From Oikopleura dioica (Eukaryota > Animalia > Chordata), in the NCBI GenBank assembly GCA_907165135.1, contig OU015567.1, forward strand, positions 992,001 to 1,056,000: a DNA stretch of 64,000 bases, written 5' to 3'. The notes under the pieces were generated by a model. It was given only the letters and a program-made list of their open reading frames with translations, had not been told where the DNA came from and searched no databases. The translations under genes and the position numbers were made by a program. This document shows, piece after piece, positions 1 through 64,000 of the stretch (its first letter is position 1; each line of letters opens with the position of its first letter).

Positions 1-2219
1 TCCTCCTTACCATCTTCTGCCAACGGTGACAAACAAAAAGCCAGCAAGAAGTTCCGCCGGGACTTCAAGCATTCCCGAAATTGCCAAGTTTACAAATGGA
101 TTGCCCCCAAGAGTAGTTGCCCCCATCGAAAGACCGTAGTAAACTCCAGAAAGCATAAACCACTGGTAGAAGAGATTGAGGGTCCTCATTCGGATTCGAG
201 GCGTCGCGAAAAAGTCAGAAAGCGACGATTCAACAACAGCTTCTTTTTCGGCGGATTGAGTCAGGCCGTATTTTTCAAGACCGCCAAATGTCTGAAAGAA
301 AATAAATTTTACGATTCATTGGTGGTAAATTTACTCTTCCGTTGATCTTCGCTATAATTTCTAGCGCCGCATTTGCCTCGGCAATTCTTCCTTGTGAGAT
401 GAGCCATCGTGCCGATTCTTGAAAAATCTTCGGGATGAAAAAGCCGATCGCAGCCGGAAGCGACATAATCACAGCCAACACTCGCCAGGTCGGAAACCAG
501 TAGGCCAAAAGCGCCATGATTGCCTGCCCAACGCCGAAGAGCGCTTGGGCCACCTGCAATGCCATAACACGGGTCTAAGGAGAAGTGTTAAGAATCGACA
601 GTGTCAGCAGGATCTGCAAAGTGATTAGCAATTTAAGCGCTTAGCGATTTCAAATTCCTTAACAGCGCGCTAGAAAACGAGTTTCTTTGATGGAGAAAAT
701 TTGTACCTTTGGTTCAAAAATTTCTGAAGTCATGACAAAAGCTGACGAAATCGCACCGATCGATCCAGCACCACTGAACATTCGCCCTTTGACAAATTTT
801 GAGTCATCTTGTCTTATTTTATTCTTACCAAGAAGAAGAAGATAGAAGCCAGTTTCGGATTTTGGGACAAATGCGCAGCTGACGAGGCCGAAAAAGGCAG
901 TGATAAGGGAGACCGTGACAGTTCGCATTCGGCCCGAATTGTCGGACATTTTGCCAAAGACGACGGCGCCGAAGAAGACTCCGATCATGACGAAGATTTG
1001 GATGATTTGGATCTACAAATCATATTGAATGAGAGAAATGAGCCTAAGGCCGATAACTATGGAATCTTTTCTACTAGGTGAAAGTTAATCTTCAGACTAT
1101 GAAGACTCTGAAGTTCAGAGTAGGAATCCCGAGCAAAAACGGGTTTTCAAAAACTTGAAAATATTTTATGGTATTTCATTCGCATTCTTAATTTACCTTC
1201 CATGCGTCTTCACAAACAAGACCGAAGTCGGTAACAATCGTTTTTTGGTAATAAGTCTGGTTGAAAGTCCATTTCGAGCAGGCGGTGTAACGGTGATAGT
1301 CAGAAATATTCGTTCTCGTGAATTCTAGCGTCGCAATTTTTATTAAATGTTAATTCGATTTAATTACCGGAAGAAGAAAGAGGTGTTTGGTAGTCGAAAA
1401 AATCTGGAATAAATGATTCGATAATCTGCGGCGAGCTCCACATTTTACTCTCCGAAACATATTCAGACGAGTCGTTCGAATTTGCGATGGTTTGGAACAT
1501 CTCGCAAACGGCTGATCTCAAGTTCAAATACAAAATCTAAATCGCCGCGCTTCATTCTTTTTGAACTCTTTCTTGGCTTCGTTTTCCATTTCTCCAATTG
1601 TCAGTGTACGAGTTGTAGTTCACCTGCCTGCATTCTTTCGCCGAAGTGGCGTTGTTGAAGACGAAGAGTCTTCGGAGAGCTTGAAAGCTGACGTCGTCGA
1701 GGTTTTTGTGCGCTTCGGCGGTCAAGGAATGATTGTTCAGGGCGCATTGCTATAATTGAAAAGAGAATTAATGTTGTTTTTTCAACGAATAATCGACAAA
1801 AAATAATCGCAATTATTAATGAATCATCATTTTTTGGGGAGATGTCCGGAACCAACAAAAAATTTCGACAAATTTTGCGTGGAAATTTTCAACCAATCAG
1901 AAGCCTAGATTCAGAAAACCGGCCAATCAGCAGCCGAGTAGCTGCCCACGCAAATTTTGTCGAAATGTTTTTGTCGGTTCCAGACACCATCCCCATTTTT
2001 AGGACTTACATAATCAGGAATGAACCCTTCCCAATCCTGATGGCTCTGCAAATCTTCGGAAAGCTGATTATACTCGCAAGTGTGCCCGGGAGCAGCCGCT
2101 AGAAGCGAGTTGCCGAGCAAATGCCAGCACATAGTCATGGGCAAACATGATAAAATTAAAAATCGCGTCTTTTGATAAGTCCCGATTCCGTCGATTTCTT
2201 CGAAAACATCGTCTTTTTT
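1..2219 (-). CDS. SLC22-family (OCT/OCTN/OAT-like) MFS organic ion transporter, multi-exon, 3' end outside the window
   Basis: Spliced minus-strand reading gives DDVFEEIDGIGTYQKTRFLILSCLP..GHTC, FGAVVFGKMSDNSGRMRT, SEIFEPK|TRVMAL, WFPTWRVL..ESARWLISQGR and WFMLSGVYYGLS..LEVPA..GRRW, all typical SLC22 motifs. GT-AG introns include a 43-nt one at 292-334. The start codon is not resolved. Confidence 0.9.
1836..1993. mobile_element. GGG-terminal ~157-bp MITE (family G, Merlin-like by ends and TSD), in an SLC22 intron
   Basis: TIRs GGGGAGATGTC / GACACCATCCC. Flanks CATTTTTT / CATTTTTA give a 7/8 match to an 8-bp TSD. Homologous to copies at 13291, 23720, 24269, 25167, 45173 and 61082. Confidence 0.85.
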
Positions 2220-2500
2220 CTCGGATCAAAAAGATTTTCCTCCTTGATTTTTCGAACATTCTCTACTTGACAATTTATGATCCAACTTGGCAAAATTGAA
2301 GGTCATTTTTTGAGATGTGTCACATCTGGTGGGATTGGAAACAAAGTTGTGCCGTGCTACTGGATGCGAGGGGGATTGGCACCTTTCTTTTTTGATGCGT
2401 TTCATTTTTAGACAAAATTCTCGAAACTCTGATTGAATAAAACAATGATTGAGAAATTTATTGATCTGAAAGTAAAATTAGATTCATGCAATTATGATAA

Positions 2501-5500
2501 TTATAAGAGATCAGCAATAATTGATTGGATTTCGTCTTCGACATTGATTTGCTTCGCCCGAAGTTTTTTCTGCGCTTTTGTGAAGATCTTGTTCCACTCA
2601 CTTGATTTGCCAGCTTCGTATTTTTTCAACGCAGCTTAAAATTGATGAGAAGAGAATCAAGCATAGTTGGAAAAAACACCCGAAACTCGCGTGCGCGTGC
2701 GTGCGCGTGCGAATTTTTCTCGAAATCCACGTGCGCGTGCGTGCGCGTGCGCTTTAAAAAAGAGGAGTGCGCGTGCGTGCGTGCGCGCACGTGCGAACAC
2801 GCGTGCGTATTTTTCAAGGTATAATTTCGAGTTTTTTTGGCGAAAATTGAGGTTTTTCCAAGTAATTTTCTTATGAATAATGTTTTATAAACACTTTATA
2901 CCTACAATAGCTTATCAAGGGCTCTTCAAAAACACTAAAAACCCTTTCTCTTCGTTAAGATATTCGCAAAATTTTCGAGGAAGGAGAAAAAACCTCAAAA
3001 TTCCGAAGAAAAACCCTTTTTTTCCTATTCGCACGCGTGCGCGCACGTGCGCTCTTTTTATCTCCGGGTGCGCGTGCGTGCGCGTGCGCAAGTATTTGAA
3101 AATCTCGCGTGCGAGTGCGTGCGCGTGCGAAAACACGCACGTGTTTTTTCCAACTATGGAATCAAGAATGGTACTTTACCAAGTGCAAGAATCGTAAGAG
3201 CGAATTCAACTGACTGAATCTTCTGTTCAAGGTGCTCGAAAGCCTTGGTAAAATTCTTGTGATAAGCTTCCAAGCATTTCAAAATCTCTGTTTTTTCTGA
3301 AAACATGTTGGAAAAACTTAGTTTGTCAATTGTTTACTTGTGGCTTTCCAGAGTCCATTTCCTCGGGAATAATTAATCAACTCATCGGACCGGGAATCAG
3401 CATCCGGCTTCTCAGTGATTTCTGCAGCTTTGGACGGCGTTGCTCTTCTCCCCTTTTTCCTGGCCCCACCGATTCCACCAGCAGCAGGAGGACCACCCAT
3501 CATAAATGGTGGCGCTCTTCGCTCCCTTGCAGGCATCATTCCTCCAGCAGCGGGAGGAGGAGGGAAAGCAAACCCTCCGCCTGCTGCCATATACCCTGGC
3601 CCTACAAGAGATCTTAAGTCTTGAAAATACAGGCCTTCTTTGAAGCAATTGGTCTAGCTATCAAAGAGCCGCTTCGAGTAGCTAAGGGTTAGGGCAGTTC
3701 GTCAGAAAGGGTAATTTATGACCATATTACGCTTTTTCTAGTCAACATCTTCGCAAGAATTAATTAATAATAATAGCTACTTCACTAGCAAAAATAATCA
3801 GTGAATTCAGTTCAACTGAATCTTACTCTCGATTTTTCTTATTTTTTCTTTTTCTTCTCTAAGACAGGCTAGAGTTTAAAAGGATAAAAAAAAGAAACAA
3901 AATAAAGTCCTTTTCATACCGCGTGATACATTCATTCCACCATGATGGAGTCCTTGAATAGGAGTGACTGTGCTTCTAATAACTTTTCCTTCCTCGTTTT
4001 CAACAACGCCGACGAAAGCAGTGTAGTCGCACAAAGTTTTCCCCTACAGACAATTATAAAGATAAGAAGGAGTGAAAAAGAACAAACAAAAATTGAAAGT
4101 CTCGTTTGAACTTCCTGACGGTCGAATTCTTGTTGATATGAAGTTGAGTCTTCCAAAAAGTCGATCTCTTGCTTCGCCCAGAAGGATTTGAGCTTGATAT
4201 GCGCGTTGCTCCAGCGAGATCTTTACTCGGGATTTAAAACGGAAGATAATTTTTCATCGAGATATATTTTTGAATCCGTTCATTTCGCAATTAAGTTTGC
4301 AAAGCTGTCCATTTATCACAAAGCGGATTTGATCAATGTTGTCAAAAAGAGCTGAGTTAGGACCGGTCGATTTTAAACATAAATAAAATCTTTTGAAGCC
4401 ATAAATTGGCATGTTCAGTTCTTGAGGATTTTGAGAATAGCCAACGAGCTGAAGATTTGCTGGAAGTATAATTCGTTGAAGATGTATCGCTGGTCTTCGT
4501 TTCGGTACAAGAAAATATTCGCTAGGTCAACTATCAATGAAAAAATGCACCGTTCCTAGAAGCATTTTCCAAAATCTGCATTGTTTTCGCCTGAATTCGA
4601 TCTTTTCCCAAAACATAAACTGCAGAACCAAGTCCATTCTTGGCGATTCCTTCGCACAAGCTTTTCGATGCTCCGGACCCAATTCCAAGTGAGAAGAATC
4701 GAAGCTTGTTCTCGAATTTTATTGTGCTGTCTTTGACAATTTTGATGACATCGTTGGTGTTTGTGATGGCACCATCTGTCATGACGATGATGTTTCTGTA
4801 GACATCTGGCGGTTGCTCAAGACTAAACAGATGGAAGGGATAAACGTATGGAAGACTTACGTAAGAATGTCCATAAGAGGGCCATGAATGTCTGTTCCTC
4901 CGAGATTCGCCCTCATTTCTCTGTCGATCCATTGTTGAAGACCCTCTAATTGTTCGTCATCATCTTCATCTTTCACAATCCATCTCGGAGTCCGCATCAC
5001 ACGAGGTTGCCTAGATTGTCTTCGCTCGCGGTAGCTGTAGTAATAATCATCATCGTCTGAGTTATCTTCCCCTTCACCTTCTTGCCTAGGTTCGAAAACA
5101 TGTCTCGATCCAAATCGGCAAAAGATCACCTTTGAGCCGTGGTCGAGCGATCGGATCATCAACTGCAATGTCTTTCTTGTCGATTCCATGTAGTTACCAC
5201 TCATTGAGCCACTGCAATCAAGGAGGAAAATATACTCCATCGGCGCGTCGGAGTCATCATCGCTTTCCTCAAGACCAAGCTGTTCTCGTATATTTTTCTC
5301 GGAAATTTCAACACTGACAATAGCGTCTGCGTTATGAAAGTCCTCACAGCCTGTTTCGCTTTCATTTGGTCTCTCAATCGACTCAACTGTTATTTTCGGG
5401 TTAAAAATGCCTCTTGACTTGATTTGAATTTCAAGATCAGTTTTCGGTCTATCGGTTGTCGGAGCAATAATCGGCATATGCCGCATATCTTCCTTAATTA

Positions 5501-6433
5501 TCGGGCCATTTGGTCCTTCAATAATCCGATTTGCAGTTTGATTGGAATTGAGCTTCTCATAAAGTTTCCACTTTCTTCCTTCTGGAACTTCTGCACCCTT
5601 TTGATAGTCCATTTCCCAGGTTTCATCAGTTAGAAAAACTAAATTCAAAACATTAGTTTCGATCTAAATAGACTGCTACTAACTTTCGGCAATTCCAAAG
5701 CTTGAGTCGCTTGCTGTATTGGCGGATTCTCCATGTGGTTCAATAATTTCAATTTCGTCGATCCACGATGAAGTATTTGAATTACCAAGATCGACTTCCA
5801 TTGCATCTTCCTCTTCTTCACCAGCCCTGAATCTTTTCTTCCTATGCCTTGGAACAAAGAGAGCATGAACGCGATCACCATTACCATTGGCGTCGCCCTT
5901 CAGCGGCTCGGAATATTTAAAGTGCACATTAATTAACTTAGTAGCTTCTGGTTTATTGCCCATTTCGATAGTATACTCATCGCCGCGAAATGATGAGGTC
6001 AGGAGAGCGCCAGAATCACCAGTTTGTACTGCTTTATTGTACTCTTCCCGCGCTTCTTCTTTTTTCTTGAGTTTGGTTTCAATTTGTTGAAGCAGTTGAC
6101 GTCCATCTTCTTGTATGTCATAATACTTCGCACAAAAATAAGTCACTAAAAGGGTTCAAAAAACATGCAAATATAAAACTTACAGCTTTTATCATTTGAA
6201 AAAGGCAGAATAAATTTCTGCTGCTGGTCCATTCCATTCGGGTCTGGGTCAAAAGGTCCAGAAAAGGTAAGTCCAGGAATTTTTTCAAAGAAAATGTCCA
6301 AAAAAGTGTGCGCATTATCTTCAAATATTCTTATTTCTCTCTTCAACTTCGTTATCGCGAAATTTCCTCCTTTGATTCGCACTCCCGTACTTTCGTACGA
6401 GTAGTGCAAATCGACTGCCCCATCTTCAGGCAT
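2501..6433 (-). CDS. VWA5A: VIT + vWA domain protein (VWA5A-like), paralogue 1
   Basis: N-terminal VIT-like region, vWA MIDAS motif EYIFLLDCSGSMSG, ANLGGTDI, IIVMTDGAI, FFSLGIGSGAS..LCEGIA, LCDYTAFVGV and C-terminal ..EWNKIFTKAQKKL. Phase-consistent introns; stop TAA at 2501-2503. The symbol marks the closest vertebrate family; orthology is not shown. One internal splice (~4200-4260) is unresolved. Confidence 0.85.
2662..3158. mobile_element. hAT-type MITE with (GCGCGT/GCAC)n subterminal blocks, in the last intron of VWA paralogue 1
   Basis: Perfect 18-bp TIR CATAGTTGGAAAAAACAC (2662-2679 / 3141-3158). Perfect 8-bp TSD GAATCAAG (2654-2661, 3159-3166). Confidence 0.93.
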
Positions 6434-6904
6434 TTTTTAAGGGAAAAAACTTTTTAAAGCGTTATCTGACCAAACATTAGCCCCCGCGATCATTCATTTT
6501 CCCTTTTTTACTTCAAATATTTACGAGCTTGCCAGCTCAAGAGCGACTGACTGGAGAAAAAATGGAAGTTTTTATTTTCGTGCCCTTGAGACAATCGTAA
6601 TTTTCTCGTAATTTTTTCGACGAAGATTCTCTCCCTTGGCTTATTTTCTTGCCGGCACGTGATTGGCTGAGCTTTTTATTCGCGGATCAATTTGAAACTA
6701 AATAAGAATGTTCCGCGCTGTTGAATCGACAAACAATTGTGCAAATCGAAGCCAGCAAGATTTTCAAGCCCACTCATTTTTGTGAGAATGTTGAGTATAT
6801 TTTTCTTGTCATCAATAAAGAATTTGAACTAATTGGAAATTCGTTCTTTTTTTACAGCAAAATTATCCGTGCGATCAAAAGAGTGAATCGAAAATGTCAC
6901 AGAT

Positions 6905-9900
6905 TCAAGAAAGATCGCCAATTATCGACTTGATTTCTTCATCGGCGTTGATTCCATGAGAAGAGAGCTTCGTTTTTGCCTTCTTTGAGATATGATACCA
7001 TTCCACCTGCTTGTCCGCTTCGTATTTTTCAAGAGCGGCTGTAAATCAGATTCGAAAAAGTCAACTAAATGAAGTTTTACCTAGCGCTAGAATTGTTAGG
7101 ACGAGCTGATCATTCTGAATCTTGAATCGAAGATGCTCAAAGATCTTTCCGAAGTTTTTATTGAATAACTCCAAGCATCTGATGATTTCAACGCCCTCTG
7201 AAAAAAATGAAATCAACGAAATTCGTTTCAAATGACTAGTACTCTTTGCATTCCAAAGTCCACTAGTGCGAGTGTAACTCATCAGCTGATCAAGACGCGC
7301 GGAGTCGTTCTTTTTCTTTTCAGCATCAGTACTACTGATTGTCGCAGATTTCATCGTCCTTGAACTTTTTCTCCTGGCACCGCCGATTCCACCCGCGGCT
7401 GGAGGACCACCCATTGACATTGGAGATCTGCCATTTCTTATTCCTGCTGGCATCATTCCTCCAGCAGCTGGTGGAGGAGGGAAGGCGAGTCCTCCAGCTC
7501 CTGCGAAAGCTGATCCACCGGTGGGCCGCCTTCCACCGGCTGCCATGTACGTCGGTGCTTTAAAATTGGTCAATTAATTGCATAGAACATTGGGCTGGTT
7601 ATACTGTTAGAAATTGTATTTCGTCCACTGTGAAGTCCTTGAAGTCCTTGAACCTGCGTCACTGGACCCATCGAGACGCCATCTCTGACGCCCACAAATG
7701 CGGTGTAATCACATAATACTCCGCCCTGAAAACATAAAATGAAGGAAAAAAGAAAATAATTTCTTACAAAGATAGATGCATCAATTTGCGCTTCTTGAAC
7801 ATCAATGTTACGAGGACGCTCGTCTTCGAGAAAATCAATTTCTTGTTTTGCCCAAAATGACTTGAGAGAAATATTTTGATTCCTAAACGGAGCACTTTTT
7901 TGGGACTCTTATCTTTCAATCATAATTTTTTACGATAAAAAATTGATAGAAAAGATTAAAAATATTATTCAAGAATCCGTTCATATTGTAATTGAGCCTA
8001 ATTGTTTGTCCATTTATCATGAATCGAAGCTGGTTTCTTGGATCAAGCAAAAGAGCCGAAACAGAAAGGATTTGATGATGAGTTGATTTAAGCTTCAGAA
8101 AAATTCTCTTGGAGCCGAATATTGGCATGTTCAGATTATTTTCAGCAGGGGAGAATCCGACTCGTTGAAGTCCATCTGGAAGGATGATGTTATTAAGGAA
8201 GACAGAAGGTCTTTAGATGATGCATATTGATGTCAACTTAACTAAGTAAGCAAGGATACTGTTGTTAAAGCATCATTCCTCGAAGCATTGTTCAAAATCT
8301 CCATCGTTCTCGTCTGAATTCGCTCATCTCCGAGAACATAAGTCGCCGATCCCCTGCCATTCTTTGCGATACCCTCACATAAACTCTTCGAAGCACCGGA
8401 TCCAATTCCAAGTGAGAAAAATCGAAGTCGACCTTCATGCTGAATAGTTGTCTCATTCACCATTTGAATGACTTCGCGAGTATTGGTGATGGCTCCATCT
8501 GTCATGACAAAAATATTTCTGTAGGTGTCGGGAGACATTTCGAGCCTTATAAAGTATAGATAATAAATTTAAAAATGAAATTACTTGAAAATATCTTGAA
8601 GCGGCTCTCGAATATTTGTTCCACCCATATTCGCTCTCATATCTCTCTCAAGATAATTTTGAAGAAGTTCTTCTTGGTCATCGTTATCCTCGTCGATTGT
8701 TATCCACTCAGGTCTCCGCATCTCAGGCACAGGTCGTCGCTGACGATCATTTCTATCGTAATTATAATGATAACGAGGGTCTAGCGGTTCATTTGTTCCG
8801 CCTCTTTGTCGAGGCTGAAATTCATATCTTGTCCCGAACCGACAAATAATGATCTTTGATTTATTATCCATTGATTTGAACATCAATCCCAATGTCTTTT
8901 TCGTAGCATCCATGTAACTACCACTCATTGATCCGCTGCAATCAACGAGGAAAATGTACTCCATAGCAGGTTTTTCTGGGTTTGACTCGAATCCATTATT
9001 GCTATCATATTCGATGTCGCAATTGCCATGGATTTCCATTGGCTCCGCAAGCTGGCTAAGTTGCTTTCGAATATTTTCTTCTGAAAGATCAATGCTCAAA
9101 ATAGCTTCATCTTCGTTAAATGCTTCTGGTCTACTCCCCGTTGACTCGATTGTCATCACTGGATCAGAATAAGGATTAACGAAGAAACTGATTTCGAGGT
9201 CGTTCTTTTCGTCATTGATTCGTTCATCAAGCGTCAATAATCGGGGCATATCATGATGCTCAACCCCATTAATAATACGCGTTACAAGATGATTTCCTGG
9301 ATCGATTTCGTAAACGAGCCATTTTCTTCCGTCAACATGATATGCCGGGCCATTTAATCTGTCAACTTCCCAATGCCGATTGTCAACCTCAACTAATATA
9401 ATCATTAAATATGTCGCGAAAAAAACTCCAAAAGAACTTACTTTTCACAATAGCTGATTCGGGTCCCCCAGAATTGGAAAAATCTCCACGGCACTCTATA
9501 ATCTCGATTTCATCATGCCAATTACTTCTCTGATTTGGGCCGTCCAGTGAGATATTTATCAATGGATCGTCTTTTTCTGTTGGCAGAAAACGGCTTTTCC
9601 TGTGCCTTGGAACATGAAGAGTAAATGAGTGTTCTTTTCCGTAAATCCACTTCGACTTCATTGGCTCAGAATATTTCAAATGCACATTAATGTACATTGT
9701 ATCATTGGGTTTGTGTCCCATCTCGATAGTGTATTCATCACCACGACAAAGCTCATCCCTGGTTGCAATAACACCATAGTTTTCTTGAGCAAATGCTTTC
9801 TTATACTCATCTCTAGCTTCTGATTTTTTCTTTAGCTGTGTGTCAATGTTTGCAAGCTCAGCGCCATTACTTGCGAAATATTGAGCACGGAAAAAAGTCA

Positions 9901-10207
9901 CTAAAAACATTTTTGAAAAAATAGTTGGTTTTCGTTGCCAAAAAGATTGAGAAGAAAACTCACAGCTTTTTTCATCAGAAAACGGAAAGACAAATTTCTG
10001 TTGCTGATCTTCCCCATTCGGATCTGGCCCGAACACATTATCCGGAACCTTTTCGAATATGATGTCCAAAAAAGTGTGTGCATTCTCTCCAAAAAGTCGA
10101 ATTTCTCTTTTCAGTTTTCGTATCTCAAACCTTCCGCCCAGAATTCGCACTCCTGTATTCGCGAATTCATAGTGTAAGTTGACCGCGCCGTCAGCGCGGT
10201 AGGCCAT
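6905..10207 (-). CDS. VWA5A: VIT + vWA domain protein (VWA5A-like), paralogue 2
   Basis: Same domain order and the same intron positions and phases as paralogue 1: EYIFLVDCSGSMSG, ANMGGTNI, FVMTDGAI, GIGSGAS, LCDYTAFVGV. Stop TGA at 6905-6907. Orthology is not shown. Confidence 0.85.
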
Positions 10208-10558
10208 TTTAACTTTTCACTATTATCTCGATTTACGCTGCTCAGAATGAAAAAGAGCGCGTTTCGTTTTCCCTTTTACGATTAGTCACTATTTACCAAG
10301 CTAATAAATCGGGCATATGAACACATGAAGCCATAGTCAACATAATTCTCTTTCGAAGTTTCATTCAGTAAGAACTGAATTTGAAAAAAGTTCAAAGACG
10401 AATAATCCCTTTCGGCAAGATCAGCCATTTCAAGTCATGAAATCGATTTTTTTGTGATTATGTTTCACAGATGCATAGAAAAAAGCTAGAAAATGACAGT
10501 TTCTTAAAATTCGTTTAAATTAAAGAGTAAACTCAGGATGAATAAGAGCGCTGAAAAC

Positions 10559-10990
10559 TTACTTTCTCGGACGACAGAAAAGTCTTCCTCGATCTTGAGA
10601 GTTCGGGAGAGAAATTTTCGCTCTGTGAGAATCAAACTTGTGTAGTAAAATGCGACGCAGTAGAAAGAAGCTTTTTCTTGGTCTCAAAGACTGTTTTACC
10701 TTCTTGAAATCTTGAGAAAAAACCGTTCTTTTAACCAAACAAGCAATAAGCTTATACCATTCCATTCCTTTTTCCTTGTCAAGATCGCTTGAGCCGACAA
10801 TATCGTCAAGCACCATTCGGCTGAAATTCTTGATCTCTTCGAAAACTGAGATTTTATGAAGCTGTTCATCGGTTTCATCGCCAATTTCATTTTCAATAAA
10901 TTCTTCCTTGTTTTCTCCTTTTGAAAATTCTTTTCTCTGGCGAAGCTCATTATCTTCGTTGACGGTGTTTGAATCAAGAATTTCAAGAAA
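10559..10990 (-). CDS. Hypothetical acidic protein exon (unknown gene or decayed gene)
   Basis: Open protein-like frame EILDSNTVNEDNELRQRKEFSKGENKEEFIENEIGDETDEQLHKISVFEEIKNFSRMVLDD..WYKLIACLVKR. No recognisable domain and no complete model. Confidence 0.35.
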   Translation of the reverse strand, partial: FLEILDSNTVNEDNELRQRKEFSKGENKEEFIENEIGDETDEQLHKISVFEEIKNFSRMVLDDIVGSSDLDKEKGMEWYKLIACLVKRTVFSQDFKKVKQSLRPRKSFFLLRRILLHKFDSHRAKISLPNSQDRGRLFCRPRK

Positions 10991-11981
10991 GAATCAAACA
11001 TTGTCGACGCTTCTTTTCTAGAGAAAAAATAAGGAATCTGGGCTCAACAATCGCTGCTGACCGACAATTTTACGGACTGATTTAATGAAAAGAAGATCTT
11101 TACTACGATTACGAGTATGAGATGGTGTTTGACTCGAAGTTCGAGAAAGTCGAGTTGATAAAGGCGAAAGTTTTTGACAATCAGAAGAGATTATTGAAGA
11201 AGGAAATTTTGAAAATTCTGGCAGCTCTGGGTCGTGACAATACAAAGGTTTATGTCCTTTTCAAAACTTTTTGAATATAATGAACAGAAATACCATAATT
11301 ATTGATCCTATGATTTCGCTTCGTTCTCTTTTGAGCATTTTTTGTTGATATTATTTTAAATTCAAAAAGTATTGTTTCACCTCAGACGATTAAGATCGAT
11401 GTAAATTTCTTTATCAGAATTGCTCAAAAGCATATCTAAGCTACCAGCAGCCGAATTACTAAAGGAAAAAAACGAGCAAATCCGCTAGCTAGATTACGAA
11501 ACCTCCGTCAATTCGACCCTTGTCAAGCTGAAATCAATGCTGGGATTTTGTCAGGTAACATAACGACGTGAAAATAGCTGCCCAAGTTATGTTTGGTCAG
11601 AGACTGGTTTCTAAGTTGAGAAAATTGTAGAGCTGAATCTCGCCTTTCCCAGGCGAAATCGAATCCATCACGCGCACACGTGTCATCTGCGATATACAAG
11701 ACGAGCTCTATCATCAAAATTTACAGAGCGCGAAAGAAATCGACGTCTTTTTGGTCGTCTTGTTTGGGAAATGTGCTTTTCATCATCAAAGAAAGTTGAC
11801 GATATGAGAAACTCAGACAAGCAGAGTTTAACCTCAACGGGAAAAACATACCAAAACACCGGTTGTTCCGATCCCTCCTCCGAGACATACGGTTTTTGGA
11901 ATTTTTGATGCTCAAATTTAACATTTGTTGAAACATTTCTTTAGTCAGAAAATAAACTGATTTCTTGCTCTTTTTCATCAA

Positions 11982-12311
11982 CCCCCGTCAGCTTTTTCTG
12001 TCGAAAAATAGAAATTTTTTAAGACACCATATTTTTGGTTTTTAATTCGTCCTCAGGTTAGGCATGCTTCAAAAACTTAGTAAGAGGAATTTTTGACCAA
12101 GAATAATCCAAATTTTTGCCAAAACTAGGGCAAATTCGTCGCTTTTTCTCGAAAAGTCCAATTCTCAAATGCAATTTTGGGGGTAAAGGAGTCGAGATAG
12201 ACCCCAAAGAACGAGGCCTCAAAATCGTTTTTGACCCGTACAATCCATTTCCGGGGTCAAAATTTTATAATTCCGAAATCTTATTTTTCGAAAAAAGCTG
12301 ACAGGGGGCCC
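11982..12311. mobile_element. Kolobok-like MITE family K1, copy 1
   Basis: Ends CCCCCGTCAGCTTTTT / AAAAAGCTGACAGGGGGCCC|TTAA. The internal sequence (GACCCGTA..AATCCATTTCCGGGGTCAAAA) is shared with 45065-45569 and 53495-53815. Confidence 0.75.
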
Positions 12312-13200
12312 TTAAGTTATTGACATAATAATTTTGATCTCAAAAATCACGTGAGAAAAAATGTCACTTGCGAAAAAGTAAGAAAAAAACTGGACTAACT
12401 GGAGTACAGAATATGCTGCTGCGCCCATCTGCTGTTGGTGCCAATTAAGAGGTTTTAATCTTTCGAGCTTCGGATTTATTTCCCACAAATTATTTCCTTC
12501 TCCTCGACGGCACGCACATTAGCAGGATCTTTTTCATAACGTACGTGCAGGAAACTAAAAAAAGCTCTCCAATCGTCATCATCATTAATAACGAGAAAAA
12601 CTGTAATTGAGCGAAAAAAATACGAGCATTTAGAAAAGCAATAAAACTGGGGTTAAATTGCATCAGTCGCGCGCAGAAGCTTTTTGGTCTAATTAACTCC
12701 CCCGTCATTCGGATTTACGACTCTCTAAGATTGCTCTTCATCATCTTCTGAGAAAGTTCGTTTCCGTATTTTTTCTTCGCCCGCGTTTTATTTTAGGCTT
12801 ATCTTCTTTTTACGGTATTGCGGGAATCAAATTGAATTAAGAATTGTAAATCCGGTGCAAAATTGCAGCGCGTTTATTTTATGCACAGAAAATTTCTTTT
12901 CTCTCTTTTTTAAATTGCCCTCCTTGGCAAAAACAGGAGGCGATTATAGATTGTCTGGAATTCAATTCGTGGTTTTCTGTTCCGCCGTTTCTGAATAAGG
13001 GACAGCTCAGCCGGGAGAGACACCTAATAATGATTTTGAAACTAGAGCTTCTTAAGCGGCCACAGCTGTGACTCCTCAACCTCGTGAATCATTATCTGTG
13101 GTTGTACTAAATCCAAGTTCAGCCTTTTTCAAAATGACTCCAAAAAAGGGGGGAGGCAAAGATGATAGCTGATTTTTGTGGATTATTATTTTTGTTGTCA

Positions 13201-13497
13201 CTAAAGTAAAGGTTGGGGTAAGGGTTAGGGTAAGGGTTAGGGTTTGAGTTAGGATTCGGCTTTGGGTTAGGGTTGAGGATTTAGATTTAGGGGGTTAGCA
13301 TCAGGAAATTTCGACAAATTTTGCATGGAAATTTTAAACCAATCAGAAGCCTGGATTTGGCGTTCCGGCCAATAAGGAGCCAAGGAACTGCCCACGCAAA
13401 ATCTGTCGATATATTTGTCGGCTACTGACGCTACCCACTTAACAAAATCCCCTAACCCTAACCCTAACCCTAACCCTTATCCTTACCTTTACTTTAG
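13201..13497. repeat. Foldback element with telomere-like (TTAGGG/TAAGGG)n arms around a family-G MITE core (~13291-13438)
   Basis: Left arm CTAAAGTAAAGG..GGGTAAGGGTTAGGGTAAGGGTTAGGG. Right arm (CCCTAA)4..CCTTACCTTTACTTTAG. The arms are inverted relative to each other; no TSD seen. Confidence 0.8.
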
Positions 13498-13888
13498 CCA
13501 AAAGCAAAAAGGGAGTTTCCCAAAAAGTAAAAGAAATTGCAGATTTGATTAGATTTGTGCTTTTATATGAATTCAAGTTATTAAATTTCTGCGCGAATCT
13601 TTGATCCTCGCGCCCAGTGAGAAAAAAAAACTGCTATCTAAAGAATGATTCGATTACGAAACGCAATCAGTACACCTTGGCCTGGCGAGCACGTTCTGCT
13701 CCAATTCTTTTAGCGCGTCAAAATAAACGCAGATATACTTTTCGAAACATGGCGAAAGGGAGAAAGCGTCTCTTTAGCTGGAGTTGTTTCCGAAACGGTT
13801 TCTTTACGGAAATAAACAAGATTTTTGGACAGATTGCGAAATGTCAGTTTGGTAGAGGTTTAACTGTAGATTCGGCCGACAGTGGTTA

Positions 13889-14135
13889 TGTCGCCAAATG
13901 ACACTGAATGTCGCCCAATGTCGCTGAATGTCGCTGAATGTCGCTGAATAATATTGAATAACGCCGAATGTCGCCGAATGTCGCTGAATGTCGCTGAATG
14001 TCGCTGAATGTCGCTGAATGTCGTTGAATGTCGCTGAATGTCGCTGAATAATGTTGAATAGCGCGTAATGTCGCCCAATGTCCTTGAATGTCGCCCAATG
14101 TCGCTGAATGTCGCTGAATAGCGCCGAATGTCGCA
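13889..14135. repeat. 10-bp minisatellite (TGTCGCTGAA)n, about 24 units
   Basis: Direct tandem repeat visible in the sequence, with variants such as TGTCGCCCAA and TAATATTGAA. Confidence 0.95.
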
Positions 14136-15100
14136 GAAGAGGCGGATCTACATGCTTCGACTGATAATGTGGTTAGAACCCTGATTCAGGTTTTCTACAC
14201 AGGTTGTGAAGCCCAGTCTTGATTAGGCACCCTTTTTGGCAGCATTATTTGGATTCTTTCAGCTGAAAATTAACGACTGATTCAACCCTTATTCATTAGT
14301 CGATTATCCCTCTAAAACCCATGAATAAGCATCTCGCCACCTTTACGAGTACGATTGTAGGTGCAAGGTTTTCGCTTGTCTCACTCTCCATCTGACTTTT
14401 CTTGCGAGTTTGTGTTTGGCGGTGGCGCTCGAGAGCTTTTCTCTCATTTTGTTTCCACCAAAGAGCACCAACTCTACTCAACAAGCGCTGGAGCTGCTCG
14501 ACAAAAAATTTTACCATCATCAGCAAGTTAAAACCTTTTATCTATTTTTAGTCCGTTTTTGAGAAAACAAGAGGAAACCATAGAAAAAAAGAGATTTGCT
14601 GTGGAAAGTGATTTTTGAAGAAAAAGAAGGAAATTTTTGAAGAAACGAAAATTTGATAAAATAAGGTAATGAATCTTTTTGATCCAAAATTTCGGAAAAT
14701 TTTCTTATAAACCTACGATTTTTCTTCGATTTCTCATTGGCCCGAAAAAAATTTTAAATTTTGAGATATCAAAAATCTAGAATAACGCACGGGGTCCCTT
14801 TAAAACCATATTCAATTAAGGCCTTCCCCTTGATTGGTCAAATTTTGAGTAGAAATGGTATGTTGATTTTTTTTGGCCAGCTCAGTTTCAGCTTTAACAA
14901 CTCGTCACTTGTGTGATCTGAACAAATCCAAATCTCATAACAAGAGTCACCTCCTTAATCGTTTATTGTGTCCTAACGCCACAGTTCTAGCGCTCATTTT
15001 CGCTTGAGGTGCGAAATATATTTCTGACGAACAAAATAACAAACTCCCTAATTTTTAACTTCAATGAGGGCCACCCTTAATTTTCTAAGAAAAATCTTAA

Positions 15101-15182
15101 GGGCGTCTCGGAAATATTTATTCAATAAAATTTTCTCTAATACATTTTTTAGCTGCCAAAAAGCTAATTGGGGGTTACGCCC
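15101..15182. mobile_element. 82-bp TTAA-flanked mini element (Kolobok-like ends)
   Basis: TTAA|GGGCGT...ACGCCC|TTAA. Similar TTAAGGGTGTC / GACACCCTTAA ends recur widely, e.g. 17800-17963, 18839-18930, 20450, 28592, 47948 and 62026. Confidence 0.6.
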
Positions 15183-15528
15183 TTAATTTACTCGAAGCTT
15201 TACAAAGATAAGTACAGCTAACAGGTCCCCTCCCTTAAAATCCAAAAAACTTGAAAATTTAATCAAAAAACAATCCCGGGCGGTGTCGACTGACGTAATT
15301 CGCGAATTCGGAAAAGTGTCTCTTTCGGGAATTTTAAAATTTGCGGAACGTCTCCAGAGCGCAAATTAATTCGCGCAGCAACTTTGTTTGGAATATTTTG
15401 AGCTGCTTCCCTGCCCGCATTGTTGAGAGTTTCACTCATCAGAAATTAATTTCATCCCTTTTTTCAATCTTTTTTACTCTTCAAAAGGCGTTCAGACTTG
15501 CCCTGAGCTCGGAAACCTGTGTGGATAT

Positions 15529-16169
15529 CCTGAGTCAGGGCTTACAGCATCCTGAGTCAGGGCTTGCAGAATCCTGAGTCATGGCCTGCAGCTTCCTGAG
15601 TCAGGGCCTGCAGCATCCTGAGTCAGGACCTGTAGAATCCTGAGTCAGGGCCTGCAGCATCCTGAGTCAGGGCCTGCAGCATCCTGAGTCAGGACCTGTA
15701 GAATCCTGAGTCAGGGCCTGCAGCATCCTGAGTCAGGGCCTGCAGCATCCTGAGTCAGGACCTGTAGAATCCTGAGTCAGGGCCTGCAGCATCCTGAGTC
15801 AGGGCCTGCAGCATCCTGAGTCAGGACCTGTAGAATCCTGAGTCAGGGCCTGCAGCATCCTGAGTCAGGGCCTGCAGCATCCTGAGTCAGGACCTGTAGA
15901 ATCCTGAGTCAGGGCCTGCAGCATCCTGAGTCAGGACCTGTGGAATCCTGAGTCAGGGCCTGCAGCATCCTGAGTCAGGACCTGTGGAATCCTGAGCCAG
16001 GGTCAGTAGAATCCTGAGTAAGGGCCTATAGTCTATAGGCTATAGAATTCTGACTCAGGGCCTGGAGAGTCCTGAGTCAGGGTCTGAAAAATCCTGAGTC
16101 AGGGTCTGTAGAATCCTGAATCAAGGCTTGCCGAATCCTGAATCAGGGTCTCTCGAGTCCTGACTCAGG
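15529..16169. repeat. 22-bp minisatellite, about 29 units, with an A-A-B higher-order structure and a TGAGTCA core
   Basis: Unit A is CCTGAGTCAGGGCCTGCAGCAT and unit B is CCTGAGTCAGGACCTGTAGAAT. The centre is homogeneous and the edges are degenerate. Confidence 0.95.
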
Positions 16170-17799
16170 TTCACAGAGACCGATAAAAATGCAAATTTAT
16201 TGATCAAAAATATGCATAAGTCAAAAGCTAATGCATTTATGGATCCTTGATTTATCAAGTTTATTGATTATTGAAACCTCAATTTTGCGAGATGATCTTT
16301 TAATTGCTCCTCGATTTTGCCAAAACGTGAAATTCAAGATGAAAATTGACTTGACTCTCTTCGAAAAGCCAGTTCACGAAATTTAAAAGAGCAGGTTAAG
16401 AATTTAACCCTCTAGGGCTAAGACGGTTTTTGCGGAAAAATGAGAAGAATTTTGAAGGGAAAAGAGACTTTTTTTTGATGAAAAAAAATTGTGAAATTTC
16501 AATTTTCTTCGAGAAAAAAATTATGTGAACACGTTGAGCGAATTAATTTCGCATTATGGGCGTGAAAATTGAGCTCTTAGGGAGTTAGCGGAATAAACGG
16601 ACGGATCATCAGGGAATTCGGCGAAGAATATGGCTGCTTTTCGCACCTTTTACTGGTCATCCTTGTTTTCTGATAAAACTGCGTCAAGTATTTTGCACGG
16701 CCAAAAAGGGTTGAAGCTATTTTCGAGCCGTTTTTTGAGCCGAACGATCGATTTTGAACATTTTCGGTTAATTTGAAAAGGTCAAAATCGATTTTTTCCC
16801 GTGAAAAAAGGTCAAAAAAGGTTGGAAAAAGCGATGAACTTGAAAAACCTGGGAAAAATTATCAAAGTGCGAAGATTTATTGGCGCAAATTGGAGGGAAC
16901 GGGAATATGGTGTGAAATAGAATTTCACGTTTGGCGGATTAGAGAGAGGTTAAATCTAACTTGTTTTATTTTTTCTAGAGCGGGTTGGTCTTTTTCTGGC
17001 GCTGGGAAAGATCAAACCTTTTTCATCCCTTTTTGGGGGCTGGAGAAGAAAAATTGGTGAAATCTTGATTTTATGGGGCGCTCTGTAAAAAATCTTTTTG
17101 AGAATTAAGGGTGTCTCTTCCATAATTCAATTTATCAAAAGATCAACTTTTTCTTAAGAATTTTTTCTCTTAAGCATTTTTTACGGGATAAAAACGCAAT
17201 TGTAAAATTTGACCTTTAATTTTATTGTCAATTAAGGGTGTCAAAAACATAATTGATTTACAAGTTCTTAAAAAAAGCGATTGGTAAAGGGTAAAAAGTA
17301 TAAAATTGAATTTTCTTCCATCTTTTTCTAGTGTCAATTAAGGTCGTGTAAAAGGAAAAAAGGAGAGAGAGCCGGTAAAAAAGGAGATCATTATTTTTCG
17401 AGTCCCTTGTTTCAAATGACAACAATTTTGATTAAGAAACACTCTCAGCAAAAACAAAGTAATCCCACATTCGCGAAAACGTGTGACTCTATTTGAATCG
17501 CTTTCTGTAAGAATGGGATTACAAAGAGAGGGGGCCCTACCCTTAGAGCGATTCAGAGTGGATTTCCTGCTCAAAATAAATTGGCCGCCACCCCACGTGT
17601 TTGAAACAATATTCCTCGGAAGGGATTTCCGATCGAATATTTAAAATAGCAAAGTGTTCAATTGTTGACACAAGAATTAAGGGGATCCGATCCGGAGAAA
17701 CGGGAATTCTTCGTATCAAAGAGAGAGACCGTCTAACAAAAGAATTGCTGAAATTCGCTTGACTGAAAAATCTAGGGTCTTCCTGTTTTCAAAAATTAA

Positions 17800-17963
17800 G
17801 GGTGTCAACTCTGTTTTGCAGCTTTTTAAGAAACAAAATTAGGGTCTCGCCTACAAAAACTCATTCAATTCCAAGTGAAAATTTACTTATGTTTCATGAG
17901 TTTTTGCAGGGTACACCCTTATTTTTCTAACATTCAGAAAGCTTCAAAACATTGTTGAGACCC
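17800..17963. mobile_element. TTAA-flanked GG..CC MITE (Kolobok-like)
   Basis: TTAA|GGGTGTCAAC ... GTTGAGACCC|TTAA (10-bp TIR, one mismatch). Confidence 0.65.
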
Positions 17964-19554
17964 TTAATTTATGTTTGATCGAGATAAACTTTTATGATTA
18001 TTTACTGTAAATCAGTAATAATTGATGCCATTTACCAATTCTTTAGCCTCTCCTCCTCCTTATAACTCAGAAAAAAGGCGCATTCTAAAGTGTTCCGTAG
18101 CCCCTTCGTTTATTTCAATGAGCACTCTGGGCATTTCTCCCGACCGCAGTATTTGATGTTAGAAGTATTTTCGCTTCGCCCGTAATTTCGCTTTCTTGTT
18201 TTGAAAATGTTTAGTTTTTCTCTTTTGGACGGCTCGTCCAAAAACTTTTGACAGTTTATTTGGCGCATGTGTTTCTTTTTCGCTCATTTCTCTTTGTCTG
18301 AAACTCGTTCTTGAGACAAAACAAGAAATTCTGGGTCGATTGAAATATTTCCATAAGAGAGCGATACCCTTAAATTTCTAAAAAAGCTGAAAAATGGATC
18401 AAAAATTACCATTTTTTCCAAAATTTGGGCTTTTTTTGCTTGAAATTCTTCAAAATTTCACAAAAAATGACGGTTTTTCGAGTCAAAAACAGTTTTCAAA
18501 ATTGTTTGTTCAAAAAAAAAGTAAATTTACCCCGTAGGCTTAAAATTGATAAATATTGAAATTCGGAGAAAAAATTTATCACTTTTAATTTTTTTGAAAT
18601 TTTTGACTGAAACATGACAGAATTTATGTTAAACACGTTTTGGGAAAGTTTGGTAAAGTCTTGTATAATCCCGCGCCGCTTACCGAAAATCCAAAAGCCA
18701 CAGCATGATTCAGACACTACGATTAAAGTCGGCTGATTATACAATGACCGTTTTTGTCCGATCTTTAGAATGGCAGGGACAATTTTAAGGGCGTCTCTCC
18801 CTAATTCTTTTTGACAAAAATGACTAATTTTTCTTCAAATAAGGGTGTCAACAACGATTTTCAGAAGAACGATATTAATTGGTCGGATCATCAAGGAGAC
18901 CCTTATTGTATCATTATTGACACCCTTAATTTATATTAATTTTCCATCTTTATTGACCCTTTTTTCATGTTTATCCTTGTAAATGGTCACTTGATCAATT
19001 CCCAATTGATCCATTGACACTTGAACAAAGGAGCTCACTAACATCACTACTAACCCCCAACCCCGTCAAGTATCGGATGCCATTTTTTTTTCTTTTAAAA
19101 AAACTGTCAAAAGCAATTTTTTCAATAGAGATTCAGAAAAGCAGGATCGACCTCCAAGGCAATTTTTCCACGAATCCAAAAACTCATCATTTTAAAATCC
19201 CCAATTTCGAGTCCCGAATCTCCAATTATGCCCACGTGACTTCTCCCCTGTCCATCCTTTTTCTAAGCCCCGGCCAAAGCCCCGAAAAGCCCCAAGTGGC
19301 CATTTCGCGATTTCGCGATTTCGCTGGCCGCCTATTTCTTTGGCTACACCCTGACCTCTATTCTCCAAAATCAGAAGACGCCAAAACGGACAGTGATAAA
19401 TTTGCCACTCGGCAGGGACCATCTGTCATTTTTTTCTCTCTGCCCTGCACTTTTTAGAAAGATAAAAAAGGTGGCTCTTTATGACAGTTGAAAACCAATC
19501 AATCAATTTTTTTCGCACTTTTTTTTCAGAAGACTCTACATTTTAGCCGAAAAT

Positions 19555-19870
19555 AAAAAAAAAAGAAGGAAAAAGCGGCTGAAATCGAAAGCCGCGCAGC
19601 GGCTTTTCTATTAACGAAGCCGCGTAGCGGCTTCGCCAAAACTTACTTCGAATTTCGGAGCAAATTCTGGCGAATTATTGGCGAAAAATTCTGAGATTGA
19701 AAGCCGCGCAGCGGCTTATTTAATTAAGGAAGCCGCGTAGCGGCTTCGGCAGAATTTATTACGAATGTCGAAGTAAGTTTTGGAGAAGCCGCTACGCGGC
19801 TCCGTTAATAGAAAAGCCGCTGCGCGGCTTTCAATTTCAGCCGCTTTTTTCTCGTTCTTTTTTACTTTCG
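19555..19870. repeat. Composite foldback built from six AAGCCGC-N3-GCGGCTT palindromes
   Basis: Arms of about 100 bp are inverted (AAAGCGGCTGAAATCGAAAGCCGCGCAGCGGCTTTTCTATTAACG.. / ..CGTTAATAGAAAAGCCGCTGCGCGGCTTTCAATTTCAGCCGCTTT), with two more palindromes in the middle. Confidence 0.9.
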
Positions 19871-21166
19871 CTTCCCTGACTCAGATTATTACTTTCTCAA
19901 GAAATTTCTTTCTGTAAAATTATCTGATTTGCCAGAGCTCCAACAAACCCAGTGGATACGACTTTTTCGATAAGCAAAAAAGCAACACTTACTTTTGATA
20001 AAAAAAAAGTAGCGCGGCCTTGTTTTCACCACGTAGGGCGCGTGTTTTTGGAGATAATCAGTCTTCCGCAATGCTAGAATTGCTGAGGTGAACGCAAACG
20101 CCGCCGCCTTCATGCACGTGCTTCTTCAGAGAACGGAATGTGAATAACAAGGCCAGGCTCTAATTCGCAAAATCGAAGACAATATTCAATCCACAGCTCG
20201 TGCTTAGCCGCATTCTTCACTCCACAGAAAACATTCTTGCTAGCCGCAGCTTATTTTTTTTCGAAATCAAATTCTCAAGCTTAGAAATTTTCGAGTCGAA
20301 AAATCAAATTCTAGATTTTACTAGACTCCAAAATTCTAGGGCATTTTTGGGCAAGGAAAAAGCCGCCTGCGGCTTTTCTGTCCATTATTCTTCAAAGCCG
20401 CACGCGGCTTTTTTCTCCTATGCTCAAATTATTTGGCGAAATCGATGTTGACACCCTTAAAAAAAGAAGTCTGAAAAGAAGCAAAAAAACCGCGGAAGCG
20501 ATAAAATAAAGAGGCCAAGCATTCCCATGGTAATTTGGGAAGCAATTTTCATAATTATGAGAAAGTTGAATCGTCCATTGTTACCGCTAATTTGAGGCGA
20601 TTACGAACGTTATGTAAATAAAAAGACAATTGCCAAGTTTGCGATGAGCTGGCGCGTTTTGTCGCGACTCAAATTAAAGATTAAAAAAATGATACAATTC
20701 TTCTTATATTTTGCAGTTAAATAAGTATATTCTTGACTCATGATAATAGTTGATACCATTCGTTATTATTATCATAATTGCCCTAGTCATTAAATTTATT
20801 GTAATAGACAGATGTTCATAATCATTAATTGAGACCTTATTGGAAGACATCTTACAAGTTACATGTTTTTACTACTAAGTAAGTGGAGGTTTTTGCTGAT
20901 CAAAAAATGTTCTCAAATATTCAAATAATTGAATTAATTTTTCTTCTTTCTTCTTCCAGTTTTTCGGGTGGTTTTTCTTTTTAAATAAAATAAGGAACAT
21001 GCTAATAAACAGCTTTATATATTTGAAAAAAGGTTAATTTTGACAAGAAAGGGCCTCTCCACAATTAACACATTTAACCCATGGGCGCAGGTGCTTTCAG
21101 TTCATTGAAATGATCTTTTCAAAGTTCATTTTTGACGAAATCTTCGGAGAAAAATGAGATTTGAGA

Positions 21167-21296
21167 CCTGAGTCAGGGATTCAAGAATCTTCGATCGAAA
21201 GATTTTTCAGACCCTGACTCAGGTTAAAATCTCATTTTTCTGAGTCAGGGTTTGAACGATCCTCTGAAAGATTATTCAGACCCTGACTCAGGTTTT
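21167..21296. repeat. Two tandem hairpin modules CTGAGTCAGGG..CCCTGACTCAG
   Basis: Four TGA(G/C)TCA cores in alternating orientation, with the same core as the 22-bp array. Confidence 0.8.
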
Positions 21297-22619
21297 TTAC
21301 GCAGGTTGAAACCGTTATTTTTAAGCTTCAAAATGTTCTTCTTCAATCAGAACTTCCGCGGCTGTAAAAATATCGGTCACCCTAAACTCGCTGAGCCAAA
21401 TTTGTCGTCTCAGTTGGATCCAGCGCTCGATCCCCTTAGCTACAATTTGAACCGCTCCTCATTTGAAAAACACAGCGGGCGGGGATGAGCCCAAAATACT
21501 GTTTCTGGAAATACGAGGAAACGCGCTCTCCCCCCGCTCCCGCGCTAGAATTGCGATATCCGCCGCGATGCGTAATAACCAGTCATTCGAGCATTTCGGA
21601 AATGTTGAACAGTCGCTCAATCAAAAAAGAAATTTGGGCAGAGGGGATTTTTATTGCGAAAAAAAGAGGAAGAAAAGGGTCAGACTGAATCCACGTCGTT
21701 TTGGTTGTGTGAATCTGCTGAGTCGCTTCTTCGGTCGGAAGCGGGCTGAAAATTGAATCAAAAGCGCGGCTAACGGAGACAAGTCGAAAGCCGCGTGCGG
21801 CTCGCGCGGGAAAAAATGAGGATATTTTTCGAGAGAAAGCCGCGCTTTTTTTCTTTCTAGGTCATTTTTTTATCAAAAGCACTCGAGTCGAAAGCCGCGC
21901 GCGGCTTTTTTCGAATTCAGTTTTTTTTTTCGATTTTTTTTTCATGATAATGAATTTCGAAAAATCCTGGCCAACTCAGAAGCATGAATAAAACTCAGTG
22001 AAATGCAGCTTATTCGAGTCATGGTTTTGGGTTTTTGTTATTCTGACTTACGCGGATATCTGTCAGGTGACCCTTCGACTCGTACTCCGAATGAGAAGTT
22101 TGGAGACTGGCAGACGTCATCTCAACTGTGTTCAACTGTCAAGCGCTTTTCTAGTGATTTTTTCGTTGCGACATCGGGTTTTTTTTTATAGTCTACTGGC
22201 GCCGGATTTATTTTGAGACTATTTTAAACGTTTTTTAATTAATTTTTTTCCAATTTTTTTTAATATTTTGAATTTTTATAATTTTTTAAATTTTTTTCAA
22301 TTTTTTTATCCTTTTTTTTGTTCAATAAATATAAAAAAAATGAATTTTAAATAAAATTGTTTTTTTTTTAAATAATTTATGATCATTTTTTTCATCTTGA
22401 AATTAAAATCAACAAAATCTTCAATTGTAGCTCCCTGTAAGTTGTTCCAATTTCGCGAGTTTTAACAGTAGCGATTTTCGATCTGCAGAATTTTATCTGC
22501 GGCGGGGGCTGATACTGCCACTTCCGTGCCTATCTTGTTCCTGTCACCTTAACCCTCGATAAGAGAGAGCGCCGCGCTAGAAAGTGGTACGTAGCGCTGT
22601 AGAACACGTTTACTGGGAG

Positions 22620-23240
22620 GAGGAGGCGTCTGTTTTCAAGCTGAGCAGCTCTGATTTCGCCACATTCGAACTTGCGCCAGATCGGAGACGAGAGAGAGCT
22701 GACGCTTTTTCACGAATCGTGGTCCTGAAAAAAGCTTAAAAAAAAACGCGGTTTTTTTTATTAAATCGAGAGCCGCTTGCGGCTCGAGCGAAAAAGTCGA
22801 AAGAAAAGCCGCTCGCGGCTTTTGGAAAAAATATTTAACCAAAAGCCGCGCGCGGCTTTTCTTGTTTAGAGTTTTTTGAGTCCAAAAAACTTTCTTTCAA
22901 AAAGAGCAATTTCAAAAGCCGCGCGCGGCTTTTATTTATTGCATTTTTTTGTTGGAAAGCGCATTTTTTACCAGATCTTTTCGTTTTTGGTTGAACTGCT
23001 GGAATCGACGAGTTGTTTTTCGTTTTTTTCTTGGTTGTCGTTTTCTTGGAGCGGGACGCATCTACGGCGATAAGAAAGAGCGATAAAAACACCCGTTGGT
23101 TATCAGATCTTTTCGCCTTACCGATATATGCAGATGATGCAATAGAGAATGGAGGCTTTTTCGAGGCTCTAAACTTACCGCAGATTGTTTTTGATAAGGA
23201 TAAACGTTCTTTGAACCTTTCATAATGAAACGACCAGCAC
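22620..23240 (-). CDS. Possible exons of a hypothetical Lys/Ser-rich protein
   Basis: GT-AG-bounded short open segments, e.g. DASRSKKTTTKKKTKNNSSIPAVQPKTKRS (~23058-22975), with a family-P cluster in the putative intron. No complete model. Confidence 0.3.
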
Positions 23241-23575
23241 CAAAAATAACATCACAAGCACTGAATGAAATCAAATTATAGAGCAATTTGGGGATCGGAA
23301 AACTCTGTTTGTTTCGAAAAAAGACAGCCAGTTTAGGGTTTATACCTAAGGATTATTGTAGAAAAATGAAACTGATTTTATTCGGCAACTATTTTTAAAA
23401 ACTTTAAATTCATTTATATTTTTGACAATAATTTTCTGAATTTTATTACGGTCAGGGCTTGCAATTTCTGGCCTTGCAATTACACGGTTATTGGCGGAAA
23501 TCCCAAAAATTTTTGCATTTTCACAAAAGGGCATTTTAATATTTATCAACGCAGATGAACTAATTATTGAATATG

Positions 23576-24029
23576 TAGGGGAAATCACTAATAATTGAGC
23601 TTTTTTTCTAGCTTAGTAGGGTGGGACTATAATACAGTTTTAGAATCCCCAGAAGCTGGGGATCATTTTGACTATTGATAGTCGGGGGTGATCTCGTACC
23701 AGATTTTGGGACTTCGGAGGGGATGGTGTCTGGAACCGACAAAAAAATTTCGACAAATTTTGCGGAGGCGGCTACTCGGCTGCTGATTGGCCGCTAAGCC
23801 GAATCCAGGCTTCTGATTGGTTGAAAATTTCCACGCAAAATTTGTCGAAATTTTTTTGTCGGTTCCAGATACCTCCCCCTTCGGAGGTATCTAAATGCCC
23901 TCAGGGTACGAGATCACCCCCGACTATCAATAGTCAAAATGATCCCCAGCTTCTGGGGATTCTAAAACTGTATTATAGTCCCACCCTACTAAGCTAGAAA
24001 AAAAGCTCAATTATTAGTGATTTCCCCTA
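23576..24029. mobile_element. hAT-type MITE with perfect 125-bp TIRs (middle layer)
   Basis: TIRs at 23576-23700 and 23905-24029, starting TAGGGGAAATCACT. Perfect 8-bp TSD TGAATATG (23568-23575, 24030-24037). Confidence 0.95.
23720..23878. mobile_element. Family-G MITE (inner layer)
   Basis: GGGATGGTGTCTGGAACCGACAAAA ... TTTTGTCGGTTCCAGATACCTCCCC with a perfect 8-bp TSD CTTCGGAG. Confidence 0.93.
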
Positions 24030-24268
24030 TGAATATGTAAAGAATATAATTTCTTCTAGAGCCCAAAAATAACCGCAGGATAAAATTAAAGCAAGCAAAT
24101 TACCTTTTTTGAAGGAAAAAGACCCCAAAATTTCTTAAAAATTGCAATTTTGCCTTTAGATTTTGAGGCTTGCAATTACACGGGTTTCGGCAAAAATCCC
24201 GATATAAAAAAACAGTGAAATTGCAAGCCCTGACTGTATATAATTTTATAAAAAAATAAGGCGAAAAT

Positions 24269-24420
24269 GGGGTGGTGTCAGGAGCCAACAAAAAAATTTC
24301 GACGAATTTTGCGTGGAAATTTTCAACAAATGAAATTCGGCTATTCGACCAATCAGAAGCCGAGTAGCCCTAACGCAAAATTTTTCGAAATTTTTTGTCG
24401 GACCCTAACCCCTTCGAAAA
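24269..24420. mobile_element. Degenerate family-G MITE, followed by a decayed telomere-like arm (~24500-24550)
   Basis: GGGGTGGTGTCAGGAGCCAACAAAAAAATTTCGACG.. core. The right end is rearranged. Confidence 0.7.
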
Positions 24421-25166
24421 GGGGAATAGGTGAGAGCGATTTTTTGCTAGGCTGTGATTGGCTGTTACAAACCATACTTCCATCTGATTTGCTTAACCCG
24501 TACCCAACCCTTAGTCTCCCTCTAACCCTTAATTTTACCCCTTTCTTAGCCCTCAAAATCATAAAAAATAGTCAAATATAAAGGGATATGCGCAAAACAT
24601 ATCCACCTTCCTCCAAAATGTGGCGAATCCGATTATTATCTTCGCTAGATTAAAATAAAATACAAAAAGATAAGCGATAATGCTAATCTCCCAAAACATA
24701 TCCGGCCTTTTAAAGTTTCACCATAACCCCTAACCTATTACAAGTACCTTCTAAGGAACATTTCAAAATTGCCCCGTCTTATCTTTTCTGTCTTAGTAGC
24801 TTGTGCGAGGAAATTTTATTTGGCGAAAATTTGCGATAAAAGATAAAGTTCTAAAGCTACGCGAAAACGGCTTCCAAGCGCATAATAAAATGGGTGACGC
24901 CTTTCCAACAATAAACTCTTCTTTTTGCTAGATTTTTTTGCGGTTCAGGATTTTGGAAATTGAGCTGGCTAAGCTCAAAGCTACAATTTTTTATTTCGAA
25001 CAGGGCTGCAAAAAAAGCAAACAAAAAAAAAACAGCTCCAGGAATCGCAAATAATAGGGATGCCATCAAAAATTATTTTTTTTTTCAAAAAATAAGCATA
25101 GACTATGCTGCATAATGATACCCTTATTTTATCTAACAAAATAAGATGTCAGCGTGAATTATTAAG

Positions 25167-25323
25167 GGGGTGACGCCAAAAACCGACAGAAATTTGGATA
25201 AATTTTGCGTGGGCGGCTACTAGGCTTCTGATGGGCCAGTAAGCCGAATTCAGGCTTCTGATTGGCTGAAATTTTAAAAGCGAAATTCGTCGGGATTTCC
25301 ATGTCTGTTCCTAACATCTCCCC
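25167..25323. mobile_element. Family-G MITE
   Basis: GGGGTGACGCC ... AACATCTCCCC with a perfect 8-bp TSD TTATTAAG (25159-25166, 25324-25331). Confidence 0.88.
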
Positions 25324-28300
25324 TTATTAAGGGGAACCCTAGCCATAATTCTGGTTTTTTTTCCTTTTTTTTTTGATAACCCTAAAAATTTTTTTGATGA
25401 AACCTGAAAGAACGCTTAAATTTTCCGCTCGTTGAATAATCATCCTCCTTCTCCTTATTTTCTTCTATCTGCCACTTGAACCCTGCTCTTACTCCGAAAC
25501 CGCGATAGTGAGTAAAGAAAAGATTTCGATTATTTTCTGGAAAAAGTAGTGCAGCGAAGCCTCCCGGTCCGACGGATCATCCGTCATTGGGGATAAGCTC
25601 GCGCCTGATATCGAATAGATTGCCCGTACCCTTCCTTAACATAAACATTTTCTAGAACTCACGCACTCGGCTCTCTTCAAGAGCAAATCTTGTTAGTGCT
25701 TTTCGAATTCGCGCGAATTGGATTCAATTTTCAAATTTGAATTTTGAAATTTCTTAAAAAAAATTTTGAAAATTCTAAAAAACTTAAGTTCAACATCGCT
25801 GAATTGAGTATAGAAGTACTTCGGTATTTCTAGCGTGTTTTCTAATCCTTGCCTAGCAAACAAGTCACTTGCATAATCCGCCGCAGTTGAGGAAGGCAGC
25901 AAGTTATTGACTCTCTTCCTCTCAAGGGATATGGCCACACCTAACTGTACCTCCTTAAGTAATTTTCCAAAAAAAAAACAGTTTTCTTGAAAAAAATCGA
26001 AGCCGCTTCATTTGGGTCGGCTTTATTTTGAGAAAAAAATGTGATTAAAAGCCGCGTAGCGGCTTTTTTGCCCGGAGGACCCCTACTACTGGAAGAATTT
26101 TAAATTGAAGGAAGAATAATCTAATTTTTTATTTTACGAAAAATTCGTGCCGCTTTTTAGCGATTTCAATTATAAAAAAGCCGCTTCGCGGCTTTCTCAT
26201 ATTTTTCACTCGAAGCCGCAAGCGGCTTCTCGATTTTACAAGTCAAGTTTTTAAAACAAGGAGACTGCTCAGTTCCTGATTGAAAATTACATCTCCGCCG
26301 GTCGGGCGAGCTGATTGATTTTCTGTTTTCTAAGCAAACCTCGGTACGTCTAGAGCTGTCGAAGTTGAAAGCCTCTCCGGAGAGAAAGCGAAAGCGAGAG
26401 CGAACTTAAAAACGTTAAGGACATAGCTACCACTTATCTTGACAAGCAGCTTCTCCTCTTTTTTATGCTGAATATGCATCTTTTCAAGGAACTTTTGAGC
26501 AGAAAGGATTCAATTGGAATTCTTATAGTCCAAAAAATCATTATCAGTAAGCGATAAGAAATCGCTTAGAGAAGCAGTACAGTGTTGAAGTACTGACAGG
26601 AGGGTTATCCAATACTGATAAAAGAAAAACGTGAGCGGTTATCTCTTCAGAGGTCAACCAAAGAAGTTACGCTAGAAGTTTTCAGACAAAACTTCCAGAA
26701 CGATTCTAAAATACAAATTCCATCTTCTTTTTATTTTTAGATTTTGATCAGAAATCCAACTAATAATTGTCATTTAAAATCTACTGCTGCTATATTTGTG
26801 GTTTACAGTTTAAATTTTCTATCACATTTTCAAGAATAAGAAATTGGTAAAACTTGAAATAAATAGCGCGATTATGGTTCCTGATTCTACTTCTTTCAAA
26901 CCCTGACTCAGGATTTTCTTCTTGCAAAAAACGAGGTCAGACAATTTTTCCCGCTTATTGATGTCCGCTTAAAAATCAACATGCCGCGTATGCAGGGCTC
27001 GATTTAGAAGTAGAGCTGCAAGTTAGCGCGCTAGAATGTCAAAATATTTATGACATGGTTGAGTTCGGCGTCTCAAAACACACTTCATCTTTCATTTTCC
27101 CGAAAAGGGTAAATATATTACTATTCTCCCAAAAACAATTTCTGACTAATTGAATATCCCTGCATCGAAACGGAACCTTGCTGGTCCAACAAAGCTTGTT
27201 GTCAAAACCCAGCGCCGTGGAAAATTTTTTTGAACATCGCTGTTTTGACTTGAGATATTTTTCGGAGGAAAGAAATTCGTCTTTTTCCGGAATTCGAAAG
27301 AAGGAGAAGAATTTTTGAATTTAAAAATTTGATGATTTTTTTAATTTTTTGAGTCGAAAAAAAATGTTCAAAACATCATCAAAATTCTCAAATGAGGAGC
27401 TCTAGAATCGGCTCTAGAAATCGAGAAGCCGCTTGCGGCTTTGAGTCTAAAGATGAAAAAAGCCGCGCAAAGCGCGGCTTTAAATTTCTTTTGACTCGAG
27501 GCTGCAAGCGGCTTCTCGATTTCTTGAGCCGATTCTAGAGCTGGTTATTTGAGAATTTTGATGATATTTTATTTATTTTGTTTCAAGTCACGTTTGAAGA
27601 TAAAATTCACCGAGCGGATCGAAAAAAGGAGAGAAAGAAAAACCGAGCTGATTTGGGAACGGGCGGCTAGTGGGAAAATGCAGATTGAATGGCTTTATAA
27701 GACATCTGCGGGCGTTCTTCTCGTGAATTCAATTCGGACAGACTTGGAGTGACACCCACGCTCAAAGAAGCGAAAAGCGGATAATTCGACTGTCACTTTT
27801 GGATTTTACAACTGAATTTTCATCCCGTTATTTTTTGGGCAGGGGAATTTTTAACCTGAAGGACCCCTTAAACATTCTTTCTTAAAAATTCTTTAAAATC
27901 ATTCTTGATAAATTTTTCGATGAACCAATCATAAATAAAAGAAAGGCAAAGATGGCGCTGTTTCATTCAAAGCCAATCAGAATCGTCAAAATTTTTATGT
28001 GAATATTTTTGCCAAGAATATTGCATTTTTTGTCGAATTATCTCTTTTTTCAAGAAATCCTGTTTTTTGATCCAATCAGAATCGAGAAAAATCATAATGG
28101 GGGCGCTGTTTTCTATTTTACCGCCAATCATAATTCGTTTAATTCAATATTGTCTTACTTTTCTTTTTAGATAAAAAAGAATTCGTTGGTTTGAGAAACT
28201 ACTGTAAAAAGTCAAAAATAGAAGGTTGAACTTTGCTTTAACTTCTTCCTGTTGCCGACAAAACAGTACCGAAACGCGAAAGAGAACACCTGATAAAATT

Positions 28301-31300
28301 TCAGCTTGACAAGAAAACGGCGATAAGCGCTCAGATATTGACGAGTCGACTTTAGAGGCGAAGTCAAATTGGTGACAGCATGGTAAGCGCAAAGTTTAGA
28401 ATTAGCTTGGCGATTATGGCGCGTTAAATTTCCCTCTCCAAAGACATTTGATGGAGGACTCGAGGCGCGTTTTCACCGCTGAAAATCGCTTTTAGAAAAC
28501 AGCTCATTTGAAATGACGCTCGAGTCATTTTTTTCATCTTCCTTCAAATTTTTTTCCAAGAAAAACTTTTAAACTTTATTCTATTGTAGAGACACCCTTA
28601 AGAATTGACCGAGCGTGCTAACACATCCTTGCCCTAGAACAACTATCGGGCTATATGGGAAGCGAAAAAATTTCAAAAATACTTAAGGGTATCACTCCGA
28701 AATGACTGTTTGAAAAAATCTTTGTATTTGACAGAGGGGTCCTTAATTCATGGACCATGAATATGGTAGACTGAACAGAAAAATTGAGCAAGAAAAAAAG
28801 AGAGTTCGATTGTTATCTACGCCAACCACTGGCGGCTAATGATCCTGCTTAAGACTTCCTGCAACCGGTCGTCGGACATTGGCCCCTCGCTTTACTTCTT
28901 GCGGCTACGTAAGCTATGTGCCAATTTTCCCCGACCGTTAGTGACACGACCTAGGAAACGTAAATTCCAGCATACGTGGGTTTTTCTCCGCTTCTGGAAA
29001 AAATACGAAAAAAAATTTATCGAGAAGCCGCTTGCGGCTTCGAGTCAGAAAACAATTTTAGCCGCGCGAAGCGCGGCTTTTTCATTGTTTTTTTTTTCTA
29101 GAAGCCGCAAGCGACTTCTCGTTTTTTTAGCAAATTCTTGGCGCGAATTCGATTTGAGTATGTGTTTGTTTGTGACGGTTTTAAATCTGTCTTTTTGGCG
29201 AGAGTTGGGTCGAGTTTCGGCTAAGCCGATAAGCGCCGCGGGAGCTCCGGTTGGCGTCCAGGCCCAGATCGAGTTCGACTAACCGTTTGATGTAGCGCCA
29301 CTCGAGCGGCAGGGTCGGGTTGATATGTTTGTGAAATTAAATCATCTTTTCGTGAAATTAAAGAGCTCTTACGAGCGAATAGAATGTTTAGTCTTTTTTT
29401 GAAGGTTTTGAAGAATTTCAATCAAAAGCCGCGTAGCGGCTTTTTGAAAGACGAAGCCGCGAAGCCGCTTCGGAATATAAAAATTAAAATGTATTCGAAA
29501 ATTTTCGCGAAGCCACTTCGCGGCTAAGTTTTTAAAAAAGCCGCTTCGCGGCTCTTCATTCCAGCTTACTGAAATTCAGAAGTCAGCTTGAAAAGCAAGT
29601 TTTCCGATGTTTCTTTTTTCGCAATCAAATTGCACCCAACTTCTAATGGAATTGATCTTACGCGTCTTTGTCTCTTTGCTCTAGAATATTTTTAATGTCA
29701 AACACCTCTGACCGTTTGTTGTCTCCGCAAACGTCATCTTTCAACTTGTGGCGTTTACTATTTTGCCAACTCGCGAACTTCAGCACTAAACATTTTTACA
29801 AATGGGAGAAAAGAGAGAGCCCCTCAACAACTGGAAGCACTCAATTCTCCTTTTAGGGGGACAGTTGGCCGGGCTCTCTAAATGCGCGCTCCCAGGAGCT
29901 CGCTTCCTGGACCCGTGCTTCTGAACACTTGACGAAAACCGCCCAAGAGGCAACTTTGTCAAATCACTTTTTTGATTCGTGTTTTAGGGTTTAACTGAGG
30001 CGAACTTTTGTACAGAATTTTTTACAGAAGAAATATCTTTTTCGAACTTTTATAATTTGGGAGATCTATTTCTCAAAATTTTAAAATTTCAATGATTTTA
30101 TTAATTAGAAATTTTAATTAATAAAAGATTATTTTCCCTCAAATATCGAGAGAATATATAAAAGCCGCTTGCGGTTTCGAGCCGTAGATGTATTAGCCGC
30201 GCAATGTGCGGCTATAACGTTTTTTTGCTCGAAGCCGCAAGCGGCTTTTCGACCGTTTTAAATTATTCTAGAGTTGTCTTTCGAGAAACAAAGCTGAAAT
30301 CATAACCGAATCATTTGCATTTGTCTGCCAACTCAAGTACAAGTTTTGAGCCAAATCTAACTTACAAGAAAGTCTATACATATCTACTTGTAAGAAAAAA
30401 GAAATGTCTCACGTTTTTGCAGATCGCTGCTACTTGAGTATCATGTTTTAAGCTTAGATACCAAATACGGCAAAGGGTGTACAAATAGCGATAAGAAAGC
30501 GAAGCAAAGTGCGCCCAGAGTATCCAGATTCTGCAGAATAAGAAAACCCGAGGCAGGATATTTTTGGCAAAACAAGGAACAAAGAGTGTTTAATTTGTTT
30601 CTTTGCAAACAGAAAATTTAATTGAAATATAATTTAATTCAATTTTTCTGGCTAAAAAAGAAAGTTGTTTCCCTGAAGCGGCTTTCAGACTTTTTTCTAG
30701 AGAAAGCCTTTTTCTTCCCGATTTTTATGTTATTTTACGCAATAAAAATTAAATAAAGAACTTTAATTAATAAAAATTTTTAGTTAAAAAAATAATAAAA
30801 TTTTTCAATATTCTTGCTCTTGTTTATTATCGTACAGAAATTTTACAAAAGCATAAGTCTCAATTGATATGCAAAAAAAATAAAAAAGAGGCGGAGGAGA
30901 AAACGATAAGGTTTCAAATATTCAACCCGTTGTCAAATCTGAGTTAAGTATGGTCCCGGGCACGTTTCAGAAAGTGAATATTCACCTGTCGACTCAGGCG
31001 AAAAAAAACGCGTCTAACGCACCCCAGCTGCTCCCGAACGTGTGCCAAAAGTTCAAGACGACTCCCTCTACTTTCTTTTCCTACAGTAGTTCCTCATCTT
31101 TTTCGAGTCAAAATGACTGTTATTATTTTTTGATGAAAACATCAATTTTAAAAATTCTAACATGGTCAGCATAAAATTGCGGCTTTTCATGAAAATTATT
31201 TTTATGACCCTGAGTCAGGTTTTTGATTGGTTGACGAGCCGAAATTCAGAGGAAAAACTGCTAGAAAATCGCGATTTTTTTCTTGAAAAATGATATTATT

Positions 31301-33013
31301 ATCGATGAAAAACAGTATCATGTGCCCTTAGCGGCTCTATCCGGTAGTATCGATAGCATAAAATCGCTGAAATATCACTGATCGGGATACAATTTTGAGA
31401 TGGAGATCTGATTCGAACCGGTCGAGCCGTTTCCCAAAAGGTTACGCTCCGGACGCACCCTCCGAAAAACTGATAAAATGCCAAAGTTACATAAATAGAA
31501 AAGCTTTATCAAATCTCCGTCAAAAATATTTTGCAGCTGGAAAAACAACCCGTCTTACCTTTCCTTTTCTTCTCGATTTAGATCATGATTGTAAAAATTT
31601 TTAAATTTTGATGTTGTTTATTTTTCGCAGCGCGAAAAAAAAAATCGATCTTTGAAAATGTTTTTGATTCTTTTTTTTTTCATTCGTTGTAGTTCCGCGG
31701 AAAGTTCAACATCAATTTTCAGTTTTTTTTTTGACTTTTTGGAGAGATACCCTTAAGTAAGTAAAATTTTTTTGGAAAATATTTGATACCCGAAAGTATT
31801 TTTTCAAGAAAAATTTCAAAAAATAAGATGAAAAAAAATTTTTTTTTTTTGAAAATTTTTCAAAAATTTGAGAATTTCAAAATCGCAATAACAAGAACAT
31901 GTTTTTCGGTTCTCAAGAAAAAAAACTCCATTTCTCAAAATTGCGCGAGAAAACTAGAAAAATGGGCTTTCTGAACATGAAATTTGGAAAGTAGGTGCGG
32001 GCGACTGGTCATTTGCGAATTGAGCTTTGCGGGATTATCTTCCCACAAAGGCAGATTATCTCAGCGCCAATACGAATTTTTGAGGTCGCACTTTCCAGCC
32101 CAAAAAGATTGGAGCTCTTCCTTTTTCAACGAATTTTTATCGTGTTTTTTATTCATTACTGTAGCAATTTTTTTTTTGAGCCTTTTCGAGAATAAAAAAG
32201 TCCATCAATAAGCCGCTTGAGGCTTTGAGTCAAAAATAAAAAGAAGACGCGGAAAATGCAGCTTTTCTTTTTATTTTTGATCAAAGCCGCAAGCGGCTTT
32301 TTTTTAACAAAGCGGCTTCGCAAAAGAAGCATTTTTCTTGAGGCTTTTTCTGAATAAAAAGCCTTTAAAAAAAGCCGCTTGCGGCTTTGAGTCAGAAATA
32401 AGGAGAAGCCGCAGAAAGTGCGGCTATTCTTTAATTTCTCATCAGAGCCGCAAGCGGCTTTTTTAAACAGAGGGGCGTCGCGAAATTGATTTTTGGATTT
32501 TACTCAATATTTTCGCCAAGCCGCTTTGCGGCTTCTTTACTAAGAAAGCCGCTAGTCGGCTTTTTAGAAAATATTTTTTGGCCCTTATTAAGGTTTTCGA
32601 GCCGAGTGTTGAAGCCTTTAAATTTGATTGAGCCGTTCATTAAAAAAGTCTGTTATTTTTACCTTCAACCCCCTCGGATCGCAATTACGCTCTGAAATTC
32701 CAACCCCCAACTTCTGACATAATCCGATTTCAAACTTTTCTCTGAAAGAATTTTTGAACAAACGCCAAAATATTTTGACGCGTAACGTTCCCAATTTCAA
32801 CGTTACGAATTATTTTGAATTTTTGATTTCACGCAGTTTCGAGCGCTAGAAAAAAAAACCCGCCCGTTGCTGAATTTTTGCTGAACTTTTTGTTTAGACA
32901 GCTGACTGACTATTACTCACGTGACAGAAGAAAGAAGATAAGCGGAAAGCGGAAAACTTCACGAAAAAGAAGAAACTCAGAAAACTCAATCCGAAATCGA
33001 AAGAAACAATAGA

Positions 33014-34668
33014 ATGTCGCTGCTTTCAAGATGGTCGAAGTCGACCGAAAATTTGAGGGAAAAGAGCAAAAAGTGGAACATCGCGCCGATTAACTTGAAA
33101 ACGAAAACGAAGAAGATCAAGGCGAACAAATTGGCAATCAGCAAACCGATTGACTACACTCATACAGCTGGAGTCGACAAAGAAAGGTAAAAATCAGGGC
33201 CGCGCGCGGCTCAAAAAATTGATCGAAAAAAAATGATAAATATTTTTACGGGAAGCCGCAAGCGGCTTTTTTCATGATAAAAAAACGAGCCGCAATTTTA
33301 ATTTTTTTTTCGAGGCGAAAAAAGCCGCCTTAGGAAGCGATTTCAATTTTTTTTCCTTCTTCCATTTTTCGGCTCGAAGCCGCAAGCGGCTTCTCGATTT
33401 TGAGAGTTCGGCTGAAAAAGTTCATCTCGACTTTTATCGCGAAAAAAACTGTAATAGTTACTTATCAGCAATTTCTTACTTTTCAACAAAATCATTAAAT
33501 CCGAAACTCGCCATCTTTTGCTCCTCCGAGCGCGGCTAAAAATCCGCCTGACGCCTCAGCGATCCGGATGAGATTATCAGAAAAGTTCAAGAAATTTAAT
33601 TAAAGTGGGCTTATCTTGCTGCTACTATTCTGTTTCTAGAGCATTCTTGTTTGACCAACATGTGAATTTTTGACTAGAATCTTGGTTTTCTTCCTTGATT
33701 TCAACAAAAATTGCTAAAAATCGAGAAGCCGCTTGCGGCTTCGAGTATGCAAAACACATTCAGCCGCGTTTTCTGCGGCTAAAATATCCTTTTGTTCGAA
33801 GCCGCATGCGGCTTTTTGATTTTTTGAGAAAACTTCTAGAAAACTGTCAAAAGTCTTTGCTTCTTGTCTAAAACCAAATTCTAGAGACGAATGTTTCACG
33901 ATAGACGAGTCCCAACGAATCGTCTGCACAACCGCGGAAATCCTCAAGCGCGAAAAATCTCAACGTCATCTTTCCCGCGACGCGAAACTCTCAGTCGTTC
34001 GCGAAATTCCAGAGCGCGCTCGAGCCGCCAGTCCGATGCGAAAATCGACCAGCAGCGAGGACATTTTCGCGGATATCGAGTCGAAAATTGGCTCGATGAA
34101 TATTTTGGACGACATCATGTCGATGCTGAAGGACACGTGCCCGAGTGTGGCGCAAGAGAGCGTCTTTTCGAGCTCTGCATTGGACAGCACTTTCGACCAA
34201 TCAGACGGCACTTCACTCGGTAAGTTCATTCTGAAAGATGAGTGTTTCAAACTATTTGCAATTGAAGCTGCTTCGACTTGCTACACGTCCGACACCGAAT
34301 CTCGCGGCACAGGATACTCATCTGCTTCCGTGGACGAAACTGAATCCATCACTAAAAGTATGTCTTAAATTATTTTTTTTCGACTTTTTTGATTGTTTCT
34401 GTCCCCATTTTGACCTGAATAACGATTCGAAAGCACTGCTAGAATTCGCGATCGAAAGCATAACAACATTCCGGTTGACATTTTTCGATGTCTCAGCCCT
34501 TCAAATTAGCGTTGTTGTGATTTACCAAACTGACCCTTTTCAGGCATCGCGCTGTCGAACGCGCGCCATCGACGCAAGAATCTCGCCGACCTGGCCTCCC
34601 AAAAAGACTCCTTCTACTCGACGACCGACATTTCCCAGTGCGAAACCGACCGAGAAGTGCCTTTGTAA
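33014..34668 (+). CDS. CRIB-containing Cdc42/Rac effector, Borg/CDC42EP-like
   Basis: Exon 1 (33014-33186) ends in ISKPIDYTHTAGVD, a CRIB-like motif. It splices in phase 2 to ..DIESKIGSMNILDDIMSMLKD, which resembles the Borg C-terminal LGPSxLDEVL motif. The last exon ends ..EVPL*, stop at 34666-34668. Confidence 0.65.
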
Positions 34669-35496
34669 ACCCCCTTTTTCCTCGAACATTTTTCTCACTC
34701 CTTTCCATTTTAACTTCCAATTTTCACAATTTTGCCTTGTTTTATTAATTTATTTTTAAAATATTCGGTTTTCAAAAAATCAAAAAAAAATCATAGATGA
34801 CTCATCAACAAAATTTCGGTCGAAAAGAGCGACAAAATTTTCTGTCATATAATTGGTCAATTTGCTTAATAAAGCATTTTGATTGGTCGCTCTGAACCTT
34901 AAAGTTTTTCCTTAATTTTTGACTCTGAATAAATTCAAGAATCGAAAAACTTGCGAAATAAAAAATCTAAAAATAGTTTTTTTCAAAAAAGTAAATTTTT
35001 AACAATTCTCGAAAACGACAAAAACCGATATTTTTGACGGTCCCCCTCACTTTAACAAAAAACTCCGACTAACTAACAAAAAGAAAAGCACAAGATTCCT
35101 TCCCAAAAATAAGCGAAAATGCAGCTTTGTGTAAAAAACAACGAAATTCATTCAATTATTAACAGATTCGAAAGAAAAACAAAACTGTCCAAATGAAAAA
35201 CTAACTGTACACTTTTGTGACAAACTGCATAGCCTCAAGCTTGAAACCAGACTGTAATATAAATTTTATAAAAAAATAACTTGTTTTGTTCATTCAAAAA
35301 TATTGACAGCAAAGTAACAATTCCTAATCGTAGGAAATTCTAAATCTTAGTTTTTGCTGTATCGTTGCCGCAAAATTGATATAGAATATTTTATAAGGTC
35401 GGTGGCACTTTCAAAAAGCAGAGGAACATTTTCAAAAAGATAATATTCCAGAAGAATCATTCCTTCTCTTGAATTTTTGGATTTTTTTTTCGAAAA

Positions 35497-36729
35497 ATGT
35501 CCAAAGAAAAAAAATATCGTTTATCAAGAACAAAACGACTGAAGTATTATGAAGATGGGAGAGAGAAGAATTTCGTAGCTTATGAAAATGACGACCTTGT
35601 TTGGTCTCAGTCTCTGCCAGAAGTTCCGGTCTGGTCGAACTTCTGGATGATCTGGATTGACGAAAATGATCTGCTCCTTGTGGAACGCTGTAAGACAACA
35701 ATATTCATGGGAGAAAGTACCAGGCGGGATGGGACCGACCACTTCATTCATATTTCTTGGAAAAATAAGAAAGCAAACAAATACCTTTTCCCTGGCCATA
35801 ATATCATGATAAGTTGTATGAATTATATACCGCCGAGAGATTGTCTTTACTTCAAAGAGTCTCCATCAGAACAAACCTTCGATTCAATTGGTTTCGGAGT
35901 TGTGCACAATCAGGTCTACTATCTGAGGCGATCGCCAGATTTTTTTCAAGTTCAAACTCAAGAGAATCAAGAAGAACGATCTAAATTTTATTGTCTTGGC
36001 GTTCTTCATGAAGAGGATGAAGAAAACAACTTCCGTGATAACATTTTCTGCTTCATAAAAGCACGGTTTGAAGTTGAGCTGGAAAAGAACAAACTTTATG
36101 TCACGGAATGGTGCAAAAATTCGGATTTCAACGAACTTGATTATTATGAAAAACGGGACCTTTATCTTATAGATACTGACGCTGATTTTGAGGAAGAAGC
36201 GAGCGATTCTGACGATGAAGTCCAGGGAAATATTGATCTGGAAGACGAAGGCCTTAATATAGAAGGTAATGAAGAAAATTGAAATTAAAAAAATAATAAA
36301 ATAAATGACCTAGAAGATAAGACAACGGACAACTCAGACTTGGAGCAGGTTGATGACAAGGAAGTAATTGACGGAACTGACGAAGAGGAGGAAGAAGAGG
36401 AAGAACATCGTCTTTTGTATCGAGTTCGATTGGTAGATTTTCTTGACATGGTAAAAACAGATGCTGTGAAAAACGAACTTGTTGAGTACAAATGCGGAGA
36501 AGTCACCAAACAAGCAACTTGTATCGAAATTTGTAAGATTTACAATATAATATCGTTTGTTTCTCATTTTCCGCCTCAAATTTGAAAACTTTTGTATTGG
36601 CGAAAATTTGTATTTTTAGCCTCCTTACCATCAATCCACGGCGATGACGGTCAGTTGATAAATATCAAAAAAGCAAGAAAGAAGGAAGTTTCAATAAACT
36701 GGTTTTTCTACGAAGAAGACCATGATTGA
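35497..36729 (+). CDS. Hypothetical acidic protein (3 exons), no recognised domain
   Basis: A 261-codon ORF plus two phase-1 GT-AG introns gives a continuous frame with D/E tracts. Stop TGA at 36727-36729. Confidence 0.75.
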
Positions 36730-36973
36730 ATAGTAGTCGGCGGAATTCCAAAAACACCAAAAAAAAAACAAAAATATTTGATTCTTGATAAACTTCTTTT
36801 TTTTTGTAAATTCAATTTTATTTCAATAAATATTCATTTTTTAATTGTTACAGATCTCATAAATATTTGAAACTCAAAAGATGCAAACTGTGGCAGGCGA
36901 TAAGCTCCTACAGAGTCTCGAGCCAAAAGAATGATAAGAAAGGCCAAGAGTAGAGATTTTCTCAAAGAGAAAG

Positions 36974-38417
36974 ATGCTGTCTTTAGCAGCGGATGCGATC
37001 TTTGCAAATGCGAAGACGAATACTGGCGACACGAAAGTCTCAAAAGCAAGTTTGCCTAACGACAATATTGTCACTCTTCTCGCTGTCGGGTAAGTCGTCA
37101 AAAAGAAAATGAAAAATGTGGAAAATTATTTTTATTTTTCAGCTCGCCAATTTTACTGATTTCTTTTGCTCTCGTCTTTTCTCCAAATCTCGCAACGGAA
37201 AATGGTCTTCGCTGCGCACCAACAAGTCCGATGAAAAATCGATTTTACGTAAGCAAATTTTCGATTGAAAAATTTTGAGTTTTGCAGATGTACAATTATT
37301 GCTGGGAAAACTTCAATCACTACGAGTTGAATTTCACCGAAGATGGGCCGGTTGAAGTTGGAGAGCCGAGATGGATGATTCATCATAAAGCTTTTCCTTA
37401 TGCTTTCTTTCTTTTTGCTTTTATTCTTGGTATGCCAGCGATAAATTGGGTCCTCGCGTACAGTGATAATGTCAAGGTACCCTAACTTCGGCCCTCCTTC
37501 AATTTGAATTATGAATTCTAGCGCCAAGCGACTTATATCATGAGTGGTTTGGAAGAAGCCCTCGCTTTGACTCTTTCTTTGATGAGCGATTTGGTTCAAG
37601 AGAAAAACAGAGAGAAGACTACTGAAAATGTCAAAGACAGAATGAATGGTCAGTTTATTTTCACCTTGATTGAAATTCGGATTTTAGCCATGTTGGAGAA
37701 AAACTACTCGGAAGAAATCGACATCAAATTCAAGGCTTTCAAGAAATATTTGCAGAAGAAAAATTCTAGCACGAAACTCGCCAGGGCATTTATTCAGCGA
37801 CGGATCTTTACCCTTGTGCTTTTGATCCTCGTCGGGATTTTCATGTACGAGATTTATTATTTGGACAATCAGGACTTTTTCAACTGCAAATTGAAGTATC
37901 AGCCGCTTGGAACAGGTAAGAGAAAGGAGAATGCCGTAGAAAAAAGAGGATTTTAGTCGGGGATGGGGTGGATTATGTTAGATGCTCGATTGGAGATGTT
38001 TCGACGAGAAGACTTTTGGTGCAAATATATTTGTGCATTATTGGAACTTGCTTTGTTGGAATCTTTTTTATCACGATTAAAGGTATAAAAATGAAATGAG
38101 TTTTTTAATAAGAATTTATGTTAGATGCTGTCAATGCCCATCGAGCCTTCAAACTCCTCGAAATGATCCCAATTATCGACGAAAATGAAATCCACAACTC
38201 CGCCAATTTCTTCGGTCTGCGAGACATTCACATTCTTCTTTTCCTTGCCAAGTCAAATTTCTCCGAAAACGAGCTGTTCAAGACCTGCCACCGAGCATAT
38301 GAAATGTCGAAAATGACGAATATTCCTTACGAAAACATGATCGAAACGATCGTTTCCTGGGGCGAAGAAGACGAGGCTGATAAGGACGCTGCTGAAGTTC
38401 TTGAATCTCTTCAGTAA
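36974..38417 (+). CDS. PANX1: Pannexin-like (innexin/pannexin family) channel
   Basis: Spliced product: MLSLAADAIF..DNIVTLLAVGSPILLISFA..C..YNYCW..HHKAFPYAFFLF..PAINW..YIMSGLEE..KYLQKKNSSTKL..RRIFTL..FNC..KLLEMIP..LRDIHILLFL. This matches pannexin TM1, YCW, HKFFPY, FIMEELD and C-terminal motifs in order. The symbol is family-level only. An optional extra exon is possible at 38465-38537. Confidence 0.85.
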
Positions 38418-38441
38418 ATAAAGGACTTATTGAAATATTTT

Positions 38442-40615
38442 TTATTTTGCAAAAGAAACTTCAGGAAAGCGTCGAACATGTCGATCGAGCATGAAGTTAA
38501 GCCAGTTGTAAATTTGTCGAGCACCTTGAGAAACTAAACAAACTGTCAGAAATTTGCGAAAAGGGAGTCCTGCTGGTAATACAGGTATTTACCTTTGAGA
38601 ACTTCGTCAATTTTTATATGAGTTATTTTCAGTCGATTTAGTTGCCACAGTTTTCCGGCGCAGATAGGTCGTTTTCGATGATATCTAGAGGATTTTAAGA
38701 GAAACGATAAGATTACGTTTTATTAAAAAAATACGGAGTTTTATGTCTGATCAAATTTGAGCAATTTTTAAGTACAAGCGCAGCTAATGAAGCAACGATA
38801 ATACGTTGACAATAGGGTTTCTTTATACGGTATATGAGTTAAATTATAAAAAATAGTCTATTTAAACCTCTCAGCATGATCAAATTGCTCCGCCAAATCG
38901 GGAATATCCAGCATCTTGCGACAATGGGTCCACTCTGAGGGCAGGTCGATCATAACAGCAGCGGCACCTGAAACAATGCTCATTTTCAAGCCACTTTCGC
39001 AATGTTGAGAATTAAGAAAATAATACTAGCCATCACCCTTTGTTCTTTGAAGAGAAAAGCGGCCTTCTGAAAAACGCTTTCAGAAGTTACTTCCGTAATT
39101 TTTTATCGAAGTCGATAATGGAGCTTAAGGGACCTGGGCGAGCAGCGCTGAGCCAAACTTCACGCGCTCGCCGTTCTTCTTAGAAATAAGATTTTTTGAA
39201 ATTTTTTTTTGTAAATTATATCTTCTAATCTTAAGCTTTCTGTTCCCATTCTTAGTTTTTCTCTATCGTTCTTGGTTGATGAGCTAGCGAGAAAAAGAGA
39301 AGCCCAACTTCAAAAGGCATCAAGTCTTGCAAACTTTATTTTTTCTTCATGAAACTGGCACCATTGAAAAGCGCGTTAAATTCTGAACAGATCCCACTCC
39401 ATCAGCTAAACTAACTCTGTACTTGCTGGAGATAGAGGCCAGATAAACAAGATAACTTAGCGCCCGCCCAGCGGGAATCATGTCCAGGGAGCCCAAAATA
39501 GCTAAATCGGAGCGTCCAGCCGTGCCGCGACCAGCTGCGCGTGCTAAGTATCTTCGTTTATATGGCCTTACACGCCAACAAGTTCGAATTTAGCTCAGCT
39601 GATGGAGTAAGATTTGTTGAGAATTAAACGGGCTTTTCAATGGTTCTAATTTTATCAAGAAAAAATTAAGTGTGCAGGACTTGATGCCTTTTGAAGTTGC
39701 GCTTCTCTTTTTCTCCCTAGCTCAACAACCGTTAGTGATAGAGAAATTCTGAAAATCGGAAGAGAAAGCTGAAGATTCGCAAATTTGATTTGCAAAAAGA
39801 AATTCCAAAAAAATCATATTTCTAAGAGAAGCTATGCGCCCGTGAAGTTTGGCTCCGCGCTGCTCGCCCAGGTCCCTTAAGGGGGACAGGCCAGATAGAT
39901 GATAAAAAAAACGCTACTTTGGAACTTGTTGACAATTTGTCAGGTCAAGTCAAGGAGAAAAGATAGACAGATTTGTTGACCAAAATTTCGATTGGAAGGA
40001 TTAAGGGTATCCCTATCGTTTTATCATGATTTCGACCGATCTAATTCAACTAACCAGCAATTCTTTGGACTGTATCTGGAGGGCATTTGAAGCTCTTTAG
40101 CTCTAGAATAGCTGCTTTTGAAATTCTCGGGCGCGTGATTTTCTGCTTTTTCTGAACTCGAACTTTTGAGCGTCGTTTTTCTTCTTCGATTTCTTCTGGC
40201 TGGACGAGGGAGAAATCAACACAAGACCGCGACCTTCAAATTGACGAAATTGGGGCCGAAAATGGAGATTTTTTTATACCTTTCAAAGCTCTCAATCGGC
40301 GATTTCTGATAATTCTGCAAGTCCTTGACCCATTTCGCAACGGAACTCGCCGCTTTAGAAGCTTTGCAAACTTTGTCCGGATCTATGTCGACACCTTTCA
40401 ATTTTCTCGTCCGCCGGAGAACTGTTTCGAGATTGTACGTCGCCATTTTTGCTTGGAGATCATTGACATTCGAGAGCAAATGGGATCTGGAAAAGAAGAA
40501 TAAACAGGAAGGAGAGGAAAGAACTTACATGTTATCAGGAGTAGGCTTGAAGCCCAACAAGATCACGAGGGCCCTCAAGACCTCGTTGACGATTCCGGGT
40601 GGCTTGCAAAGAGAT
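38442..40615 (-). CDS. Motor-less protein with two tandem dynein-stalk microtubule-binding-domain (MTBD)-like repeats; 5' end unresolved
   Basis: Six exons (40615-40529, 40486-40234, 40199-40055, 38967-38868, 38684-38593, 38533-38442) join through phase-consistent GT-AG introns. Repeat 1: RSLCKPPGIVNEVLRALVILLG..IDPDKVCKASKAASSVAKWV. Repeat 2: ISKAAILELKSFKCPPDTV..EWTHCRKML..IDEVLKVSQGARQIYNWL. Confidence 0.7.
39129..39876. mobile_element. 748-bp Kolobok-like foldback element in an intron of the MTBD-like gene
   Basis: TTAA|GGGACCTGGGCGAGCAGCGC ... GCGCTGCTCGCCCAGGTCCC|TTAA. A perfect 20-bp terminal TIR is followed by about 300 bp of degenerate inverted homology. Confidence 0.9.
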
Positions 40616-41910
40616 CTAAGAAAATGTTACTGATGAGTACAAACATCTATACCTTGGTCATATTTTGTTACTGTTGTCAACCAAGAATGTTTTTTTTTAA
40701 GTCCCCAACGAAAGTATTTACTAACATTTTATGATCCCTTGTTTTTAAATTTTTCTAGAAAAATTTCATTTTGAAATAAGCAACTTTGCCTACTGAGATT
40801 GAGGAAAAAGTGAGTAAGAAAAGTAAATTTTAAATTGATATCAATGCAGCTTATCACTTCCGTTACCAGGAAGCCGAGCTCAATCTTTTGATTATCTCAA
40901 ATCGTAAGCTACTCAATAAATTTCCCAAAAAGAATTTCGTAAATCAAGTTCTCGAAATAATGAGGAGAAACCATAATCAGACTATTTCAACCATCGGGCA
41001 TACAATTTCTTGATAAAATAACATTGAAAATTTATAAATACCAATTCGCGTAATTGTATAATCAACGCATCCCTCTATATTTACCTTAATTCAATCAAAT
41101 CCCCTCTTGATCCTTCAAAAATTGGTTTGTCCAGCATTCTCATTTAGGAAGAAAACGCTGACTTTCTTTATTGATTTCTTTCTGATTCTCTCTCTTGCTC
41201 TATCTGACACGAAAAAATCAAATGTTTCTTGAAAGTGAGAAAACTTGTGTTTGCGGTTGTGGCAATTGTGGCATAAGTACGGCAGCCAAGTGTTCTTTTT
41301 TGAATTTTCTTGTTTGCGCTTGTTGACAACGCGCCAGGCTAGATTCTTTCTGACTCTGACCAAGATCGCCCTCACTTCCAAGCGCTCCAGAACGCAGCTT
41401 TTTTTTGTAAAGAAGCTTGAAGTTAGACTCGTTCGGCTAGGGTAGGAACAACGAAGAATGCTACTAGGAAGTTATGACGCCCTAATTGGTTTCAGAAGAA
41501 AAGCCAAAAAGCCGGAATCCATGGAAACAAAACCACTTTTGGCTAATTTTCGCATTTGATCTTCGCCATTCTTTTCTACTGAATTAAATTGAAAGAAAAG
41601 GAAATAAAAATACTGACAATAATATTTCGCCTTCAAAATTATTTGAATAATACACATACCATTTGCTGGTGATGAAATGAACCGAAACAAAGGAGCTCTT
41701 CCGCGAAGTTTTACGAGCTGATCTGGCTCATCTCTCATAATTCTCGACAAAAGCGTCGAAATCACGCGTCTCTTCTTCAGAGCAGAGAAGCCCGATAATT
41801 ATGCTCGACGAAGAGCTTTTCAGAATAAGGGTTCAAATCATTCTTCTTTCCGAAATGATATCGAGCCTTTTTGAGCCCTAAAAAGACGAATAAATGACTT
41901 CATTTTCGAG

Positions 41911-42859
41911 GAAAAACAGCGACAGAAAAAGCTCGAAGATCCGAGTGTCAGAGTTCTAGAGCCAGAAATCACAAGTTTGAAGATCTCGAGAAATGTAGGA
42001 GAACCTTTCGGAATGAATTTAGCGAGCGTTTTGTGCGTAAGAGATACCCTACCAAACGGACTCGCGGCGCAAAACTATGTCAAGGTGAGTAAACAAATGA
42101 GTTAAAAGAATCATAATTTTTAAATCAAATTGAGCCTGCCCCATTTTTATTTGTCTTTGGCCTTTTGAGCAGAATTTTAAATAAAATTTGAGATTAATCT
42201 TGTTTTCTCCGGGAAAATTTAAAAAAAAATCGATCAAATAATAACTTAAATTTTTCTTCAGAATGACGACATAATCGTTCAACTAAACGGCCACTCAACA
42301 GTCAACATGTCCGAACGATGGGCAGTCAATGAAATTTCCAAGGTCCTGGTTCCTCGGAAACCTATAAAAACCAATGTTTCGTTTCCCTAACCATAAAAAA
42401 GTCCTCGCGCTTGGTCCTAACAATCGATCGACAAAACGAATTAGCGCCGGTTAACCTGGAATTGACGAGAAATCCGGGGCAAGGATTTGGCTTCAGTCTT
42501 GGCAATCGTATTTTTATCGATGCTATCAAGGTTTGTTTCTTCCTTTTTGGGAAAGATAATTTTTGAAATCAAGGAAGACTCAATTGCTGGCAGATATTTG
42601 GAAGTTTACGACATTATTTTGCAAGTGGACGAATTGGACTGCACTAACAAGCCGCTCAACCAAGTCAAGCAGGTTTGAATCTATAATTATGCCCTTCCCA
42701 AGCGGGTAAAAATTCTAGCGCGTCGCGAATGATCAGAACAGAACTCTTATCCTCACAGTCGAAAAGGGCTTCCAGGGACCCCCAACAACAATCCGCTCTG
42801 GCAGCCCAGCAAACTACCTCATCCCGAACTCTTCCTTCAACACAACCACTCTTCGCTAA
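41911..42859 (+). CDS. Tandem two-PDZ-domain protein (ZO/DLG-type PDZs); start unresolved
   Basis: PDZ1: RNVGEPFGMNL..VRDTLPNGLAA..K|NDDIIVQLNG. PDZ2: RNPGQGFGFSLGNRIFIDAIK|EDSIAG..VYDIILQVD. Phase-0 GT-AG introns; stop at 42857-42859. Confidence 0.8.
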
Positions 42860-42910
42860 CAACCTCTCAATCAACAATAAAAGTTCAAAAACTCAAAATC
42901 AATTCCAATT

Positions 42911-43737
42911 TTATTCGATTTTTTTGATGAAGGACATGAAGAAACGGAGCGCTTTCATGTAGGGCATTTTCGCGAAGGGGTCTTTATAGCGCTGGTAATA
43001 TTCGTCCGTTGTTTTTGGGTAGACAAGGAGTACTTTGGAGATTTTCGTCTCAAGAACGATCGTGCCGTTGAACCCCGTGATCCAGATCTTTTTCACTCGT
43101 CGGAGGCTCTTATCCAAAACTAGGAATTCATGAAAAAGGGAAGGAAAAGGTTCTATTTACCGATTTCATAAGGCTCTCCTTCTTTCGCTTCGAACTTGAT
43201 CTTTTCTGCCTTAAGATAAACTCCTTCCATCGCAAACTCGACAGCGAAGGGTTGTTTATTCTTGAATATTTTGATCAATCGATCAAAAATGGTCATCTTC
43301 TCGACTTTTGGGAAGAACTTGATTATGTAGACGGTATGGTAGGGCTTGATATTCGGAGCGGTTTTGTGGCGAATGATGTAGTACCGACCCCGAATTGTGA
43401 GAAAAAGAGTGATGATGAAGGTAACCAGGAGAATCGTTGGTGTTGTCCAGTCGAGTAAGAATTCTAGCTAGAAAATCTCAAGGGAATACACAAAAAATGA
43501 TCTTGTCCTTTTATCTTTTAATCCGATCGGAAGATGAACAGAAAAATCCAATTGAACAATTTCATTTCTCATTTATGGTTATTTCTCCACAAAGCTATTT
43601 TTACCTTTGATGAATCAATCTCTTCTTTATCAGCAGGAATAACAGTAATCGTCCCGTTAACAAACTCTGACAGCCGCCCATGAGCTCTCAAAAGCTCTTC
43701 CTGACTTGGCTTTTTGTAAATTCTTCCATTTTCAAAC
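42911..43737 (-). CDS. Hypothetical membrane protein
   Basis: Exons MFENGRIYKKPSQEELL..EIDSSK|, ..WTTPTILLVTFIITLFLTIRGRYY (TM-like)..EGEPYEI| and ..FNGTIVLETK..FMSFIKKIE*. One junction is unresolved. Confidence 0.55.
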
Positions 43738-44003
43738 ATTTTTGACTTTCAAAATAACAAAAACTCCTGTCTTTGAAAAAAGTCTAGAGAAGTAAAAGAT
43801 AAATAAAGATTTATTTACAGTGGAAAGATTCAAACGAGATTTTCATTTTTTCTTCTGTTAGTCGTTGTTATTTTCGAGCCAGGTTTAATTCTTCATTATA
43901 CAGTTGTATTCGCTTCTTTCTTTTACAAGTAAAAATACTTACGAAAGAGTCCTTGGTGAAAAAAATGTTTTAAAAAATGATCTAAGTCTCTTGTTGTCGT
44001 TTT

Positions 44004-47000
44004 TTACATTTGAGAGATTTTGAGCTGAGAAAGAGAGCTCAGCATTGGCTTAAATTCGTCGAGCTTTTTTGCTGGGGAGGCCGAGGCGGCTCGCTCGAAT
44101 CCTGAGTCTTCAGACAGCTCTGAAGGTCCAGGGCTGGTCTTTTTAGAGGATCAATATTTTAACGGTAAGTTTCGGTTATAGAAATATCTACAGAGGGCAT
44201 TCTGGACAACAAAAGTTTTCATCATGATTTCAGCCCTCTGATTGGTCGAAATTTTGGGCCAATGTCAAACTGCGATTCTTCGTTCGCGACAAACTTTCAT
44301 GGAAAATCCATGAGAAAAATAAGCCAATCAGAGGCCTGTTTTCGGCCTACCGGCCAATCAGTGGCCAGTATCGTTTACGGGAAAAATTTGTCGCGAACAA
44401 AGAATCGCAGTTTGACACTTTCCCGAATTTTTTTTCCTTAAAATTTGAGAAATCTGTGGAAAAATAATCGAGATCCCCTCCTGACACGAAAGATCTGGCG
44501 TTTCTAGCCCCGATTCCGCAGATGGCGAGGAGCTTTCCTCAAAATACCCATCCGAGGAATCAGAAACTATTTCGGCGCTCCTGCTTGCTTTCGGAGCCAC
44601 TTTTTCGAAGGCCGAAGAATTCGACTTTCGCTGCTTTAGTGCGGACTTTTTTGGCTTCATCTGAAAAATATGAGTATTTTTCTTAATTGTCTAGTTTTAC
44701 CTGATGATTGATGAAGGGTTTTTCGGGCTCGAAAACAGTCATAGGCTGCTGCTGCGGAACTGGAGTAGTTGACCTCTCGACCAACCCTGAAATCGAGTCC
44801 AACATGTCGAGACAAGTTTGCATAATCTTCATTGTCGTGTCCAGCTCTGGTGTGTTTTGAGGGCCGTTCTAAAGAGTGATCTGTTTATTTCTGGCGATGG
44901 TCGAATGGCGCGCACCTGACGTAAGATGTCTTCTTGGGCACGAAGTGCTTGCTGGAGATTGGCCTGAGAGCTTCGCAGCTGAGACAAAGTGAACACTTGT
45001 TGTTCAAATTGGGCGGGAGCATCTTTAAGGATATGGTTATCTTTGACTATAGCTGAAAAATTAAGGACCCCCCCCCCCGTCAGCTTTTCGAAAAATCAAA
45101 TTTCGGAATTTTAAAATTTTGACCCCGGAAATGGATTTTACGGGTCAAAAAACTATTCTCAGACTTCATTTTGGGATGGTGTCTGGAACCGACAAAAAAA
45201 TTCGACAAATTTTGCGTGGGCGGCTATTCGGCTGCTGATTGGCTGGTTTGCCAAATCCAGACTTCTGATTGGTTGAAAATTTCCACGCAAAATTTGTCGA
45301 AATTTTTTGTCGGTTCCAGACACCTCCCCTTCATTTTTGGGGGTTTATCTCGACTCCTTCACCCCAAAAATCCCATTTGAAAATTGAATTTTTCCCCAAA
45401 AATTGACGAATTTGCCCTTATTTTGGCAATAATATTGATTTTTCTTCGTCAAAAATTCCTCTCATCAAGTTTTTGAAGAAATTTTAACCTGAGGACGCGT
45501 TCAGAACCAAAAATTTGGTGTTTTTTGAAAATTTCCATTTTTCGAATGAAAAAGCTAGCGGGGGGGTCTTTAAAGTAAAAAGACATTACCTCCAGCATTG
45601 CTCATCGTCGCAACTGATCCAACAGGGCTCATAACCCTGTTATTTATAAAACTAGAAGACCTCGTTGAGGGATAATTGGAGGAGACTGGTGACATCACGG
45701 GCGGAGCTAAATATGGAACGTATATAAATATTTTCATTCATCAATGCATCCAGGAAAATGGCGACACTCGCGCATTTTAACCGGAACAAGTTCATTTCAA
45801 CCATGTTTTTTTACCTGATTCGAAACTATGCACGGACATGTCATAGTTTGAATAGAATCCTTGGGCCGAGCTTGGCCGCTGCGGACGAGCAACATTCATT
45901 TGGTCTGAAAAAACACCGCACATTTAACATTTAACATTGAGGAGCATTTTTTTCATTTTAACCCGTTCACGCATTTTTGCCAAAAAGTTGGTTTGACGGA
46001 AATTTCTGAATATGATATTTTCATTAGAAAAAAGCACCGATTGGAAATCAAAAATGACCAAAAAATTGGTCAAAAATGCGAAAACGGGTTAAAAAAGCGA
46101 GCAAAATAAGATTCAATAGACATTGATTTTGTTTGAAAACTTACCATAATTACTATGTTGTTGAGCGATTGGTTGTTGTTGAGAGAATTGCCCTCCAATA
46201 ACGCTGGAGGGGCGATGTTGATTTTGCTTTTGGAATTGATTGAAAGGATTGGAGGTAAAGGTTGGAATTGAGCTTTTTAATGGTTAATTTTATTTTTCCC
46301 AAAATTCGTCTCTTTGAAGTGACGTATATTTTCCTTTGTCAAAAGAAAGGATGGAATTAACTCGTGGCGGACTAACATCCGCCCTCGGTTCAATAATTTT
46401 CTCAAATACTGTGGTTTCCAAGATAAAAAGAAAATTTAACCATTCCTGAGCGATCCTTGTCGTTGAATCGTGGCGCCGCGAGTGGCTTGGTTCTGCTGCT
46501 GACTTTGGAATGCCGCAACTTCGTAATTCGACAGCGTTGAATTGCTACGTACTGGGCGCCTAAAGTTCGGCACCGCCGGGGTAGAAGACAAGTTCATCTA
46601 AAAAGGAAAAATTAATTTTTGAATTTGAAACATGATTTTTACCTGAGAGCCGCCAAATTGGCCGTGAACCGATCTGGGCTGGAACATTTGATAATTGGCT
46701 GGCGCTTGATTTTGATGATTTTGAGAGTGTTGATTTTGGAAGTGGCAGAGTGAGGCGTTGCTGCCTGATCTCGTGAGATTCGGCACGCGGTGCTCTGAGT
46801 AGTTCGCGGAAGGGGTGAAATCCCCGTTTTGGTTGTAGGTTCCATCGGCAGTCACGAGTTTTGGGCCGTATTGGCCATTTTGCTGGTTTTGGGTTAGAGA
46901 ATTTTTTGTTCCAAAAAAGATAAGCTGCCCAAAAAAGCGCTCAATTAATAGCGTCATATTTTGACGGGAAAAATAATCCTCTCTAATCCCTTTCCTTTTG

Positions 47001-47288
47001 ATTTGGTTGCGCGGGCTCGTAGGGCTGTATACTATCATACTGCGACGATTTCACCGGAAAGTGTTGCCTGTATGGCTCGTAAATTCCCCGTCTTACACTC
47101 TTCCCTCGCTCAAATCCGGCATTTTCTCCGAAACCATTTTGGCCAAAGGACCAAATTTGGTCAAAACCGCCATTTTGCGAGGCTGGAAATCTTCCCCCTT
47201 GATTGGTTTGGTACGCGTCGTCTTGAGATTCGAGGTCTTTTTTCTTCTTGGATCGGAAAACTTTGCGCAGCGCTTTTGAAAATCCCAT
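44004..47288 (-). CDS. Low-complexity Gln/Asn/Ser-rich protein with an MG + polybasic N-terminus
   Basis: MGFSKALRKVFRSKKKKD start, about 9 exons mostly bounded by GT-AG, a coiled-coil-like segment (LSQLRSSQANLQQALRAQEDILRQ) and a last exon ending ..LSQLKISQM*. No known domain recognised. Confidence 0.65.
44256..44424. mobile_element. Family-G-related MITE subfamily with different arms and the same CCAAT core
   Basis: GGGCCAATGTCAAACTGCGATTCT ... AGAATCGCAGTTTGACACTTTCCC. Flanks GAAATTTT / GAATTTTT match at 7/8. Confidence 0.75.
45065..45569. mobile_element. Kolobok-like MITE K1 copy 2, containing a nested family-G MITE (45173-45329)
   Basis: TTAA|GGACCCCC..CGTCAGCTTTTCGAAAAA ... AAAAGCTAGCGGGGGGGTCT|TTAA. 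The inner element has a perfect 8-bp TSD TTCATTTT. Confidence 0.88.
45962..46088. mobile_element. 127-bp piggyBac-type MITE, intronic
   Basis: TTAA|CCCGTTCACGCATTTTT ... AAAAATGCGAAAACGGG|TTAA. Confidence 0.8.
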
Positions 47289-47959
47289 TTTTAGATGATT
47301 TCTTTTTAGTCGACCATTTTCAGCATTTTTGGCTTCCTGAAAGAATTTTTTTTATCAAAAAAAATTTCAACCAATCAAATTCGCACAATTTTTTTAAATG
47401 ATAAAACATTGTTTAACACGATAATTGTTAAATAATCAAATGAAAATTGTTACTAAAATTGAGTTGTTAAAATTGTTAAAACTGTAGACCTCCAATTAGT
47501 ATTACTAGGCGAGAATACTGTTTTGATAACACGCGGCGAAATCATTCGTGCTCTTGTATTTTCGACAACTTTTCGGCAAAAACCCCGTTCAAAAACGTGT
47601 TCATTCTGTTTTTACTCAAATGCAGCTTCCAAGAGCCGTCCAAGAAAAGATCAATCATTCTTCCTTTCTTGCGTCAGCTCCTTTGAAACTCCTCGCGTTG
47701 CAATTAGAAAAGCGGCCCCGGGTCCGTTCCGGTTGCGACCGCGGTGTTTAGTCCCAGAGTCGCCCTAAAAGCCCCAAGTTGAACCATGAGCCGGAGCAAA
47801 AGCTAAACAAGTTTTTCAATCGCTCCTCACTACTTGGTCCAGGAATCTCCTCGATCTTACCCTCAATCTATTAATAAATAGAATGACCGCAAAGTGTGCA
47901 CTTTTTGACAGAGTTCACGGCACAGAGTGGTGGCTTTTTCAACGACTTGACACCCTTAA

Positions 47960-48431
47960 CCCGTTAACAGGCGCGAGGCCCTCTGAGGGCCTTTTGGCCT
48001 TTGGAGCGCGATAAAATGGTCTAGGCTCTTTTTTTTACGAAAAAAATTTTTATTTCTGAGATATTCAATCGATTCTCTATCCATGTATTTGATTCGGGAA
48101 AGAATTGGCCTGAAATTAAAAAAATGAGAGGCGAAAGAAAAATTTCGATCGGCGGGAAAAAGGGAAAGCGTAATACAATGCGCTCGCGCTTTCCCTTTCT
48201 TTGAATCTCAGCGCCGAAAATGACGTAACTTTGACCTCAATTTTAACCCACTAAACGAGCGTGAAAATGACTAAAACAACATCTAGAGGAAAGATTAGAC
48301 CCTTGTGAATCATCTGGTCCTCTTAGAAATGAATTTCTTAAACCAATTTACTCAGAAAAAGCCAAAATGTGCGAGGCCTTCTCACGGCCTCGCGCCCGTT
48401 AACCCCTAATATTCAGTGCCTAGTTAACGGG
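47960..48431. mobile_element. piggyBac-type MITE with asymmetric bipartite ends
   Basis: TTAA|CCCGTTAACAGGCGCGAGGCC ... GGCCTCGCGCCCGTTAAC - spacer - GTTAACGGG|TTAA. Confidence 0.75.
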
Positions 48432-48444
48432 TTAACTGAAACCC

Positions 48445-48640
48445 GATTCGAGAAGCCGCTTGCGGCTTCGAGTTTTTTTTTCTAAAAAAAGCCGCGCAAC
48501 ATGCGGCTTCACTCTTTTTGCTCATTTTTAGTTAAGGACGTGAGACCCTTAATTTAAACCAAGAAGCCGCTTGCGAAGAAAAAGCCGCGCAATAAGCGGC
48601 TAAATTTTTGTTTCTCGTAGCCGCACGCTGCTTTTCTTGC
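48445..48640. repeat. Outlying family-P palindrome cluster
   Basis: TCGAGAAGCCGCTTGCGGCTTCGAG..AAAGCCGCGCAACATGCGGCTT..AAAGCCGCGCAATAAGCGGCT. Confidence 0.85.
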
Positions 48641-51074
48641 TGGTTTTTCAGGCATATTTCTCCCTATTCTTCTTATGATTATCATCAATAACTGATCCAT
48701 CCGCTTATTATCAGCTAATCCATCAACGTTCCCCTCAATTTTCTTCCGCCGATCTTCACTTTTTTCTGTCTACGGCCACGTGACTTCATAAACCGATAGG
48801 CTTGACATTGCCGGTTGGGCAGATTAGAAGCTTTCTTTCTTGCGTCTTATCTTTTTTGCTAAAATCTAACTCGCTTTGTTGCTGACCTAACTGCTCAAAA
48901 ATGCTGATTTCTTCAAAAAAGAAGAAGAATGATAATTTTTTTTTACCAAAAAGAAACGGGTTCATTATAATTTCAAATGTCTCTTTTTAGAGGGCCACTG
49001 TAATGACCACTGTAGATGTCGCGTTAATTAGGGTTGAAATCATTTTGCATTATGCATAAAAAATTGATAAGATGACATAAAAAGCGGGTTTTCGCTACTG
49101 ATAAGAGCTCTTATCAGCATCAAAAGCACGAGTAACAACACGGACACACTACAGTATTACAGAAGAAACCTAGACAGAGATTTTCTCGATCTTTTTTTTT
49201 TAGTTTGAGCGGTCCCCAAAATTGACCGCAAAAACTGAACCGCTCGGGAAACGAAAAGTCCGACATTTTTAATCGAAATTATTCAAAGCAACTGTCTAAG
49301 CCGCGTCAATTGCCCCGCTCGGCGGATGAGTGATTCTCATTTCACAGAAATTCGAAACGCTTTTCATGAATTCTCAGAATCGAACAACTACTGTAAAAAA
49401 AAAGGCAGTCTTACTGACACTGTTCAATAAAGACTGTTATTTTAGCAAAACTGATCTGCTTTTGATTTCGGCTTAATTCTGGCTGCTCTTAAGGCTCTCC
49501 TTGATTTATTTAATTGACTTCTTAATCGGGTTTTTCTCATTAATTTTGATTTCTGAAAAAAATTCACTTTTGTCGGAGAGGAAAGACAAATCGCCAAAAA
49601 AACGACAAAAATGATTAAAATTTGAGTCAAATTTTAAACCAATCAGATTTCTGCTTTCGGCTTGAAGGCCAATCAGATTTCAGATGAAATTTATGCCGAA
49701 AGAATTTTTTTTTCAAAATTTACAAAATCGCATCTAAAATGTGCAAAACAGCAAATTTTAATAATCGTGAAAACTCATGAGAAAACGCAGTGATGATGTA
49801 ACGCATTTCTATGATCAAACTCGTGCATATTTTTTCCTTGCTTCTCGGTTCAAAAACCACATTTCGCCGAAATAGCTGATGTAAATTCTGCGCGATTTTT
49901 GACGCTAGAATCCTCCTTTCGCCACCTTCCGAGGAAAAATTTAAACAACGCGCATTCCGGCGACGTAAGTTCATATCTTCTACGTGGAGAGCTTATTTCT
50001 TTAGAACAGTAAACGTTTAAGCCGACTTTGAACTGGAAAATCCGAAAAAAACGGACGAAAAAGACTGCGAAATAAGGGCTTCTTTTGGGCGAAAAACGTA
50101 AATTGCCAGAAATGTGGATTGATCAATTTGTCGAACGATAATAGCTTCTTGGTACAAGCACTCGAAGAAACACGCAACTAACGTATTTTTCAGGGGAAGA
50201 ATGTTTACTTGTAAAATATTGTAAAACATAAATTATGCGGAATAATTAAATTTAAATATTCAAATTTTGACGCAACTCGAATACAACAGAACACAACATT
50301 TTTTTTGAAAAGAACAATTTTTAAAAAATAAAAAATAAAATTTTTGAATAATTTAATAAATTATTAAAAAAATGAATAAATACCTTAAAAACTAATAATT
50401 TTCGAAGCGAACTTCTCCAATTTTTCTAAAATCTCTTCCTTTCTTCGGCGATCTCTTATTTTTATCTTTATTTCTACTTTTCCAAAAAGCGTCTTTTACA
50501 AGCGGATTAACCCGTGAGCAAAAATTCTCGTCTGATCTGTTACATGTACCAGGGTCCCTTCCATCCTCTTCTCGCGCCCCGGCCAATCAGCGCGCCGAAC
50601 GTCAAAGCGCCAGAGTTGTAGTAAAATCGCGAACGCTCATGGCGGGGCGCTCGAGAGCCAAAATCCAAAAAATACGTTTTTCGAAGCGAAAAAAATAGAT
50701 AAGAGCGCTCCGGGCTCATCTGCTGTACTTTCGCACTGCAAATACGGAAGATGATAAGAACGCGGCTGCTTTTAGATAAGCAACGGGAAATTCTGTTTAG
50801 TGAAAAAGTTAGAAAGTTTTTTTAGAAAAAATAATTATCGAGTATTTTATGAATTTTTATGTAACAAATGGGTGTATGAATGACCCAGTTATTAAAATGT
50901 CAAATTTCGCATACGCAAATATCAAGAATTTTCCTACGCGGAAGATTTTATTTTGACTCGAAGAAATTCTCTGCATCAGAGAGATGAAGAAATTTTATCT
51001 ATTTTTCTCTGCCGTAGCAGCAAGAAGAGCTTTATTCGAGGAAACATGCATGTAAGGCCCCTTTTCTTTATTAA

Positions 51075-51606
51075 CCTTACGCCGCCAAGTGTGCCATATA
51101 TGGCACCAAGACTTTAAAACGCCTGTAACTTATTTTTTACTTGGAGTTAGAGTCTCGCCGACCCCCCTTTATACCCCTACTTTTAGCTAAACTTTCACGT
51201 GGTAGGCCTTTGGTTGGCTTAGCTTCGCTACAAATGCGTCAAAATAGCGAATTTAGCTTCGCTACTCGTGTGCCATATATGGCACAAGAATGTTTTGTGA
51301 TGTGCCATATTTGGCACATTTGGCGGCGGTGGGACTTTTTCCGCCTAAAATGCATTGTAAGGAATTTTCCCTTATAAGAGGAAGATAAACATTTCCGACA
51401 TCAATCTGATGTCATTTGGTGTCATCTGATGTCCTATAATGTCAAATGTCTAACATTTGGAAGCATGACAAAAAATTTCCTATTTTCAACATCTCAAGCC
51501 GACTTTTTAAGAGTTGTGCCATATTTGGCACATCGAATACACTGCAATGTGCCATATATGGCACATTTGGCGGCGGGGGGTGAAATTCGAGTTTGGCGGC
51601 GTAAGG
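51075..51606. mobile_element. piggyBac-type MITE with internal GTGCCATATATGGCAC palindromes, in intron 1 of the Cys-rich gene
   Basis: TTAA|CCTTACGCCGCCAA ... TTGGCGGCGTAAGG|TTAA (perfect 14-bp TIR). Five copies of the palindrome (~51090, 51270, 51302, 51516, 51549). Confidence 0.92.
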
Positions 51607-52252
51607 TTAAAAATCTATTGAAAATTCTAGTGATGAAGAGCTGCAAAAAGACTGCATGGGAATAACGATTATACTGCGTGTCGTCTTCTGTGCGAGACAG
51701 AATACTGCTTGTCGATCTGCAACTCCGAGTTCGACAGTAAGAGATATCAAGAGGCAGAAATTTTCGTAAAATCAATATTGAGGATGTAACGAAGACTGCC
51801 CTTGTGGAGAAAATTGTCCAAACGGATGGCAAGGCTGTGAAAATCCAATTTGCCCAACAACTGAATCAATTAAATCAACAACACCTGGGGATAGTATTTT
51901 CTACCCCCGATGCGATGGTGCTGGCGTTGCCCAACTCAGATTCTCTGGAACAAAGCTTCTTCACCTTGATCGAGTCTCGTCGGGAAGTGCTATTCGAATC
52001 GTTGACATGGAAATTCTCGAGGGAGGAATCCAGAGAGGAAGGATCGAAGATGCTCTCACAAAACAGCAATGGAGGCTGAATTACTGGGGCTCAGTTAACG
52101 GCGGAAATTTCATCATGAAAGATTTCGGCGAAGGCGATTTTTGGAGATTTGTTCCTCATCCAACTTTTCCTGACACTTTCCAGATCCACTGGGACAATGA
52201 CTACCACTTTGACACCCACGTGAATGAACGGAATGCAATAACTTATCAGCCG

Positions 52253-52829
52253 CAGAGTTGCAAATTTGCTGAGCTGAGTGAGCTGAGCTGGCTGAGTGAG
52301 CTGAGCAGACGCTCAGCGCAGCTCAGCTCACTGATTTTCGAAAATGAATTTATCTGCTCAGCTCAGCTCAGCTAAGACAATAATCACTCAGCTCAGCTCA
52401 GCTCAGCTCAATTATTCTCGAACATGATCTATTCTGCTCAGCTCAGCTCAGCTCAGACAAGTATCATTCAGCTCAGCTCAGCTCAGCTCAGTGATTTTAA
52501 CACAATTTCACTACCAAAAAACAGTAAAAAATAGCTCAAATCATCCCACTTAGCTCAGCTCAGCTCTAATTAGGGTCTGCTCAGCTCAGCTCAGCTCAAC
52601 TACCTTAAAAAAAGGTCTGCTCAGCTCAGCTCAGCTCAATGACTTCTGAAAATGGCCAGCTCAGCTCAGCTCAGCTCAGTGAGCTCCGAAATAGGCAAGC
52701 TCAGCTCAGCTCAGCTCAGCTCAATGACTTCTGAAAATAGGCCAGCTCAGCTCAGCTCAGCTCAGAGAATTTCTCACGCAGCTCAGCTCAGCTCAGCTCA
52801 GCGAAAATAAAGCCAAATTTGCAACTCTG
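52253..52829. mobile_element. hAT-type MITE carrying spaced (GCTCA)n blocks
   Basis: Perfect 15-bp TIR CAGAGTTGCAAATTT and perfect 8-bp TSD ATCAGCCG (52245-52252, 52830-52837). Confidence 0.95.
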
Positions 52830-53494
52830 ATCAGCCGGGAATGATCAATGGACAAGATATCCTCTACGGTAAGGATAAAATTTTCATTTTCTTTTGATAT
52901 TAAAAATTTTATCCAAAAAGTTCCTCCGATTTCAAATGATGAATCTGTCAACATGGAAAACAAGATGTTTCATTGGACTTTTGAGCTGCCTTGAATCAAG
53001 TCTTTTTCCTGCTTTTCTCGAAATATAAAATCGAATAAACGAAAAAATCATTGAAAACGACCGTCAAAAGAACATTTAATCTCGGCGCGAAAAAAAAAAT
53101 CGCCGGAGGAGGTTTTCTAGAGCACCCCGTGCGAAAGTGGATTACGGAGGCTCATGCTAATCATGTAAGGCATGCGTGACTTAGAGTCGGACAAAATCTG
53201 AAACTGTTTTTTTCGCCGCTGGTTCAACTGAAATAACACTTAGCCTTCTTTCTTTTGAACCACTTGGTAAACGGTTGAGCATTTTCCTTTGAAGTCTCCC
53301 CGGCGAGAAAAGAAGAAAGATACATAAATACCATACCATTCAAATATGAGTTTTTTCCCACTCAAAAGAATGTTCACATCACGAGAGCGAAACTATCAGC
53401 AAGTGATGGGTTACAAACGTGCTTTGTCGAACAGACTGATGAAGATTTCGAAAAGCAGAAATGGCACCGAATCGATAAAATTTTGTTTTTTTTC

Positions 53495-53815
53495 GACCCC
53501 CCGTCAACAATTTTCCTCGAAAAATCGAAAATTTTAAAACAGCTTCTTAGACTTCCTTGAAGTTAAATACATCAAAAAACTTGGTCGGAGCCCTCTTTAA
53601 CTAATAAAAATCTAAAATTTTAGCAAAATTAGGTCATAATGGTCAATTTTCGGCGAAAAGTCCAATTTTCAAATGCAATTTTGGCGCTGATAGAGTCGAG
53701 ATTGACCTCCAAAAATGGAACCCGAAAATCGTTTTTGACCCGTAGAATCCATTTCCGGGGTCAAAATTATCAAATTCCGAATTTCGATTTTTCGTAAAGT
53801 GTTGACGGGGGTTCC
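53495..53815. mobile_element. Kolobok-like MITE K1 copy 3
   Basis: GACCCCCCGTCAACAATTTT ... AAAGTGTTGACGGGGGTTCC|TTAA, with internal homology to 11982-12311. Confidence 0.75.
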
Positions 53816-56178
53816 TTAATAATAGATGTTATATTAAACAAATGCAGACTTCAGATTTCCAAGTGAAACGTCACCATAAATTTATTTTGAATTCTTTGGC
53901 TCGCTGAAAAATTGCGTCTTCAATCGTGGTCATCTCAATTAACACTCATTTGTCACCAGATGCTAAGTAAGGCTTTTCGAATGGATGAATCGATTCTTTT
54001 TTTTTAATATAGGAAATCTTCTGAGCATCAATTTGATAGGTCACACTTAACCCTTACTCCTAAATTTCGTCAACTTCCGGCTCTAGAATCGGACTGGAAG
54101 TGGAATTTTCGAAAACAAAAAGGGTCAAAGTTCTTTGAATTTCCTGCTGATGACAAAAAGGTATGGTGTTAGGCTCTAATGGGCTAGAAAACCTCCAAAA
54201 CCTTAAAAAAGCGCGTCAATACTAATGAAAAAAGGCTCAAAATAGTATCAAACTCAATTTCATTAAAAAGTCCCTTTTCTACTGTATCATCTTTGAAAGC
54301 AAAGGTAAAGAGGTAAGAGATGGTTCTGGTTGAACTCACCGGACATGAGTTGTAAAATATTTGAAAATTGAAATAAACAGATCTGCCAGCTACGGAGAAA
54401 TCAAGGGAATCCTTTGCTTATAAACTTATGTCACAGTGCATTTGGCTTATAAAGTCAAATATTATTCCAGCCATCAAAATTTGCCAGAAAACAACTGTCA
54501 AAAAACTGAAGTCCGAAAAATGATTCATTAATTTTTTATCTCTTTGAATTCAATTTTCAATAATTTAATTTAAAACAACTTTTTTGAGCTTCGTTTTTTC
54601 CTTCTTCCGGAAGCCCAAGTGTTGAACTTGCCAAAACAAGAAAATTGGTAATAATAATTTGATCAAGACGAAGAAAGAAGTTATGGATGCTGGTTGGTAT
54701 GAAAACAGGGCGTATGATTATAAAACAGCGAAAAACGTGGACAGAAGCGAAATGAAATCACGTTAGAGGGTGGCAGGCAAAGGCTTGACCCGCCTTATCG
54801 AGTTTGAGGGTCACTATCTTAAGACGACGAGGTTTCAGTGGAAAATTTGAAGGCACCATAAAAATCCCTACGATCCCGACAATAGGTAATTTTGATTTAT
54901 ATTATATGAAAGAAGTCTACCAGCTATGATTTTCTCGTTCTTTTTCCCTGCAATTAGCTAAAGGATTATGAGCTTATAATTTCTATCATACTGTATGATG
55001 CATACATATATATTATATATCATATATATGGCTATATATTATATACGGCTCCAAGATTCATGATGGGGGGGGGGGTGTTATATATAATATATTATATATA
55101 ATATATAGCCGGGGCTTTAAAGTGAAAGTTTTTCTTAACAACTATTCTACCGACTCCCTTATCAATGAAAAGTTATCATGTTTTCTCGATCGACAACTTA
55201 AGGATATACAGCTCCTTAAAGGTAAGGTTGCTAGATGCAGGTTTTTTTGGTTTCGAATATTTGGCAATATTGGTCTTTGTTTTCAGTTTTTATTGTCTTA
55301 ATTGCCTTGAACTATGTTTTTGTAATAGTTTTTATGGTAAAATTGATTTTGATGGGGGGAGGGTGTGTCCCTTACACTGAATTTTCACCGTTCGGAAATT
55401 CTCTTTTAAAAAAAAAATCATATTCGCGGATATAATAGAATACCTATCTTTTGCGGTATATTTCTACTGTTGTATTTTTAAAAGAAACTTATCTGAACCT
55501 ATTGTAAACGTGGTGGGTGGTTCCGTTTTGATCTAAGCTGGATCGGTTCTTTCACTAATTGGATAACTTCCCGAAAGCTATTTAACAAATTTAAGAGCGA
55601 CAAGTTCCAGACAATTTGACGACGATCCGAAGGCGCTTTTCCGAAAAATCCAATCACGATAAATTTTCAAAATAAACCGTCTTACGTGAATAAATCCAGC
55701 AATTTTGATCCCTCCTCTTAGCGATCCAGATCTAACGAGAGCTAGTGGCGCAGAGACGAGTTATTTGAAAGAGGGTCATTACAAAAAGATAAAAATGCTT
55801 GAATTCGTTGCGCTGAAGTAATAACAAGGCTCAGTGAATTTCTTGAATTCCGCTTCCAACCCAGCGACGTGGTCCCACTCAAAAAACGCTTCGTGCAGAT
55901 TTGCTAAACGAATATTTTTCGAAGATGTTTTTCTTGACAGGATAGTTTCCAAACCCTCCCTTGCTCTCTGAATTTTAAATTTAGAAAGTTTTTATGAAAT
56001 TTTTAAAAATTCATGAAAAATGCGAACTTATAACTATGTAAAAGCAATGATATTTTCGTACTTTGAGCAAGTCTAGAAAGAAACAATAGAAAAAGCGCGG
56101 GCTAAGGGGCAACCAAAGCGGCAATCGCAAAGGGTCAACTACCTGCGCAACCCACTGTAAGAGAAAACAATATAAAAG

Positions 56179-56597
56179 ATGAAGATTTTCAAGTTTTTAA
56201 CAATTTTTGCTCTTGGCTCAGCGCAGCAAACTAGAATCGGGAGTAGATACTTCTGTATTGATGACAATTCTATACATGGTGATGGAAGAAGAAGCGATTT
56301 CAGATACTGCTCAGGAAAGGGTCACAGAGAAATTTTCCAAAGCTCGAAATTGTTTATTCAAAACCCTCGCTCAAGCAAGCTGTTGACGTCGTCGGAGGAG
56401 CTGACAATTTTATCCGGCTGTTGAATGAGACAATTGCCGGTGAGCTTCAAAGAGAAGTCGAATATCGCGGCGGTCTTGACGCTGTCCAATCTCGACTGAT
56501 GGAGGTTCTCGCTGCTTCTAGTGCCGCTGCTGGTGAAGGAATTGCCGCTCTGCAGACTTTGATCTTTGGAGGGCTCATGATGATGATGCAAAATTAA
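56179..56597 (+). CDS. Small secreted, possibly GPI-anchored protein; internal splice unresolved
   Basis: Signal-like MKIFKFLTIFALGSAQ. A downstream frame reads KPSLKQAVDVVGGADNFIRLL..SSAAAGEGIAALQTLIFGGLMMMMQN* (small residues then a hydrophobic tail). Confidence 0.45.
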
Positions 56598-57736
56598 AAC
56601 CCTAACCCTAACCCAAATTGTGCTTGAAATAACAAATCTTTCTTTAATAAATCTTGAAAAAAAAATCTTGTCTCTTTGAAATCGATTCTTTCTGAAAAAA
56701 TACTCATCTAAGATGCACGTCAATTTTGATCTTACGAGCTCCTTAAAAACGACAGTAAAGAAGCTTTTATGAAAATGAATGAAGCTAGCTTGCGCGTCTC
56801 GAGATCCCCGATCATCAGATTATCCTCAGACAGTAAGATTGATATGAAAAAAGATGACTCTCTTAAACTCACTTTTTGAAAAATTCGAAATGCTGAAGGC
56901 TTTTCGGAGGGAGATAAGAGACTTGAAGATTGGGTTACGAATTTTTGCCAAGACGAGGAGGCCGGTGTCGAAAAAGGATATGTAAGAGGATGAAAAGCTC
57001 AATCATCGCTTTTGGCCTTGATTTCTAAAAGAAAAGAAGAATATTAATTTTTTCTACTTGAAAATTTTCTTCCTTGATTTCAATTTAGCACTCGAGCGAA
57101 AAGGGGCAATCGCGGCCTTGAAATGTCAATTTACAACGGAATTTCAAGATTCAACAACGAGATTTTAAATATCCCGGGTGGGCAAAATTATCTTCCTTCT
57201 TTATAATTTTGTCAGTTTTCACCTCGCCGAAAATATCAGGCGGAGAAACCTCGATCAGCGTTTCTTTCGACGACTCGAATTCTTCCGAAGACGAGGACGA
57301 TGATTCGGACTATGTTTCGACCAGAGAAAACCGGCAAGAAGATGGCGGAGATACGGCTAAACAGTCTAAGAGGTAAAGAAAAAGAAAGAAGCTCTGAATG
57401 AATTGTTTTAGGCATCGAAAAATGAGCATTATCGCTGACGAAGAAGGAATGAAAGAAAAGCTCCACGATTTTCTTTGGTTTCCTCTTTGACTCCAAAATA
57501 ATTCATTATCAATAAATTCTATCTCCTTCGTTATTTACAGTAACCAAGCTACTATCCTGCTGTTTTTCCGAATCGCTTGGATCATGAAATTGACAAAACG
57601 ACTGGCGCTAAAATTTTTACTGCGCCCTGGAAACAGAACATTATTGAAATTAAGATTATGATTGGCAAATATCATATCTGTCGGCTGCTCATGCTTAGTT
57701 GAGAAATTACTACTCAGTTTTTGAACTTCCTGAGAG

Positions 57737-58398
57737 ATGAATTTTCAAAGATTTTTTCTAGCGATAGGTTTTTTTCATTCTCTTATTTGATAAAAGATTG
57801 ATTGTTTTTAGTGCTTGTTCAAGGACGTTTTTTTCGTGAAGAGCGCGAAGATAATTCGACGACGGAAGCTATTGACATTTTGACAACAGCTGCAGCAACA
57901 GATATACCTTTGGAGTCAGTTGCAACAGAGGAGCCCGTTGAATCATCAACATCATCATCAACAACAACATCAACAACGACAACAACAACTACTACAACGA
58001 CAACAGAAACAACCACGCCGCCAGAAGAAATCGTAGAAGAATCCACAACAGAAATTTTCATTTCTGTGAACACAACAGATTTAGATGATGAAAGCGGTAA
58101 AGAAGGATAAATGAACGTTTTTTTATTTGTTTTCAGGATCTGGAGGATGCTCCACTGGATGCATCATTGGAGCTGTTGTTGGAGGTGTATTCGGTGCATT
58201 GCTTATTATCTTGGCTCTTTGCAGCTGCTTTAGGTTTGTGAAACCTTCTTTTTTTCGATTCTCATTATCATCTTTTCTAGCACAAAGAAAGAAGTCGCCC
58301 CTACTGAAGTGAACAACTCAATCTCCTCTTCTGCATCATCTTCCTCGAACTCATCGGGAGCTTCCTCTAGAAAAAATTCCGAAAGCGACGAAAACTGA
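57737..58398 (+). CDS. Mucin-like type I membrane glycoprotein (Thr-rich stalk, GxxxG TM)
   Basis: Complete 4-exon model with consistent phases: signal MNFQRFFLAI|VLVQG, poly-Thr stalk, DDES|GSGG, TM IIGAVVGGVFGALLIILALC, Ser-rich tail; stop at 58396-58398. Confidence 0.85.
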
Positions 58399-58445
58399 AG
58401 AAAAAAATGTTTGATCAATACAATTTTATTTTTATGATAATGGCT

Positions 58446-58877
58446 TTATGTGTATTTCATTAGCTTTTTCTGCAGTCGTTGGATTTCAAGAGCGCATTGA
58501 GCTTTTCTCAAATCTGATTCGTCAAATTTTCCATCGTATCTCTTCAGTCTTTGTTTTTTCATCTTCTTTTTGAGGGATTTTCGTGTTGGTGGAGGTGGCG
58601 CATTCTTTTTGAAGTTGGATATTGATGAGCGGGACGAAAGGTCAGAGGGGTAAGAAAGATCGGATTTGATCTTTTTTTCTGCTTTTCGGACAAAAATCTT
58701 GAAATTTTGATGATTCATTAGGCCAAAACAGACATCGAAAGCCCCTTTTAAAACGTTGCTTACCTGAATCAAAAGCGTAATAAGAGCAATAAGACAAGTA
58801 ACCCCAGCGCCTAAAGCAACAAGTTTCGGTATTGACCACCAGCTCTTTCCAGGAGGAACCTCTTCATTTATATTCAA
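58446..58877 (-). CDS. Single-pass TM segment plus basic/Pro-rich cytoplasmic tail; possibly the 3' end of the CUB gene
   Basis: 143-codon ORF with TM LVALGAGVTCLIALITLLIQ and tail ..NAPPPPTRK... Pro/Thr-rich exon-like segments lie upstream at 58930-59170. Confidence 0.6.
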   Translation of the reverse strand: MNINEEVPPGKSWWSIPKLVALGAGVTCLIALITLLIQVSNVLKGAFDVCFGLMNHQNFKIFVRKAEKKIKSDLSYPSDLSSRSSISNFKKNAPPPPTRKSLKKKMKKQRLKRYDGKFDESDLRKAQCALEIQRLQKKLMKYT

Positions 58878-59629
58878 AAGCTCAAAGACATTTTTATCCG
58901 CTGAAAACTTCTACTTATATTTTTCTCTATTTATAAGATTTGAAGCGGCCCTTGAGTGCAAGAAGTCTGAGCGACTTCAGTTGTTATTGGAATTGAGGGC
59001 GATCGAGTCTGAGTTCTGCGAGTTGGCACTGGAGGCCCGAGGGGAGAGCCAGGAGGATATAGGTTCAGCTTTCCGTTTTTATCTATCATTCCCCCATCTG
59101 ATCGGTAAACTGGTACGTTGAGGGATGGTTGGTTGTTTATTTGCGGACGTTTTGGGCCAGACGTGCTATTATCAGGGTAGCTTTCATTTTCATTATTTTA
59201 TTTATAAGTTGCAGTTATTATTGTTTTGTAACTGACAATCAATTTTGCTTCATTTAATACAAAAATCTGGTAACAGTTAATTAGAAATCATAAATTTTCA
59301 TGATAAAATAGAGAATTATTGGACTTTTGAATCATTTTAACAGATTTTTTCTTAAAAAACATAAACGTTTTACCATGTATTCTGTATCATGATTTTCCAA
59401 ATTATAGAGTTTATACAGGTCAATGATCAAGCTTATTCTTTGAGAATCTCATTTTACTCTTATGAATGCCCGAATCGTTCCCTCTGGTTTATACTCCGAT
59501 GAGGTTTCGCTTGGATTATTGAACAGCTGGGTAAAGTCAAAGGATCCCGCTGATTTTTGTTATCAGATTTCATGGTATCGGAAACCGGAAAATAATGTTT
59601 CGCAAGAAAGCCGTGAAAAATTTTGTTTA

Positions 59630-60450
59630 ATATGAAAATACAAATCTTCTAGCTTCATCTTTGAAATACCCATTCCTAAAGCTCTGTCCATCAAAATCCG
59701 GCGGAGTCATTTTCCGCGGTCCAAAGTTATCGAAGCCTGAATTCGGCAGCGGCGCTCTTGTTATTGGCATTCTTCCGCCGCGGCGATTCCACGAGCCGAA
59801 ATGATTTCCTTCCGCCTGATCTTCATACGCAGCGTTGGTGAATTCATTGATCAAGTGTTCTAGGGATTGGGCGTAGTCTTTGTCGACCCAACGATACTTG
59901 AACATGTATCCTCGAGTTGGCATGTCGGAGGAGGAGGTTTCCGAGACGAAGGCTTTTATGATGACTTCATCACCTTAATTTTTGATTCAAACATCGTGGT
60001 TTTTATGGAGAAAGGAACGAACTGTCAGAGACGAAATCTGGCGGCGGTCGATCGTCACAAAGTGGCCCTAGCTCCCGCTGCGTTTCTCCGTCTAAGAATT
60101 TAATTACCCAAAGGATCTTACCGTCAATTTACCGATGACAGTTATATTTTGCTCCTCGCAAATCGGGCTCAGCAGAATATCCTCAAATTCAATCAAAATT
60201 CGCTGCTCAATATCGGGCGCGTAAATGTGGTAAATGCATTGCCAGCCAAGTTCGATTTTGTTTGGGTAAGATCTGGAGACGATGATTTTGGAGTCCTCGC
60301 CGGCTTGAAGCTCTTCGTTTGGGCACGCTAGAATCAAATATTGAAGGGCAATTAGTAGGAGTAATGAGTTGGCAGGATAAGCGTACTTGAGATGTCCCAG
60401 GTGAGGTCGGTTGGTATTCCAAATGGCTGAGAGTGGATTATTTTTTAGAC
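59630..60450 (-). CDS. CUB-domain protein
   Basis: ACPNEEL..SRSYPN..WQCIYHIYAP..RILIEFEDILLSPIC..I|DG..LGPLCD..PPDFVSD|SDEVII..FVS..RGYMFKY. Includes a 48-nt GT-AG intron; both ends unresolved. Confidence 0.75.
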
Positions 60451-60968
60451 ACCATAAAATATTTTCTCAATTTATCAGTTCGATTTTCGAAGAAAAAAAG
60501 AAACCAAAAAATCTGAAATCATATTCAATATTTTACTTACATGAAATATCCCATCTCATCGGCGGTAGGGCAAAAATTTCTCTAAGAATAAAAAATAAAA
60601 TTATCATCTTATTTTCATTTTAGGCGAATCAGAAAGATTTTTGCCTGAGAAAGGGATGAAGCTCTACTTACCATCTCGAAGATCAACCGTTTCAAATTTC
60701 GAAGCTTTCGAATCAAGCCAAATCGCGCGCGTTTTCTTACCAATGCTTCGAAATCCGCGCTTTGAGCAGTTTTAATCAGGTTATTTAATAAGGAAATCAG
60801 CTGAATAAATGCGACTCCAGCTTTTATCTATTATTATTGCGAATAAGTACCGGTTAGTTTCTCAAATAGACGCATTAATTTTTGAAAGGTCTACTTGGCA
60901 AAAGTATATTTAATACGCACGATGCTCAACTGATCAGCTCATTTTCAAACAAAAAAAAGGAATCAAAC

Positions 60969-61485
60969 ATGAAAGTCTTCGATTTTTCAATTTTTGCTGC
61001 ACGTAAGTTATCAAGATACAGAAGAAATGAAGTTTAAATTTGCAACCTTGTGCTCAAAGACCGAGAATATTGTCAAATTTGGGGGTGGCGTCAGGAAATT
61101 TCGACAAATTTTGCGTGTGCAGCTATTCAGCTTCTGATTGGTCGGTGAGCCAAAAGTAGGCTTCTGACTGGTTGAAGATTTCCAAGCGAAATTTGTCGGG
61201 ATTTTTCGTCGGTTCCTGACACCTCCTCAATTTGCGGAATATTTTTCAGAAAAAGATACAGTTAGGTATATAATAATATTTTCTTTAGTCGTTGAATGTT
61301 CTTTCGCCCAAGATTGGACCGATATGTTCAAAAAGCGTAACCTTCAAATCATGAGAAGAAACGGAATGCACGTGATGAGGCGAACCCCGGACCTGTTCAA
61401 CTTCGATCCTTCTGAATTTAGCTTCGTTCCCTCCGATCATTTCCCAGAAACAGAAGAAAACAAGCGAAATATGCACATTTTATGA
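60969..61485 (+). CDS. 76-aa secreted precursor with multiple dibasic sites (neuropeptide/peptide-hormone candidate)
   Basis: Exon 1 (60969-61002) and exon 2 (61289-61485) join in phase 1 (GT-AG): MKVFDFSIFAALVECSFA-QDWTDMF-KKR-NLQIM-RR-NGMHVM-RR-TPDLFNFDPSEFSFVPSDHFPETEEN-KR-NMHIL*. AATAAA lies about 50 nt downstream. Confidence 0.65.
61082..61228. mobile_element. Family-G MITE in the intron of the peptide precursor gene
   Basis: GGGGTGGCGTCAGG..TTTCGACAAATTTTGCGTG ... GTCGGTTCCTGACACCTCC; the TSD is degenerate. Confidence 0.8.
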
Positions 61486-62327
61486 AAATTTCTGTTGTTA
61501 AAAAATTATTTATATGTTCACTCAACCAAATTTTCAATAAAAAATCAAAAAGAAAAATTTCTAGAGAAATTGGAATTTCAAGTTTAATCCAAAAAAACCT
61601 CCGTCAAAATGCAAAGATGAGTACCGGAGACAGAAAACACGCTTTCTGCGACGGGTAACACAAAATTATACAAAAAAGTGAGCGCGCCGCTCAAATTCGT
61701 GCTTATCGCGGAAGAGCTACCGCGGAAGATTATTCTTTCGAAATTCAGAAACAAGCTGAATTGAACTTCTCAACAAGAGGATTCTTAAATCAATTGGTGG
61801 TTGAAGAGTTCGATTTCGATTCCTTAGAAATAGAGGTCACGAATTCCCGTGCTTAAAATCGACTGCAGATAAGGGCGTCACTTTGATATTTTTTTTCAGA
61901 ATTTTGGTTCGGCGCAGCTGTCTATAACCTCCCGTACCTCCTTAATTTAGGTATATTTCTGCCCCCAAATAAAGATTTTCGAATAGAAGAATGTTAAATC
62001 TTTCATACTAGTGTTAAAGAAGAGATACCCTTAACCCAGGTTTTTCATAATTTTGGTTCGCGCGAGACCCATTTTGTCAAATTTCGTAACGTTCAAAAAA
62101 GTACGATTCCTCGAGTACGGGCGAAAACGTCTCGCACGCAAAATTCAACGCGGTTTAGCGCGCCACCGCCGAGCACCATAAATACCGCACCACCACAGTT
62201 TCAGCCGCTACTCACATCTATTTTCGATCTCTGAAAAGGCGAAAAGTCAATAGTTTCAGAGTTTCACTAGAGAAAGAGTTTATTATTTCAGTTTGTTTTA
62301 TTTTTTGTCAATCGAAATCAACTAAAG

Positions 62328-63883
62328 ATGAAGGTTCTTGGATTTTTAGGAATGGCTAGAGAAAATCCATTTTGAGCACCATAATTGTCTCATCATCATT
62401 CGGCTTGAATATTTTTATTCTAGAGCCGAGGTCGGTCCCATTTGTCAATTTCATCAAGTATTTGGGTGTGTGAGAAAGTTTTAATGAATTAAAATTGAGT
62501 AAGAAAATTTTCACTGAAAGAATCTCAAGCCATAAAAGTCGCAAAAATTTTTGCCCAAGAAGGATCAGGAGACAACAATGACGCTGGTTGCCCAAATGAG
62601 AGCTGGGAATTCAACGGCGCTTCTTGCGTCCCAAAATCTTCAGAGTACAGCCTCACTTGTGACCCGATCAATGGAATGACCTTGTCGGTGAACTCGGGTG
62701 TTCTCTGGGAGAACGCTAGAATTCAGCAAGATTACAAAGGATCTTTTCTTCGAATAGGTATGTCGTTTTTACGAATAAATGTTTATTTTATTTAAATTTT
62801 TAAAATAAAAAGAAGAAGAAAAAATATAAATCAGAAATTTAAAATCAGAAAATTAGCACCATAATGAAATAACACACTCTCAATGCCCGATTTTATAATT
62901 TCATTTCTTGTTGTAATTCAACTTGAAATTATTCTTCCGCCTATATAATGCGTGTCAACCGGATTCTCTCTCTTTAATTTTTCAGACTTTTATATACCAT
63001 AAAAACTCACTTAGGCATGTGTGGTGGCCGCCGCGACGAGAACGGCCCCTTCGATTTCACCATCAACGCCGCTTGGGACTACTGCGGCCCGTCAAACGTC
63101 TACCACGACGAGTCCTCCGGCGAGATCGTCCTCTCCTTCACCGTTCTCGGCGACATCGACGCCATCACCAACGACGACGGCCTCCTCATGTCCCGCGCCC
63201 TTTCCTTCCAAGCAGAATGCGCGTTCAAAGATCACCTCGAAGTTTCGGAAACTTTCACAGCAGATCTTGGCGGAATGATGAGAAGGAATGTTTTAAATAT
63301 TTTCTTTAGTGAGCAATAATAGTGGAGGAGCATTTTTTCTTAAAATATCGAATAGTTACTTAAAATCATCAAGAACAAAATCTGGAGCTGTCAGAAAGGG
63401 AGATCAGAGCTTTGTCGACCTCTTCAGCTTGAATTTTTACGAAGATGGGGAGTTCACCAATGCTCTAGAAGAGCCAAAGGGAGTCATCGGTAAGTCAGAT
63501 TGTTCTCTTCATTATTGACCGAAATCTTAGGAAAACCTGCTTATGCAAAACTCAACGCTCAGCCCCTCCCCTCCGCCGTCGACTACCAAATCAGCAAATG
63601 CATCGTCAATGGACTAGACGATAGCTTCGAAGAAATTTCTTACGAAGTCGTTCAGGAAACTTGCGCTTCCGCCTTTGTCAATGCTCAAATTGAACAAAAC
63701 GGTAAGCGAAGCTCGAGTTCAAAGGAAAAGAATTAATTATTGAATTCAGGAAAGGGTCTTTCGTACGATGTCTTTGCCTTCGGCGAGAGCCCAGCTGCGA
63801 TGAGCCAATGGCTGACCTGCACGGTCAAACTCTGTGCGGACGAATGTCCCGAGCGGGAAGATTCTCCTTGTTCCTACGAATAA
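62328..63883 (+). CDS. Secreted ZP-domain protein (larvacean house/extracellular-matrix type)
   Basis: Signal MKVLGFL|AIKVAKIFA-Q, then CPNESWEFNGASC..TCDP..GMT, WDYCG..SFQAEC, FSLNFYED, YQISKC..CASAFVNA and SYDVFAF..LTCTVKLC (ZP-N/ZP-C Cys pattern). Two introns need GA donors; stop at 63881-63883. Confidence 0.8.
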
Positions 63884-64000
63884 CTTTTCTCTTCTTTTTC
63901 GATTTTCAGGTTAATAAATACAACTGTTTATTTTCTAAAATCATTGATTTCTTCTTCATTCAGCTAGAAATGAGCACGCAGAAAATCTTGTCTTCAAGTA

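Follow-up and report, generated by a model that had tools for sequence, protein, structure and literature searches.

A dynein controls its hold on the microtubule over a distance of about 15 nm. Its microtubule-binding domain (MTBD), present once per heavy chain, tips a long stalk of antiparallel coiled coil and is gated by the ATPase of the chain, which exceeds 4,000 residues. A stretch of 64,000 nucleotides of Oikopleura dioica DNA (GenBank contig OU015567.1, positions 992,001 to 1,056,000 of the forward strand; the whole stretch is called the window below, and all positions are counted within it) raises the question of whether such a domain can also live as a gene of its own. An earlier note, made from the letters alone, had proposed that six exons encode a protein with two dynein MTBD-like repeats and no motor. 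Is this gene real, are its repeats dynein MTBDs, and what might a protein made of them do?

The locus is a seven-exon protein-coding gene on the minus strand (41143-38442) of chr2 in O. dioica OKI2018_I69, and it already has a public record, CAG5109624.1 ('Oidioi.mRNA.OKI2018_I69.chr2.g4143.t1'; P0001 here). That entry describes a protein of 269 amino acids with neither a functional name nor a precomputed Pfam domain, and its kinship with dynein has gone unrecognised there. With the first exon counted from the public start at 41137, the seven exons in Table 1 give the exact P0001 translation; all have GT-AG borders, and the ORF is intact. The six exons of the earlier note (40615-40529, 40486-40234, 40199-40055, 38967-38868, 38684-38593 and 38533-38442) do join in one frame through GT-AG borders, running for 255 codons to the TAA at 38444-38442, but they miss the first exon and misplace the junction between their own second and third. 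Exons 3 and 4 of the gene are separated by an intron of 46 nt (40279-40234; donor 40280|40279, acceptor 40234|40233), and on this the public model and an mRNA from another lineage agree. The 34-nt intron at 40233-40200 that the note had used is in frame, yet both of these sources splice elsewhere. A start at ATG 40661, spliced to 40602, was also rejected, because RNA reads and the orthologous mRNA take exon 41143-41085. This first exon contributes '...GDLIELR' of the first E-L-R-S motif, and an in-frame stop upstream closes it.

The predicted protein has a mass of 31 kDa, a pI of 9.7 and a net charge of about +17. Two tandem MTBD-like helical domains flank a proline-containing linker of about 40 residues that is rich in lysine and arginine; repeat 1, linker and repeat 2 are each basic, in both of the lineages compared below.

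Table 1. Features of the gene and its surroundings, in window positions (H1-H6, helices of the MTBD)
Feature	Positions	Strand	Content
Promoter-proximal blocks	41228..41310	-	near-identical in two lineages; two GCAAACA cores included
Exon 1	41085..41143	-	ATGs at 41143 and 41137 (public start); donor AAG|gtaaat at 41085
Exon 1 product	41085..41143	-	M(RM)LDKPIFEGSRGDLIEL and first two bases of a split R codon
Exon 2	40529..40615	-	(R)SLCKPPGIVNEVLRALVILLGFKPTPDN, H1-H2 of repeat 1
Exon 3	40280..40486	-	repeat 1 H3-H6 (...VDIDPDKVCKASKAASSVAKWV...); ends ...ESFE and two bases of a split R codon
Exon 4	40055..40233	-	basic linker (SRSCVDFSLVQPEEIEEEKRRSKVRVQKKQKITRPR), then repeat 2 H1 and beginning of H2 (ISKAAILELKSFKCPPDTVQRIAG)
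Foldback (long inverted-repeat) insertion, 758 bp	39124..39881	.	inside intron 4, outside the coding unit
Exon 5	38868..38967	-	repeat 2 H2-H4 (AAAVMIDLPSEWTHCRKMLDIPDLAEQFDHAE)
Exon 6	38593..38684	-	repeat 2 H5 region
Exon 7	38442..38533	-	repeat 2 H6 (VSQGARQIYNWLNF...); stop TAA 38444-38442 within AATAAA signal
Repeat 1	40297..41125	-	P0001 residues 5-110; six-helix MTBD-like domain, exons 1-3
Repeat 2	38463..40130	-	P0001 residues 151-263; more diverged MTBD-like domain, exons 4-7

A word search with P0001 recovered an orthologue of 273 amino acids that is 74% identical to it (P0003). It comes from a Logan contig of 904 nt in run ERR9850573 (L001). The ORF runs unbroken from 57 to 878, a TAA in the same frame stands 18 nt before the first ATG, and the contig closes with a run of A. 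A JGI metagenome contig of 5331 nt (L003) is the genomic copy of the same lineage: the mRNA lies on it at 99-100% identity in separately aligned exons, with seven exons and intron positions as in the window. On this contig the sequence at the 5' end of the mRNA runs on directly into the ATG exon, so there is no exon further upstream. L003 and the window are collinear between about 41300 and 36900, a stretch that takes in the convergent neighbor. Exons 2-5 of a third O. dioica variant are present on L002, a metagenome contig from ENA. Intron 4, which holds the foldback insertion, is 1087 nt in the window, compared with about 245-255 nt in L003 and L002.

Reads provide further evidence for the exon joins. 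Those of three oligo-dT RNA runs align on exons 2 and 5, and their overhangs carry orthologous sequence over joins 1-2, 2-3 and 4-5. Two reads link 41085 to exon 2, and L003 and L001 carry the same first exon; reads over 40541-40594 in exon 2 continue into the orthologous exon 3; exon 5 has read coverage, with loose ends at 38970 that carry the end of the orthologous exon 4. Because the oligo-dT reads are only 90-95% alike to the window, they come from the P0003-type lineage and not from the Okinawa strain. The exon chain and 5' end that the earlier note had left to RNA evidence are now in part read directly, the 5' exon included, in transcripts of that other lineage. In a single-cell RNA run, no reads aligned to the locus.

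Comparison of the window coding sequence with the orthologous mRNA by the Nei-Gojobori method gave dN 0.16, dS 1.37 and dN/dS 0.12, and the ratio is similarly low in repeat 1 (0.10), linker (0.14) and repeat 2 (0.11). The promoter-proximal blocks were set against a transcript start placed from the mapping of L001 on L003. We conclude that the gene is real, intact and kept under purifying selection. Orthologues beyond the O. dioica species complex, for which the earlier note had suggested a search, were not found in protein and metagenome collections.

Are the two halves dynein MTBDs? Both copies of the E-L-x-S..PP...W...V-x-K-x-S...W pattern described in the earlier note are present. The halves align with each other over about 110 residues with a score of 59, compared with 27.5 +/- 4.8 for shuffled sequences (0 of 1000 shuffles as high), and profile-profile comparison by hhalign relates repeat 1 to repeat 2 over 92 columns (P=0.0023). 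In a phmmer search of the PDB with P0001, DNAH6 was matched at E=1.8e-7, residues 10-109 aligning to 2786-2889 of the DNAH6 chain, the whole MTBD. A profile built from four repeats (two repeats in each of two lineages; alignment A2) reached DNAH6 at E=3e-11, and the first 55 matches listed were all dynein entries, from every dynein class. Even exon 3 by itself matched dynein heavy chains in the PDB at the H5-H6 position (E=0.017). Helix register H1-H6 was constant in every dynein alignment. All four repeats keep the H1 motif (E-L-R/K-S..PP), and none of them departs from the H6 motif V-x-K-x-S...W; identity of the domains to dynein MTBDs is about 20-35%.

The same alignment has one invariant proline at either end of every repeat. 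In dyneins the MTBD has 'universally conserved prolines' at its limits (10.1101/590786). The repeat-end prolines lie near these places, the C-terminal one about one helical turn earlier by count, and would be their approximate equivalents. The H2-H3 region of repeat 1 reads TPDNISHLL, compared with PDW..AK in DNAH6, and the usual tryptophan and basic residue are gone.

Repeat 2 is the more distant copy. Alone it gave E=0.048-0.08, and dyneins, in register, made up all eight phmmer matches and three of the six profile matches. We take it as supported, from these sequence comparisons, that both domains probably descend from the dynein stalk-tip MTBD, with repeat 2 by itself weakly MTBD-like. The MTBD identity first proposed for both copies stands firmly for repeat 1, as it does for the joint profile; for repeat 2 taken singly it is tentative.

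The Pfam family MT (PF12777), which the earlier note had named as the signature, scored P0001 at 19.3 bits (E=6e-4), below the gathering cut-off of 24 bits; the match pairs residues 152-182 with model positions 100-128 of 344, and the greater part of the model describes the stalk that this protein lacks. ESM-Atlas features of the protein led to PF12777 clusters. Pfam searches with each exon separately gave nothing useful, phmmer of the 28-residue exon 2 against the PDB gave no match, and an exhaustive HMMER search with exon 3 alone found no dynein at E <=0.001 at that library size. The exon 3 HMMER search matched just two proteins, P0001 itself and P0002, the latter discarded as spurious; it is repeat-rich and reverse-transcriptase-like. 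A word search with the four-repeat profile returned no dynein fragments, its sole match being a 67-residue exon call from the third O. dioica variant.

The predicted fold points in the same direction. AlphaFold (AF2), given a four-sequence alignment that held no dynein sequence, modeled repeat 1 at pLDDT 79.9 and pTM 0.74 with the helix pattern H1-H6. In a Foldseek search of the PDB, the first 34 matches to this model were all dynein MTBDs (TM by query 0.58-0.71; E-values about 0.02). Superposition on solved MTBDs, a check that the note had suggested, agreed for repeat 1: VIA-align gave Z 10.7-13.4 to 11 solved MTBDs, the next folds scoring 5.2 and 2.5. In most of the 11 entries, 104-113 of the 114 residues superpose at an rmsd of 2.2-2.5 A. 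A fold search of the Atlas gave TM 0.76-0.84 to PF12777 clusters. These models support the view that repeat 1 would fold as a dynein-type six-helix MTBD bundle. Full-length prediction from a two-sequence alignment had a pLDDT of 35 and no confident repeat 2 fold.

Nothing else of dynein accompanies the two domains. The Walker A pattern GxxxxGK[ST] is absent from all six frames of 38400-42450. Where a heavy chain has its coiled-coil stalk (CC1/CC2), this protein has no more than about 10 residues ahead of repeat 1 H1 and about 15 after repeat 2, and instead of the six AAA+ modules of a heavy chain the whole ORF comprises 269-275 residues on a 904-nt mRNA. The protein is thus complete at 269-275 amino acids, with no stalk, no AAA+ ring and no tail, in agreement with the note's argument that a locus without a P-loop is not a dynein heavy chain. 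The note had also placed the gene between a pannexin gene and a PDZ gene. The convergent plus-strand neighbor, which ends at 38417, is indeed pannexin-like (24 of 24 PDB matches were pannexins, the best at E=0.003); two exon pieces of the other, putative PDZ neighbor had no Pfam match.

Could the locus nevertheless be something less than a gene for a two-domain protein? Elsewhere this domain sits in heavy chains of about 4,000 residues, and a decaying fragment or pseudogene of a broken heavy-chain gene would account for finding it here in isolation. Low dN/dS near silent-site saturation, kept intron positions in the other lineage and near-identical promoter-proximal blocks all argue against this, as do the intact ORF in seven GT-AG exons and a polyadenylated mRNA whose ORF is closed; we regard decay, which the earlier note itself had named as what would undo its proposal, as very improbable. 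Alternatively, the exons might be one part of a dynein gene that is larger, or split, and that is completed from elsewhere by cis- or trans-splicing. Trans-splicing does occur in O. dioica, and split dynein genes exist in other eukaryotes. However, the 904 nt of the orthologous mRNA take in a start codon of its own with an in-frame stop ahead of it, the stop codon and poly(A); in genomic DNA there is no gap between the 5' end of this mRNA and the ATG exon; and tandem MTBDs without a coiled coil cannot form a stalk tip, which leaves this arrangement with still less probability than decay. The likeness to dynein might also be a chance resemblance between small helical bundles, given that single exons lack a Pfam match and that a Foldseek E of only about 0.02 is what so small a domain achieved. 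Against chance stand the profile match at E=3e-11 with its nearly pure dynein list, the sharp gap in Z between 10.7-13.4 and at most 5.2, and a helix register that held in every alignment; of the explanations considered, this one seems to us the most remote.

A different kind of alternative accepts the gene as real and conserved and supposes that the MTBD fold has been re-used for another partner, such as free tubulin, nucleic acid or another acidic protein. Several residues characteristic of dynein MTBDs have been replaced, as in the H2-H3 loop of repeat 1, and repeat 2 has diverged strongly; the high pI would suit any acidic ligand; and the stalk that tunes affinity is gone. On the other hand, purifying selection is even over both domains, the H1 and H6 signatures are kept in all four repeats, and microtubule binding is, to our knowledge, the sole activity of the MTBD fold. 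On balance we think re-use for another partner unlikely, although it is the main alternative, and a microtubule partner remains the reading that we prefer.

Where might the two domains have come from? The best match of both repeat 1 and the joint profile is the MTBD of DNAH6, a flap-less inner-arm dynein whose Chlamydomonas counterpart is in 8glv. The likeness extends to helix order H1-H6, the H1 and H6 motifs and the lack of an H2-H3 flap. In the flap-less subclass (cytoplasmic, I1/f and DNAH6/g dyneins), the 13-19 residue H2-H3 insertion is missing (10.1101/590786). Neither repeat has this insertion, the DNAH7-type flap, in the four-repeat alignment, and the aligned span of the profile is about 102 residues for DNAH6, compared with about 117 for DNAH1/7/12. 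From these sequence features we infer that the donor may have been a DNAH6-type inner-arm axonemal dynein gene. An MTBD-only piece of such a gene would have been copied out, duplicated in tandem and kept as a new gene, a course of events that we consider likely.

How might such a protein act? Solved MTBDs bind the intradimer groove of tubulin through H1, H3 and H6, and they are 'permanently primed', binding requiring only a shift of H1 (10.1101/590786). Each domain of the O. dioica protein could dock on the same groove through the same helices, as in dynein. Binding would then be constitutive rather than ATP-gated, because there is no stalk to switch registry, and two heads with a basic linker would add avidity. 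The outcome would be a small microtubule-associated protein sitting on the part of the lattice that is dynein's footprint, which it would stabilize or mask. The roles that the earlier note had suggested, as a bivalent microtubule binder, cross-linker or competitor for dynein sites, possibly in cilia, would be predictions of the same kind. The basic charge, the kept H1 and H6 motifs and the 'permanently primed' state of solved MTBDs lead us to prefer this kind of two-headed lattice binder; we propose microtubule binding with moderate confidence, and predict a constitutive, ATP-independent mode on the dynein footprint. The high affinity of dynein depends on the registry of its stalk, so a stalk-less MTBD might rest in a weak state. 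We put forward more tentatively, and with some doubt, the fuller proposal that this is the first natural protein made of dynein MTBDs only and that, as an ATP-independent footprint binder, it masks or stabilizes microtubules, for example axonemal doublets, against dynein.

Known systems provide partial parallels. Whereas dynein carries its MTBD once, the O. dioica protein has it twice in 269 residues. The closest engineered counterparts are the chimeras of seryl-tRNA synthetase (SRS) with an MTBD (3ERR, 6RZB and 6RZA), on which the repeat 1 model superposes at Z 12.2-12.8. These chimeras demonstrate that an MTBD cut from its motor can fold and decorate microtubules (10.1101/590786). In them, 12 stalk heptads are fixed in the high-affinity registry, whereas the O. 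dioica protein has about 10 residues before H1 and a proline no more than 5 residues beyond the aromatic residue of H6.

Doublecortin-type microtubule-associated proteins have two tandem globular microtubule-binding domains. By analogy only, the predicted mode would be the same: two lattice modules and a flexible basic linker, gaining avidity. The doublecortin fold is unrelated and has no homology to the O. dioica protein. Among dyneins, DNAHX is a non-motile heavy chain that is still full-length (PMC11785096), and DNAH12 is described as being without an MTBD (PMC11949491). Both are cases in which dynein modules have been lost or disabled independently, as they have in the O. dioica protein; both remain full-length with a ring, whereas the O. 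dioica protein is the converse, with the MTBD kept and all else gone. We found no description of a natural protein consisting of dynein MTBDs only in the literature covered, most subscription journals lying outside it. The architecture is new for a known domain, and the gene that encodes it was already public but unrecognized.

By keeping and doubling the MTBD while dispensing with stalk and engine, this protein under selection serves as a natural experiment in how an un-gated MTBD behaves. The gene also bears on how a piece of a giant motor gene becomes a new gene. Binding to the dynein footprint, if it occurs, would make the protein an endogenous competitor for, or protector of, dynein sites; we know of no such regulator from description. 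The predicted domain content now annotates a public protein that had neither a name nor a Pfam domain.

Two copies of the motor-less gene with two MTBD-like repeats could be compared, that of the window and that of L003, a metagenome contig from another O. dioica lineage. Between these lineages, silent coding sites are saturated, yet blocks of sequence directly preceding the inferred start of the transcript have remained almost unchanged. They contain GTCAACAAGCGCAAACAA plus a second GCAAACA, both with a forkhead-type RYAAAYA core, a lead that points to putative FoxJ1-like (ciliary) regulation of the gene.

The gene neighbourhood further upstream differs by lineage. In the L003 lineage, a divergent neighbour, an ORF with an FPGSGNT motif, begins at most about 450 nt from the gene, whereas the weak match to it in the window lies about 4 kb away, past the presumed PDZ gene. 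Intron 4 also varies in length: two other O. dioica lineages have a version of about 245-255 nt, whereas that of the window is brought to 1087 nt by a foldback element. This element shows 78% self-complementarity over 770 nt and is present as a single copy in the window. Because the intron is short in both other lineages, the element looks like a lineage-specific insertion.

At the other end of the gene (window 38415-38444), 24 nt separate its stop from that of the pannexin-like gene, and each stop is adjoined by its own AATAAA. This arrangement predicts that the 3' UTRs of the two genes should overlap in antisense.

Features of the gene and its surroundings (window coordinates unless L003 is named)
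Feature	Position	Strand	Remarks
Divergent upstream neighbour, ORF with FPGSGNT motif	L003 81-359	minus strand of locus	weak match to window ~45040-45110
Conserved blocks	41228-41310	-	aligned to L003 ~640-750; directly upstream of inferred transcript start
Foldback element, 758 bp	39124-39881		inside intron 4; one long inverted repeat
Stop codon, MTBD-like gene	38444-38442	-	convergent with pannexin-like gene
Stop codon, pannexin-like gene	38415-38417	+	convergent with MTBD-like gene

Besides the gene's own protein, the exhaustive HMMER search with exon 3 matched only P0002, a 321-aa protein (E=1.3e-4, four stretches). It consists of four nearly identical copies of a reverse-transcriptase-like segment, and the match looks like a repeat artefact rather than a sign of kinship.

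Outside dyneins, possible homes of the MTBD-like fold are a Toxoplasma intraconoidal-microtubule protein (PDB 9ya2 chain L), a weak fold match (Z 5.2), and an ESM-Atlas cluster of oomycete proteins of about 398 aa, some members of which carry Impact_N and some PF12777.
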